48,668 nt of DNA from a virus (lineage: Duplodnaviria; Caudoviricetes). Below are positions 1 to 48,668 of the stretch, piece by piece. Position numbers and translations under genes: made by a program. The number at the start of each line of letters is the position of its first letter. The stretch's first letter is position 1. A model generated the notes under the pieces. The model ran no database searches. It was not told where the DNA came from and saw only the letters and a program-made list of their open reading frames with translations. The stretch lies in IMG/VR virus record IMGVR_UViG_3300037467_002484, positions 1-48,668 of that record; one strand, written 5' to 3'.

Positions 1-92
1 ATGTTCGAGTGACGGTTCTTTGCGACACGCCACGGCTGCGTGTTGTGCTCGATGGTCACGCCTGCAACCGTGATGGACGGAATCTCACTCAT
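1..92 (-). CDS. Hypothetical early protein, N-terminal part (runs off window start)
   Basis: ATG at 92-90 after GGAG; open to position 1 (MSEIPSITVAGVTIEHNTQPWRVAKNRHSN); overlaps stop of upstream gene. Confidence 0.6.
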   Translation of the reverse strand, partial: MSEIPSITVAGVTIEHNTQPWRVAKNRHSN

Positions 93-468
93 GGCCGGCT
101 CCGGTGGTGAAGGGGGCGAGGGCGGCTTCAAGGGCGTGACGGATGGCTTCACGCTTGTTGTGGGAAACGCCGTCGTAAAGGTCATCAAATGCCTCGACAG
201 CCGTATCCACCATCGCCTCCGTCACCCCGCCCTGTGCGGCTTGCCGCTTCTCCTTCTCTGCAGAAAGTGCGGCTAGAGCTTCGGCGTACTGCCGCGTCGG
301 ACAAAACGTTGATAGGGCTTCCCAGAACGCTCGGGCAGCCTCGTCCGGCGCGTATTCGCCGTGGTACTCCACTCGGCCATCGGGGTGAACTGTGACCATA
401 CTCTTGCCGTCGCGACGGATTTCAATCAGCGGTGCCGGAGCACTACCGCCTAGAAAGATGCTACTCAT
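85..468 (-). CDS. Hypothetical phage protein
   Basis: ATGA overlap with deaminase stop; MSSIFLGG start; VTEAMVD.A motif typical of small early phage proteins. Confidence 0.7.
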   Translation of the reverse strand: MSSIFLGGSAPAPLIEIRRDGKSMVTVHPDGRVEYHGEYAPDEAARAFWEALSTFCPTRQYAEALAALSAEKEKRQAAQGGVTEAMVDTAVEAFDDLYDGVSHNKREAIRHALEAALAPFTTGAGHE

Positions 469-959
469 GACCGTTTCCTCTTGCAAAGAAGGAGCCACTC
501 ACGACCCTGCGTGAGCCGCCAGAGATTCTTGGCATCGCTGTGCGGGTATAGCTCCCCAAACACGATACGCCGGCATCCGGTGTTCATCAACAGCTTCACG
601 CACGTGACGCACGGTGAGCACGTCACGTAGCACGTATGGATCTCGCGAACGTCCTTGCACTGCAGCAAAGCGTTCTGCTCGGCGTGGATTGCCTGGCAGG
701 CGTCAAGGTTCGTCCCACTCGGGGACTTGGCGCCTGCACAGGCATTGGGATACGTGATTTCGATGCTCCGGTCCAGATGAAGCATTGGCTGCTCGGTGTT
801 GCAGTGGGGAAGCCCTGCGGCCACCCCGTTGTACCCGGTGGAAAGCACGTGGCCGTCCTTGTCGACCAGCACGCAGCCCACCTGACGCCGGCAGCAGGTG
901 CCGCGACGAGCGGTCACCTTGGCCAGTTCCAACCCCCACTCGTCGCGGTTGATCCTCAT
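465..959 (-). CDS. dCMP deaminase / ComEB-like Zn-dependent cytidylate deaminase
   Basis: CCRRQVGCVLV, STGYNG, HAEQNAL and SPCVTC Zn motifs; GGAGG RBS before ATG 959. Confidence 0.92.
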   Translation of the reverse strand: MRINRDEWGLELAKVTARRGTCCRRQVGCVLVDKDGHVLSTGYNGVAAGLPHCNTEQPMLHLDRSIEITYPNACAGAKSPSGTNLDACQAIHAEQNALLQCKDVREIHTCYVTCSPCVTCVKLLMNTGCRRIVFGELYPHSDAKNLWRLTQGREWLLLCKRKRS

Positions 960-960
960 G

Positions 961-1791
961 TCACCGAGCCTCCCACCAGCGGTGACCTTCCTTGGCTGGT
1001 TGGTCACGGATCCTGCGTAGCGTGGCCTCTAGGAAATCAGGCTCAAGGTGCATGCCTGGAGGCGTGCTCGACTGCTCGCCAAACAGCGGCCTGGTCGTCT
1101 TGACGCATACCCTTGCCGATTCGACGTCTCGTCCGTACAGATGGGAGCTTGCGGCCGTCAGGTACAGCAGACCCGGAATGACGATGTCCTCGTTTCGAAG
1201 CTTATCCTGGATCATGCCGGCGGTATGCTTGTTGACGAACGCGCACACCATGTGGCCGATCATCGAGAAGTTGAACACGTCGTATGGCATCCCCAACCAG
1301 ATGTCGCTCGACCGCATGAACACATGGGCGTTCAACCGCTGCTTTCGGATCTGGAAGAACAGCGACACGGTGCACGGCACATCCTTCGTCGCCGGCGGGC
1401 ACTGTCGCCAGAACGTCATGCCAGCCTGCCGAGAGCTCGGGTCCTCGACCAGCTTGCGCACGACGTAGGGCAGCTGCTTGACGAACTCTGGCCCATAGGC
1501 TCCGAAGAACGTCTTGCCGTCGTCCGAGAACTGGCTGATCTTGCTGTTGTACGGCGCAATCGTCTCGACCCGGTCGTCGCCGTTCAGGATCCAGAGCGCC
1601 TCGGCCGCCATGAACCGGTAGTTGAGGGAGCGCTCCGGCACGGTCAGGACCGGCCGTATCATGTCGATGGTGAAAGTTGCCTGCGGCAGCTCGAGCGTAT
1701 CGATCCCACGCGGGCTGATGCGCTCGCCGAACCGGAGCAAGTTGTCCAGCCCACGGAGCCAGACGCTGTTGAAGTTGAACAGGTCACTCAT
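961..1791 (-). CDS. Thymidylate synthase-superfamily enzyme, predicted dCMP (hydroxy)methyltransferase
   Basis: AEALW, SSRQA, catalytic DVPCT (C140), MRSSDIWLGMPYD (D171 at the E. coli N177 position), SHLY. Confidence 0.88.
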   Translation of the reverse strand: MSDLFNFNSVWLRGLDNLLRFGERISPRGIDTLELPQATFTIDMIRPVLTVPERSLNYRFMAAEALWILNGDDRVETIAPYNSKISQFSDDGKTFFGAYGPEFVKQLPYVVRKLVEDPSSRQAGMTFWRQCPPATKDVPCTVSLFFQIRKQRLNAHVFMRSSDIWLGMPYDVFNFSMIGHMVCAFVNKHTAGMIQDKLRNEDIVIPGLLYLTAASSHLYGRDVESARVCVKTTRPLFGEQSSTPPGMHLEPDFLEATLRRIRDQPAKEGHRWWEAR

Positions 1792-2722
1792 GACACAGCT
1801 CCTTCAGCCGTTGGATAAGTCCGTAGTCATCTCCGGCATGGAAGCGCTTCCAGGCTTGTGGATGGATTGCTCCCTCGAATGAAAGGCCCAGCTGGATCAG
1901 CTTGTCCTGCGCCTTGCCGCCAAGCGCGAAGATCTTCTCGGCGTTGGCGTAGATCCAGTAGTCATGGCCCGGATTGGCGAACTGGTCGGCGTTGACCCAG
2001 CACAGGCGCATCTCGTCGATGCCGGCGTCGATCAACTGCTGCGTGAACCAGCGGCTGCAGCCCTGCCCGCTGAATGACGCGAATGGCCACTGGAAGAACG
2101 GGTCTTGGTTCTTGCGCTCGGCGAAGCTATCGCCCACCAGCAGGATCTTGGCCTTGAGGTTGCCGGCCGACCGCATGGTGGTCTTGTGCGGCAGCGTCAG
2201 CTCGCGAAGCGATTCGACGTCACTCATCAACCCATGCCAGGCGCCGTTGACCGTGTAGTCGTAGTCGGCCATCGGAATGGCCGTGGCCATCTGGTCGTAG
2301 GCCGCAGCAACGCACAGCAGCTGATCAACGTCTTTGAGGTACTCCTCGCCCTTGCGGGCCTCGAAGTTGGCCTTGATGTTGTCGATCCCTGGGTTGCAGC
2401 GCACCACGACTGGCTGGCAGCGGAGAGCCAAGCGCTCGAGCATCCGAACATCGGCCGGATCCAGCCGGTTGGCTCCGCCGCGGAAGGCGTCGCCGTACGG
2501 CTTCTCACTGAGCCAACAGCGGTCCATCACCACCTCTTGGTAACCGAGCACTGCCGGCATCATCTGCTCGGCGTACATACGAGCCAGGCCGTCGGTCACC
2601 ATGGGCAGTGGGCCGAGGTGGACGTAGCGGGCGCCGACCGTCTGGGCGTAGTGCATAGCCACCGTGGACTTGCCGGAGCCGTCCGGGCCCTCAAAGATGG
2701 TCAGCCGCTTACTGGTCGTCAT
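1784..2722 (-). CDS. dNMP (thymidylate-like) kinase fused to C-terminal uracil-DNA-glycosylase-superfamily domain
   Basis: IFEGPDGSGKST P-loop and VMDRCWLSE kinase motif; C-terminal ILLVGDS..WPF..SG, IFALGGKA and HPQ resemble UDG-fold motifs. Confidence 0.8.
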   Translation of the reverse strand: MTTSKRLTIFEGPDGSGKSTVAMHYAQTVGARYVHLGPLPMVTDGLARMYAEQMMPAVLGYQEVVMDRCWLSEKPYGDAFRGGANRLDPADVRMLERLALRCQPVVVRCNPGIDNIKANFEARKGEEYLKDVDQLLCVAAAYDQMATAIPMADYDYTVNGAWHGLMSDVESLRELTLPHKTTMRSAGNLKAKILLVGDSFAERKNQDPFFQWPFASFSGQGCSRWFTQQLIDAGIDEMRLCWVNADQFANPGHDYWIYANAEKIFALGGKAQDKLIQLGLSFEGAIHPQAWKRFHAGDDYGLIQRLKELCHE

Positions 2723-3311
2723 GGCAGGTGTCCTCGGCAATGGCGCCGTCAAAATCCATGTAGTCAGCCCGGTTGTAGCCGTGCCGGTTGAGAATCTGCT
2801 CGGTCATGGGTCCCACCCAGCCCTCGGGCTTGGTAACGTCGACTTTGTGACCGCGCTTCGTCTCGCCGCGGACCTTGGACATGTTAGCCCGCTGGACATC
2901 ATCCCACAGCTCCTGCCAGGGAAGGCCCAGCTGGACCGCAGTACCGATGGCCACGTAGACGAGGTCGATCAGCGCGTCGGCCTGCTGCGCAAGGTCCTGC
3001 TCGAACCCGGAGTCGGGTTCGTAGATGCCGAGCCGCTTGGTCAGCGAGTAGCCACTGGCCTCGGCGAACTCGTCGAGCTCCTCCTTGAGGAACTGGATCC
3101 GCTCGCCCAGCTTGCGCTTGGTCAGGTGGACCGGCTGCTCGTGGACCAGCAGGCCGAACTTCTGGTGGAACGCCTTCACGTCCGAGAAGTGGGTGTGGCT
3201 GAACGTCGGCACCATCTCGACGGCGAGATGCACAGGGATCCGAGCGATGGTTTTGGTTTCCGGCGCAACCGGATCCTGCGAGGCAACGGCCTCATCGGTC
3301 TCGTTTGCCAT
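2709..3311 (-). CDS. MazG-like / PRA-PH-like NTP pyrophosphohydrolase
   Basis: VKAFHQKFG, KEELDEF, DALIDLVYVAIG, VQRANMSK, KPEGW motifs. Confidence 0.85.
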   Translation of the reverse strand: MANETDEAVASQDPVAPETKTIARIPVHLAVEMVPTFSHTHFSDVKAFHQKFGLLVHEQPVHLTKRKLGERIQFLKEELDEFAEASGYSLTKRLGIYEPDSGFEQDLAQQADALIDLVYVAIGTAVQLGLPWQELWDDVQRANMSKVRGETKRGHKVDVTKPEGWVGPMTEQILNRHGYNRADYMDFDGAIAEDTCHDDQ

Positions 3312-3312
3312 A

Positions 3313-4125
3313 TCAGCGCCCTCCCTTCTTCGCCACCTTGGGGGCGTTGGTCGGCTTACGGCACACCCACAGGTTGTTACGCGCGTGATCGGCGTGCAGC
3401 GGCCCGAAGATGTTGCTGATGGCGTCGCTGTCGAAGTACTTGCTCAGCGCATCGCGGACCAGCTTGATGGCCGGCTGCAACTTGACCGGATCCACACCGA
3501 GGTCGTCGGACGGCTCGACCTTGCCGATGTGCTTGATGTCCATGAACGTGCCGAACCGCCGCTCCACCACGAAGCCGGCCTTCTCGGTCGCCTTCTGGAG
3601 CTCAGGCACGGTGTACTCATGGATGTGGTTCGCTGCGTGGCGCTTGCCATCGTAGCAGGGCGTCGACATCAGCATCACGCCGCCGGGACGCAGCGCCTCG
3701 AAGCAGGCCTTCAGCATCTTGGCGCCGTGCTCGACCTTCATGTGCTCGATGACTTCGTAGTGGACCACCACGTCGAAGCCGCCCGGCTGCTTCTTGAGCA
3801 GCTCCTTGTAGCGCTCGACGAAGTTGAACTCTCCCAGGAAGGTGAGGCGCTGACTGTTGGAGGGCTTGAGCTTGTTCAGGTCAACGCCGGTGTAGGTGTT
3901 CACGTGCGCCGCCGCGCCGCCGGTGAGGATCTTGCTGAGCGGACGATCTTCGCCGCAGCCGATTTCGAGGACATGGTCCTTGGCCGTGATGAAGTTGCGG
4001 GCGAAGCTCCAGCGCCAGAAGTGGGCCGAGTAGTCTCGGTGGAGGGTGCGACCATGACCAGCTTCGTGCAGCTGGGTGGTGTCATAGTCGCGCTGGTCGC
4101 GCTGGATCTCTTTGCTCTTCGGCAT
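3313..4125 (-). CDS. Class I SAM-dependent methyltransferase (small-molecule type)
   Basis: VLEIGCG, TGVD, FDVVVHYEVIEHM, LRPGGVMLMSTP; AAGGGGA RBS. Confidence 0.88.
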   Translation of the reverse strand: MPKSKEIQRDQRDYDTTQLHEAGHGRTLHRDYSAHFWRWSFARNFITAKDHVLEIGCGEDRPLSKILTGGAAAHVNTYTGVDLNKLKPSNSQRLTFLGEFNFVERYKELLKKQPGGFDVVVHYEVIEHMKVEHGAKMLKACFEALRPGGVMLMSTPCYDGKRHAANHIHEYTVPELQKATEKAGFVVERRFGTFMDIKHIGKVEPSDDLGVDPVKLQPAIKLVRDALSKYFDSDAISNIFGPLHADHARNNLWVCRKPTNAPKVAKKGGR

Positions 4126-4154
4126 GATAGTCCCCTTGGGATCTTTGGAGGTAG

Positions 4155-4184
4155 AAAACCCGGCGCCTAGATGACGCCGGGCTT
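4155..4184 (-). terminator. Rho-independent terminator
   Basis: CCCGGCG...CGCCGGG stem followed by TTTT on the minus strand in an intergenic gap. Confidence 0.65.
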
Positions 4185-4209
4185 AGATGTGGAGCGCAAG
4201 CCGGCCGAG

Positions 4210-4833
4210 TTACTTCGGCTCCGGGACCTTCTCGCCCTTCTTGATCAGGTCGTTGCGGTACCACTTGACGTAGCCGCGCTTGTCGTCGCCCAGGCCGAAC
4301 TTCTTCTGGACCTTGTCGAAGATCTGGTCGTCGGTCAACTTGCCCTCGCGGATCAGCTCGCGGAACATGCCGGCAGCGGTCTCGCCCTTTTCGGCCTTCG
4401 GCGCCTTGGCGGCCGGAGCCTCCTTCTTGCCAGCCGGCTTCTTCGCCGCAGGCTTCTTCTCGACGGGCGCCTTGTCCGTCTTCTTTTCGGGCTTCGCGCC
4501 CTTGCCGCTCTTCGTGGCCTGGTTCGTGGCCTTCTTCTTCGTTGCCATGTCAATCTCCTCTTGGGTCAGCGTAACGAGTTGGCCAAGCGCTTGCATGGCC
4601 TGTTGGGTTGCACCGGTCAGTTGGGCATACTGGGCATAGAGCCGAGCCGCCTTTTCCACCGGGTAGTCCGGGAGCTCTTTGTTGAAGGTCTCCACGAATT
4701 TGGCTGCGGGCCACTTCTCGAGGTCGAAGCCGTCCTCGACGTTGATCCGCAGGAAGGTAACCTCAGTCTTGCTTCGATCGACGGCGAGACAGGTGTGCCT
4801 TTGCCGATCGACGAACACCGCTGCGCTTTTCAT
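4210..4833 (-). CDS. Lys/Ala/Pro-rich putative DNA-binding protein; possible internal start at 4548
   Basis: Histone-H1-like KKPAAKK tract and C-terminal helical domain ending YVKWYRN; GAGGAG RBS before internal ATG 4548. Confidence 0.75.
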   Translation of the reverse strand: MKSAAVFVDRQRHTCLAVDRSKTEVTFLRINVEDGFDLEKWPAAKFVETFNKELPDYPVEKAARLYAQYAQLTGATQQAMQALGQLVTLTQEEIDMATKKKATNQATKSGKGAKPEKKTDKAPVEKKPAAKKPAGKKEAPAAKAPKAEKGETAAGMFRELIREGKLTDDQIFDKVQKKFGLGDDKRGYVKWYRNDLIKKGEKVPEPK

Positions 4834-5062
4834 GCTCAATCCTGTTCCTGATGGCTTCCGCGTGGACCGTCAGCTCGAAGATGCCGGCAATCACCGCCTT
4901 GGCTTCATCAAGGTAGATCGGCCCATAGATGCCGAAGTTGATCTTCACATCGCCGTGCTTAGCTTGCACCGACGCGACGTTCCTGGCGGTCCCCACGTGG
5001 AGGACCAGACGCTCGACCTCGTCAGTCGACTCGTCAACGATCTCGACGGTTGTTTTTGTCAC
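4763..5062 (-). CDS. Hypothetical protein
   Basis: GTG start with GAGGA RBS; phage-like codon usage. Confidence 0.6.
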   Translation of the reverse strand: MTKTTVEIVDESTDEVERLVLHVGTARNVASVQAKHGDVKINFGIYGPIYLDEAKAVIAGIFELTVHAEAIRNRIEHEKRSGVRRSAKAHLSRRRSKQD

Positions 5063-5198
5063 GTTCCACGATCCTCACGTGCTTGACGCCCGAGCCGTTG
5101 AGCTGCTTTGCCATCGTGACCACGTGCTCGAGCGTGTCAGTTTCCTTGGCCAGTAGCTTCTGCTTGCTGCCGTCGCGATAGTGCGCCTCGACGATCAT
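5034..5198 (-). CDS. Small hypothetical protein (54 aa, not in ORF track)
   Basis: ATGA overlap with upstream stop; GGAG RBS; MIVEAHYRDGSKQKLL...DR; fills the gap. Confidence 0.55.
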   Translation of the reverse strand: MIVEAHYRDGSKQKLLAKETDTLEHVVTMAKQLNGSGVKHVRIVERDKNNRRDR

Positions 5199-5647
5199 GA
5201 GTGCTTCTCCTTCTTAGGAAGCTTGCCGTTACGGCGGAAGTAGCTTCGGTACCACGCGGGGTAGTGATCGTGCCGGCCATCGTCGGGGAGCTTGTACTCA
5301 GCCTTGATGGTAGCCAACACGTCCTTGTTAGACTTGCCTTCTTGGAACAGCGCGAGACAGCGCTTGGCGATCGTCATCTTGGTCGGCTTGGGCGGCTTGG
5401 GCGCCGGCACCGGGTTGAGATGGCGTTTCGGCTTCTGGACCTCGTCGATGACCACCTCCGCGTCAGCGAGCGGAGTCCTCATCTTCTCGAGCTCCTTGCC
5501 GCTTGGCGTGGTCAGCTGCCACTCGCCAGGCCCGAGACACAGAATGTAGTCGTTGTACTTCTCGCGCGGCACGCCAAGCTTCTTGAGAGCCTGTGTGCAG
5601 GAATCGCGCCGTGTCAAGACGCGCGTGGCGCCCCTGTTTGTGCTCAT
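5195..5647 (-). CDS. Hypothetical protein with C-terminal WYR helical domain (paralogue of 4210-4833)
   Basis: GAGGAGG RBS before ATG 5647; C-terminus LFQEGK...YPAWYRS. Confidence 0.7.
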   Translation of the reverse strand: MSTNRGATRVLTRRDSCTQALKKLGVPREKYNDYILCLGPGEWQLTTPSGKELEKMRTPLADAEVVIDEVQKPKRHLNPVPAPKPPKPTKMTIAKRCLALFQEGKSNKDVLATIKAEYKLPDDGRHDHYPAWYRSYFRRNGKLPKKEKHS

Positions 5648-5696
5648 CAGTTTCCTCCTCAGCCGAGGGTTGTGGCGCATCCGTGCGCCGTGGTAA

Positions 5697-5900
5697 TTAG
5701 AGGTCCAACAACTTGTCAGCCTGAATCTTGACCATCCTTATGGCGTCGCTGCGCGTGAGGTTCTTGTCGATAATCCGGCCCGTCTCGTTCCGTACTACAT
5801 AGAAACGCGTGCGGGTCGTCTTGCTCTCGTCCTCGAAAGCCGAGTAGCTGATGCCGGTGCATCCGTTCATGGTTTCAGTGTGAATCGCGGAACCGCTCAT
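5697..5900 (-). CDS. Hypothetical early protein
   Basis: GAGGAG RBS; first gene downstream of the promoter at 5929-5970. Confidence 0.65.
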   Translation of the reverse strand: MSGSAIHTETMNGCTGISYSAFEDESKTTRTRFYVVRNETGRIIDKNLTRSDAIRMVKIQADKLLDL

Positions 5901-5928
5901 GATCATCTCCTCAGTAGCCGTTGAAGAG

Positions 5929-5970
5929 ATAGTAGTGAAGTCCACTGTGATTGTAAACAGTTATTTTCAA
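5929..5970 (-). promoter_or_regulatory. Sigma70-type promoter TTTACA-17-TACTAT with AT-rich upstream element
   Basis: -35 at 5957-5952, -10 at 5934-5929, 17-bp spacer; 19-mer nearly identical to 14769-14787. Confidence 0.8.
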
Positions 5971-5981
5971 CTTTTGTGCAA

Positions 5982-7487
5982 TTATTTTTGGCGCCGGCGG
6001 GCCTGGAGCTGCTTCAGTCCGTCGAACAAGGAACCCTGTCCTCGGCGCTTGGCGTGGAGCGCCCCAAGCACAGCTTCCTCGATCGTGTCCTCCATCAAGA
6101 AGATGTGGTTGAAGATCTTCTTGTGCTTGGACCCCTGACGCAGCAGGCGGCGGATCAGCTGGTCGTAGTTCTCGTAGTCCCACGTCAGGGTGAACCACGC
6201 GATGTGCTGGCCGGAGTCTTGCATGTTGACGCCGTGGGCGATCGACACCGGGTGCACCGCAAGCACCGGCAGCTTGCCCTCGTTCCAGAGCTTCTCCAGC
6301 CGCTTGCCCTCCTCGATAGAGACGCCCGAACCGATGTACGGCAGGTCGGCGCCGAACCGCTCCTTGAGGCGGGCAAGGTCGTGTTGGAACTCGTAGGCGA
6401 TCAGGATCGGCGACCCCTGCAGGCTCTCCACCAAGTCCTCCAGTGCATCGAGCTTGGTGTCGTGCAGCATCTCCCACTCGCGCTTCACCTTCCTGGCCTT
6501 CTTGACCAGCTCGCCCAGTGCGTCCTCGATGTAGATGGCGCCACTCGCCACCTGCCGACACTTGCCCAGCGCCACGCCGGTGTTCTTGGCCGTGATGACA
6601 CCGCTGCCCATCTCGAAGAACAGGTCGTCCTCGAGCGCGTCGTAGACCTTACGGGCCGAAGCCGGCAGCTCGAGGCGGATGACGTTGTCGATCTTCTGAG
6701 GCAGCTCCAGCAGGTCGGCAGCGTCAAGCCGCATCACGACCGGGCTGATGCGCTTGTAGATCTCCTGCTCGGCCCCCTCCTTCACCGTGTACGAGAAGCC
6801 CATGTAGTCGGACTCGAAGTACGCGTCACGGTAGTGTGTGATGAACCGGCCCAGCGAGCGACCCTCGTCCAGCATGTACATCTGGCCGAAGAGCGGGAGC
6901 AGGCCGTTCGCGGCGGGCGAGCCGGTCAAACCGTAGCGGCGACGGAACGTTCCCAGCACCTGCTTGATCGCCTTGAACCGGATCGACTGGTGGTTCTTGA
7001 ACTTGGTCAGCTCGTCGACGACCAGCATGTCGAACCCGAGCTTCTTGAACTCGCGCACGTCCACGTGAACGGACGTCTTCTTGCCGTTCTTTACCTTGGT
7101 CGCCTTGAGCAGCCAGTCCAGGCCCTCAGGGTTGATCAGATAGATGTCGGCGTCCTCCTGCAGGAGCTGATCCTTCTTCGGACCGTGCAGCACGATGGCC
7201 TTGAATTTGCAGAAGTCGAGCCACTTCTCCAGCTCACGCGGCCACGTGGAGGCAGCCACTCGCAGCGGTGCGATGATCAGAATCTTGCCCACCATCTTCT
7301 TGGCCAGCAGGATCTTGATGATCGACAGGATGATACTAGTCTTTCCCAGGCCCGGGTCGAGAAAGTACCCGACGACCGCCTGCTCGAGACCGCGCTTTAT
7401 CGCCTTGACCTGATACGCGTGCGGCTTGAAGGGCACGGGAGAGGGCTTCAAGGGCGACATCAGCGTCGTCGTGGACTTGGACTTCAT
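5982..7487 (-). CDS. SNF2-family DNA helicase
   Basis: LDPGLGKT, VVDELT, GLTGSP, AHGVNMQ, QLIRRLLRQG motifs. Confidence 0.92.
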   Translation of the reverse strand: MKSKSTTTLMSPLKPSPVPFKPHAYQVKAIKRGLEQAVVGYFLDPGLGKTSIILSIIKILLAKKMVGKILIIAPLRVAASTWPRELEKWLDFCKFKAIVLHGPKKDQLLQEDADIYLINPEGLDWLLKATKVKNGKKTSVHVDVREFKKLGFDMLVVDELTKFKNHQSIRFKAIKQVLGTFRRRYGLTGSPAANGLLPLFGQMYMLDEGRSLGRFITHYRDAYFESDYMGFSYTVKEGAEQEIYKRISPVVMRLDAADLLELPQKIDNVIRLELPASARKVYDALEDDLFFEMGSGVITAKNTGVALGKCRQVASGAIYIEDALGELVKKARKVKREWEMLHDTKLDALEDLVESLQGSPILIAYEFQHDLARLKERFGADLPYIGSGVSIEEGKRLEKLWNEGKLPVLAVHPVSIAHGVNMQDSGQHIAWFTLTWDYENYDQLIRRLLRQGSKHKKIFNHIFLMEDTIEEAVLGALHAKRRGQGSLFDGLKQLQARRRQK

Positions 7488-7716
7488 AGCCTATCCTTCG
7501 GAGGAATCTGTGAATGTAAGCCTGACGAGGTTCTGGTTCTTCGCCCGGCATCTTGAACTCGATCAGCAGCGGCTTCCCGCCCGGGATCCAGAAGATTCGA
7601 TCTGGCCAGCCGGTATCGCCCTTCGGCCAGAAGTGGACGGACTCGAGACCCCACTGCTCCTTTGCCTTGTCGGCAACGTAGGTCTCGAGGTCAGCCTCAC
7701 ACCGGAAGAACGGCAT
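7336..7716 (-). CDS. VRR-NUC domain nuclease
   Basis: GWPDRI...LIEFK.PG...Q motif; sits directly upstream of the SNF2 helicase. Confidence 0.82.
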   Translation of the reverse strand: MPFFRCEADLETYVADKAKEQWGLESVHFWPKGDTGWPDRIFWIPGGKPLLIEFKMPGEEPEPRQAYIHRFLRRIGYEVQVHDDADVALEALSRALQAARVSGQGDKARSRAGGRRVLSRPGPGKD

Positions 7717-8260
7717 GGTCCAACGCCCGGAGCAGCTTGACCGCGTGGAGCGCCTGGGTCCTTGCGTCGTCGACCGCGTTGTGATGGGTCCCCTGCCGTT
7801 CCGGCATCGGAACGTTGGGAAGCAGGTTCTTGAGGGTGCGGTAGCAACGCGAGTTGAAGAAGCGCCACGGTGCCACGTCGCCGACCTTCTTGTAAGCCGC
7901 CGACAGGATAGGCAGGTCAAAGTCAGCGCCGTTGCCCCAGACCTTGACGTCCTTCAGGTTGTGGCCGCTGATCAAGCCCAGGAAGTTGTTCAACTGGGCA
8001 AGCGCTTCGCTCAAAGGAAGCCCTCCCTCCGTCGCGTGGTCCAACGTCTCCTGGGCCTCGCGGGTCTGCTGCATCCACCAGGCCAGCGTGTCCTGGTCCT
8101 CGGCCAGGCCGTGCCTGGCGCAGCTGTCGCGGCTGACGATGACGTGAAGCTCCGGACCGACGCCGGCCAGGCCGAAGGCAACGACCCCGATGGAAAGAAT
8201 CGAGCACCCAGCTTCTTTGCCAAGGGTCTCAAGATCGATCATTGCGTGTTCGTAAAGCAT
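7697..8260 (-). CDS. DEDDh 3'-5' exonuclease (DnaQ/RNase T-like)
   Basis: MIDLETLG, WGNGADFD, HNAVDDA motifs. Confidence 0.88.
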   Translation of the reverse strand: MLYEHAMIDLETLGKEAGCSILSIGVVAFGLAGVGPELHVIVSRDSCARHGLAEDQDTLAWWMQQTREAQETLDHATEGGLPLSEALAQLNNFLGLISGHNLKDVKVWGNGADFDLPILSAAYKKVGDVAPWRFFNSRCYRTLKNLLPNVPMPERQGTHHNAVDDARTQALHAVKLLRALDHAVLPV

Positions 8261-8273
8261 GGTGGTTCTCCGA

Positions 8274-9047
8274 TCAGAACTTGCAGGGACCTGCCGGCTT
8301 GGACTTCTTGTTCTTGCCGAAGCCGTAGGTCGTGGAGCTGTTGAAGTAGCAGCCGGGGCAGAACTGGTTGGGCCGCGGCGCGAACTTGGTGTCGTTGAGC
8401 AGCGGCTTCACCCGCTTCTCCCACAGCTTCTTGAGACGTGGGATGTCCTTGCGAGTGAAGATCATCGGCTCGTTCTCAGGAGGGTAGATGACGCCTTGAT
8501 CGACGTAGGAAAGGTCCGGGACCACCTCCTGACAGTGCTCGAACTTCAGAAGCACCGCCAACGCGTAGAGCTCAAGCTGCTCGAGGTACTCGTTGTTCTT
8601 GTCCTCACGGAACTTGCCGGTCTTCCAGTCGCGGACACGGAAGCGGGTCTCGGTCTCCCACCAGCCAGCGTCGATCTTGACGCGTACCCACACGTAGTTC
8701 CAGTTGTCCCATTGGGTCTCAACCCACTCCTTGGTCCAGCACCACTGCTCTTCGAACACGGGCGCCATGCCCTTGGTGCCAAGCTTGATGCGGTCCTTAT
8801 AGAGCTTCTTCAATCGCTTGAGGTCGTCGGCCACGAGCTTCAGCTCAGGGTGGACTCGCGCGGCCAAGCCCTTGATGAAGTGCTCGGCAGCTTCGTGGAT
8901 GACGGTGCCACGCTCCATCGCCTCCGACTTCGGCTCCTTCTCCTTCTTGATGTAGAGCAGAAACGCCTTGAAGGCACATTGGGCGTAACCGGAGTATCGA
9001 CTCCACGACCAGCTGGTGATTTTCTTAGGCGGCAATTTTGAGGCCAT
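8274..9047 (-). CDS. PD-(D/E)XK nuclease (RecB/Cas4-like)
   Basis: WSWSR..C, ERGTVIH, KID, DWKTGK, QLELYA, C..C..C C-terminus. Confidence 0.82.
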   Translation of the reverse strand: MASKLPPKKITSWSWSRYSGYAQCAFKAFLLYIKKEKEPKSEAMERGTVIHEAAEHFIKGLAARVHPELKLVADDLKRLKKLYKDRIKLGTKGMAPVFEEQWCWTKEWVETQWDNWNYVWVRVKIDAGWWETETRFRVRDWKTGKFREDKNNEYLEQLELYALAVLLKFEHCQEVVPDLSYVDQGVIYPPENEPMIFTRKDIPRLKKLWEKRVKPLLNDTKFAPRPNQFCPGCYFNSSTTYGFGKNKKSKPAGPCKF

Positions 9048-10995
9048 GGACCTGCTTCCCCTTCGTGTCATAAGGTTTGGTGTCGCCCCAGTTGCTGTCT
9101 GTCCAGTCGCCTTCGGACAACATAGGAACGTCGAACTCGATGCTCTCCATGACGACGCGCTGCGTCTCCATGGCGAGGTGGATGTCCTTTCTCGGAACCG
9201 ACATCACAATCTGGTCGTGCACGTTCAGGATGATGAACCACTTGCCACGCTTGCCGAGACGAGTGATCTCGGTATCGAGGCGGATGACGGCCTCCTTGGT
9301 GCAGTCGGCAGCGGATCCCTGAATGAGGATGTTAACCAGCTTGTAGTCGAACTTGACCCAGCGACCCTGGATCATTCTGGGCTCCTCACAGTAGTACACG
9401 CGGCCGCCCCAGGTTCGGATGGGCAAGCCTTGCGCTGCCCGCTTGCTCATGTCCTTGTACATCTCAGCAAGGCCGGGGTAGAGCTGGAGAATGGCGTTCT
9501 TGAGGGTCTTCGCTTCCTCGACGGTCATGTCGTTCTTGATGGCGAGCTTGGGAGCGCCCATCCCGTAGATCAGACCAAGGTTGGTGTTCTTCACCGGCTT
9601 ACGTGCGTAGAAGAGACCGTAGTTCTCCAGCTCCGCCTTCGCGTAGTCGTGGAAGTCGATCCAGGGGTTCTCGTTGTACTTGTCCATCAAGGCGCCACCA
9701 TCGAAGTGGGCCAAGATACGAGGCTCCTGCTGGGAGTAGTCGCGATCGGTCAGCACGTGGCCGTCGAATGGCGTGATGTAGCCGCGGCACATGGGCAGCG
9801 ATGGTAGGCCCTTGATCGGGCAAGCCGGCAGCTTCTTGGCATCCTTCGGATCCTCGGCCTCGTGCTTGAAGATGGGCGAAAACTCCTTCGGCATGTTCAT
9901 GAACCACGTGGCGCTGAGGCGTCCGGTGCGCGTGCCAGCTGAGTCGTTGCCCTTGGGCGCCTTGACTTGGTTCCACGTGGTGAAGATCCGGCCGCCGGAG
10001 CGCTCGGCCATCTCCAGCCACGAGTGCATGAAGATGTTGAGGCACGTCTTCAAGCCGGCCCGGTAGCGCAGCACAGCGAGCAGCGACCGATCAGTCACCG
10101 CTTCCATGAGCGCGTCCTTGTTCGTCTGGTACTTGCCTGTCTTGGTCACACCGAGGCTGGCCTCGTCTGCCACGCCCGACTTGAGCATCGCCTCAACGAG
10201 CTGCGGTCCAGAGTCGAGATTGATGTCAGCCGGCGCCTTGATGCGCTTGATGATCCACTGATCAACGGTCTCGGCCCACTTGTCGAAGATCTTCACATCG
10301 GCGCGCAGACGCTTCAGGTCAACTTGAACGCCCACACGCTCCATCCCCAGGAGGATGGGAAGCAGCTTGCGCTCACGGTCGTAGGCGTCGCCCATTCCGT
10401 TCTCGTGGATCCGAGGGAACAGGAGGTGGAAAATCTTCTCGGTGCGAATGGTGTCGCCGTCGGCGTAGGGCCCTACGACGTCCCCAGGAGCCAACGCGAT
10501 GTAGGCGCCTGCGTAGTTATCGCCTCCCTTGCCCCTGGTCATCTTGATGCCCTGGTTCGCCAGGGGCTGGTGCTGGATGAGCCACTCAACGACGTCGTCG
10601 CGCTCCTCGGCTGGCATGTCCAGGAGGCGGACCGAGGACTCCTTCAGGCCGAGCTCCTTCTGGTGTGGATCATCCAGGAAGAGGAGCAGCATGGTGTCGT
10701 GGATACGATGCCACTCTGGTACCTCGAGACCGAACTCCTCCTCGGCAACGTCGACGTCGAATTTGCCGTTCTGAAACAGCAGGCCGTCTTTGTGATGGTA
10801 CGCCGCTTCAAGCGCTGCCTTTGCTTCGCCCCAGCTGCAGTTGTTGCCTTCAGGATGGCCCCACGCGTAGTACCGGGCCTTCTTGCCGAAGTACTTGATC
10901 GAAACGCCGACAGCCGCAGGCGGATAGTCCGGCCGCGGCTTGATGGGTAGCGTCTCGAAGTCGACGGTGACCGGCTTGGGCACCTTGATCTTCAC
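9025..10995 (-). CDS. Family A DNA polymerase with 3'-5' exonuclease domain
   Basis: Exo DFET / NGKFD / YADGD; TGRLS; motif A DYSQQEPR; motif B RKPVKNTNLGLIYG; IQGSAAD; motif C VHD. Confidence 0.95.
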   Translation of the reverse strand: MKIKVPKPVTVDFETLPIKPRPDYPPAAVGVSIKYFGKKARYYAWGHPEGNNCSWGEAKAALEAAYHHKDGLLFQNGKFDVDVAEEEFGLEVPEWHRIHDTMLLLFLDDPHQKELGLKESSVRLLDMPAEERDDVVEWLIQHQPLANQGIKMTRGKGGDNYAGAYIALAPGDVVGPYADGDTIRTEKIFHLLFPRIHENGMGDAYDRERKLLPILLGMERVGVQVDLKRLRADVKIFDKWAETVDQWIIKRIKAPADINLDSGPQLVEAMLKSGVADEASLGVTKTGKYQTNKDALMEAVTDRSLLAVLRYRAGLKTCLNIFMHSWLEMAERSGGRIFTTWNQVKAPKGNDSAGTRTGRLSATWFMNMPKEFSPIFKHEAEDPKDAKKLPACPIKGLPSLPMCRGYITPFDGHVLTDRDYSQQEPRILAHFDGGALMDKYNENPWIDFHDYAKAELENYGLFYARKPVKNTNLGLIYGMGAPKLAIKNDMTVEEAKTLKNAILQLYPGLAEMYKDMSKRAAQGLPIRTWGGRVYYCEEPRMIQGRWVKFDYKLVNILIQGSAADCTKEAVIRLDTEITRLGKRGKWFIILNVHDQIVMSVPRKDIHLAMETQRVVMESIEFDVPMLSEGDWTDSNWGDTKPYDTKGKQVHGLKIAA

Positions 10996-11222
10996 TTGGT
11001 ATCCTCCGAGATGGCGGCTGCCAGCTCCTCGCGTTCGCGCTCGGCACGGAGCTTGTTGATGCGTGAGTGGATCCGCTCGGCGAACTTCTTGCGCTTGCGC
11101 CCCTTGAGCTCTTCACGAAGGAGCTTCTTCAGCTCGTCTTCGTCCGTCAGGTTCATGACCGTGTCGTTGAGGCTGACCCAGGACTGGAGGGCCGGGTTGG
11201 TGACTGACTTCTTCTTGCTCAT
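10992..11222 (-). CDS. Hypothetical protein
   Basis: GGAG RBS; GTGA overlap with polymerase start. Confidence 0.7.
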   Translation of the reverse strand: MSKKKSVTNPALQSWVSLNDTVMNLTDEDELKKLLREELKGRKRKKFAERIHSRINKLRAEREREELAAAISEDTK

Positions 11223-11277
11223 TGCGGGCTCTCCGAACCCGGGCCTCGTCATGAGACCCGGGCGCTCAGGGTTGGGA

Positions 11278-12138
11278 TCAGTACTTCTTGCGAGCGGTCT
11301 TGACCGGTGCCTTCTTGGCCGCCGGCTTGCCCTTCGCACCACCCTTGCCCTTCGGCTTTTCTTCCTGTTCCTCGGCGTCGAGGTTGTACGGCTGCTCGAT
11401 CAGCTTGCGCGCCTCCTCGTGGCGCTTGATCAGCACCTCCATCAGATCCTCGTCGTCCAGCTCCTGGATCGCCTCGAACTGGACCTTGAAGGTGGACTTC
11501 GCGTCCGGGACCACCTTGATCTTGGTGACCACTGCGAATGGCGGGCGACGCAGCGCGCCGGCCAGCTGCTTCACGTAGAGCGCCCAGGCCGTGGTCGACG
11601 TGGTCGGCAGCTTGAGGAACGCCGGCTGGGCGTCCTCGTAGTGCTCGACGTCGTCGATGAACTTGAACTCGCCCTGCTTGGTGAACGTGCCGGCCGGAAT
11701 GCAGAGCAAGCGGCGCTTGTTGGCGCAGGCCTTGCCGCGACCACGCTCGGCGGTGCCGTACTCGTTCATCGGGCAGCCGGCGCACTTGTCGTGCTGCTGC
11801 TGGCCACGCTCCACGACATTCTTGTGCGGAGCGATCGTTTCGTCTCGGCCGAAGGCAAAGCACACCGGCGGTGTCGGGTTGTCGGCATCCCAACCGGTGC
11901 CGTAGTGGATGTTCTCGAGCACGTGGTCCAGCACGATCACGGCCATCTCGTTGCCTGGCATCGCCTGGTCATCGAGGCTGAGCACGCCGGACTTGAGGCT
12001 GAAGGTCTTGAGACCGGCGCCGGTGTTCGCCTCGGTGGCCGCAGCCTCCTGGGCGTACTTGGCGAGCTGCTCGTCCCACTTGGCCAGGCCGGTGCCGGGC
12101 GTCTTCTTGCTTGCTGCTTTCTTGGTGGCGGTTGCCAT
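11278..12138 (-). CDS. Conserved replication-module protein, possibly ssDNA-binding/annealing
   Basis: 286 aa upstream of polymerase; C..CP.N..G....G.GKAC motif; charged tail; function inferred from position. Confidence 0.7.
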   Translation of the reverse strand: MATATKKAASKKTPGTGLAKWDEQLAKYAQEAAATEANTGAGLKTFSLKSGVLSLDDQAMPGNEMAVIVLDHVLENIHYGTGWDADNPTPPVCFAFGRDETIAPHKNVVERGQQQHDKCAGCPMNEYGTAERGRGKACANKRRLLCIPAGTFTKQGEFKFIDDVEHYEDAQPAFLKLPTTSTTAWALYVKQLAGALRRPPFAVVTKIKVVPDAKSTFKVQFEAIQELDDEDLMEVLIKRHEEARKLIEQPYNLDAEEQEEKPKGKGGAKGKPAAKKAPVKTARKKY

Positions 12139-12155
12139 GAGTTGGGTTCCTGTTC

Positions 12156-12386
12156 CTACGTAGGTTGACGGTCATCCGAACCCGCGGCCGCGGGCTCTCG
12201 GATCTGGTTGCGACGCTCCAGACTGCGCGTCAGCTTCTCCTTGAGATGCTGCATCGTGATGGAGCGACGATAATGATCGAGGAGCGGATCAAGATCCAGC
12301 TCCTTTGTGTTGACGGAGCAGAGCCGACCGATCTCTGCCTCAACCAAGGCGTGGAGCGCCTTGACTTCATGATCGAGGAACTTCAT
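12156..12386 (-). CDS. Hypothetical protein
   Basis: ATG 12386 two nt after upstream stop; fills the gap. Confidence 0.55.
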   Translation of the reverse strand: MKFLDHEVKALHALVEAEIGRLCSVNTKELDLDPLLDHYRRSITMQHLKEKLTRSLERRNQIREPAAAGSDDRQPT

Positions 12387-12388
12387 GA

Positions 12389-12841
12389 TCACACCTTGGT
12401 CAGGGAGACCTTGATGATGTTGAACGTGCCGACGCCCGGAGGAACATTGCCCTCGTCGAACATCGCCTTGAGCACCGCCATGTCGATCGGAGGCGGAGCC
12501 GAGGAGATGAGAGCTCCCCACTTCTTGGGGTTCTTCTTGATCGCTGCCCGGAGCTTGCCCTCGTCCTCGATGCGCGGCACGGCCTCCTTGACAACCGACG
12601 CCCGAGCGACCTTGCCGGCCACGCCCGACGCCTCGCCCTTGGGAAGGGCGTTGATCAGGTGCTCCTTGAGCAGCTTCTCCTTCTCGCCGATCTCAGTGGC
12701 CTCGCGCTGAACCTCCAGGCGCTCGGCGCGGAACTCGTACGCCATGTCGGCACAGGCGGCCAGGGACTTCGGGATCTTGAGCTTGACTTCCTTCTTGCCC
12801 TTCGGCTTGGTGGGCTTGGCGTCGGTCTTCTTGGCGGTCAC
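12389..12841 (-). CDS. Hypothetical replication-module protein
   Basis: GTG start with AAGGAG RBS; strong phage codon bias; ends PPGVGTF.IIKVSLTKV. Confidence 0.75.
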   Translation of the reverse strand: MTAKKTDAKPTKPKGKKEVKLKIPKSLAACADMAYEFRAERLEVQREATEIGEKEKLLKEHLINALPKGEASGVAGKVARASVVKEAVPRIEDEGKLRAAIKKNPKKWGALISSAPPPIDMAVLKAMFDEGNVPPGVGTFNIIKVSLTKV

Positions 12842-12852
12842 AGTAGCTCTCC

Positions 12853-13161
12853 TTAGTTGAGCTGTTCGATGCGGGCGACACGGTGGCGAACCTTGCGTGT
12901 GCTGCCCTCGGGAGTGCGGACCAGCGGCTCTTGGCCGACGATCACGCGGATGACGACGTAACCCGCCCAGATGTTGGTCTGGAAGGGCTCGGAGCAGACG
13001 ACCACGCCGTTGCCGGCAATGTACCAGCGCAGGAAGTCTTGGTGGTCGTCCTCGAAGTGGATGATCTTGACGGGCTTGAGCTTCTTCTCGACCTCGGTGA
13101 AGTCGAAGGTCCGCTTGGCGTCGGCAGCCCGGATGACGTTGTGGATGGGGCGCTTGTCCAT
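12853..13161 (-). CDS. Hypothetical protein
   Basis: Tightly packed ORF with phage codon usage. Confidence 0.7.
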   Translation of the reverse strand: MDKRPIHNVIRAADAKRTFDFTEVEKKLKPVKIIHFEDDHQDFLRWYIAGNGVVVCSEPFQTNIWAGYVVIRVIVGQEPLVRTPEGSTRKVRHRVARIEQLN

Positions 13162-13164
13162 GGC

Positions 13165-13476
13165 TCAGCACTCGTGGATCAGCTCGCCGTACACGTCATG
13201 GGAGCCGGTCAGCACCATGACGTATCCAGCAGGTTCGCTAGTCGGCGATTGATTCGGGAAGTAGGCATTCAGGTCGCCCAGCACATTGCGGGCCTGGATC
13301 TCCATCTGACGGTTCGCCTCGGACAGCGTGGCCATCAGGTCGTTGTGTCGCTTCTCCGCAGCGTCGATGACGGCAGACTGGGCGTTCACGTACTTCGTCC
13401 GATCGAACTCGGTGAGCACGTTCTGGCGGTACGCGGCGACGATGGCGCCGGTCTTGATGTTGACGATCTTGATCAC
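13165..13476 (-). CDS. Hypothetical protein
   Basis: GTG start, GGCTGAGGAG RBS, GTGA overlap. Confidence 0.7.
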   Translation of the reverse strand: MIKIVNIKTGAIVAAYRQNVLTEFDRTKYVNAQSAVIDAAEKRHNDLMATLSEANRQMEIQARNVLGDLNAYFPNQSPTSEPAGYVMVLTGSHDVYGELIHEC

Positions 13477-13718
13477 TTGGGTGTCTCCTCAGCCTTGGTG
13501 GGTTCCTCTCCGAACTTGGAGAGGATGTCGAACATCTTGGTCCTGACCGCTCGCTCAGCGTCACGAAGATCCCTCTGAGTCACCTCATCGGGCAGGCTAC
13601 GATGCCGCTGTTCAGCCTCGTTCCTTTCGTTGATCAGGACCTCGAACCGGAGTAGGGCGTTCTGAAGACGGTCGCGCCGCGTCATCGCCTTGGGCCTACG
13701 GTTACGGAAGCTCTTCAT
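13473..13718 (-). CDS. Hypothetical protein
   Basis: GAGGAGG RBS. Confidence 0.65.
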   Translation of the reverse strand: MKSFRNRRPKAMTRRDRLQNALLRFEVLINERNEAEQRHRSLPDEVTQRDLRDAERAVRTKMFDILSKFGEEPTKAEETPK

Positions 13719-13729
13719 GGCCGTCCTCC

Positions 13730-14428
13730 TCAGCCGTGGTGCGAGATGCGGCGCGTTTCGAACCCGTCCACGCCGCGGTAGAGACTTTCCTTCGAGCCGG
13801 CCTCGTAGCCGAGGCCGAGGCCGAGGCTGCCGACCTCCTTCTGTTGCTGCTTCGCCTCGCCCAGCTCGCCGTACGTGGTCTTCTGGTAGAGATCCAGCTT
13901 CTCACTCAGCTCCTTCATGCCAGAGAACTCGACCACCGTCGAGCGGATGGCCTGCACCCAACCGAGTGCGAAGCCGTCTCCCTCAGCGGCCTTCTCATCA
14001 CGGCTGTACCAGTCGGGCAGCGTGGCGAGAAACTCACGGCGCTGCTTGACGAGCCGAGGCATGAGGACTGCGTAGGCGTACTCCGCCAGCTTCAGCTGCG
14101 TCTTCAGCCCCACGAGCGTCCACGTGCCGAACACGTCGCGAGCGTACGAGTTGGAAGCGGCGAACAGCACGCGGAATCCGAAGGTCTTCGCCAGCAGGTG
14201 CATGAACGCCTCTTCCCAGTTCTTCGTGCGTGAGACGGACACCTTGCTCTTGATGTCCAACTCGCCAATCTCCGCCAGCTCCAACGTCTGATGGTCGATG
14301 TTGTACTTGTCCATCAGCTTCTGCGCTTGGCGAAGAGCAGCGGCGGCCTCGTGTGGCTCTGCCGACTTGCTGAGCGCTAAGCACTTCTGAACCTTGTCGA
14401 GGACGCGGTCAAGTTCAGTCTTCTCCAT
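13730..14428 (-). CDS. DUF2786-domain protein
   Basis: LDKVQKCLALS.S.EPHEAAAALRQAQKLM signature; F..GW and GY.AG motifs. Confidence 0.85.
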   Translation of the reverse strand: MEKTELDRVLDKVQKCLALSKSAEPHEAAAALRQAQKLMDKYNIDHQTLELAEIGELDIKSKVSVSRTKNWEEAFMHLLAKTFGFRVLFAASNSYARDVFGTWTLVGLKTQLKLAEYAYAVLMPRLVKQRREFLATLPDWYSRDEKAAEGDGFALGWVQAIRSTVVEFSGMKELSEKLDLYQKTTYGELGEAKQQQKEVGSLGLGLGYEAGSKESLYRGVDGFETRRISHHG

Positions 14429-14431
14429 GGC

Positions 14432-14710
14432 TCAGCCCTCCACGTTCTCAGCAGGAAACAGCATTGCCCACGCCTCATCCCAGTCGTGCGGCTTGAACGC
14501 CGACCAGTCCGTATTCTGCTTGTACGCTTCCATCGAGAGGATGAGGTGGCCACGCGGCACGTCGTCGACAGTGACCACGTTGTAGCCGCGTTCGCGAAGA
14601 ATGTCGCTCGCAGCGCCTTCCTTGTTGAGAAGGCAGATGTCCGACGCTGGCTTGCTCTTCCAGTTGTTGTAGGCGTTGGCAAGCATCATCTTCACGTTAG
14701 ATTCGTTCAT
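14432..14710 (-). CDS. Hypothetical early protein
   Basis: ATG 14710 downstream of the promoter at 14746-14787. Confidence 0.65.
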   Translation of the reverse strand: MNESNVKMMLANAYNNWKSKPASDICLLNKEGAASDILRERGYNVVTVDDVPRGHLILSMEAYKQNTDWSAFKPHDWDEAWAMLFPAENVEG

Positions 14711-14745
14711 GGTCTCAGCCTCAGCGTTAGCTCGATCGTGAAGCC

Positions 14746-14787
14746 ATTCTAGACCGCGTTTCCACATTTGTAAACAGGTATTTTCAA
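14746..14787 (-). promoter_or_regulatory. Sigma70-type promoter TTTACA-17-TAGAAT
   Basis: -35 at 14774-14769, -10 at 14751-14746; TTGAAAATACCTGTTTACA matches the 5952-5970 copy at 18/19. Confidence 0.82.
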
Positions 14788-14792
14788 ATTAT

Positions 14793-15698
14793 TTAGCGAT
14801 CGTCCTCGTCTCGGAAGCCCAGAAACACAGGGAATCGCGGCCGGTCCTTGGAGCCCGTGGGGAAGTACTTGTACTTGACGTGGAGGCCGATGAGACCAGA
14901 TCGAACCTTCCAGAGATTCATCCGTTCAGTAGTGGTGAAGCCGGCGCCGATCTTGAACTCGACGCCGTCCTCGGTCTTGACCACTAGTGCACCGAGCATC
15001 TGCATACCTTGCTTGCCTGCCTTGGCCGATGACCGCTCTAGTTGGCCGAGCGCGTTGCGTGTCGCTTCGTTGCCGTTGTGCATGAACTCCTCGAAGCCGA
15101 TGATCCTGGCCTCAGCGTCCATGAACCGCTTCAGCTTGACCAGCTTGCCCTCGCGCACCGACGACCGGCCGAACTTGTAGGTCCCGAACGGGTCGCGGAT
15201 CATGGCGCCCTCGTAGCCGCGCTCCAACCAGTCTTCCTCGAGGCGCTGAAGACCGACCTCGTCGTTGACGTGCTCGTGCCAGACCGGATGCACCCGATCC
15301 TTGAGAGGCCGGATCTTGTTGCAGGTGGTCTTCAGCCGCTGGATCATCTTCTTGTAGCGGTGAATGAACGCGACGCCAGGGTTCGAGAAGTCGTCGAACA
15401 CGTGGAACAAGACGTTCGGCTGGCCGTCGTAGGCCATGACGCCGGAGACCGTGTTGCGGTAGCACTTCGGATGGGTGGCGTCGCCGACGATCAGCTCGCC
15501 ATCCAAGCCGTTCAGCTCCATACGACCGAACAGGTTCTGCGTGTAGGTGTTTCGGATCGGCTTCAGGTTGCGGGTCAGCGCGACGCCATCGATCACCACG
15601 AGCCGGACGCCGTCCAGCTTGGGTGACATCACGCACGGGAACTTGGGCAGCTGGCCGGGATCCAGAGATCCAGCAAGCATGGGGCGGAAGTCGCTCAC
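14793..15698 (-). CDS. lig: ATP-dependent DNA ligase
   Basis: PMLA, KLDGVR (KxDG), LDGEL, GYEGAMIR, KLKRF, RFPVF; GTG start overlapping upstream stop. Confidence 0.92.
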   Translation of the reverse strand: MSDFRPMLAGSLDPGQLPKFPCVMSPKLDGVRLVVIDGVALTRNLKPIRNTYTQNLFGRMELNGLDGELIVGDATHPKCYRNTVSGVMAYDGQPNVLFHVFDDFSNPGVAFIHRYKKMIQRLKTTCNKIRPLKDRVHPVWHEHVNDEVGLQRLEEDWLERGYEGAMIRDPFGTYKFGRSSVREGKLVKLKRFMDAEARIIGFEEFMHNGNEATRNALGQLERSSAKAGKQGMQMLGALVVKTEDGVEFKIGAGFTTTERMNLWKVRSGLIGLHVKYKYFPTGSKDRPRFPVFLGFRDEDDR

Positions 15699-16537
15699 AG
15701 CTTGATTACTCCATTCTCGATGAGGTGGCGCGCTTGCACCCACTCGGAATTGAAGTTGGACGGGAAGAACTTGGGACTGGGCAGTCCGCTTCCGCAGCTG
15801 GGCCTTGCGATGGCCTGGTGCTCGAACGGAGACGCATGCATGGGATCGCCACTCAGCTTCTTCACCGTGTTGATCGCCTTCTCGACGTCCGAGCGCTGCG
15901 ACTCGTCGAACGGCTTGTAGCTCACCCACGCGCAGCGCGCCGCCGACAACGCCAGCAGCATCCGCTGGTTGTACATACCCGCCTCCTCGTCGGAGATGTA
16001 GGGCGGGTGCCACTCGTTGCCGATCAGCTTCTTGGGCTTGTTGACGATCATCTGGTTGCGCATGAGGACGGCGAGCTCGTGGAACTCCGGCTGAGCGTCG
16101 GGATGGCAGCGCAGCTTGAAGAAGTTATCCCACTCGGTGCCAGAGATGACGCCATGCACGTAGGCGAACGGCTCAAGCATCCGGTTGGCGTACTGCTTGT
16201 GGACGCCGAGCTCAGCGAGCGATGCCGCTGCGTGCGCTGCCTGGATCGCCGCCTGGCGCCAGCGGGTCTCAGCCCTGAGCGACTCCTCTTCCTCGAGCGG
16301 GTCACCGCCCTGCATGCCCGGCTTGTTGCGTGTGAACGCGTGCGGAATGAAGGGATCGGCGCTCACCTCCTCGATGAGACGCGACACCGGGACCGCCCGG
16401 CTCGACCGATAGTTGCGGCTGAGGACGCGATGTGTGTTGACCTCAGCGAGGATGAACCGAGGGAAGCACACCTGGAACGTGGTCAGGCGCGACAGGCCGT
16501 TGAACGAGTCGGCGATGATGATAGCGGAGGTCTTCAT
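15695..16537 (-). CDS. thyX: Flavin-dependent thymidylate synthase ThyX-like protein (phage variant)
   Basis: PRFILAEVNTHRVLSRNYRSSRAVP (variant RHR-x7-S motif), HKQYANRMLEP, FFKLR, AQPEF, HASPFEHQA. Confidence 0.78.
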   Translation of the reverse strand: MKTSAIIIADSFNGLSRLTTFQVCFPRFILAEVNTHRVLSRNYRSSRAVPVSRLIEEVSADPFIPHAFTRNKPGMQGGDPLEEEESLRAETRWRQAAIQAAHAAASLAELGVHKQYANRMLEPFAYVHGVISGTEWDNFFKLRCHPDAQPEFHELAVLMRNQMIVNKPKKLIGNEWHPPYISDEEAGMYNQRMLLALSAARCAWVSYKPFDESQRSDVEKAINTVKKLSGDPMHASPFEHQAIARPSCGSGLPSPKFFPSNFNSEWVQARHLIENGVIKL

Positions 16538-17031
16538 TGCTGGCCCTGCTCCTGGCAGGCGGCGTCAGCGGCTTGGCCGAACGCGGCGCTTGGGACGAGA
16601 CGGACGGGCGTGCCGCCGATGTCAGGTGAGACGTACTGGTTGAGCTGGGTACCGCTCGGGTAGTCGAACGAGGCGATGCCAAGGAACCCAGCCGACTGAG
16701 GCGCGTGGTGGTCAGCCTGGCACTGCACCAAGAGCTCGATCAGTCGAACAGTTCGGACCTGCCCGTCCGGAGACCGCTCCCCGACCTTCAGGGTCACTCC
16801 GAGCCAGGCCCCTCGGTTCTGTGTGGCAAACCAGTAGAACGCGTCTTGGTTCGCGCCTATGAACTCCCAATCGCGATGCTGACCGGGCGACCACTCGGAC
16901 ACTGAGTCCTCCGGATCGTCGTGACCAGCGGCCTTGGCAGGCTCGGGCATGATCAGCGCAACGATGAGCAGGACGAACCAGATGATGACGAACACCAGGG
17001 CTGGGTTGAGACGACGGATCAGGCTACGCAT
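16534..17031 (-). CDS. Exported/membrane-anchored protein, surface-adhesin-E-like pattern
   Basis: N-terminal hydrophobic segment with AKA-A cleavage-like site; two Cys, the last near the C-terminus. Confidence 0.65.
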   Translation of the reverse strand: MRSLIRRLNPALVFVIIWFVLLIVALIMPEPAKAAGHDDPEDSVSEWSPGQHRDWEFIGANQDAFYWFATQNRGAWLGVTLKVGERSPDGQVRTVRLIELLVQCQADHHAPQSAGFLGIASFDYPSGTQLNQYVSPDIGGTPVRLVPSAAFGQAADAACQEQGQQ

Positions 17032-17530
17032 GGCTAAGTTCCTTGTTGGCTTGGCGAAGACGACGGCGGACGCACTGCGCCCAGTTGATGCAGACAGCGG
17101 CGAGCTGGACCACCTCGACGAGCAGCTCTTCCTCGTTGGCGAACGCTGAGATGGACTCGCTGAGCTCTTCCACCGCGATGTGACCCCATGTCATCATGCC
17201 GTTCTTGGCGGCAGCGGCACAGAGGAACTTGGCGCGCGCTTCCGACGGGATCTCGTACTCTTCCGTCATGCGCTGAGCGTCGCGCTTCGTGGCGACCAAG
17301 ATCGGATCCACTGACGGGTGGTCCTGCGGTCCCCACTGCGCGTCCTGGCGGGAAAGCTCTTCCATGACGGCGAGCAGGACCATGGCTCGGTCAGACTCGA
17401 TCGGCATGGTGGTCAGGCGAGCGTGGAGACTATTGTGCGTCTCCAGCCACTGAGTGGCCTGCTCCTTGGTGCATTCGCCGTTCAGCAGCATGTTGGCGAT
17501 GTCGATGGGGGCGGGGGTGAGGCCGTTCAT
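17024..17530 (-). CDS. Second MazG-like (all-alpha NTP-PPase) protein
   Basis: E..RQDAQWG.Q.H, W..I..EE..E, E.VQLAAV...W pattern. Confidence 0.65.
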   Translation of the reverse strand: MNGLTPAPIDIANMLLNGECTKEQATQWLETHNSLHARLTTMPIESDRAMVLLAVMEELSRQDAQWGPQDHPSVDPILVATKRDAQRMTEEYEIPSEARAKFLCAAAAKNGMMTWGHIAVEELSESISAFANEEELLVEVVQLAAVCINWAQCVRRRLRQANKELSHA

Positions 17531-17910
17531 GCCGAGTGCTCCGTCGGCGGATTAGGCTCGGGCTTGTAGATGCTGAAGCCGTGGCTTTCAAGCACCTTGC
17601 GCGCCTGATCCAGCTCGTCGGCCTCCATCTCTCGGATCTCAGCGGCTTCGCGTTTCATACGACGTTGCTTGACCGAGTAGCCACTGACACCGGCAAGCTT
17701 GGCGTAGTTCTCGCGGTCCTCGTTCGTGTATGCATTGCTGAGAAGATCGACATTCAGCCTGATGGTCTTTCGTCCGATGTACACGACAGCCTGATCGACC
17801 TTGGCAATGATGGTTCCACGCTTGTGCTTGGGAATCACCAGTGTCACGTTCTCGTAGCGGCCCGGCGCGAGTCCGGCCATCATGAGCGTATCGTCGATGC
17901 TATTCTTCAT
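17527..17910 (-). CDS. Hypothetical protein
   Basis: ATG 17910 with GGAGG upstream; overlaps both neighbours. Confidence 0.65.
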   Translation of the reverse strand: MKNSIDDTLMMAGLAPGRYENVTLVIPKHKRGTIIAKVDQAVVYIGRKTIRLNVDLLSNAYTNEDRENYAKLAGVSGYSVKQRRMKREAAEIREMEADELDQARKVLESHGFSIYKPEPNPPTEHSA

Positions 17911-18205
17911 CCTCAGCCCCTCCTGTTTTGCCGGTGCCTCCGCATGAGGCGCAGCGCATGGTGATGGTGTTCCAGCCGCGCGTCTTCTCTCGCTTGCCGG
18001 ATCCGTTGCAGTCCGGGCAGGGCTTCGGCTTGGCCAGCTCCTGCTCGATCTTGCGATGGGCCTCACGCAGCTGGATGAATGTGTCAGCGTCGCCGCCCTT
18101 GTCTGGATGGTGCTTCGACCTCAGGTCGCGCCACCGCTCGGTCAACTGCTCGAGCGTACACTCCTCGCCGAGCTCCAGCAGCTCGTACGCCTCGCTGAGT
18201 CTCAT
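17900..18205 (-). CDS. J-domain (DnaJ-like) protein with CxxCxGxG zinc finger
   Basis: AYELLEL, HHPDKGGD (HPD motif), CPDCNGSG and CASCGGTG. Confidence 0.88.
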   Translation of the reverse strand: MRLSEAYELLELGEECTLEQLTERWRDLRSKHHPDKGGDADTFIQLREAHRKIEQELAKPKPCPDCNGSGKREKTRGWNTITMRCASCGGTGKTGGAEDEE

Positions 18206-18393
18206 GGCTGCCTCCTTGGCATCTTCCTCGGTCGGGCAGGGAGGGTTCCTCCGTCCTTGCCGCCGATGAACATCAGAACCTCGCGCACGGCCGCGTTTTG
18301 AGGGAGCTTCTGGATCCTGCCGCCGTTGGCTAGGAACTCCTCGACGTCTTTGGCCAGCTGCTCTCGAGCGTGGCCGTGGCGAGTCGTGCTCAT
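18202..18393 (-). CDS. SutA-like putative RNA-polymerase-binding protein
   Basis: REQLAKDVEEFLANGGRIQKL resembles my recollection of the Pseudomonas SutA core RDALAKAMEEFLSRGGKVQEI. Confidence 0.65.
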   Translation of the reverse strand: MSTTRHGHAREQLAKDVEEFLANGGRIQKLPQNAAVREVLMFIGGKDGGTLPARPRKMPRRQP

Positions 18394-18396
18394 GGA

Positions 18397-18972
18397 TCAA
18401 CCCACCTTGTCCGGGCCGAAGTGCTTCTCGAACTCACGGTTGTCGCCGTCAGCCGCCTCGCCAGCAAGCGCGAAGTACGCTGCACCATCCTCGTAATCGT
18501 CCGGGTTGTGGCCGCCGGCCGAGGCACGCGCCATCTTCAGGACGACCATGAACTGCCAGCCCTGCACCTCGGTCAGGTGGGTACCGAACATGGCGTTGAA
18601 CGCCTTGACGGTCCGTGCCATCGAGCGCTCGCCGCCGAGGCAGTCGCGCGAAGCGGCTCGGGCAGCAATGTGCTCAGCGCCAGCGGTAAGGATCATCGGA
18701 GCCGTGACCGGCGCTGGCGCCTTTTCAGGCTGCGACTTGTCCACGTCCATCATCGCCTGCTCCTGCTGCTCGATTTCCTGAGCGACGCGGAGGACGTGGT
18801 TGCTTTCGCTCATCGCAGCTTTGATGATTTCGGAACCGCGACGGCTGTTGAGCAGGTCAGCGATGGCCAAGACGACGCGGTGATCGGAGGCGACGGCTTG
18901 CTTGAGCTCGCCGGGGTTGAGGATGTCCAGCTTGTGGTGCTTGGAAAACGTTACATCTTTCTTGCCAGCCAT
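18397..18972 (-). CDS. DUF6378-domain protein
   Basis: ERSMARTV.AFN, GW.FM..LK.AR, DDYED.AAY.AL.GE signature. Confidence 0.78.
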   Translation of the reverse strand: MAGKKDVTFSKHHKLDILNPGELKQAVASDHRVVLAIADLLNSRRGSEIIKAAMSESNHVLRVAQEIEQQEQAMMDVDKSQPEKAPAPVTAPMILTAGAEHIAARAASRDCLGGERSMARTVKAFNAMFGTHLTEVQGWQFMVVLKMARASAGGHNPDDYEDGAAYFALAGEAADGDNREFEKHFGPDKVG

Positions 18973-18973
18973 G

Positions 18974-19189
18974 TCAGGCTCCATTTGTGTCGATGAATCC
19001 CATCGGATGACGGGTGATTTGCGCGTCGTCGGCAGGAGACTTGGGACCGACCACCTCGATGCTGAGCTTGGGGTCCGGAACGGATCCGGAACCCCAGTGC
19101 AGCGTGACGGTGAGCATCGCGCCGCTCTTGAAGTTCAGCTTGAGGTGGTTGTTGTCGTGCTCGTAACCAGACACCTCTTCGCCGATCAT
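18974..19189 (-). CDS. Hypothetical protein
   Basis: ATGA overlap with upstream gene; MIGEEVSGYEHD. Confidence 0.6.
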   Translation of the reverse strand: MIGEEVSGYEHDNNHLKLNFKSGAMLTVTLHWGSGSVPDPKLSIEVVGPKSPADDAQITRHPMGFIDTNGA

Positions 19190-19407
19190 TTGTCGCCGAC
19201 CAGCTTCTTCTCGGATTCCTTCATCAGGTCGTTGAGGAAGGGGATGAGCTCGGCCTTGGCGGTCGGGATCTCGATCTCGTCGATCTTGACGTCCTTCTTG
19301 TTGGCGCCGTGATTCTCGATGAGCTCGTTCTTCTGCTCCTTTGCGCCAGCCATCGCACCAGCGAACCGCATCTTCGTGTTGCACGAAATCTTGTAGCCAC
19401 GTGCCAT
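19186..19407 (-). CDS. Hypothetical protein
   Basis: GGCTGAGGAG RBS; strong codon bias. Confidence 0.75.
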   Translation of the reverse strand: MARGYKISCNTKMRFAGAMAGAKEQKNELIENHGANKKDVKIDEIEIPTAKAELIPFLNDLMKESEKKLVGDK

Positions 19408-19439
19408 GATGTTTCTCCTCAGCCTGTGAGTGTCGTAGG

Positions 19440-19479
19440 AAAAAGAAGCCCGCCAACCTGATGAGAAGTGGGCGGGCTT
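19440..19479 (-). terminator. Rho-independent terminator
   Basis: AAGCCCGCC...GGCGGGCTT stem followed by CTTTTT on the minus strand. Confidence 0.72.
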
Positions 19480-19516
19480 AAAGTCCGCTGCGAGCGGAGG
19501 GTTCTTTGAGCTGCGA

Positions 19517-19717
19517 TCAGCCGGCGATCGGCGAGGCGAGCTCGGCCTGGAGGGACTTGAGCGCGCCGGTCACCGCCTTCTTCTCGACCTTGTCTTCCAG
19601 GCCCTTGGCGGCGTCGAGCGCGTTCTTCACGATGGTCTTGACGCGCTTCTGCTCGTCCTTCACGGCGCGGCTCACGGCCTTGTCGATCGCGGCGGTGTTC
19701 GTCTCGTTCTTGCTCAT
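19517..19717 (-). CDS. Small Lys/Ala-rich early protein
   Basis: GAGGAG RBS; lies alone between the promoter at 19775-19803 and the terminator at 19440-19479. Confidence 0.75.
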   Translation of the reverse strand: MSKNETNTAAIDKAVSRAVKDEQKRVKTIVKNALDAAKGLEDKVEKKAVTGALKSLQAELASPIAG

Positions 19718-19774
19718 CTTGCAGCTCCTCAGTGTGATGCCGACCCAATGCCGGCTTTGGTTGAGACGAGCTCG

Positions 19775-19812
19775 ACTCTAGTAGGAGTGAACCCATCTGT
19801 AAATAGTGAATT
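19775..19812 (-). promoter_or_regulatory. Sigma70-type promoter TTTACA-17-TAGAGT
   Basis: -35 at 19803-19798, -10 at 19780-19775; AT-rich upstream; same -35 as the other two. Confidence 0.7.
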
Positions 19813-19814
19813 AC

Positions 19815-21911
19815 TTAATATTTTGCGCCAGCGCCTTTGTGAGCCTTGCCGTCGCCGTCCACATGCGCAGCCAGCTCGGTGTGGCTCGCCTTCGCCCACT
19901 TGTCGTGGTTACGCAGCACGTAGTACCGGTCTTGCCCGGACTTGGTCCGAATGGGGCGACCGTCAAGGGCCTGCGTAGCGCCAGCGCGCCGAAGCTCGCG
20001 GCCCAGGCCATTCGCTGTCGTGCGTGTGCGCTGCATCGGGTCATAGAGCTGAAGCAGCTCGTGGTTTGTGAACAGGTCCTTCTTGAGCGGAATCTCGCCG
20101 ATCTTCAGCAGCGTGTCGGGGTCCTGCAGCAGCTTGCGCACCCAAGCGCCGAGGTCGGACCGTACGTCTGCCTGCATGCGCTCCTTGGCCAGGGTCTTCA
20201 TGGCGCGTCCGGCGGGGTTGAAGTCGGCCAGATCCAGCTTCAGGAGGAAGTCGAACACCGCCTCAGCGCCGCCTGAGTCCAGCCACATCGCGTAGTCGAC
20301 GTACCACGCCTCAGGCATCGGCTCGACCGTCACCTCGTGGATGAAGAAGCGGCGGTCATCGTCCTCCAGGAAGAAGGCGTCTGGCTGATTCGACGTGAAG
20401 AAGTAGTTGATGCAGTCCGGCACCTCGTAGCTCGGCACGTACTTGGGGTTGACGCGGACGATCTCCTGCGTGATCAGCGTCTTCAAGATGTCCGCGTCGA
20501 TGCGGCTGTCCGACCCAGTCACGTCGTCGCCCAGCACGAACTGCTTGTTCTGCGCCCACTCGTTGAAGGAGCCGTGCAGATCCTTCTGCTTGATCATGGT
20601 GAAGTTGTCACCGTAGATCTTGCTCATCGTGTGGCCGACCAGCGACTTGCCGGTGCCGTGCCTTCGGCCCCAGATGACCACGCTCGTGAAGAGCTTGGCG
20701 CCAGGATACTGGAGCGGATACGCCAGCCACTTGAGCAGCCACGTCGTTGCCGCGCTGTCCGACCCGGCGAAAAGGTGCTGCAGCAGGTGGAGGAACGGTG
20801 TAACATCGCCCTTCTTCGGGGAGACGCCCCAACCACACCACTCGTTGTAGTACGTCAGCGCCCCGGTTCCGTTGACGAAGCGCGGCTTGCCGGGCAGGTA
20901 GCTGATCTTGCTCACCGAGCTGCGCAGCGGCCACTTGAGCCACTCGGCACCGGCCGAGGCACGCTTGTACTTGACCTTCCCGTCCGCCGTCAGCTCCTTC
21001 ACCGATACCGTGGTTGGAGCCGCCAGGTGCTCCTTCAGGGCGCCCGGCTTGTGCTTCGCCTGGGTGTGCTGGTCGATGATCAGGCCGGGGTTGGCGACGT
21101 ACACGAACCGCTGGTTGAGGTCGAAGAGCGGCTTCACCAAGCCGATGTGCTCGGCCTGCTTGAGGACCTCGACGAACTCCTCCTTGCACTTGTCGCCGTG
21201 GAAGAGCAGGAAGTCGTCCAGCCCCACCTTCTCCCCGGACCCCAGCACCTCGGGCAGCCACACGACGTGGACGAAGGCCCCACGCTGCTGGAGCTCGTAG
21301 CACAGCTCCTCCAAGGCGGCAAGGACGTTCTGGTTGCTGGCCAGGTCCGAGTCGAAGACGACGTAGACGTTGCGTCGCAGCCACTCGAACTGCTCGAGCT
21401 CCTTGACGAAGGAGATGCCGTACTTGTTGGACCGGAAGTTCCAGACGCCACCGAGCCCGATGGTGGGGAAGCCCTCCTTGCACGCCTTGGCGGCCTTGAG
21501 CTCGCCCTCGGTGATGATGATGCTGGTCCCGACGTCGGGAAGGACATCGCCCCAGTTGTAGCTCCTCGGCAGGTAGGCGCACGGAGCCGTGTCCGGTAGT
21601 TGGGTGTAGCGCAGCTCCTTGCCCGCCATGTCCTTGAACGAGGTGCTCTGACCCAAGAACCTGAGGCGGTAGAACGGAGGCGCCTTGGAGATGTCGGCAA
21701 CTGGATCCCCAAACGCGTCGAAGTAGTTGATCTTGATGGCGGGCTTGTTCGGCCACGCTAGGTGAAGCTGCTGGACCTCGTCGGCTTCGATGGTCTCGAG
21801 CCCGAGGAGCTCGGCGTCCTCGAAGTCGAGCCCGGAGCTCGCCAGCTTTTCTGCGAACAGTTCCCGGGTACGAGCGTTCGTAGCCGCCCGGGGCTTCTGC
21901 TTACGTGGCAT
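19815..21911 (-). CDS. DNA primase-helicase (DUF3854/TOPRIM-like primase plus D5/SF3-like helicase)
   Basis: IIITEGELKA, IGLGGVW, VVFDSD, KVGLDD; Walker A GRRHGTGKS; SNQPDA, DDRRF. Confidence 0.9.
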   Translation of the reverse strand: MPRKQKPRAATNARTRELFAEKLASSGLDFEDAELLGLETIEADEVQQLHLAWPNKPAIKINYFDAFGDPVADISKAPPFYRLRFLGQSTSFKDMAGKELRYTQLPDTAPCAYLPRSYNWGDVLPDVGTSIIITEGELKAAKACKEGFPTIGLGGVWNFRSNKYGISFVKELEQFEWLRRNVYVVFDSDLASNQNVLAALEELCYELQQRGAFVHVVWLPEVLGSGEKVGLDDFLLFHGDKCKEEFVEVLKQAEHIGLVKPLFDLNQRFVYVANPGLIIDQHTQAKHKPGALKEHLAAPTTVSVKELTADGKVKYKRASAGAEWLKWPLRSSVSKISYLPGKPRFVNGTGALTYYNEWCGWGVSPKKGDVTPFLHLLQHLFAGSDSAATTWLLKWLAYPLQYPGAKLFTSVVIWGRRHGTGKSLVGHTMSKIYGDNFTMIKQKDLHGSFNEWAQNKQFVLGDDVTGSDSRIDADILKTLITQEIVRVNPKYVPSYEVPDCINYFFTSNQPDAFFLEDDDRRFFIHEVTVEPMPEAWYVDYAMWLDSGGAEAVFDFLLKLDLADFNPAGRAMKTLAKERMQADVRSDLGAWVRKLLQDPDTLLKIGEIPLKKDLFTNHELLQLYDPMQRTRTTANGLGRELRRAGATQALDGRPIRTKSGQDRYYVLRNHDKWAKASHTELAAHVDGDGKAHKGAGAKY

Positions 21912-22273
21912 CAGTGCATTCCTCGCGGCGCGTTGCTGGTGGCCAACGCGTGGTCAATCCCGGTCCTCAGCACAGACCCACCCCGGGTTGAACAGCTAAG
22001 GTCCTCGGTCCCGGCGCCTGAGCGTCTGGGGTCTGATCCGCGGGCAGCGGCATTCGCTTGGCTGCACGGGACCGAGGACCTTAGCTGTCCTCCCATCCCC
22101 GTACTCAGCGTGGAGATGGCGCCCGCCAGGGCCGGACCTGGGCTGAGGAGGTGCAACGATCGTTGCGGCGAGGTTCCACGAGCTTCGCGTGACAAAGGCG
22201 TGGAGTGCAGCAGTGAGCGATGCGACCCTGGCGGGCAGAGTCGATAGTAGCGACGTGGGATTCGTGCGTACAT
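21911..22273 (-). CDS. Possible leader ORF coupled to the primase (may be non-coding)
   Basis: GAGGTG RBS before ATG 22273 and TGATG stop/start overlap with primase, but atypical R/S/G/P-rich composition. Confidence 0.35.
   Translation of the reverse strand: MYARIPRRYYRLCPPGSHRSLLHSTPLSREARGTSPQRSLHLLSPGPALAGAISTLSTGMGGQLRSSVPCSQANAAARGSDPRRSGAGTEDLSCSTRGGSVLRTGIDHALATSNAPRGMH
21992..22088. repeat. Perfect 22-bp inverted repeat in the primase leader
   Basis: ACAGCTAAGGTCCTCGGTCCCG (21992-22013) and its reverse complement (22067-22088); 53-bp spacer. Confidence 0.95.
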
Positions 22274-22284
22274 CGTGAGTCACC

Positions 22285-22818
22285 TCAGTACTTCTTGGCA
22301 TAGCGTGGGGAAGGCTGCTTCTTGAGCACGTCGACGGTCGCGAAAAGGTCGAGCATGGTGAGGTCAGCCTCCTCTTCAGGAACCAGCCAGAACCTGATCT
22401 GATGACCATAGCCCTCCAGACGAGCATGCGGAGCGGTGGTCACCCCGTTCGACGTGCGCTTCCGCTGGTTCATCCATCCCTCGACGGTCTCAGGAATCCG
22501 GTCCACAAACCGGCTGATCTCGTGGAGAGAGGTAAGTCCAGTCGCCAAGAGCAGAGAGTTGCCACAACCCTCCTCACCGTCGTTGACTTCAAGCGCGAAG
22601 CCGTACTGACGCTTGGCCAGTCGAGGAGGCAGATAGACGCCGGCCACAGTGTTCAAGATCTTCTTAGGCCGCTTGTCGAACAGGTACTGATGCTCCGACA
22701 ACTGGCAGCCGGCTAGCTCTAGAAGCACGCGGCAAGACTCTCTGACCTCATGCCGTCGATGTGCAGGAACAAGTGCCATAAGCTCGGTCACGGCGTTCAA
22801 AGCGTCTTGGTTCTTCAT
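22285..22818 (-). CDS. Hypothetical protein, first gene of the left arm
   Basis: GAGGG RBS; 177 aa ORF. Confidence 0.7.
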   Translation of the reverse strand: MKNQDALNAVTELMALVPAHRRHEVRESCRVLLELAGCQLSEHQYLFDKRPKKILNTVAGVYLPPRLAKRQYGFALEVNDGEEGCGNSLLLATGLTSLHEISRFVDRIPETVEGWMNQRKRTSNGVTTAPHARLEGYGHQIRFWLVPEEEADLTMLDLFATVDVLKKQPSPRYAKKY

Positions 22819-23169
22819 GGTGCCCTCTAAGGAAGAATCGAATCAAACGACTCGGGTAATCAGTGTTCACACCTATTCGGCGTCAAAGTGCGTTGACAAT
22901 CCACACTCGATTCACGGTACGCGACGCTAAGAACGTGGCCAGCGAAGCGCGTTGCCGTAGCAGATTTAGGTACCACCGACCTGTTGCGATCGCGGAAGCG
23001 ATAACTCACACCGACTCAAAGGTTGGTGCAGTGAGACCGATTCCGCAGCAGCTGCGATCGTAGCCAGATGAAAAGCAAAAAGTAATAGTGACTAAGAACG
23101 TGATAACCGCAATACTTCGCGGGCTTGATGGACGTGATGGGCTGCTCTTGCGGGCGGTGCGCAACTACA

Positions 23170-23271
23170 GGTGCAGGCAGCTAAACTCTCTTCTATTTAA
23201 GGTATTTACCCTATAGTTTTTATTTTGCTCCTCTAAACCATAAAAGAGAATAGAGTTTAAGTACCTGCACC
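23170..23271. repeat. Imperfect 29-bp inverted repeat flanking an AT-rich spacer (candidate origin)
   Basis: Arms 23170-23198 and 23243-23271 match at 24/29; 44-bp AT-rich core. Confidence 0.8.
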
Positions 23272-23425
23272 AGTTATTCCGTAGCTGAGCTACTTCTCAC
23301 ACCTTTGGTGTTATTCGCGGCCACTTGGGGCTTAGTATTCGCACACCCGCCGCGTGCTCACTCCACTGATTGCGCTCCCGGGTGTGGAAATCAGATGCAG
23401 TGATCACAGCACAGGGGACCAAGCG

Positions 23426-23911
23426 ATGCCGCGCATCACAGCTGAGGAGGCCGGCGGAAGTAACGTCGCTGCCTTGTTGGACGTCATCAAGTACGCGGAG
23501 ATCGGACCCGCGCTCATCAAGCTCTCGGACGACGGCTACAACGTACTGGTCGGATCCACTCCCACCAAGCCGCTTCTCTTCACTAGCTACGCCACCCACC
23601 CGCGCGTCTTCAACAAGCGCATGAACTCCACCGCCGCCGGCGCGTATCAGCTGCTGAGCCGCTACTACCCGCACTACACGAACCTGCTGCATCTCCGCGA
23701 CTTCTCGCCTGAGAGCCAGGATCGCATCGCCCTGCAGATGATCAAAGAGCAAGGTGCCCTCCAGTTCATCAAGGACGGCTTCTTCGGCACCGCACTGTCG
23801 TTGATCTCGAACATCTGGGCGTCCATGCCGTTCGCCACCTACGGCCAACCCACCAAGGGCATCGACGAACTCCATCAGGTCTACGTCCAAGCAGGAGGCA
23901 CCATCGCATGA
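23426..23911 (+). CDS. Endolysin, lambda R-type lytic transglycosylase
   Basis: AEIG, DGYNVLVG, HPR, STAAGAYQ, DFSPESQD, IWASMP, YGQP. Confidence 0.92.
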   Translation: MPRITAEEAGGSNVAALLDVIKYAEIGPALIKLSDDGYNVLVGSTPTKPLLFTSYATHPRVFNKRMNSTAAGAYQLLSRYYPHYTNLLHLRDFSPESQDRIALQMIKEQGALQFIKDGFFGTALSLISNIWASMPFATYGQPTKGIDELHQVYVQAGGTIA

Positions 23912-24243
23912 GCGAGCCCATCAGCACCGCCCTCGGTGTGAAGCTGAGCACCATCGTCGCCGGGTTCGCTGGCGGCATCGTTTCCCTGGCTTTCCTGAAG
24001 AACCTTACCCGTCTCCAGGCCGTCATCGCCGTGGTGACCGGGTCGCTGTGCGCCGCATATCTCACTCCCGTGGCCACTCTGAAGCTCGGCGTGTCGGCTG
24101 ACCTGCAGAATGCCGCGGCCTTCGTCATCGGTCTGTGCTCGATGAACATCGTCCCCGCCATCAAGATGGGCTTTACGGCCTGGGTCGATGGCATCGCCAG
24201 CCGCCGTCCCACGCCCTCGAAGCCTGGAGATCCCGTCCAATGA
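23908..24243 (+). CDS. Holin
   Basis: Three hydrophobic segments, AGFAGG motif, ATGA overlap with endolysin. Confidence 0.75.
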   Translation: MSEPISTALGVKLSTIVAGFAGGIVSLAFLKNLTRLQAVIAVVTGSLCAAYLTPVATLKLGVSADLQNAAAFVIGLCSMNIVPAIKMGFTAWVDGIASRRPTPSKPGDPVQ

Positions 24244-24590
24244 TCAGCCCAACCTTCATCAACCTGCTCGACTTCTTCCTGCTCGCATCCATCCTGCTCT
24301 TTGCGTTCGAGGCGCTGCGTGTCACGCACTTCAAGGCCGAGCCGCTCTGTGCGGTGGCCTTCGCGCTCATCACCATCGGCGCCTTCGGCTGGGCGATCAA
24401 CGACCTGTATGGGGTGGTCGTGCCGCTCTACGCCGTCGTCCTTCATGCCGGGTTCGCCGTCCACGTCCTTCTGCTCTACGGCAAGCAGCGTCGTTTGGCC
24501 ACCGAGCACCAACGCCGGTCGACCGATCTGCCCAGGTACACAGCCACGGTGCCTCAGTCAGTGCCGAACCCTCCGCCCAAGCATCCGTGA
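24240..24590 (+). CDS. Membrane protein of the lysis cassette (holin/antiholin-like)
   Basis: About three TM segments, basic C-terminus, ATGA overlap. Confidence 0.7.
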   Translation: MISPTFINLLDFFLLASILLFAFEALRVTHFKAEPLCAVAFALITIGAFGWAINDLYGVVVPLYAVVLHAGFAVHVLLLYGKQRRLATEHQRRSTDLPRYTATVPQSVPNPPPKHP

Positions 24591-24709
24591 ACCGCCCCTT
24601 CTTCCAAGACCTGATGCGTGGCTACCGAGCGATCGGTGTGCCCATGCTCGCGTACCGACACACGGCCACCAGCGAGCCGCTGATCGCTGCACCACAGGAG
24701 ACAAGCACC

Positions 24710-25009
24710 ATGAACCTCAAGTCCATCATCAACGCGGCAACCATCGCCTTCACCCTGCTGCCCATCGTCACCGCCTTCGTCCAGCAGGTCGAAGCCACGC
24801 TGATCAACGCGACCGGCTCCGAGAAGCTGAAGGCCGTGGCCGCCTCGGTCGACACCTACCTGGCCAAGCTCAACGCCGACGCCGAGACCATCCAGGCAGT
24901 CAAGAGCCAGCTGGAACCGATGGTCAGCGCCATGGTGACGATGTTCAACATCGCGGGCATCTTCAAGCGCAAGACCCAGGACGCCCAAGCGCCCGTTGCC
25001 GGTAAGTAA
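24710..25009 (+). CDS. Lysis-cassette protein with N-terminal TM helix
   Basis: AGGAG RBS; MNLKSIINAATIAFTLLPIV; G.EKL motif reminiscent of LL-H-type holins. Confidence 0.7.
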   Translation: MNLKSIINAATIAFTLLPIVTAFVQQVEATLINATGSEKLKAVAASVDTYLAKLNADAETIQAVKSQLEPMVSAMVTMFNIAGIFKRKTQDAQAPVAGK

Positions 25010-25020
25010 CACAGCACCTC

Positions 25021-25055
25021 AGGACCCTGGCGCTCCGGCGCTGGGGTTCTTCGTT
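25021..25055 (+). terminator. Putative terminator after lysis cassette
   Basis: ACCCTGGCGC-TCCG-GCGCTGGGGT stem, then TCTTCGTT. Confidence 0.55.
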
Positions 25056-25072
25056 CCACAGGAGGATGAGCA

Positions 25073-25420
25073 ATGCCAAGCGCAGGAATCAGCGGCAACC
25101 GTGGTGGCAAGCGTCCAGGCGCCGGCCGTCCCAAGGGTGCCAGGTCGCGCCGCACAGCGGAGACGATCCAGAAGGCACTGGACGCAGCTGGTGGCGTGAC
25201 GCCCCTCGAGTTCATGCTCAAGGTGATGCGCAACCCCAAGCGCAACATGAAGGAGCGGATCTACGCAGCCAGCGTCGCTGCTCCGTACGTCCATCCCAAG
25301 CTCTCGGCCGTCACCGTCGCAGGCGACCCGAACAACCCGCTGCACACCAAGAACCAGAACGTCAACATGACGCCGGCTGAGTTCGAAGAGATCGTGAAGA
25401 AGGTCGCGGCGGATGTCTAG
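25073..25420 (+). CDS. terS: Terminase small subunit
   Basis: GGKRPGAGRPKG, TPLEFML, AAPYVHPKL; directly upstream of terL. Confidence 0.85.
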   Translation: MPSAGISGNRGGKRPGAGRPKGARSRRTAETIQKALDAAGGVTPLEFMLKVMRNPKRNMKERIYAASVAAPYVHPKLSAVTVAGDPNNPLHTKNQNVNMTPAEFEEIVKKVAADV

Positions 25421-26846
25421 GGACAGCTTCACGCAGGAACAGAGGTACGCAGCCGCCCTGCTCGCCAGGGAGGACTTCTACTTCTACACTCGGTGGATGT
25501 TCCTGCAGCGCAAGGGCTTCAAGTGGATTCGTGCTCTGCACCATCAGCTCATCTGCAATGCCCTCATGCGCGTGTTCACAGGCCAATGCACTCGACTCAT
25601 CATCAACGTGCCGCCCCGCTACTCGAAAACCGAGATCGCGGTGGTCAACTTCATCAGCTGGGCGTTGGGCAAGGTACCTGACGCTGAGTTCATCCACACC
25701 AGCTACTCCGGCCGCCTCGCTGAGAACAACGCGTGGCAGGCCCGCGAGATGGTGAACTCCGAGCCGTACCGCGAAATCTTTCCGGACACGGTGCTGCGCA
25801 CTGACTCCTCAGCCAAGGGTGAGTGGCGCACGACGGCTGGCGGCATCGTCTACGCGACCGGCGCAGGTGGCACCATCACCGGCTATGGCGCTGGCAAGCA
25901 TCGTCCTGGGTTCGGCGGCGCGATCATCATCGATGATCCGCACAAGGCCGACGAGGCACGCAGCGACACGATCCGTACCGGCGTGCTGGAGTGGTTCGAG
26001 AACACGCTGCAGTCTCGCCAGAACTACCCTGGCCGAACGCCCATCATCCTGATCATGCAGCGACTGCACGAGAAGGACTTGGCCGGCTGGCTCGAGGCGA
26101 ACGGCAACGGCGAGAAGTGGGAGGTGTTGCGTCTCCCCGCCATCCAGGACGACGGCACTGCGCTGTGGCCGGAGAAGCACAGCATCGAGATGCTTCGCCA
26201 GATGCAGACCGCACAACCCTACACGTTCGCCGGCCAGTACCAGCAAAGGCCGTCGCCCGCTGAGGGCAACATCTTCAAGCCCGACAAGATCGAGGTCATC
26301 GATGCACTACCAGCTGTCGGTGTACGTTGGCTGCGTGGCTGGGACTTTGCTTCCACCGTGCCTGAGATCGGCAAGGACCCCGACTACACCGTCGGCGGAC
26401 GCCTGGGCCGCTGCTCCGATGGCAGCTTCATCATCGCTGACATTGCACGAATGCGCGGAGGCCCTGAAGAGGTGGAGGCCTGCCTTGTCAACACGTCCAA
26501 GCGCGACGGCAAGGGAAGCCGGCTCTCGATTCCACAGGACCCAGGCCAAGCCGGCAAGAGCCAGGTGCTCAGCTTCACGAAGAAGCTCGTCGGCCACCGT
26601 GTCGAGTCCAGCCCAGAGACCGGCGACAAGGTGACCCGCGCCGAGCCCTTCGCCGCTCAGGTCAACGTCGGCAACGTGAAGATGCTGCGCGCGGAGTGGA
26701 ACGATGCCCTGATTGCTGAGATGAGAGTGTTTCCCAACGGCGCGCACGACGACCAAGTCGACGCCCTGTCCCGAGCGTTCAACGCCCTGCTGGCCAAGGG
26801 CCAAGGCATCATCGTCCCTGACTCCCTGCTGAGAAAAATCTCATGA
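25413..26846 (+). CDS. terL: Terminase large subunit
   Basis: PPRYSKT (Walker A-like), IIIDDPHK, IMQRLHEKD, YQQRP, WDFA, FPNGAHDDQVD. Confidence 0.95.
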   Translation: MSRDSFTQEQRYAAALLAREDFYFYTRWMFLQRKGFKWIRALHHQLICNALMRVFTGQCTRLIINVPPRYSKTEIAVVNFISWALGKVPDAEFIHTSYSGRLAENNAWQAREMVNSEPYREIFPDTVLRTDSSAKGEWRTTAGGIVYATGAGGTITGYGAGKHRPGFGGAIIIDDPHKADEARSDTIRTGVLEWFENTLQSRQNYPGRTPIILIMQRLHEKDLAGWLEANGNGEKWEVLRLPAIQDDGTALWPEKHSIEMLRQMQTAQPYTFAGQYQQRPSPAEGNIFKPDKIEVIDALPAVGVRWLRGWDFASTVPEIGKDPDYTVGGRLGRCSDGSFIIADIARMRGGPEEVEACLVNTSKRDGKGSRLSIPQDPGQAGKSQVLSFTKKLVGHRVESSPETGDKVTRAEPFAAQVNVGNVKMLRAEWNDALIAEMRVFPNGAHDDQVDALSRAFNALLAKGQGIIVPDSLLRKIS

Positions 26847-28405
26847 ACCTGTACAAGAAACTCCGCTACTGGCTCTTCCGCCGCAAGAAGGTCCACCAGG
26901 CTCAGGCCCAGAGCAAGCGGACGGTCGAGGAGTCCAGAACCTCGCGCCTGATCGCGCTGCTTCAAGCGGTCAATGCCTCGTTGGCCACCAAGAAGACGAC
27001 GCCAGTCTTCATGCGCTACGAGCCGGTGGAAGGCGTTGTTCCGGCCAACAAGCGCGCCTCGGTCTTGGCCCACGACTCGACGCCCTACGCAGCGTTGAAC
27101 ACGGCGGCCATGCAGCAGAGTATGTCGTCGCTGCCGGCGTTCCCTGGTTACCCGTACCTTGCCCAGCTCGCCCAGTTGCCTGAGTACCGGAAGATCACCT
27201 GCACGATCGCCGAAGAGATGACGCGCAAGTGGATCCGGCTCGGGTCTGCCAGCGACAAGAGCAATGCGGACAAGCTGAAGCGCATCGAAGCACGACTCAC
27301 CGACCTGAAGATCCGTGACCTCTTCGAGGAGATGATTCGTGACGACGGCTTCTTCGGTCGCGGCCAATTCTTTATCGACGTCCGCAAGCCCAACGGCGGC
27401 CGAGCTCTGGACGACGACCTGGAGCTGCGTACGCCACTGCCCATCGATAAGGTCAAGGTGCGAAAGGGCTCGCTGATCGGCTTCACGCGTGTCGAGCCCG
27501 TGTGGACGTATCCAGCCCTGTACAACTCGACCAATCCACTGAAGTCGGATTTCTACAAGCCGACCAGCTGGTTCGTCATGGGCAAGGAGGTCCACGCGAG
27601 CCGCTTGGTCATGATGATCTCACACCCAGTGCCTGATCTCCTGAAGGCCGCGTACTCATTCGGTGGCCTCTCCATGAGCCAGCTGGCCGAGCCCTACGTC
27701 AACCACTGGCTGCGTACTCGCGACGCGGTGAGCGACATCATCCACTCGTTCTCGACCTCAGGCCTGAAGACGAGCCTCGACGCGTACCTGCAGCCTGGCG
27801 ACGTGGGAGGCGGCGAGGACCTGATCAACCGTGCCAAGCTGTTCAACCAGATGCGCGACAACAAGGGAATGCTGCTCGTCGACAAGGACGGCGAGGAGTT
27901 CTTCCAGTTCAACGTACCGCTCAGTGGCCTGGACCACCTGCAGGCTCAGTCCCAGGAGCAGATGGCCTCAGTCTCGAGCACCCCGCTGGTCAAGCTGCTT
28001 GGCATCACGCCCAGCGGCCTGAACGCCTCGTCCGATGGCGAGATCCGGGTGTTCTACGACTTTGTGCATGCCCGCCAGGAGTCGCTGCTCCGTGACCCGT
28101 TGACCAAGGTCATCGAGCTGATTCAGCTGGATGAGTTCGGAGAGATCGACGATGACATCAACTTCGCCTTCGAGCCGCTTTACCAGCTGAGCGCGCTGGA
28201 AGAGGCGACCAAGCGCAAGACCGAGGCGGAGACCGACGGCATCTACATCGAGAAGGCCGTTGTGCTTCCTGAGGAGATCCGCAAACGCATTGCCACGGAC
28301 GACGAAAGTCCGTACAACGGCCTGGACCTCGCCGTCGAGCTGCCTGATCCGGAAGCGGGCGATGGCGAAGAGGGAGTGAACGAAGACCCGGACGACAAGA
28401 GCTAA
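26843..28405 (+). CDS. Portal protein (DUF1073-type)
   Basis: Follows terL; EEMTRKW, HASR, FGG.S, TP.VKLLGITPSGLNASSDGE. Confidence 0.9.
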   Translation: MNLYKKLRYWLFRRKKVHQAQAQSKRTVEESRTSRLIALLQAVNASLATKKTTPVFMRYEPVEGVVPANKRASVLAHDSTPYAALNTAAMQQSMSSLPAFPGYPYLAQLAQLPEYRKITCTIAEEMTRKWIRLGSASDKSNADKLKRIEARLTDLKIRDLFEEMIRDDGFFGRGQFFIDVRKPNGGRALDDDLELRTPLPIDKVKVRKGSLIGFTRVEPVWTYPALYNSTNPLKSDFYKPTSWFVMGKEVHASRLVMMISHPVPDLLKAAYSFGGLSMSQLAEPYVNHWLRTRDAVSDIIHSFSTSGLKTSLDAYLQPGDVGGGEDLINRAKLFNQMRDNKGMLLVDKDGEEFFQFNVPLSGLDHLQAQSQEQMASVSSTPLVKLLGITPSGLNASSDGEIRVFYDFVHARQESLLRDPLTKVIELIQLDEFGEIDDDINFAFEPLYQLSALEEATKRKTEAETDGIYIEKAVVLPEEIRKRIATDDESPYNGLDLAVELPDPEAGDGEEGVNEDPDDKS

Positions 28406-28417
28406 GGAGCTGACCCC

Positions 28418-29224
28418 ATGGTTACCGCACGCAAGAGGCGCAAGGTCGTCCTGCCCAAGCAGCGGGTGCTGCTGGCAGTGCGTCCCAACGCCGGCCTCGA
28501 GGTGTGGTACCGGAAGCAGCTGGACGCCAAGATCCAGGAGATGCAGGAGTCCCTCGTCTTCTGGATCACAGCTCGCTATCGGTCCACTGGCCTGGCCAGC
28601 GACGCCACCCCAGCACAGGAGCTTCAGAAGGAGCTGGCAAAGCTCACCGGACGTTGGTCCAAGGTGTTCAAGAACCTGGCCACTTCACTCGGCGAGCGCT
28701 TCACCCAGAAGGCCATGGAGACGGGGGACTCGGTGCTCAACTCCACACTCCGGGCCCAGGGCATGGCGATCCCATTCACGATGACCGGGCCCATGCGTGA
28801 TGCCTACCAGGCGGTCATCGGCGAGAACGTTGGTCTGATCAAGAGCGTGGCCCAGCAGCATCTCACAGATGTGGAGCAGATCGTCATGCGCTCGGTCGCT
28901 CGGGGCCGAGATCTTCACACTCTCACAAACGAACTTCGCACACGCTACAATCTCACGCGTAACAGGGCGGCCCTGATCGCTCGCGACCAGAACAACAAGG
29001 CCACGTCCACACTACAGGCCGCGCGCCAACAGCAGCTGGGGATCGCGGAGGGGATATGGAAGCACTCACACGCTGGCAAGACACCACGGCCTTCGCACGT
29101 AGCTGCTGATGGCAAGAGGTTCGAGCTGGCTAAGGGCATGTACCTCGATGGCAAGTGGGTCATGCCCGGCGAAGACATCAACTGCCGCTGCACGTGGCAA
29201 CCCGTCATCCCTGGCCTGGACTAA
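28418..29224 (+). CDS. Head morphogenesis protein (SPP1 gp7 / Mu gpF family)
   Basis: RA.LIARDQ, W.HS..G..PRPSH, PGEDINCRC. Confidence 0.9.
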   Translation: MVTARKRRKVVLPKQRVLLAVRPNAGLEVWYRKQLDAKIQEMQESLVFWITARYRSTGLASDATPAQELQKELAKLTGRWSKVFKNLATSLGERFTQKAMETGDSVLNSTLRAQGMAIPFTMTGPMRDAYQAVIGENVGLIKSVAQQHLTDVEQIVMRSVARGRDLHTLTNELRTRYNLTRNRAALIARDQNNKATSTLQAARQQQLGIAEGIWKHSHAGKTPRPSHVAADGKRFELAKGMYLDGKWVMPGEDINCRCTWQPVIPGLD

Positions 29225-29227
29225 CTG

Positions 29228-30508
29228 ATGACTCAGCTCGCCAAGAACGAAATCGCCAAGCGACCTGGCCTCGCCCTCGACCGAGCCACGGTGCGCACCG
29301 TCGACAAGGACGGACGCCTCCACGTCGAGGTCACCCACATCAGCAAGGCCAACGTCTGCCCCTACTTTGGCCGCGAGATCCCTCGCTGGGAAGAGCTGGG
29401 CCTCGACCCGGACCGGATCTACCAGCTGCTTCGGGACCCGGGTGAGCTGGCCAAGGCTGCTGCCACCTTCAACAACCTTCCCTTGCTCTGCGAGCACGTG
29501 CCGCACAGCGCCGAGGACCCCATCAAGGAGCTCGTCATCGGCGCCACGGGCTCGGATGCGGAGTTCAAGGACCCCTATCTCAACAACTCGCTCGTCGTCT
29601 GGGACGCCACGTACATCGGCCTCATCGACAGTCACGAGCAAAAGGAATTGTCGTCGTCGTACTACTACGATGCCGACATGACCCCCGGCGTTTACGAAGG
29701 CGTGCCGTACGACGGCCGCATGATCAACATCGTCGGGAATCACGTCGCCCTCGTAAAAGTCGGGCGCGCAGGTGCTGACGTTGCCGTCAGCGATTCACTT
29801 CCATCGGAGCTTGATCCCATGAAAAAGAAGCACATCGCCGTCGCCATCAGCGCGGCACTCGGTGCTTACCTGCGGCCGGCGCTGGCGCAGGACAGCATCC
29901 CGCAGCTCCGCGATCTCACGCGCGGCAACAAGACCCCCGCCCAGATCGCGGCCGACGCCAAGGCCCTATTCGGTGACAAGGTGGACGAGCCGAAGCTGGC
30001 CGGCCTCCTCAAGACCGCCATGGACGAGGCTGCGGAGTACGACGACACCGCGGACGACGAAGACGACGAAAAGGACAAGAAGGACGACAAGGCCAAGGAC
30101 GAAGACGAGGACGACAAGGACAAGAAGGCCAAGGACGAAACCGACGAAGACGGCAAGGACAAGGGCAAGAAGGACGACAAGGCGATGGACAGCGCTTCGA
30201 TCCTCGCCAAGGCCCGTGACCAGGCCCGAGCCGAGTCCCGAGCCCTGCGCCAGGCCGAGCGCGACGTCGCGTCGATCGTCGGTGAGCTGCCCGCCATGGA
30301 CAGCGCCGAGGAGGTCTATCGCTACGCTCTCGACCAGCTGAAGGTCGACCACAAGGGCGTGCACGCCTCGGCCCTGCCGGCCATGGTGCGCCTCGCCAAG
30401 GACCGTGCGCCTGCCGCGCAGAAGACCGAGAGCGTCGCCATGGACGCCGAGTCGGTCGACTCGTTCGACAAGCGCTTCCCCAACCGTGCACCCCTCCGGA
30501 GCGTGTAA
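29228..30508 (+). CDS. Prohead protease/scaffold (DUF2213)
   Basis: ISKANVCPY.G.EIP, ELS..Y.YD, GNHVALV..GRAG; acidic D/K-rich scaffold region; AMD repeats. Confidence 0.88.
   Translation: MTQLAKNEIAKRPGLALDRATVRTVDKDGRLHVEVTHISKANVCPYFGREIPRWEELGLDPDRIYQLLRDPGELAKAAATFNNLPLLCEHVPHSAEDPIKELVIGATGSDAEFKDPYLNNSLVVWDATYIGLIDSHEQKELSSSYYYDADMTPGVYEGVPYDGRMINIVGNHVALVKVGRAGADVAVSDSLPSELDPMKKKHIAVAISAALGAYLRPALAQDSIPQLRDLTRGNKTPAQIAADAKALFGDKVDEPKLAGLLKTAMDEAAEYDDTADDEDDEKDKKDDKAKDEDEDDKDKKAKDETDEDGKDKGKKDDKAMDSASILAKARDQARAESRALRQAERDVASIVGELPAMDSAEEVYRYALDQLKVDHKGVHASALPAMVRLAKDRAPAAQKTESVAMDAESVDSFDKRFPNRAPLRSV
30040..30185 (+). repeat. Low-complexity D/E/K coding repeats in the scaffold domain
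   Basis: Recurrent GACAAG/AAGGACGAA units encoding DDKAKDED-like repeats. Confidence 0.7.
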
Positions 30509-30511
30509 CCC

Positions 30512-30994
30512 ATGAGCGGCTTCCAGAAACAAGTCAACATCACTCCCGCCCCGGCCGTCGCGGGCGACTTCGCCTCGGCGAATCCCAACGCCTCCGTGGT
30601 CGCTGGTCCGGGCGCGCTCGTCGCCGGCACCGGTGGCGCCACTATCGGCCACTTCGCCTGGTCGGACGCCAACGGCCTGGTGACCAACGCTGGCAGCGGT
30701 GTGCCCACGGGCTTCATCCACCGTGACCTGCAGGGCATCATGTTCAACCTCCTGGACCAGAGCACCATGCTCATCCCGGACGGCTACGGCGTGACGCTCA
30801 TGTCGGCAGGCGACTTCTGGGTGCAGACGGCGACGACCGCCACCGTCGGCCAGAAGGTCTTTGCCTCCAACACCGATGGCTCGGTCAAGACCGGCGCTGC
30901 CGGTGCAACGATCGCTGGCTACACCGAGACCAAGTGGTTCGTGGCCTCGGCCGGCAACGCCAACGAACTCATCAAGATGACCACCTGGAACTGA
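30512..30994 (+). CDS. Head decoration/cement protein
   Basis: Between protease and major capsid; FQ..VN..PA.AVAGDFAS.NP, GDFW. Confidence 0.75.
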   Translation: MSGFQKQVNITPAPAVAGDFASANPNASVVAGPGALVAGTGGATIGHFAWSDANGLVTNAGSGVPTGFIHRDLQGIMFNLLDQSTMLIPDGYGVTLMSAGDFWVQTATTATVGQKVFASNTDGSVKTGAAGATIAGYTETKWFVASAGNANELIKMTTWN

Positions 30995-30999
30995 CGCCC

Positions 31000-32025
31000 A
31001 TGAAACCCAATCTCCGTTATGACCTCCACCGTCTGGCGATGGACTACGGCGTCGAGCTGATGGTCCAGCCCCAGGAGTACCTGGACGACAGCTTCCGTCG
31101 CAGCTTCGGCCTGGCGGCCGACGCTCAGCCGGCCCTGGTCACCGTCAGCAATGGCGGCATCCCGGGCTACCTGACGAACTTCGTCGACCCGCAGATGATC
31201 ACCGTCCTCGTCTCCCCGATGAAGGCGGCCGCGATCCTCGGCGAGGCGAAGAAGGGCGACTGGACGACCCAGACCGCGCAGTTCCCGATCGCCGAGTCCA
31301 CCGGTGAGGTGAGCTCGTACGGCGACTACAGCAACAACGGCCAGAGCAGCACCAACATCAACTGGGTGCCGCGCCAGTCGTACCACTTCCAGACCGTCAC
31401 CCAGTGGGGCGAGCGCGAGCTGGCCATGGCCGGCGAGGCCAAGATCGACTACGCGGCGCGGCTGAACATCGCGTCCGCCCTGACGATCAACAAGGCGGCC
31501 AACAAGATCGCGTTCTTCGGTGTGGCCGGCCTCGAGAACTACGGCCTGTTGAACGACCCGTCGCTGTCGGCTTCGATCGCGCCGGCCGGTGGTACCGCCT
31601 GGTCGACCAAGGACGCGGCCGCGATCTACACCGACATCCAGTCCATCTTCACCCAGCTGGTCTCCCAGTCGGGCGGCGTGCTCGAGGCCGATGCGAAGAT
31701 GTGCCTGGCGATGTCGCCGACGATCTCGGTCAACCTGACCAAGACCAACCAGTACAACGTCAACGTGTACGACCAGCTGAAGAAGAACTTCCCGAACATG
31801 CGGTTCGAGACGGCGGTCGAGTACAGCACGACGGGCGGCGAGATGGTGCAGTTGATCGCGGACGAGGTCGACGGCCAGTCGGTCGGCTACGTGGGCTTCA
31901 CCGAGAAGATGCGCGCACATCCGGTGATCCAGAAGCTCTCCAGCTTCCAGCAGAAGAAGTCGGCCGGTACCTGGGGCTCGATCATCCGCTACCCGCTCGC
32001 CATCGCCAGCATGATCGGCGTCTAA
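31000..32025 (+). CDS. Major capsid protein (DUF2184-type)
   Basis: KKGDW, YGDYS, RQSYHFQT..QWGERE, YGLLNDP, GTWG.IIR.P; very strong codon bias. Confidence 0.92.
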   Translation: MKPNLRYDLHRLAMDYGVELMVQPQEYLDDSFRRSFGLAADAQPALVTVSNGGIPGYLTNFVDPQMITVLVSPMKAAAILGEAKKGDWTTQTAQFPIAESTGEVSSYGDYSNNGQSSTNINWVPRQSYHFQTVTQWGERELAMAGEAKIDYAARLNIASALTINKAANKIAFFGVAGLENYGLLNDPSLSASIAPAGGTAWSTKDAAAIYTDIQSIFTQLVSQSGGVLEADAKMCLAMSPTISVNLTKTNQYNVNVYDQLKKNFPNMRFETAVEYSTTGGEMVQLIADEVDGQSVGYVGFTEKMRAHPVIQKLSSFQQKKSAGTWGSIIRYPLAIASMIGV

Positions 32026-32052
32026 GCGCCAATTGACTGGTTCATCAACTCA

Positions 32053-32083
32053 AGGCCCTCGGCGCAATGTCGAGGGCCTCTTC
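32053..32083 (+). terminator. Hairpin/terminator after major capsid gene
   Basis: AGGCCCTCG...CGAGGGCCT stem with a weak U tract (CTTC). Confidence 0.6.
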
Positions 32084-32101
32084 AGCAAAGAGGATACGAA
32101 C

Positions 32102-32431
32102 ATGGCCGAGAACAAGCAAGTGTACGTGGGCTGCAAGCTGCCGAATGGCCTCATCGCCCAGGTGGGCAACACCAAGGTGCTGTTCAAGGGCGCCAACAGC
32201 TCCCGCGTCGTGGGTGGCTACGGCCTGACCCCGGTCGACAAGGACTTCTCCGACGCGTGGTTCAAGCAGCACAAGAACTTCCATCCGGTCAAGGCCGAGC
32301 TGATCTTCGTGCAGGGCGACGTGGTCTCCGCTGAGGCGCAGGCCGACGAACAGTCCGAGGTGAAGTCGGGTCTGGAAGGCGTGGACCCGGCCAAGCCGGC
32401 GGCCAACGTCGAGAAGCGCACCGAGGACTAA
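32102..32431 (+). CDS. Conserved virion-module hypothetical protein
   Basis: GAGGA RBS; V.CKLPNGL, GYGLT, SGLE motifs. Confidence 0.8.
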   Translation: MAENKQVYVGCKLPNGLIAQVGNTKVLFKGANSSRVVGGYGLTPVDKDFSDAWFKQHKNFHPVKAELIFVQGDVVSAEAQADEQSEVKSGLEGVDPAKPAANVEKRTED

Positions 32432-32434
32432 GCC

Positions 32435-32830
32435 ATGGGCAGCGTCGCCTTCGATCCTACTGCTTTCAAGGCTCGGTACCCGGAATTCGTCACGGTTTCC
32501 AATGACACCCTGACCGCGTACTTCACGGAGGCGACGCTCTACCTGGACAATACCGATGCAAGCCCAATTACGAACCTCGTCTTCAGAGAGCTGTTGCTCA
32601 ACATGATCGTTGCCCACCTCGCCCAGATCTACTCGGGCAGCAACGGCCAGGCACCGTCGCAGCTGGTGGGACGGATCAGCCAGGCCAGTGAGGGCTCAGT
32701 GTCGGTGACCACCGACGCTATGCCGGTTGCTGGTTCAGCGGCTTGGTTCAACCAAACGAAGTACGGCGCTCAGTACTGGGCCGCAACCTTGCCTCTCCGC
32801 CGCTTCCGCTACGTTCCTCCTTGCGGGTAG
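32435..32830 (+). CDS. Head-tail adaptor (DUF4054)
   Basis: F...[29 protein letters not shown]. Confidence 0.85.
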
Positions 32831-32834
32831 TTCT

Positions 32835-33299
32835 ATGACCAAGTCCTCTATGACAGGCGGTGACCGTCTCAAGGCGTACTTGGAGGATCTGTCTAAGAGG
32901 ATCGGCGTCGGCACGGTTCTCCGTACTGGCTTCCTTGAGAATGCGACCTACCCCGATGGTACCCCAGTCGCTTTAGTCGCTGCCGCCAATGAGTTTGGAG
33001 ACCCTGGTCAGAATCGTCCGCCCCGAGCATTCTTCCGTATCATGCTGGCTGAGAAGGCCCCTGGCTGGGGTGTCAAGTTTGGCAAGATCCTGAAAGCAAC
33101 CGGATACAACCTAGATCAATCGCTTGGCTTGATGGGAGAGATGGTGAAGGGCGAGCTGCAGCAATCGATCCGAGACTTTGTGGCGCCTGAGCTGGCCGAG
33201 TCGACCATCGCAGCTAAGGGCTTTGACAAACCGCTGATCGACACCGGGCACATGCTCAACAGCGTGGACTACGACCTGAAGAAGGGTGACCAGCAATGA
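32835..33299 (+). CDS. Neck/virion morphogenesis protein
   Basis: YPDGTPVA.VA..NEFG, PPR.FFR, KG.DKPLIDTG. Confidence 0.8.
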   Translation: MTKSSMTGGDRLKAYLEDLSKRIGVGTVLRTGFLENATYPDGTPVALVAAANEFGDPGQNRPPRAFFRIMLAEKAPGWGVKFGKILKATGYNLDQSLGLMGEMVKGELQQSIRDFVAPELAESTIAAKGFDKPLIDTGHMLNSVDYDLKKGDQQ

Positions 33300-33667
33300 A
33301 CCTGCATGGGATCGTCTCCGGGGCCATCGGCGCCGTCAATCCGTTCATCACAGTACAGCTCAAGCGGTCGACCGGCTTCACTCAGTCTGCGGACTTCAAA
33401 CAGGTGCCGTCGTACGCAGGCCCCGTTGATGTCCAGGTCCAAAAGCAGGAGCTCACGTACAAGGACCTACAGCAGGCCAACGCGCTCAACCTCCAGGGCG
33501 CCCTCACGACTGTGTATCTGAACGGCATCGTCAAGGGCGTTGACCGGGCCACGCAGACCGGCGGCGACATCTTCATCATCAACGGCCAAGAGTGGCTGGT
33601 CGTCGCAATTGCTGAGCAGTGGAATGACTGGTGCAAGGCTATCCTGTGCTTGCAGGTGCCGGCATGA
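33296..33667 (+). CDS. Head closure / head-tail joining protein
   Basis: MNLHGIV..AI.AVNP, GGD, WLV...EQW..W; position in neck cluster. Confidence 0.75.
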   Translation: MNLHGIVSGAIGAVNPFITVQLKRSTGFTQSADFKQVPSYAGPVDVQVQKQELTYKDLQQANALNLQGALTTVYLNGIVKGVDRATQTGGDIFIINGQEWLVVAIAEQWNDWCKAILCLQVPA

Positions 33668-34203
33668 GCGTGACGGTCGACATCACTGAAACCCAGCTGA
33701 TGACGTGGCTGGGCAACTTCCTTCTCGCTGTTCTGCCGACGGGAGTCACCGTCGTACAGGGCCAGCAGAACCGTGTTCCCATGCCCAATGGGGACTTTGT
33801 GACGATGACCACGGTTGTCACCCCGAAGTTGGCGACCAGCGTTTCGTCGTGGCAAGCTGGAAGCGGCAACCCGGGCATCGAAGAAAACCAGACCAGCACC
33901 CGCTGGGATGTTCAGCTCGACTTCTATGGCCCGAGTGCCCAGCAGAACTCGATGATCGTGAGCAACTTGGTCAGGACTGACTACACGTGCCGCTACTTCG
34001 CAGACAACGGCTACAGCATCGCTCCGCTATATGCAGACGAACCACGTAATGGAGCGATGATCAACGCCGAGAAGCAGTACCAATCGCGCTGGATCCTGCA
34101 GGCCAGCTTCCAGTTCAACCCAACCATCACCACTCCGCTCGACTTCGCCGCTGAACTGAAGGTCGAGCTCGTTGAAGTCGACACCACGTACCACGGAGCT
34201 TAA
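33664..34203 (+). CDS. Tail completion/terminator protein
   Basis: GQQNRVPMP, VQLDFYG, PLY, E.QY..RW; immediately before the sheath. Confidence 0.75.
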   Translation: MSVTVDITETQLMTWLGNFLLAVLPTGVTVVQGQQNRVPMPNGDFVTMTTVVTPKLATSVSSWQAGSGNPGIEENQTSTRWDVQLDFYGPSAQQNSMIVSNLVRTDYTCRYFADNGYSIAPLYADEPRNGAMINAEKQYQSRWILQASFQFNPTITTPLDFAAELKVELVEVDTTYHGA

Positions 34204-34207
34204 ACCC

Positions 34208-35692
34208 ATGCGCTCGATTCCCGTTTCGCAGCTGGTCCAAGTCAACCCCGGCGTCCTCGCTGCGGCGGGGTCCCTGAGCAGCCTGATCGGTCTGGTTCTC
34301 ACCAATTCCACCAGTGTTCCGATCGACCAACCCATCTCGTTCGCGACCGCAGACGACGTCGGCAAGTACTTCGGCTACACGTCCGACGAATACGTCAAGG
34401 TCGCATCGGTGTACTTCGCCGGACCGACCAATGCCTCCAAGGCGCCGAGCAGCCTGCTCTTCGCCCAGTACCCGTCGGCCGACGTGGCGGCGTATCTGCG
34501 CGGCGCCCGACTGGGCCTGACGATCGACCAGCTCAAGCTGTTGAGCGGCACGATCTCCGTGACCATTGACGGCGTGGCCAATACGTCGTCCTCGGTCGAT
34601 CTGTCGGCCGCCACCAGCTTCTCCAACGCGGCCACGATCATCCAGGCAGCCTTCACTTCGCCGAACTTCTCGGTTGTCTACGATTCGCAGCTCGACGCGT
34701 TCAAGTTCGTGTCCAGCACGGCTGGCGTCACCACGACTGCCGGCTATGCGACCGCAGGTACGCTGGCCACGGCACTCAAGCTGACCCAGGTCGCCGGTGC
34801 AGTCGTGTCCCAGGGTGCTGCCGCGGCGACCCCGAGCGCGTTTATGAGCGCCCTGCTCAATGTCAACAGCACGTGGAGCCTGTTCACTACGGTCTTCGAA
34901 CCGGACACGGCCGGCAAGACGTCGTTCTCGGCCTGGACGAGTCTGCAGGGTGACCAGTACGCCTACGTCGGCTGGGACTCGGACCCGAACGCCAAGGTCG
35001 CTGGCAACTCGTCGACCTGGGGCTACGCGGTCAAGCAGGCTGCTGACAGCGGCACGGTGCTGATCTACGGCGACCTCACCCACGCAGCTTTCGTGCTGAG
35101 CTACGCGGCGTGCCTCGACTTCGCCCGTCTGAACGGCCGCTCGACGGCGGCGTTCAAGTCGCAGGCCGGCCTGGTCGCGTCCGTCGACAACGCCACCGAC
35201 GCGCAGGCGCTGCTCGGCAATGGGTACAACTTCTACGGCATCTACGGCACCGGCTCCCAGCAGTTCAACATGCTGCAAAACGGATCGGTCTCCGGCGATT
35301 ATCTGTGGCTGGACTCGTACCTCGACCAGATCTGGCTGCGCGCTGGCCTGCAGCTGGCGCTGCTCAACCTGCTCATGTCGGTCGGTTCGGTGCCTTACAA
35401 CACCGACGGCTACTCGCTGGTGGACGCGGCCTGCGCTGATCCGATCGATGCCGCCAAGAACTTCGGAGCGATTCGTGCCGGCGTGCTGCTCTCCGCCAGC
35501 CAGGCGCAGCAGCTGAACCAAGCGACCGGCGTCGATGCGGCGTCCGTCGTGCAATCGACCGGGTTCTTCCTGCAGGTCAACCCGGCGAGTGCCACCGCCC
35601 GGGCGGCTCGTCAAACGCCGCCCATCACGCTGTACTACACCGACGGCCAAAGCATCCAGAACATCGTGATGGCCGCCATCGAAATCCAGTAA
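34208..35692 (+). CDS. Tail sheath protein (DUF3383)
   Basis: IP.S..V.VNPGVL, YFG, NGYNFYG, W.DSY..QIWL, PY...G, YTDG.SIQ. Confidence 0.9.
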   Translation: MRSIPVSQLVQVNPGVLAAAGSLSSLIGLVLTNSTSVPIDQPISFATADDVGKYFGYTSDEYVKVASVYFAGPTNASKAPSSLLFAQYPSADVAAYLRGARLGLTIDQLKLLSGTISVTIDGVANTSSSVDLSAATSFSNAATIIQAAFTSPNFSVVYDSQLDAFKFVSSTAGVTTTAGYATAGTLATALKLTQVAGAVVSQGAAAATPSAFMSALLNVNSTWSLFTTVFEPDTAGKTSFSAWTSLQGDQYAYVGWDSDPNAKVAGNSSTWGYAVKQAADSGTVLIYGDLTHAAFVLSYAACLDFARLNGRSTAAFKSQAGLVASVDNATDAQALLGNGYNFYGIYGTGSQQFNMLQNGSVSGDYLWLDSYLDQIWLRAGLQLALLNLLMSVGSVPYNTDGYSLVDAACADPIDAAKNFGAIRAGVLLSASQAQQLNQATGVDAASVVQSTGFFLQVNPASATARAARQTPPITLYYTDGQSIQNIVMAAIEIQ

Positions 35693-35707
35693 GGGAGCCG
35701 AATAACC

Positions 35708-36139
35708 ATGCGCACTCTCACCTCTGCAAATTCGTCGTTCGCTCTGGCCGTCGTGCCGGCGATCCCGGCTCCCCAGTTGCTCAAGGGTTACGCCACCGAC
35801 GACACGTTCATGGTCGGCGCGGTCGAAGAAGCCCAGACCCTGATGGGCGTGGACGGCAAACTGTCCGCCGGCTTCGTCTTCAACCCGTTCAAGATGACGA
35901 TCACGCTGCAAGGCGACTCCGAATCGAACGATCTGTTCTCCATCTGGTCGATGTACCAGCGCGTCACGAAGGAAGTGGCCGTGGCTTCGGCTACCATCAT
36001 CCTGCCGAGCATCAGCAAGAAGTACATCTGCTCGAAGGGCTTCCTCACCTCCAAGACCCCGTTCCCCGACGCGAAGAAGATCCTGCAGCCGCGCCGCTAC
36101 GAGATCACCTGGGAGCTCATCGTCGAGGCTCCGAATTGA
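35708..36139 (+). CDS. Tail tube protein
   Basis: T.TSANS, GY.TDD, MGVDGKLSAG; follows the sheath. Confidence 0.85.
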   Translation: MRTLTSANSSFALAVVPAIPAPQLLKGYATDDTFMVGAVEEAQTLMGVDGKLSAGFVFNPFKMTITLQGDSESNDLFSIWSMYQRVTKEVAVASATIILPSISKKYICSKGFLTSKTPFPDAKKILQPRRYEITWELIVEAPN

Positions 36140-36140
36140 T

Positions 36141-36590
36141 ATGGCCCGCAAGACTGCCACCGTCAAGATCGAGGAAGAAGGGCGAGATCAAGGAAAGATC
36201 TTTCTCTTGACGGAGATGCCTGCCACCCAGGCCGAACTCTGGGCGATCCAGGTGTTCATGTCGATGGCCAAGGCAGGGGTTCCGGTGCCGGAGGACTTCA
36301 AGTCCCTCGGCATCGCCGGTCTCGCCCGTATCGGCCTGAGCTCGCTCAGCAGCCTGTCATTCAAGGACGCCAAGCCGTTGCTCGAAGAGCTCTTCACCTG
36401 CGTGAAGATCATCCCCGACGTGAACAACCAGAACTACTCGCGAGACCTACTCGAGTCGGACATCGAAGAGATCGGAACACGCTTGAAGCTGAGGCTGGAT
36501 GTGCTGAAGCTCCACTTCGATTTTTTGAAGGCCGTCAAGCCCTTGATCTCGGGGCAGGCTTCGGCGGCAGCGGAATCGAAGACCGGCTAG
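36141..36590 (+). CDS. Tail assembly chaperone (gpG-like)
   Basis: GRD.GK.F..TEM.A, DIEE..T...LR; between tube and tape measure. Confidence 0.82.
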   Translation: MARKTATVKIEEEGRDQGKIFLLTEMPATQAELWAIQVFMSMAKAGVPVPEDFKSLGIAGLARIGLSSLSSLSFKDAKPLLEELFTCVKIIPDVNNQNYSRDLLESDIEEIGTRLKLRLDVLKLHFDFLKAVKPLISGQASAAAESKTG

Positions 36591-36763
36591 CGGAGTACAC
36601 CAACGTGCCGAAGACCATCGCAACGGTGGTCTCGGCACGGATGGCCACGCTCCACGAGCTAGACACAGTGTATGGCCCCAGAGATCTCTGGTGGATGCTT
36701 GAGATCAACACGATCGACCGGCACAACCAGAACGTAGTTGACACTCAGGAGACGAAGCAATGA
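36521..36763 (+). CDS. Tail chaperone -1 frameshift extension (gpT-like)
   Basis: Slippery T TTT TTG at 36521-36527; -1 frame open to TGA 36761-36763 (YTNVPKTIATVVSARMATLHELDTVY). Confidence 0.75.
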   Translation, partial: FFEGRQALDLGAGFGGSGIEDRLAEYTNVPKTIATVVSARMATLHELDTVYGPRDLWWMLEINTIDRHNQNVVDTQETKQ

Positions 36764-38694
36764 GCAACGCGACCGTAATCGACGCACTGGTGGTTACGCT
36801 CGGGCTCGACGACTCCGACTACGAGAAGAAGTACAAGCAGCTTCTCGAGAATCAGAACAAGCTGTCTCTTGATCTCGAGGCCAACTCCAAGAAGGACCGG
36901 GACAATTGGAAGAAGACCGGCGAGGCCATCGACGGCGTCAAGAACCAGGTGCTTGGTCTCCTGGCTGCCCTTGGCGCCACGATGGGCTTCAAGCAGTTCT
37001 TGGTCGACAACATCCAAGGCCAGGCGGCGCTCGGTCGCCTGAGCGACAATCTCGACATCAACGCTAAGCGACTCGAGGCCTGGGGCCTGGTTGCCCAGGA
37101 GGTCGGTGGCCAGGCAAGCGACGCCTTCACGGCTCTGCAGAACGTAGCTGGTGGCTTGGCTGAGGCCGCCATCAAGGGACACAGCGGATTCACTGACGCC
37201 GCTCGCGCCAACGGTGTCGTGCTGACTGATGCACAGGGCCGACTGCTCGACTATGAGCACGTTTTGATCAACGTCTCCAAGCGGATGAAGGAGCTACCCC
37301 GCCAGCAGGCGATGTGGCTCGCGAACCAATTGGGCGTCGGTTCGATGTTCAACGAGCTGGAGCTCGGACCTCAGGAGCTTCAGAGTCGACTGGAGCACGC
37401 GGCTCAGCTCTCCAAAGTCACCGATGAAAGCGTGCGTCGAGCCCAAGAGCTTCAAAAGCAGTGGGCAGACATTCGGCAGCGCTTCAAGGCGGCAAGCGAG
37501 ACGGCGTTCTCGGCCCTGGCTCCGCATCTCGAGAGGCTGCTCGAGCGGTTCACCAATTGGCTCGATTCGATTGATTGGGACACAGTCGGGTCCAAGCTGG
37601 AGAAGCTCGTCGACCAGGTTGGAGACGTCATCGAGGAGTTCGGCGGCTGGAAGGTCGCGGCCATCGCCGTCGGAGCTGCGCTGTCCTTGAAGCTGCTGGC
37701 TCCGCTGCTTGGCATCATCAGCGCCATCCCCAAACTCAGCATGGGAACCAGCGCCATCAGCTCATTTGGTACCGCGCTTGCTGCCATCGATCTGACCGCG
37801 TTGGCAGGTGTACTTGCCGCGGCCGGCATCGTGTACTCGCCGACGTTAGGCGGGAAGAAGCGGGCCGATGGCAGCTATGACGATGAGGCTGCGCGTCCCA
37901 CTGGTACCGCTCCTGGCATGGACAACGCGTCGCTGTGGGCTAAGGTCCACGGGCAAAAGAGTAGCTACCTCGGCACGGCCATGAGCGCTGCACTTGTGCT
38001 TGCGCAGCGCACGTACAACGATCAGATGGACTTCAACACGATCGAAGCCCAGGCCAAAGACATTCTGAACGGGAAGTGGACTGAGAAGGACTCCAAGGGC
38101 ACGAATGCAGACCCGGAGGCTGGCCGCTCTAAGACCGCTTCCACCAATGCTGAGCTGTTTGCTCGACTGGAGAAGGAGCACAACCTTCCTGCCGGGCTGT
38201 TGAACAGCGTCTACATGGCTGAGTCCAGTGGCGGAAAGAATCTCCTGTCTCCGAAGGGCGCCCAAGGTCCGTTTCAGATGATGCCGGCAACCGCCGCTCA
38301 GTACGGGCTACGCGGGGACGATGTCTACGACACGTCCAAGTCGGCCTCCGCGGCTGCAGCGTACCTGGACCACTTGAAGACCATGTTCCACGGGGATATG
38401 ACGAAAGCCGTGGCCGCGTACAACGCTGGCGAGGGCAACGTCCAGAAGTATGGAGGCGTGCCTCCGTTCGAGGAGACTCAGGCCTACGTAGGCAAAGTGC
38501 TGGGAGGCATCAAAGTCGGTGCTGGATCCAACGTGGCCAGCGCTCGTCCGTCGGTGAACAACACAACTGAAACACACATCGGCAAGATCGAGGTACATAC
38601 CCCGGCAACCAACGGGGTCGGAGTCGCCAACGATATGCGGCGTGACATCGAGCAGAACGGCCTCATCGCCCAAGTCGACACCGGATTGAACTGA
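36760..38694 (+). CDS. Tape measure protein with C-terminal SLT lytic transglycosylase domain
   Basis: VID.LVVTLGLD start; helical body; AESSG, GAQGPFQMMPAT, AAYNAG, PPFEETQAYV. Confidence 0.88.
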   Translation: MSNATVIDALVVTLGLDDSDYEKKYKQLLENQNKLSLDLEANSKKDRDNWKKTGEAIDGVKNQVLGLLAALGATMGFKQFLVDNIQGQAALGRLSDNLDINAKRLEAWGLVAQEVGGQASDAFTALQNVAGGLAEAAIKGHSGFTDAARANGVVLTDAQGRLLDYEHVLINVSKRMKELPRQQAMWLANQLGVGSMFNELELGPQELQSRLEHAAQLSKVTDESVRRAQELQKQWADIRQRFKAASETAFSALAPHLERLLERFTNWLDSIDWDTVGSKLEKLVDQVGDVIEEFGGWKVAAIAVGAALSLKLLAPLLGIISAIPKLSMGTSAISSFGTALAAIDLTALAGVLAAAGIVYSPTLGGKKRADGSYDDEAARPTGTAPGMDNASLWAKVHGQKSSYLGTAMSAALVLAQRTYNDQMDFNTIEAQAKDILNGKWTEKDSKGTNADPEAGRSKTASTNAELFARLEKEHNLPAGLLNSVYMAESSGGKNLLSPKGAQGPFQMMPATAAQYGLRGDDVYDTSKSASAAAAYLDHLKTMFHGDMTKAVAAYNAGEGNVQKYGGVPPFEETQAYVGKVLGGIKVGAGSNVASARPSVNNTTETHIGKIEVHTPATNGVGVANDMRRDIEQNGLIAQVDTGLN

Positions 38695-38695
38695 C

Positions 38696-39289
38696 ATGAG
38701 CAACGCGTCCAAGGCCATCCTCATCGCTGGCGCCACGGAGCTCTACGACCTCCTGGCTCCTCACTACACCCAGTGGGCGATTTACTCGGCAGGGACCTCT
38801 GACGAGGCCATCCTTGCCGACAGCTTCGCTACGATTGCCGTCAAGGGAGAGGCTAGGGTCTCGACGTTTCCTGTTGAGCAGGGCGCCTTCTCCACTTACA
38901 ACAAGGTACAGGTACCCAAGTCGATCCGGATTCAGCTGACGTGCATGAACAAGCTGATGAGTCGTGACGACTTCCTTCGTCAGCTCGACTATATGGTCTC
39001 CAGCATCGACAAGTACGACGTGGCGACCCCGGACGCGTTCTACGAGGACATGACAGCTTCCTCGTACGACTACAAGCGTACGAGTCGAGACGGCGCTACC
39101 ATGCTCACTGTCGAGGTGGTCTTTGAGGAGGTACGCGAGACCGGATCGGCAACGTACTCGGTCACCACATCGGCGTCGCAGGTCAATAGCACCTCTCCCA
39201 GTGCTGCCACCTCCAAAAATGCTGGTACAGCCACAGTCTCGCAGCCTACGCCCGCCGAGCTCCTGGCTCTGCAAAGGGGGATTCAGTGA
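38696..39289 (+). CDS. Baseplate/tail tube initiator protein
   Basis: S.FPVEQG.F..YNKV..P motif; follows the tape measure gene. Confidence 0.75.
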   Translation: MSNASKAILIAGATELYDLLAPHYTQWAIYSAGTSDEAILADSFATIAVKGEARVSTFPVEQGAFSTYNKVQVPKSIRIQLTCMNKLMSRDDFLRQLDYMVSSIDKYDVATPDAFYEDMTASSYDYKRTSRDGATMLTVEVVFEEVRETGSATYSVTTSASQVNSTSPSAATSKNAGTATVSQPTPAELLALQRGIQ

Positions 39290-39600
39290 TGCTGTCCATC
39301 ACCTTACAACCAACTGCTTCTCAGTCGCTGACTGCTAATCTTGCAGGTCAGCGTTGCTTCATAGAGATCTACCAGAAATCGACCGGCCTGTTCATGGACC
39401 TGACGGTCAACGGCTACCCGGTGCTGAATGGGCAGCTGTGTCTGCGCCGAGTCCGCCTGGTCCGCTTGGCCTACCTTGGCTTCATCGGTGACCTCGTCTT
39501 CCTCGATACTCTGGGAGATGACGATCCGTATTACACCGGTCTTGGCTCCAGGTGGAAGCTGCTGTACTTGACTAACGCCGAAGTGGAGACTTACTCGTGA
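39286..39600 (+). CDS. Small baseplate protein
   Basis: YLGF.GDL.F.DT.G..DP.Y.GLGSR..L.Y. Confidence 0.75.
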   Translation: MMLSITLQPTASQSLTANLAGQRCFIEIYQKSTGLFMDLTVNGYPVLNGQLCLRRVRLVRLAYLGFIGDLVFLDTLGDDDPYYTGLGSRWKLLYLTNAEVETYS

Positions 39601-40508
39601 GCTTCATCAGGCGAAAGATCGATGTCCAGCTGGCCCTCGACGGCGACACGTTCGACGGAAGTAACAACATGGTCCTGCTGAGCGGGCTGCGCACGATCGC
39701 CTCGATCCGCAGCTACACCGGCAGCACGGGCTCCTTCATGTCCCAGCTGGAGATCTCGATCTTCGGAATGAAGAACCAGGACATGGCGAAGCTATCGACC
39801 CTGGGGTTCAGCGCCGGTACCTTCCGAAGGAACTTGATCAACGTCTTCGCTGGAGATGACAGCAAGGGCATGTCGCAGGTCTTCAGTGGCGGCATCACGT
39901 ACGGCAACGTGAACTACAACGGCATGCCGGATGTAGGAGTTACACTGATCGCCTCAGCCATGGCAAACGCCCAGTACAACGCCATCGCAGCCAGCAGCTA
40001 CAAAGGATCGATGAACGTCTCGACGATGCTTGAAGGCATCGCGAAGGCGGCCAACCTGAACTTCCTCAACGCCGGCGTCGATGCCAAGCTGAGTAACCAC
40101 GCTGTAGGCGGTACCGCGATCGATCAGATCAAGGACATCTGCCGAGCGGCAAACGTGAGCCACTCCATCCAGAACAATACGCTTGTTATCTGGCCCGCAG
40201 GTGCTAGCCGCGACTCGACTGTCATCAACATCGGACCAGACACTGGGCTGGTTGGGTACCCGATGTACGTCATCAACGGCGTCGAGGTCGTTTCTGAGTT
40301 CAACCCAGAGGTCGAGGTCGGTCGGACTGTGAACATCACGTCCTCGACGCCCGACCCGATCGCTGGTGGAGCCCCCGTGCCAGGAGCCAACGGCCAGTTC
40401 TACGTGTGGGGCGTCTCCCACGACTTGGCGGCCGAGCTGCCCAATGGTCCGTGGTTCACTCGACTTCAACTAGGTGTGAGCAAGTACAATGCCAACGCAG
40501 CCAGCTAA
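39597..40508 (+). CDS. Baseplate hub protein
   Basis: VFAGD, F.G.I, TGL.GYP, H.L....PNGPWFT; position. Confidence 0.75.
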   Translation: MSFIRRKIDVQLALDGDTFDGSNNMVLLSGLRTIASIRSYTGSTGSFMSQLEISIFGMKNQDMAKLSTLGFSAGTFRRNLINVFAGDDSKGMSQVFSGGITYGNVNYNGMPDVGVTLIASAMANAQYNAIAASSYKGSMNVSTMLEGIAKAANLNFLNAGVDAKLSNHAVGGTAIDQIKDICRAANVSHSIQNNTLVIWPAGASRDSTVINIGPDTGLVGYPMYVINGVEVVSEFNPEVEVGRTVNITSSTPDPIAGGAPVPGANGQFYVWGVSHDLAAELPNGPWFTRLQLGVSKYNANAAS

Positions 40509-41196
40509 CACCCAGCGCCAGGGCGCCGGCACCAGCCAGCTCGATGTCCTGGAGTTCTTCTTCCGGCAGTCGGCCGCCAAGCTGCGAACCGCGACGATTG
40601 TCAAGGTGCTGGCTGTGACCAATGCCGGCGAGCTCGAGCCGGTCGGGTTTGTGGACATTCAGCCCCTGGTCCAGCAGGTCGACGGTATCGGGAACGTCAC
40701 ACCTCTGCCGCCCGTCTACAACGTCCCCTATCTCCGGATCCAGGGTGGAACCGACGCAGTCATCCTGGACCCCAAGGTCAATGATCTGGGCATCGCCGTC
40801 TTCGGCGACAGGGATCTGTCAGCCGTCGTGTCCGCGAAGGACCAGGGACCTCCAGGATCGCTCAGGATGCATTCTCTGGCCGACGCCATGTACCTCGGAG
40901 GCCTGCTGAACGGGACTCCGTCTCAGTACGTCAGATTCAGCTCAGGAGGCATCGAGGTCGTCTCGCCCACTAAGATCCTTCTGTCAGCGCCGAGTGTGGA
41001 AATTGACGCCTCGACCCAGCTCAAGATGGTGTCGCCGGACATCCAGGAGGAGGGTCCAGTTCACATCACAGGGGACCAGACGAACGACGGCAAGATCACA
41101 GCTCAGGGCGATGTGATCGGCGAAGGCACCAGCCTCCATACTCATAAGCATTCTGGCGTCACAACTGGCAGCGGCCAGACAGGAGCCCCGGTATGA
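40489..41196 (+). CDS. Baseplate spike (gp138/gpV-like)
   Basis: VDIQPLV, PY.R.QGG, DRD.S, C-terminal HTHKH metal-binding tip. Confidence 0.85.
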   Translation: MPTQPANTQRQGAGTSQLDVLEFFFRQSAAKLRTATIVKVLAVTNAGELEPVGFVDIQPLVQQVDGIGNVTPLPPVYNVPYLRIQGGTDAVILDPKVNDLGIAVFGDRDLSAVVSAKDQGPPGSLRMHSLADAMYLGGLLNGTPSQYVRFSSGGIEVVSPTKILLSAPSVEIDASTQLKMVSPDIQEEGPVHITGDQTNDGKITAQGDVIGEGTSLHTHKHSGVTTGSGQTGAPV

Positions 41197-41543
41197 AGAC
41201 CCTCAAGCTCAACACCAACTGGGACCTGACACTCGATCCATTCGGCAACATCCAGCTAGGCGACGCCGACGAATCGATCGCCCAGGACGTGGCCAGCGCC
41301 GTACGGACGTTCCTAGGCGAGTGCTGGTACAACTCGCTGCTGGGGCTTCCGTACTTCGAGAGCATTCTGGGCCAGCGGCCCGCCACGTCGTTTTTGAAGA
41401 ACAAGATCCAGGCAGCCGCACTGACCGTGCCTGAGGTGACCGGTGTCTCGGTCGCGAATCTGGGTCTGGCCAGCCGAAAACTTACAGGCACGATCTACGT
41501 CACGACGGCGGTCGGCGCCACTCCCATCGAGGTGACCTTCTGA
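41193..41543 (+). CDS. Baseplate wedge protein (gp25/gpW-like)
   Basis: WDL.LD..GNI, AQDVASA.RTF.GECWY...G.PY. Confidence 0.78.
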   Translation: MKTLKLNTNWDLTLDPFGNIQLGDADESIAQDVASAVRTFLGECWYNSLLGLPYFESILGQRPATSFLKNKIQAAALTVPEVTGVSVANLGLASRKLTGTIYVTTAVGATPIEVTF

Positions 41544-42757
41544 TGACGACGTCCAATGTTCCCAAGATCCAGTTTACGCCGACTGGAGTCGTCCTTCCTG
41601 AGGAGGCCGACATCCTCGCTGGCGTGCAGGCAGACCAGGCAGCCGCGTTTGGCGGGAACCTGAGCCCCAGCTTGAGCTCGCCGCAGGGACAGCTCGCGCA
41701 GAGCTCGACCGCCATCATCGGCGACAAGAACAACGAAATCCTGAACATGGTGAATCAGGTCAACCCTGACACGTCGAGCGGTCGTTGGCAGGACGCGATC
41801 GGTCGAATCTACTTTCTGGATCGGATCGCCTCGTCGGGCACAGTTACCCAGGCCATCTGCGTCGGATTGGTCGGAGCAGTTATCCCGGCTGGATCACTAG
41901 CCCAAGACACTAATGGCTACGTCTATCGATCACTGGCAGACGCCACGATCGGGTCGAGTGGCTCGGTGACGGTCAGCTTTCAGTGTCAGACGACTGGCCC
42001 CATCCAGTGTCCGATCGGAGCCCTGAACACCATCTACAAGGCGGTGACCGGTTGGGACTCTATCTCGAACACCTCCCCTGGCGTGGTGGGCACAAACGTC
42101 GAGAGCCGAGCAGACTTCGAAAACCGTCGAAAGAACTCGGTGGCCGCCAACGCCGTCAACTCTCCACAAGCGATCTATGGAGCCGTGCTCGATGTCGAGG
42201 GTGTACTAGACGCCTACGTGATCGACAACCCGACTGACGCTGCTGTGAACACTGGTTCCACCAACTATCCGGTTGCCGCTCACTCGGTCTACGTGGCCGT
42301 GGTGGGCGGCGCCGTGGCCGACGTGGCCAAAGCCATCTGGAGCAAGAAGTCGCTCGGATGCAACTACAACGGCACCACGACCTACGTTGTCGAGGACGAC
42401 AACTACTCGACTCCCAAGCCACAGTACACCGTCAAGTGGGTCACTCCCACTCCACTACCGATCTACTTCCAGGTCACGATCGTCAACAACCCGAACATGG
42501 TTTCGAACGTCACCGATCTGATCAAGACGGCTATCGTGAATGCGTTCAACGGTGTTGACGAAGGTACTCGCGCCCGCATCGGAGCCACGATCTACTCCGG
42601 CCGCTACTACCCGGGCATCGCCGGCGTCGATCCGAACGTCGAGATTCTATCGGTCTTTTTGGGCGCCACTGCGTCGCCTACTGGTACGTCGATCACAGTT
42701 GGCATCGACCAATCACCTACACTCGATCCGGCCAATATCTCGGTGGTGCTGTCATGA
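41543..42757 (+). CDS. Baseplate J-like protein
   Basis: PQGQLA, G.WQD.IGRIYF..R, ESRADFE.RR, HS.YV.V.GG. Confidence 0.88.
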   Translation: MTTSNVPKIQFTPTGVVLPEEADILAGVQADQAAAFGGNLSPSLSSPQGQLAQSSTAIIGDKNNEILNMVNQVNPDTSSGRWQDAIGRIYFLDRIASSGTVTQAICVGLVGAVIPAGSLAQDTNGYVYRSLADATIGSSGSVTVSFQCQTTGPIQCPIGALNTIYKAVTGWDSISNTSPGVVGTNVESRADFENRRKNSVAANAVNSPQAIYGAVLDVEGVLDAYVIDNPTDAAVNTGSTNYPVAAHSVYVAVVGGAVADVAKAIWSKKSLGCNYNGTTTYVVEDDNYSTPKPQYTVKWVTPTPLPIYFQVTIVNNPNMVSNVTDLIKTAIVNAFNGVDEGTRARIGATIYSGRYYPGIAGVDPNVEILSVFLGATASPTGTSITVGIDQSPTLDPANISVVLS

Positions 42758-43353
42758 GAGTCCAATTAGCGGACGGCAGCTACTCCCTGGACGCGACGGC
42801 GACGCTACTGAGTCAGTATGCGAACAGCCCGATTATCACTGACTTGGTCGACTACTTCAACCAGTGGGTCGATCCGAATGCTGACCTCGATGCGTTTTAC
42901 GACTACGTCTGGAACGTACAGACGGCCCAGGGCTTTGGCTTGGACATCTGGGGCAAGATCGTCAATGTGCCGAGGCAGATTGTCATCGAGCCGCTGCCCG
43001 ACTATCTCGGCTTCGAGGAAGCGCTTCCTGGATCGTACCCGTTCAATCAAGAGCCGTTTTACTCAGGTCCCAGGACCGGCAACGTCTACACCCTGACCGA
43101 CGACGCCTATCGGGTCTTGATCATGACCAAGGCCCTGGCTAACATCAGCAGCTTCACGGCGCCATCGGTCAATGCTCTGTTGAGCTTCTTGTTTGCTGGG
43201 CGCGGTGACTGTCACGTCGAGGAGCTCGGAAACATGGCTATCCAGTACGTGTTCAACTTCGCTCTTCAGCCTTGGGAGGCCTCAGTCATCCAGCAGCCAC
43301 AGCTGATGCCTCGGCCAGCCGGCGTCAACGTCACCATTATCGTCAACCCGTAA
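42754..43353 (+). CDS. Baseplate wedge protein (DUF2612)
   Basis: SQYANSP, TA.G.GLD.WG.IV, L.DD.YR.LI..KA..NI, PRPAGV. Confidence 0.85.
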   Translation: MRVQLADGSYSLDATATLLSQYANSPIITDLVDYFNQWVDPNADLDAFYDYVWNVQTAQGFGLDIWGKIVNVPRQIVIEPLPDYLGFEEALPGSYPFNQEPFYSGPRTGNVYTLTDDAYRVLIMTKALANISSFTAPSVNALLSFLFAGRGDCHVEELGNMAIQYVFNFALQPWEASVIQQPQLMPRPAGVNVTIIVNP

Positions 43354-43363
43354 GGAACCGACC

Positions 43364-45253
43364 ATGAAAGCTATCAACATACCCACTCTGCAGCCGGTTC
43401 CGTTCGCCACCAACGCGGCGTCGGGCAACAAGCGCTCGATCCCGGCGACCCAGCCGGCCGGCAGCCCGGGAGCCGCGTCCTACGACATCGGCTTCCCTCC
43501 GGAGACGATGCAGCCCATCGCCTCTGGCGGCACTCCGCCCTACGGACAGGACTTCAACGGTCTGTTCTTCGACGTTACCAACGAGCTTCGCTGGGCACAG
43601 GCGGGCGGTACGTACGTCTACAACAGCGCGTTTTCCGCGTCCATCGGCGGCTACCCGGCCGGAGCGGTGCTCAAGAGTGCCTCATCTAACGTGCTGTGGA
43701 TCAACACGACCGACGACAACACGACGGATCCGGACAGCTCTGGTGCCGCGGGGTGGATTGCCTTTCGATCGAACTCGGGTAGTGCATCGCTGGCTGTCGT
43801 TTCGGGTGACATCACGCCGAGCAAGCTCCAGCTCGGCAGCTCGCTCATCTCAATCACCGGAGACGCCACCGGGTTGACCTCGACGCTGCGCCTGCCGTTG
43901 ACCGCAGGCGCCTCGTACCTTGTCAACAACGCCACGACGGGCAGCAGCGCCACGCTCAACGTACAGGGCGCGACGGGCGCAGGTATCACCATCGCTCAGG
44001 GTCAGGCCGCCGTTGTTTTCACGGACGGTACGAACTACTACACGGCCGGCTCCAGCGGCGCGGGCCAGTACCTGCCGATCAACGGTACGGCTGTCGCTGC
44101 GACCAAGCTGGCCACTGCGCGTACGTTCAACTTGTCTGGCGTCATCACTACCGCAGCTGTCAACTTCGACGGCACGGGCAACGTTACGCTCACCACGGCC
44201 ATCGCCGACGGTACGCTGTCCATTGCCAAGACGAACGGACTACAGACGGCGCTGGACGGAAAGCTAGGGCTGGGTGGCGGAACTTTGACTGGCTCTCTGG
44301 CCATCAATGCCAATGGGAACCAGTTGATCCTGAACAAGTCCGCGTCGGGCCAGGTCAGTAACATCGCCTCGCAGACGGCGGGCTCATTTCGCTGGGTTTT
44401 GCAGCTGGGCGACAACAGTGCCGAATCGGGCGGTAACAATGGCTCGAACTTGGCCATTCAGAGGTATTCCGATACCGGAACCTACATTGACAGCCCGTTT
44501 TTTATCAATCGTGCAACCGGACAAGTCACGTTTTCCACGACTGTAAACGTCGGCCAAGGTCTTTTTTCCACGACCGCGGCCTTAGTTCTCGGCCCGAACG
44601 GCGCCGGCACTGTCTACATTCGACCCAACGGCTCAGCAAGCACCGCTGGGCAGGTTGTTCTCGCGAATACTGGCAGTCTTAGTTTGTCAGGAGCGGTGCA
44701 GGTACAAACGGGGGCCGTTGGCACGCAACAGATTCTGACCGTCTTTGGCTGGAACAACAATATCGGTCGAATCAAGGAAGTCATTGAGGCCGACGCCTCG
44801 TACTCCATTTACACGTATGACTCGGTTGGCGGTTCAGCGAACCAAGCGCTGAACTTGACCAATGCTGGCTCAATGACCATCCGCGGCAACTTCACCGCAG
44901 CGGGCACGGGCAACTTCCAGGGTTCCGATGCCAGGCTTAAGGAGAACGTCAGGGCCGTCGCGCCGCGTCCGCTGCACCGCCGCACCGGGTTCGTTAGCTA
45001 CATCCACAAGGACTCTGGCGCGCACGCCCGGGGCTCCATCGCGCAGTCCCTGCTGCTTGCAGGCGGCTCGGAGTACGTGAGCACCTTCCAGCACAAGGAC
45101 GGTGTTCGCTACAGCGTGAACTACGCAGGCGCCGCGTGGGAGCTCTCGCAGTGGGCGGCCAATGAAGTGGACAAGGTGCGCCGCCGAGCGTGCCTGGAGC
45201 GCTGGGTGCTGGGCGGTCTGCTGATCGCTGTCTTGCTGGCCAAGGTGCTCTGA
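43364..45253 (+). CDS. Tail fibre protein with C-terminal S74-type chaperone-like domain
   Basis: GFPP.TM.P...GG.PP.G.DFNG anchor; ATKLATAR fibre motif; SDARLKENV; hydrophobic C-terminus. Confidence 0.88.
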   Translation: MKAINIPTLQPVPFATNAASGNKRSIPATQPAGSPGAASYDIGFPPETMQPIASGGTPPYGQDFNGLFFDVTNELRWAQAGGTYVYNSAFSASIGGYPAGAVLKSASSNVLWINTTDDNTTDPDSSGAAGWIAFRSNSGSASLAVVSGDITPSKLQLGSSLISITGDATGLTSTLRLPLTAGASYLVNNATTGSSATLNVQGATGAGITIAQGQAAVVFTDGTNYYTAGSSGAGQYLPINGTAVAATKLATARTFNLSGVITTAAVNFDGTGNVTLTTAIADGTLSIAKTNGLQTALDGKLGLGGGTLTGSLAINANGNQLILNKSASGQVSNIASQTAGSFRWVLQLGDNSAESGGNNGSNLAIQRYSDTGTYIDSPFFINRATGQVTFSTTVNVGQGLFSTTAALVLGPNGAGTVYIRPNGSASTAGQVVLANTGSLSLSGAVQVQTGAVGTQQILTVFGWNNNIGRIKEVIEADASYSIYTYDSVGGSANQALNLTNAGSMTIRGNFTAAGTGNFQGSDARLKENVRAVAPRPLHRRTGFVSYIHKDSGAHARGSIAQSLLLAGGSEYVSTFQHKDGVRYSVNYAGAAWELSQWAANEVDKVRRRACLERWVLGGLLIAVLLAKVL

Positions 45254-45256
45254 GCC

Positions 45257-45904
45257 ATGACCTCACCTATTCAAAAGAACACTACGCCGCTTTCGTCCAT
45301 CTTCGATCCGTACGTAGCGGGCACGACGCAGGCAGCGGCTACGGGCATCCTAGAAAATGGGGTGGAGATTGCTACCAAGTACGCAAAATTATCCTATGGC
45401 AGCTCAGCCGCGGCCACGGGCATCACCACGGGTAGCGGGGCTAGCCTGAAGGACCTCAGCCAAATCTTCGCCGCTCTTGGAACCGCGCACTACCCGCTTG
45501 GATTCAATGGTGGCGTTTACGACACTTCTGCTAATCGAGGCAGCGCCGGCGTCTCGCTCACCATGAAGTCGGATGGCACATGGAGCATCAGCGCTGGCAC
45601 GGGTACGCCGACAAGCGGTACGTGGCTGCCCGCAGGCGACTCCGTCAGCAGCTACACGGTGATGTTCGCCATGAGCGGATTTTCCAGTGGCGCGGTTCCA
45701 GGCGGCGGCACGGCTTCGTACATCAATGGCGCCCCCACTCAGTCGGCCCTTACGACGAACCGGACGTGCAGCTGTACGGCATCCGCGACGACGGTGAACA
45801 CGAGCGCCAGCAACGGCGGCACGGTCACCGTGTATTTGTACAAGAGCGGGACGCTGGTGAGCACCTCGAGCTGCACCTTCGGTGCGGACGCCTCGGGCAA
45901 CTAA
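45257..45904 (+). CDS. Gly/Ser/Thr-rich tail-associated protein (candidate distal adhesin)
   Basis: Directly after the fibre; beta-rich G/S/T composition; last plus-strand gene. Confidence 0.7.
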   Translation: MTSPIQKNTTPLSSIFDPYVAGTTQAAATGILENGVEIATKYAKLSYGSSAAATGITTGSGASLKDLSQIFAALGTAHYPLGFNGGVYDTSANRGSAGVSLTMKSDGTWSISAGTGTPTSGTWLPAGDSVSSYTVMFAMSGFSSGAVPGGGTASYINGAPTQSALTTNRTCSCTASATTVNTSASNGGTVTVYLYKSGTLVSTSSCTFGADASGN

Positions 45905-46101
45905 TTTGTTTGAGACCCTATCACCTCCGCTCCAATCAGCGTCGTCCGGGTGTATCCAGACTCGCGGCAAACGCTGTTGGAGCGGAGAGCCTTCTCCAGG
46001 TCCGGTACATCCAGCTTCAGAGTCTCGTAGGTCTCTTCGCGAACGGGTTTACCGTCCAGACCACGGGACAGTTTGGTGCACTTCAGGATGAACCGGATCA
46101 T
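45901..46101 (-). CDS. Hypothetical protein
   Basis: GGGAG RBS; stop overlaps the convergent late gene stop. Confidence 0.6.
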   Translation of the reverse strand: MIRFILKCTKLSRGLDGKPVREETYETLKLDVPDLEKALRSNSVCRESGYTRTTLIGAEVIGSQTN

Positions 46102-46136
46102 GACACGTCACTCCCTGCTTCGTCGTAATCGCTCGA

Positions 46137-46271
46137 TCAGGACGTCGGGTTGTCCTGCTCGATGTACTTGCCTAGCGCCTCCTCGGCCCTGAGCGCCCGG
46201 TTCCTCCAGTACTCGAGGTCCCTGCAGACTTGAGCATACGCCTGACCATCCCAGGTCTCCCCGGGGCTCAT
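46137..46271 (-). CDS. Small hypothetical protein (44 aa, not in ORF track)
   Basis: ATGA overlap with upstream stop; MSPGETWDGQAYAQVCRDLEYWRNRALRAEEAL. Confidence 0.45.
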   Translation of the reverse strand: MSPGETWDGQAYAQVCRDLEYWRNRALRAEEALGKYIEQDNPTS

Positions 46272-46945
46272 TCCTGAGTCTCCGTGCAGGCTTGGTCAAA
46301 CGCCTCGTCGAAGCGCGCCTCGCTGATGTACTCGGGGTCTCCCAGGATCTCGCTGAACCGCTCCGGGAACGAGAAGTCCTGATGGTTGACGCAGGCCACG
46401 GCCGCCTTCCGGAAGCGGTTCCAACGGCCAGCATCTGCCACGGTCTCCTCCACCGGCGTGATGTTAGGCGGCGTGTAAAGCGACACTTCCCTGGCCTTCA
46501 CGTAGACCGGGCCGGGAGCGTTGAGTCCCTTGAGCTCTTGCCACTTCGTCCCGTACTGCTTGACATAGTAGGCCTCCTTGATCTCGGCGGCTCGAGCGTC
46601 GGCCTGTGCTTCTGTGGTACCCGGCGCACAGACCTCCTCCGGGTAGTCGTTGAACATGATGACGAAGATTTTCATGGTCAGTGCTCCCTGGGTATTCCTG
46701 GTGAGGGCGGCGGTGAGGGCACTGGCCCACGACTCGAACTCATCCTGGAAAGCGTCGCCGCCGTTCCTCGCCCTTTCTTCCAGATCCACGATTACGGAAT
46801 TGATCGCCCCCACATCCACCGCCTGCGCCGGCTGGGTGAGGTGGGCGTCGATCGTTTCAAGCCACCGTGTGCGGGTTTCGTTGTAGCCAAGCGCCGCAAT
46901 TTGCATACGCACTTGTTCAAGCGTGAGCATCTTCTCTCCCATCAC
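46268..46945 (-). CDS. Hypothetical early protein (possibly two fused modules; internal start 46675)
   Basis: AGGAG RBS and GTGA overlap; AGGGAG RBS before internal MKIFVIM; DA.RW..R motif. Confidence 0.65.
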   Translation of the reverse strand: MMGEKMLTLEQVRMQIAALGYNETRTRWLETIDAHLTQPAQAVDVGAINSVIVDLEERARNGGDAFQDEFESWASALTAALTRNTQGALTMKIFVIMFNDYPEEVCAPGTTEAQADARAAEIKEAYYVKQYGTKWQELKGLNAPGPVYVKAREVSLYTPPNITPVEETVADAGRWNRFRKAAVACVNHQDFSFPERFSEILGDPEYISEARFDEAFDQACTETQE

Positions 46946-47151
46946 GGCTTCTCCTTTGTCGGAAAGTCGGCAGCGGAACGGCATTTCTCGCACCAGCGCT
47001 CGTTGAGGTGCCCACGCGTTCCCCACGCTGAAAGCGGCACGCCAGTCCGCATGGTTCGAGCACCGCAAAGCGCCGTGGTGGAGTGCTCATCACGGCTCAA
47101 GTGATAGAACCATGTACCACTGATGCCCTCGGATACTTTCAAGTCGTTCAC
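46942..47151 (-). CDS. Small Cys-containing hypothetical protein
   Basis: GTG start, AGGAG RBS; ALCG and C..C. Confidence 0.65.
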   Translation of the reverse strand: MNDLKVSEGISGTWFYHLSRDEHSTTALCGARTMRTGVPLSAWGTRGHLNERWCEKCRSAADFPTKEKP

Positions 47152-47591
47152 GGCTTCTCCTGGGTGAACTTGGCGAGGGCGGCGCGCAGGCGTTCGGTGC
47201 CGATGCCCGTGTTCGGCTGCCGCCCGATGATTTCGATAACAGCGCGGTTCCAGTTTTCAGTGTTGTCGGCAATTTCAGTTGCCGCCTCCACCAACTCCCG
47301 CACCTCCACGGACAGGTCGGCGTGGGCGGCGTTAAAATCGTGCCGGCAGTTAAGGCAACGCTTTTCCGGGTCGCTGTTGCCACATCCGCCACACGGCGTG
47401 ATGTAGGCGCGGCGGTTGTACGCCTGAATCGCCTTGCTGCCCGTCAGGTTCGGGAGGAACGAAGTGACAGCGCCGCATCCGTCGCAGAGGATGAAGGTGA
47501 TGTTCTTCGCGCGAGGATCGGTCGGGTGATCCAACTGGACTTCCCCTCCGCAGAACGGGCACGGCTTAAGCTCAATCGTCATCGCCATCAC
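47148..47591 (-). CDS. Lar-family restriction alleviation domain protein
   Basis: LKPCPFCGG, I.CDGCGA, AI.AYNRRA; second C..C / C..C cluster. Confidence 0.78.
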   Translation of the reverse strand: MMAMTIELKPCPFCGGEVQLDHPTDPRAKNITFILCDGCGAVTSFLPNLTGSKAIQAYNRRAYITPCGGCGNSDPEKRCLNCRHDFNAAHADLSVEVRELVEAATEIADNTENWNRAVIEIIGRQPNTGIGTERLRAALAKFTQEKP

Positions 47592-47833
47592 TTGCGCTCC
47601 GTGGGGTGGGTGGATGCAGCCGCCAAGGTGGCAATGCGAGCCACAGTTGTTTCGCACGCCACTGACAGCGCGACAATCGTCTTGATCCGCAAGTTGATTT
47701 CCTTGCCATGCTCAATGCCGTGCAACTGCCCTTTGGAAATACCGGCCTTTGCGGCAAGGCCGCTAAGGGTCCACCGCTCACGCTTCCGGTAGGCTCGGAT
47801 GTATTCGCCTAGAGGGCCGACTGCCGGCTTCAT
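47588..47833 (-). CDS. XRE-family HTH regulator
   Basis: LGEYIRAYR...WTLSGLA.KAGISKGQL..IE.G. Confidence 0.82.
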   Translation of the reverse strand: MKPAVGPLGEYIRAYRKRERWTLSGLAAKAGISKGQLHGIEHGKEINLRIKTIVALSVACETTVARIATLAAASTHPTERK

Positions 47834-48561
47834 CACCCTTCCCCCTGCGGCGCGGACGGGGCGGCGGCGAGCAACGTGCGGTAATCCTGCTTCAACCGCT
47901 GGCCGGGGCCATCCCACCAGTGCAGCGGATACGCGGCTTTAAGCATGTCGTCGGTGGCTTCGACGGGAACTAGCTTCCACCCATCCGGCACGCCGACGGG
48001 CGCGGCGGGGTGTTCCGCAGGCTGGGCGGATAGGGCGGCTTTGAGGGCGGCGCGCGCCTTTTCTCGCCAGTGCTCGCGGGTCGGCTCGAACGGCTGCTGC
48101 TCCCACGAGTACATGCGCGCGTCCGGGTGCTCGGTGCGATACGCCTCGTACAACTCGCGCGCCTTCGCTTCGACCTCATCCACCCGCGCGGCTTGCTGGC
48201 GGAGGGCGGCGGCTTTCTGCTGCTCGATGTACCGCTCCAACATGCCACGCGGCCCGTGCGCATCCACGCCGGTTCCCATACGCGCGTAGTCGTCGAGACT
48301 ATCAAGCGCCTTAGCTGCTGCTTCATGGCTCACAATCTGCTCCGGCGAATAGCTCATTTCTCGGCCCTTGGCGAGTTGGGCGGCGGGTTCCCAGAACGGA
48401 CGGCGAAGGCGCTCGATGCTGATGCTCGGCCCATTGCCGTTTTTGCCGTAGTAGGCGCGACCGCTGTCCACGCGGGTAATCGTTACGATGCGACCGTGCA
48501 TGCGCTTGTCCAGATCGCGCCATTGCGAACCGACTTGCACACCCATCTGCTCACTCGACAT
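47833..48561 (-). CDS. Mosaic early protein with Ead/Eaa-like C-terminal motif
   Basis: VPDGWKLVPVEAT..M and Y...LAAAP typical of lambdoid early proteins; GGAG RBS. Confidence 0.7.
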   Translation of the reverse strand: MSSEQMGVQVGSQWRDLDKRMHGRIVTITRVDSGRAYYGKNGNGPSISIERLRRPFWEPAAQLAKGREMSYSPEQIVSHEAAAKALDSLDDYARMGTGVDAHGPRGMLERYIEQQKAAALRQQAARVDEVEAKARELYEAYRTEHPDARMYSWEQQPFEPTREHWREKARAALKAALSAQPAEHPAAPVGVPDGWKLVPVEATDDMLKAAYPLHWWDGPGQRLKQDYRTLLAAAPSAPQGEG

Positions 48562-48668
48562 GGCCGGCTCCTTGGGTGGAGGGTTCAGGCGATGCTTTGA
48601 GGGAAAGGCGGATCACTTCGCGGTCGCTTTCCTCAAGCTCGGCCTGCAACTTTTCGTAGACCGCCTTT
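48551..48668 (-). CDS. Hypothetical protein, C-terminal part (enters from window end)
   Basis: Open frame KAVYEKLQAELEESDREVIRL...GAGHVE-stop overlapping the next start. Confidence 0.6.
   Translation of the reverse strand, partial: KAVYEKLQAELEESDREVIRLSLKASPEPSTQGAGHVE

Follow-up and report, generated by a model that had tools for sequence, protein, structure and literature searches.

The locus analysed here poses a question: Which base would a phage put into its DNA with a cassette that combines a SAM methyltransferase, a nucleotide pyrophosphohydrolase, a kinase fused to a glycosylase-like domain, a homologue of thymidylate synthase (TS) and a deaminase? ORF calling and a Pfam profile scan of the window, namely the whole 48,668-nt stretch of viral DNA that was analysed, found these genes as five ORFs, all on the minus strand: a class I SAM methyltransferase of 270 residues (3313..4125; Methyltransf_23, E 3e-13), which is the candidate hmC O-methyltransferase; an all-alpha NTP pyrophosphohydrolase (NTP-PPase) of MazG/DR2231-like type (2709..3311; PRA-PH, E 9e-17); a fusion protein (1784..2722) with a P-loop dNMP-kinase fold, YorR/TMK-like, in residues 1-175 and a UDG fold in residues ~176-312; the TS homologue (961..1791; PF00303, E 1.5e-18), a predicted dCMP hydroxymethylase; and a dCMP-type zinc deaminase (465..959; PF00383, E 5e-21). 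They form a conserved, coupled operon. The tight minus-strand packing described in an earlier note on this DNA is borne out by the ORF calls, the Pfam matches and junctions of 1-14 nt: methyltransferase and NTP-PPase, like TS homologue and deaminase, are separated by a single nucleotide, whereas the kinase fusion overlaps the NTP-PPase by 14 nt and the TS homologue by 8 nt. SD-like purine-rich stretches precede all five starts, with ATG 2722 favoured over an upstream TTG for the kinase fusion and ATG 959 over GTG 1007 for the deaminase. The synteny search that the note had proposed found the gene order conserved in many phages, including the cultured Stenotrophomonas phage AXL3. Its five-gene extent needs to be qualified: the five genes are coupled, but the operon continues beyond position 465, the next ORF (468-85) overlapping the deaminase by ATGA. 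Moreover, its inventory of pyrimidine genes had overlooked a ThyX-like FAD-dependent thymidylate synthase (15695..16537, minus strand), unlinked to the cassette, which the Pfam scan recovered.

The TS homologue retains the residues of the TS fold (catalytic C140, R160, S161, H217 and Y219), and alignment places D137 at the position of ThyA L143, T141 at H147, D163 at D169 and D171 at N177, in agreement with the dCMP-type Asp noted earlier. Counted over 74 clusters at 90% identity, the N177 position is Asp in 74/74 and the L143 position in 73/74, the latter following a published heuristic whose position was mapped here ungapped from the catalytic Cys; rules for such product-diagnostic residues appear in the consulted portions of PMC13326640 and PMC8670742. 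By alignment, Asp stands at 143 also in T4 gp42 and MilA, and Asn in the Xp12 5mdCMP synthase. MilA is the best PDB match of the homologue (E 6e-19, vs 1e-11 for true TS). Other enzyme types were considered and rejected. The 5-hydroxy-dCMP synthase of RB69/DLP3 type needs Asn at ThyA 169, where this protein has D163 and Asp is retained in 74/74 clusters; canonical ThyA and dUMP hydroxymethylases require Asn at 177, where Asp is found, and the homologue scores far below the TS family cut-offs; the Xp12-type dCMP methylase is marked by linkage to DHFR, which adjoins TS in Xp12, and by the lack of an acidic residue at 143, as against the acidic D137 and the absence of DHFR here (none in the phage's own genome, 0/50 relatives). 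A quick, unfinished TS tree is uninformative on product type because T4, Xp12 and MP1412 lie on saturated branches. Asp at both 177 and 143, the lack of DHFR and the separate ThyX together point to 5hmdCMP, and not 5mdCMP or dTMP, as the likely product formed from dCMP. Whether or not the methyl cap discussed below proves right, public annotations probably mislabel this family when they call it thymidylate synthase or dUMP hydroxymethylase.

Published digests of AXL3 DNA bear directly on this prediction. Of 37 enzymes, only TasI and Tru1I cut it, all 35 tested enzymes with G/C in their sites being resisted (PMC7504290). The AXL3 genome carries 13 KpnI and 14 Eam1105I sites, and its DNA resists both enzymes (PMC7504290), which cut the 5mC-containing DNA of Xp12, do not cut T4gt hmC DNA, and partly cut the DNA of AXL1, an Xp12 relative handled in the same laboratory as AXL3 (PMC9206674), albeit with digestion for 1 h as against 30 min for AXL3 (PMC7504290, PMC9206674). 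For nearly all shared enzymes the AXL3 pattern agrees with that of T4gt hmC DNA. This evidence weighs upon the possibility that the phage follows Xp12, its TS homologue making 5-methyl-dCMP for a DNA containing 5mC. The common architecture of NTP-PPase, TS and deaminase, together with the resemblance of the motif that surrounds the catalytic Cys, would agree with such a pathway, but Asp instead of Asn at 143 in 73 of the 74 clusters, DHFR in none of the 50 relatives and the resistance of AXL3 to KpnI and Eam1105I render it quite improbable. The note had left the choice between 5-methyl- and 5-hydroxymethyl-dCMP open; the hydroxymethyl alternative is the one that stands, on D137, D171, the missing DHFR and the AXL3 resistance, while the 5-methyl one is disfavoured. 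We consider a cytosine-modification pathway well supported, and replacement of C in the phage DNA by 5-hydroxymethylcytosine very probable. The digests do not distinguish plain from methylated hmC; a single hint comes from XmnI/PdmI, for which 21 AXL3 sites remain uncut and T4gt is cut partially, in different laboratories. XbaI was dropped as evidence, having a single site in AXL3, and AhdI is reported to cut Xp12 completely in the text of the paper and partially in its table. Palindrome avoidance is uninformative, CTAG alone being clearly depleted.

The remaining enzymes of the cassette would serve the nucleotide pools. The NTP-PPase carries the all-alpha EExxE...D motifs and a KPEGW tail, is DR2231-like and is 35% identical to the enzyme of the Xp12 cassette; it would act as dCTPase and/or dUTPase, the dCTPase label coming purely from context because DR2231, its nearest solved relative, is described as dUTP-specific. 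The deaminase has the zinc-site residues H92, E94, C117 and C120. ThyX, present in 12/50 relatives, would provide a source of dTMP that does not depend on the TS homologue, and offers an ordinary route from dCMP through dUMP to dTMP. The idea that part of the modified nucleotide is deaminated to dTMP fares poorly, because the predicted TS product is hydroxymethylated. Could the whole block then be devoted to an ordinary supply of dTTP (dCMP to dUMP to dTMP to dTDP)? The genes are so read, as dTMP synthesis, in the papers on AXL3 and Pseudoxanthomonas phage PW916, and likewise in that on AXL1 (PMC7504290, PMC9206674), and a DR2231-like NTP-PPase may well be a dUTPase; yet Asp replaces Asn177 in every cluster, ThyX is encoded separately, the TS scores fall far below cut-offs and AXL3 resists every G/C-site enzyme tested, so that this reading seems very remote.

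A different or mixed novel pyrimidine deserves more attention, though we deem it improbable: the deaminase could be selective for the modified nucleotide, giving hmdU too, or the methyl group could lie on N4/O2 or on hmU. In the consulted portion of a phage deaminase screen (bioRxiv 2024.12.05.627091), 34/56 active enzymes preferred 5mC over C, mSCD-B5 deaminated 5hmdCTP, and selectivity for methylation was polyphyletic and not readable from sequence; in addition, two relatives carry a 5hmdU-DNA-kinase domain and ThyX is found in just the 12 relatives mentioned. Against it, the PDB matches place our deaminase nearer to S. mutans-type and T4 dCMP deaminases, with 29% identity to that of Xp12, and AXL3 DNA is cut at AATT and TTAA, from which it follows that T is not heavily decorated, even if plain hmU would still permit such cutting.

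If hydroxymethylcytosine is thus the favoured base, what is the methyltransferase for? The note had seen no glycosyltransferase, and this is confirmed by the Pfam scan, without any glycosyltransferase family match among the scanned ORFs of the window, and by tblastn, without any match to T4 beta-glucosyltransferase in the window; Glycos_transf_1 (PF00534), the sole such family searched across relatives, has 0/50 matches. The TS homologue is present at 74/74 evaluable methyltransferase loci (6 of the 80 loci being too short to evaluate), and the methyltransferase in 49/57 evaluable clusters found through TS, one locus of the genome collection being not evaluable for TS. Of the 8/57 clusters that lack it, 4 have a PLP-enzyme trio, 2 a 5hmdU-DNA-kinase domain and 2 no more than a C5-methyltransferase-like gene, HMUDK_hel occurring in 0/42 methyltransferase-positive vs 2/8 methyltransferase-negative genomes. 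The quick TS tree suggests that these cassettes are scattered and do not form one clade. C5-methyltransferase-like genes, found in 7/57 cassettes, sit badly with full replacement of C. HTVC200P has kept only kinase and TS.

The methyltransferase itself has invariant R38, E124, E127, H128, STP154-156, H167 and E170, with R38, E124, E127, H128 and H167 kept in 80/80 proteins. These include a Glu-Glu-His-His motif like that of UbiG and Hen1: EhhEH (EVIEH), STP, a downstream HxxE with its distal His and an N-terminal Arg are common to them, the equivalence of H167 and R38 to Hen1 being by position and the His pair matched by eye, as HMMER left it unaligned. The gene context differs from that of Hen1/UbiG. 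Searched against the PDB at E<=1e-5, the family profile matches 11 sequences, comprising 3 UbiG, 6 named as Hen1 or small-RNA 2'-O-methyltransferase and 2 'type 12' chains that we take to be bacterial Hen1. In the structure search CgnL comes first (Z 19.0), UbiG ranks 25 (Z 17.6) and HEN1 ranks 48 among the best 50 (Z 16.9, rmsd 3.2, 181 aligned); N-, C- and O-methyltransferases are tied, no subfamily is singled out and the fold is generic. The motif suggests O-methylation, though it is unspecific: 13 weak matches with EhhEH are unrelated bacterial methyltransferases outside the cassette, and it has been said to resemble that of small-molecule methyltransferases (PMC1397878).

It may be, then, that the DNA contains plain 5hmC and that the methyltransferase targets RNA ribose in Hen1-like fashion, phosphate, protein or a by-product. 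The Hen1-like motif and matches, which suggest ribose O-methylation, the generic fold and the T4gt-like digests of AXL3 speak for it. Conversely, Hen1 motif VI, TPNxE(F/Y)N, is not kept, position 157 being C/V/A, and the protein scores 26 bits vs a cut-off of 340 with the Hen1 model TIGR04074 (37 vs 103 with the UbiG model); above all, the strict linkage with TS and the apparent swap with genes of base-tailoring type make an unrelated target hard to explain. We therefore regard this reading as rather unlikely, and O-methylated hmC as the best single guess for the role of the candidate methyltransferase. Taken jointly, hmC replacement and its methylation to 5-methoxymethylcytosine receive from us a probability of about 0.4. 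The literature searched, which covered few subscription papers, had nothing relevant on methoxymethyl-cytosine as a base or on O-methylation of hmC by a phage enzyme; the papers that came up dealt, by title and abstract, with T-dioxygenases or with TDG, or had no cytosine term among those listed.

In the pathway with 5-methoxymethylcytosine, the steps with good support would run as follows: the TS homologue would convert dCMP to 5hmdCMP, the kinase would phosphorylate it, the NTP-PPase would remove dCTP/dUTP and the deaminase would turn surplus dCMP into dUMP for ThyX or a host enzyme. With weaker support, the methyltransferase might then O-methylate hmC using SAM, and the UDG-fold domain might remove U or hmU. 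The parallel with other tailoring of hmC makes replicated DNA a slightly more probable substrate for this methylation than the nucleotide. Such a base would protect the phage from restriction enzymes, among them ones directed against hmC or glucosyl-hmC.

The note had also proposed the dNMP kinase-UDG fusion, and its UDG fold is borne out structurally. In the AlphaFold model (pLDDT 95.6) residues ~176-312 (about 2197-1787) align with UdgX (Z 10.3, rmsd 3.1, 128 aligned) and with T. maritima UDG (Z 10.0, rmsd 3.1, 130 aligned), even though the Pfam scan of the window gave no UDG match for the fusion and a profile match to UDG is weak (E 0.012). The pocket residues Phe, Asn and His-Pro are present (F214 in 119/119, N244 in 117/119, H287 in 119/119). 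In family 4 UDGs motif A is GE(A/G)PG and four Cys hold an Fe-S cluster; the tail reads G-[ED]-x-F instead, and 114/119 tails have only 1-3 Cys. The model presents a minimal family-4-like UDG fold with putative glycosylase activity.

Among known systems, the T4 hmC pathway (gp42, gp56, gp1, cd and alpha/beta-glucosyltransferases) has the same logic, gp42 having Asp143 and Asp177. It differs in that TS identity is only 22%, a DR2231-type NTP-PPase replaces gp56 (no gp56 match in the window), the YorR-like kinase is fused here to a UDG fold, and a SAM methyltransferase is present without any glucosyltransferase. The 5mC cassette of Xp12/Pamexvirus has the same order of NTP-PPase, TS (Asp177) and deaminase, yet has Asn143, Pro147 and DHFR, and lacks the methyltransferase and kinase-UDG. 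In the searched passages of PMC8670742, the MetaGPA 5hmC carbamoyltransferase cassettes show TS, PRA-PH and dCMP deaminase co-occurring in modified contigs, with a transferase capping the hmC hydroxyl where the candidate here is a class I methyltransferase; 'methyltransferase' at word start has 0 occurrences in those passages. The closest comparison is with AXL3 (gp31-gp27) and PW916, which have an orthologous five-gene block and also ThyX, with identities of 80-82% for the methyltransferase and about 50% for TS; both are siphoviruses, whereas this genome has contractile-tail genes. That a widespread family of phages, of sipho-, podo- and myovirus type and with AXL3 included, carry 5-methoxymethylcytosine for C by means of a metal-motif hmC O-methyltransferase is our tentative proposal. 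If true, it would extend the repertoire of natural DNA bases by one so far undescribed, reveal a sugar-free way of hiding hmC from modification-dependent nucleases, provide a SAM-dependent 5hmC-labelling enzyme useful for epigenetic sequencing and account for the unexplained restriction resistance of AXL3.

Finally, a hairpin lies ~30 nt upstream of the methyltransferase (4156..4184, minus strand). The hairpin reported earlier is present, with a 12-bp stem, but its role as a terminator finds little backing, since the 87-nt intergenic stretch has a folding z of -1.73 (10/200 shuffles equally good) and the hairpin is absent from the terminator-scan listing of the window; it could be a weak terminator or an mRNA-stabilising element. 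Hairpins of at least 8 bp occur upstream of 22/79 methyltransferase genes vs 8/74 TS genes, only a modest enrichment.

The five genes of the cassette (4125-465, minus strand) follow one another with gaps of 1 nt or short overlaps, which bears out the tight packing described in the earlier note, whose domain assignments also stand; the hairpin that it had placed 5' of the cassette is present, although weak as a terminator candidate. The window is an entire virus record of 48,668 bases, is 100% complete by CheckV and encodes a family A polymerase, helicase, ligase, terminase, portal and contractile-tail genes, its early/replication region including, on the minus strand, an ATP-dependent DNA ligase (14793-16013), a SutA RNAP-binding domain (18205-18393) and DUF6378 (18397-18984). 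A minus-strand ORF with no assigned function (85-468) is translationally coupled to the deaminase gene (959-465), and among the first 20 loci has a homologue only in the closest relative, L006.

Matches to the methyltransferase (4125-3313) occur in only five of 50,697 phage records, namely the Stenotrophomonas phage AXL3 (twice), the Pseudoxanthomonas phage PW916 and two spring viromes, and the synteny search proposed earlier returned identical gene order in all five. In IMG/VR, 352 stretches encode relatives of the methyltransferase and 347 relatives of the thymidylate synthase (TS) homologue; the best 80 of each were compared, so that counts favour close relatives. The TS homologue is found at all 74 loci with enough flank among the best 80 of 352 for the methyltransferase. 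Searches with TS queries alone gave 87 loci in 58 clusters, 57 of them evaluable, with the NTP-PPase in 57, the deaminase in 52, the methyltransferase in 49, the kinase in 43 and the UDG tail in 31. Conservation within the cassette is highest for the methyltransferase, with a median identity to the window of 73% versus 51% for the TS homologue. Strong matches in the genome collection lie mostly on contigs of 34-54 kb or shorter, in MAGs, several with the same cassette.

What does the synthase (1791-961) make? By the rules given in PMC13326640 and PMC8670742, dCMP is the substrate where ThyA position 177 is Asp, the product is hydroxymethylated where position 143 is acidic, and Asn at 169 signifies 5-hydroxy-dCMP. 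The corresponding window residues, D171, D137 and D163, are kept in 74/74, 73/74 and 74/74 clusters, respectively. Positions 143/177 are Asp/Asp in T4 gp42, Asn/Asp in the Xp12 methylase and Asp/Asn in the YuA-type enzyme; among solved structures, the best match is MilA, a CMP hydroxymethylase. Methylation uses up folate, but hydroxymethylation does not; DHFR adjoins the TS gene in Xp12, and none was found in the window genome or in 50 relatives. Since ThyX is present (16537-15695; also in 12/50 relatives), the TS homologue is not needed for dTMP. The marine, T7-like Pelagibacter phage HTVC200P has only the kinase and a synthase with the same Asp143/Asp177 (L004:6508-7786), annotated as thymidylate synthase.

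Digests of relatives bear on the same question. Of 37 enzymes tried on AXL3 DNA only TasI and Tru1I cut, and its authors leave the modification undefined and interpret the block as dTMP synthesis (PMC7504290); the genome has 13 KpnI and 14 Eam1105I sites. PMC7653180 describes 5mC DNA of Xp12 as cut completely by KpnI and partly or fully by AhdI, and hmC DNA of T4gt as uncut by both, while AXL1, an Xp12 relative, was partly cut by KpnI and Eam1105I in the AXL3 laboratory, in a longer digest than that of AXL3 (PMC9206674). The AXL3 pattern speaks against both canonical DNA and 5mC. Of the two products first proposed, 5-hydroxymethyl-dCMP is favoured over 5-methyl-dCMP by D137/D171, the absence of DHFR and these digests. 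That an hmC-type base replaces C is, we judge, highly probable; the AXL3 pattern does not distinguish hmC from capped hmC.

The kinase domain of the kinase-UDG fusion (2722-1784) is TMK/dNK-like, nearest to SPbeta YorR; a kinase of the same kind adjoins the hydroxy-dCMP synthase of DLP3. The tail has a compact UDG fold with Phe, Asn and His-Pro, without family-4 motif A and Cys cluster; this tail may act on U/hmU as a glycosylase or, being inert, serve only for binding. A 130-aa protein (L023:9220-9612 and relatives) substitutes for the fusion gene almost exclusively (57 clusters: kinase only 41, 130-aa protein only 13, both 2, neither 1). It matches the C-terminal half of the Xp12 NTP-PPase fusion (QNN97215, L174:46207-46980; 35%, E 1e-20) and may fill in for the kinase. 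The window NTP-PPase (3311-2709) is DR2231-like; the title of a cited paper calls DR2231 dUTP-exclusive, but the Xp12 orthologue, 35% identical to the window's, works for a genome in which all C is replaced. Either dCMP or the modified nucleotide may be the substrate of the deaminase (bioRxiv 2024.12.05.627091).

In its model (pLDDT 89.6), the methyltransferase has the Rossmann fold of class I enzymes, and its structural neighbours are small-molecule enzymes, tied. UbiG and Hen1-type O-methyltransferases are its best PDB matches in profile searches, and family cut-offs were reached for neither. R38, E124, E127, H128, H167 and E170 are invariant in 80/80, and the matching residues of Hen1 bind metal. 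The six window residues mirror those named for HEN1 in PMC1397878; the EhhEH motif is only suggestive, because unrelated bacterial enzymes share it. Genomic context is the stronger argument. It suggests that the methyltransferase performs the tailoring of hmC. Each of the eight TS clusters lacking it has some other putative modifying gene: four have a PLP enzyme and its two partners, two a 5hmdU-DNA-kinase domain and two a C5-MTase-like gene. The PLP trio and kinase domain occur in no methyltransferase-positive cluster, and GT-1 glycosyltransferases in 0/50 genomes. Against this reading, five cassettes contain both the methyltransferase and the C5-MTase-like gene, and HTVC200P has neither. Overall, we give capping to 5-methoxymethylcytosine a probability of roughly 0.4. 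Neither this base nor its enzyme was found described in a literature search of limited coverage; the components and logic of the cassette are already known, and the base is possibly new.

In cassettes lacking the methyltransferase, the trio of SGNH-like gene, 380-aa gene without assigned function and PLP enzyme (L153:3769-6826; also L011, L154, L167) is a candidate second route of hmC tailoring. The 5hmdU-DNA-kinase domain found together with a dCMP-type hydroxymethylase (L150:1924-3042, L171:1615-2529) suggests that hmC is phosphorylated in the DNA or that the pathway branches to hmU. The C5-cytosine-methyltransferase-like gene, inside 7/57 cassettes (L007:5110-6465, L008, L009, L019), has an intact PC motif and an altered SAM motif, and would be odd if all C were replaced. 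Directly upstream of the window cassette lies a Lys/Ala-rich gene (4210-4839, minus strand), kept in many relatives, whose C-terminal domain matches two PHROGs that the tail of the C5-MTase-like protein also hits, although the pairwise E between the two is only 0.037; judged by eye, the gene at 5195-5680 (minus strand) resembles it.
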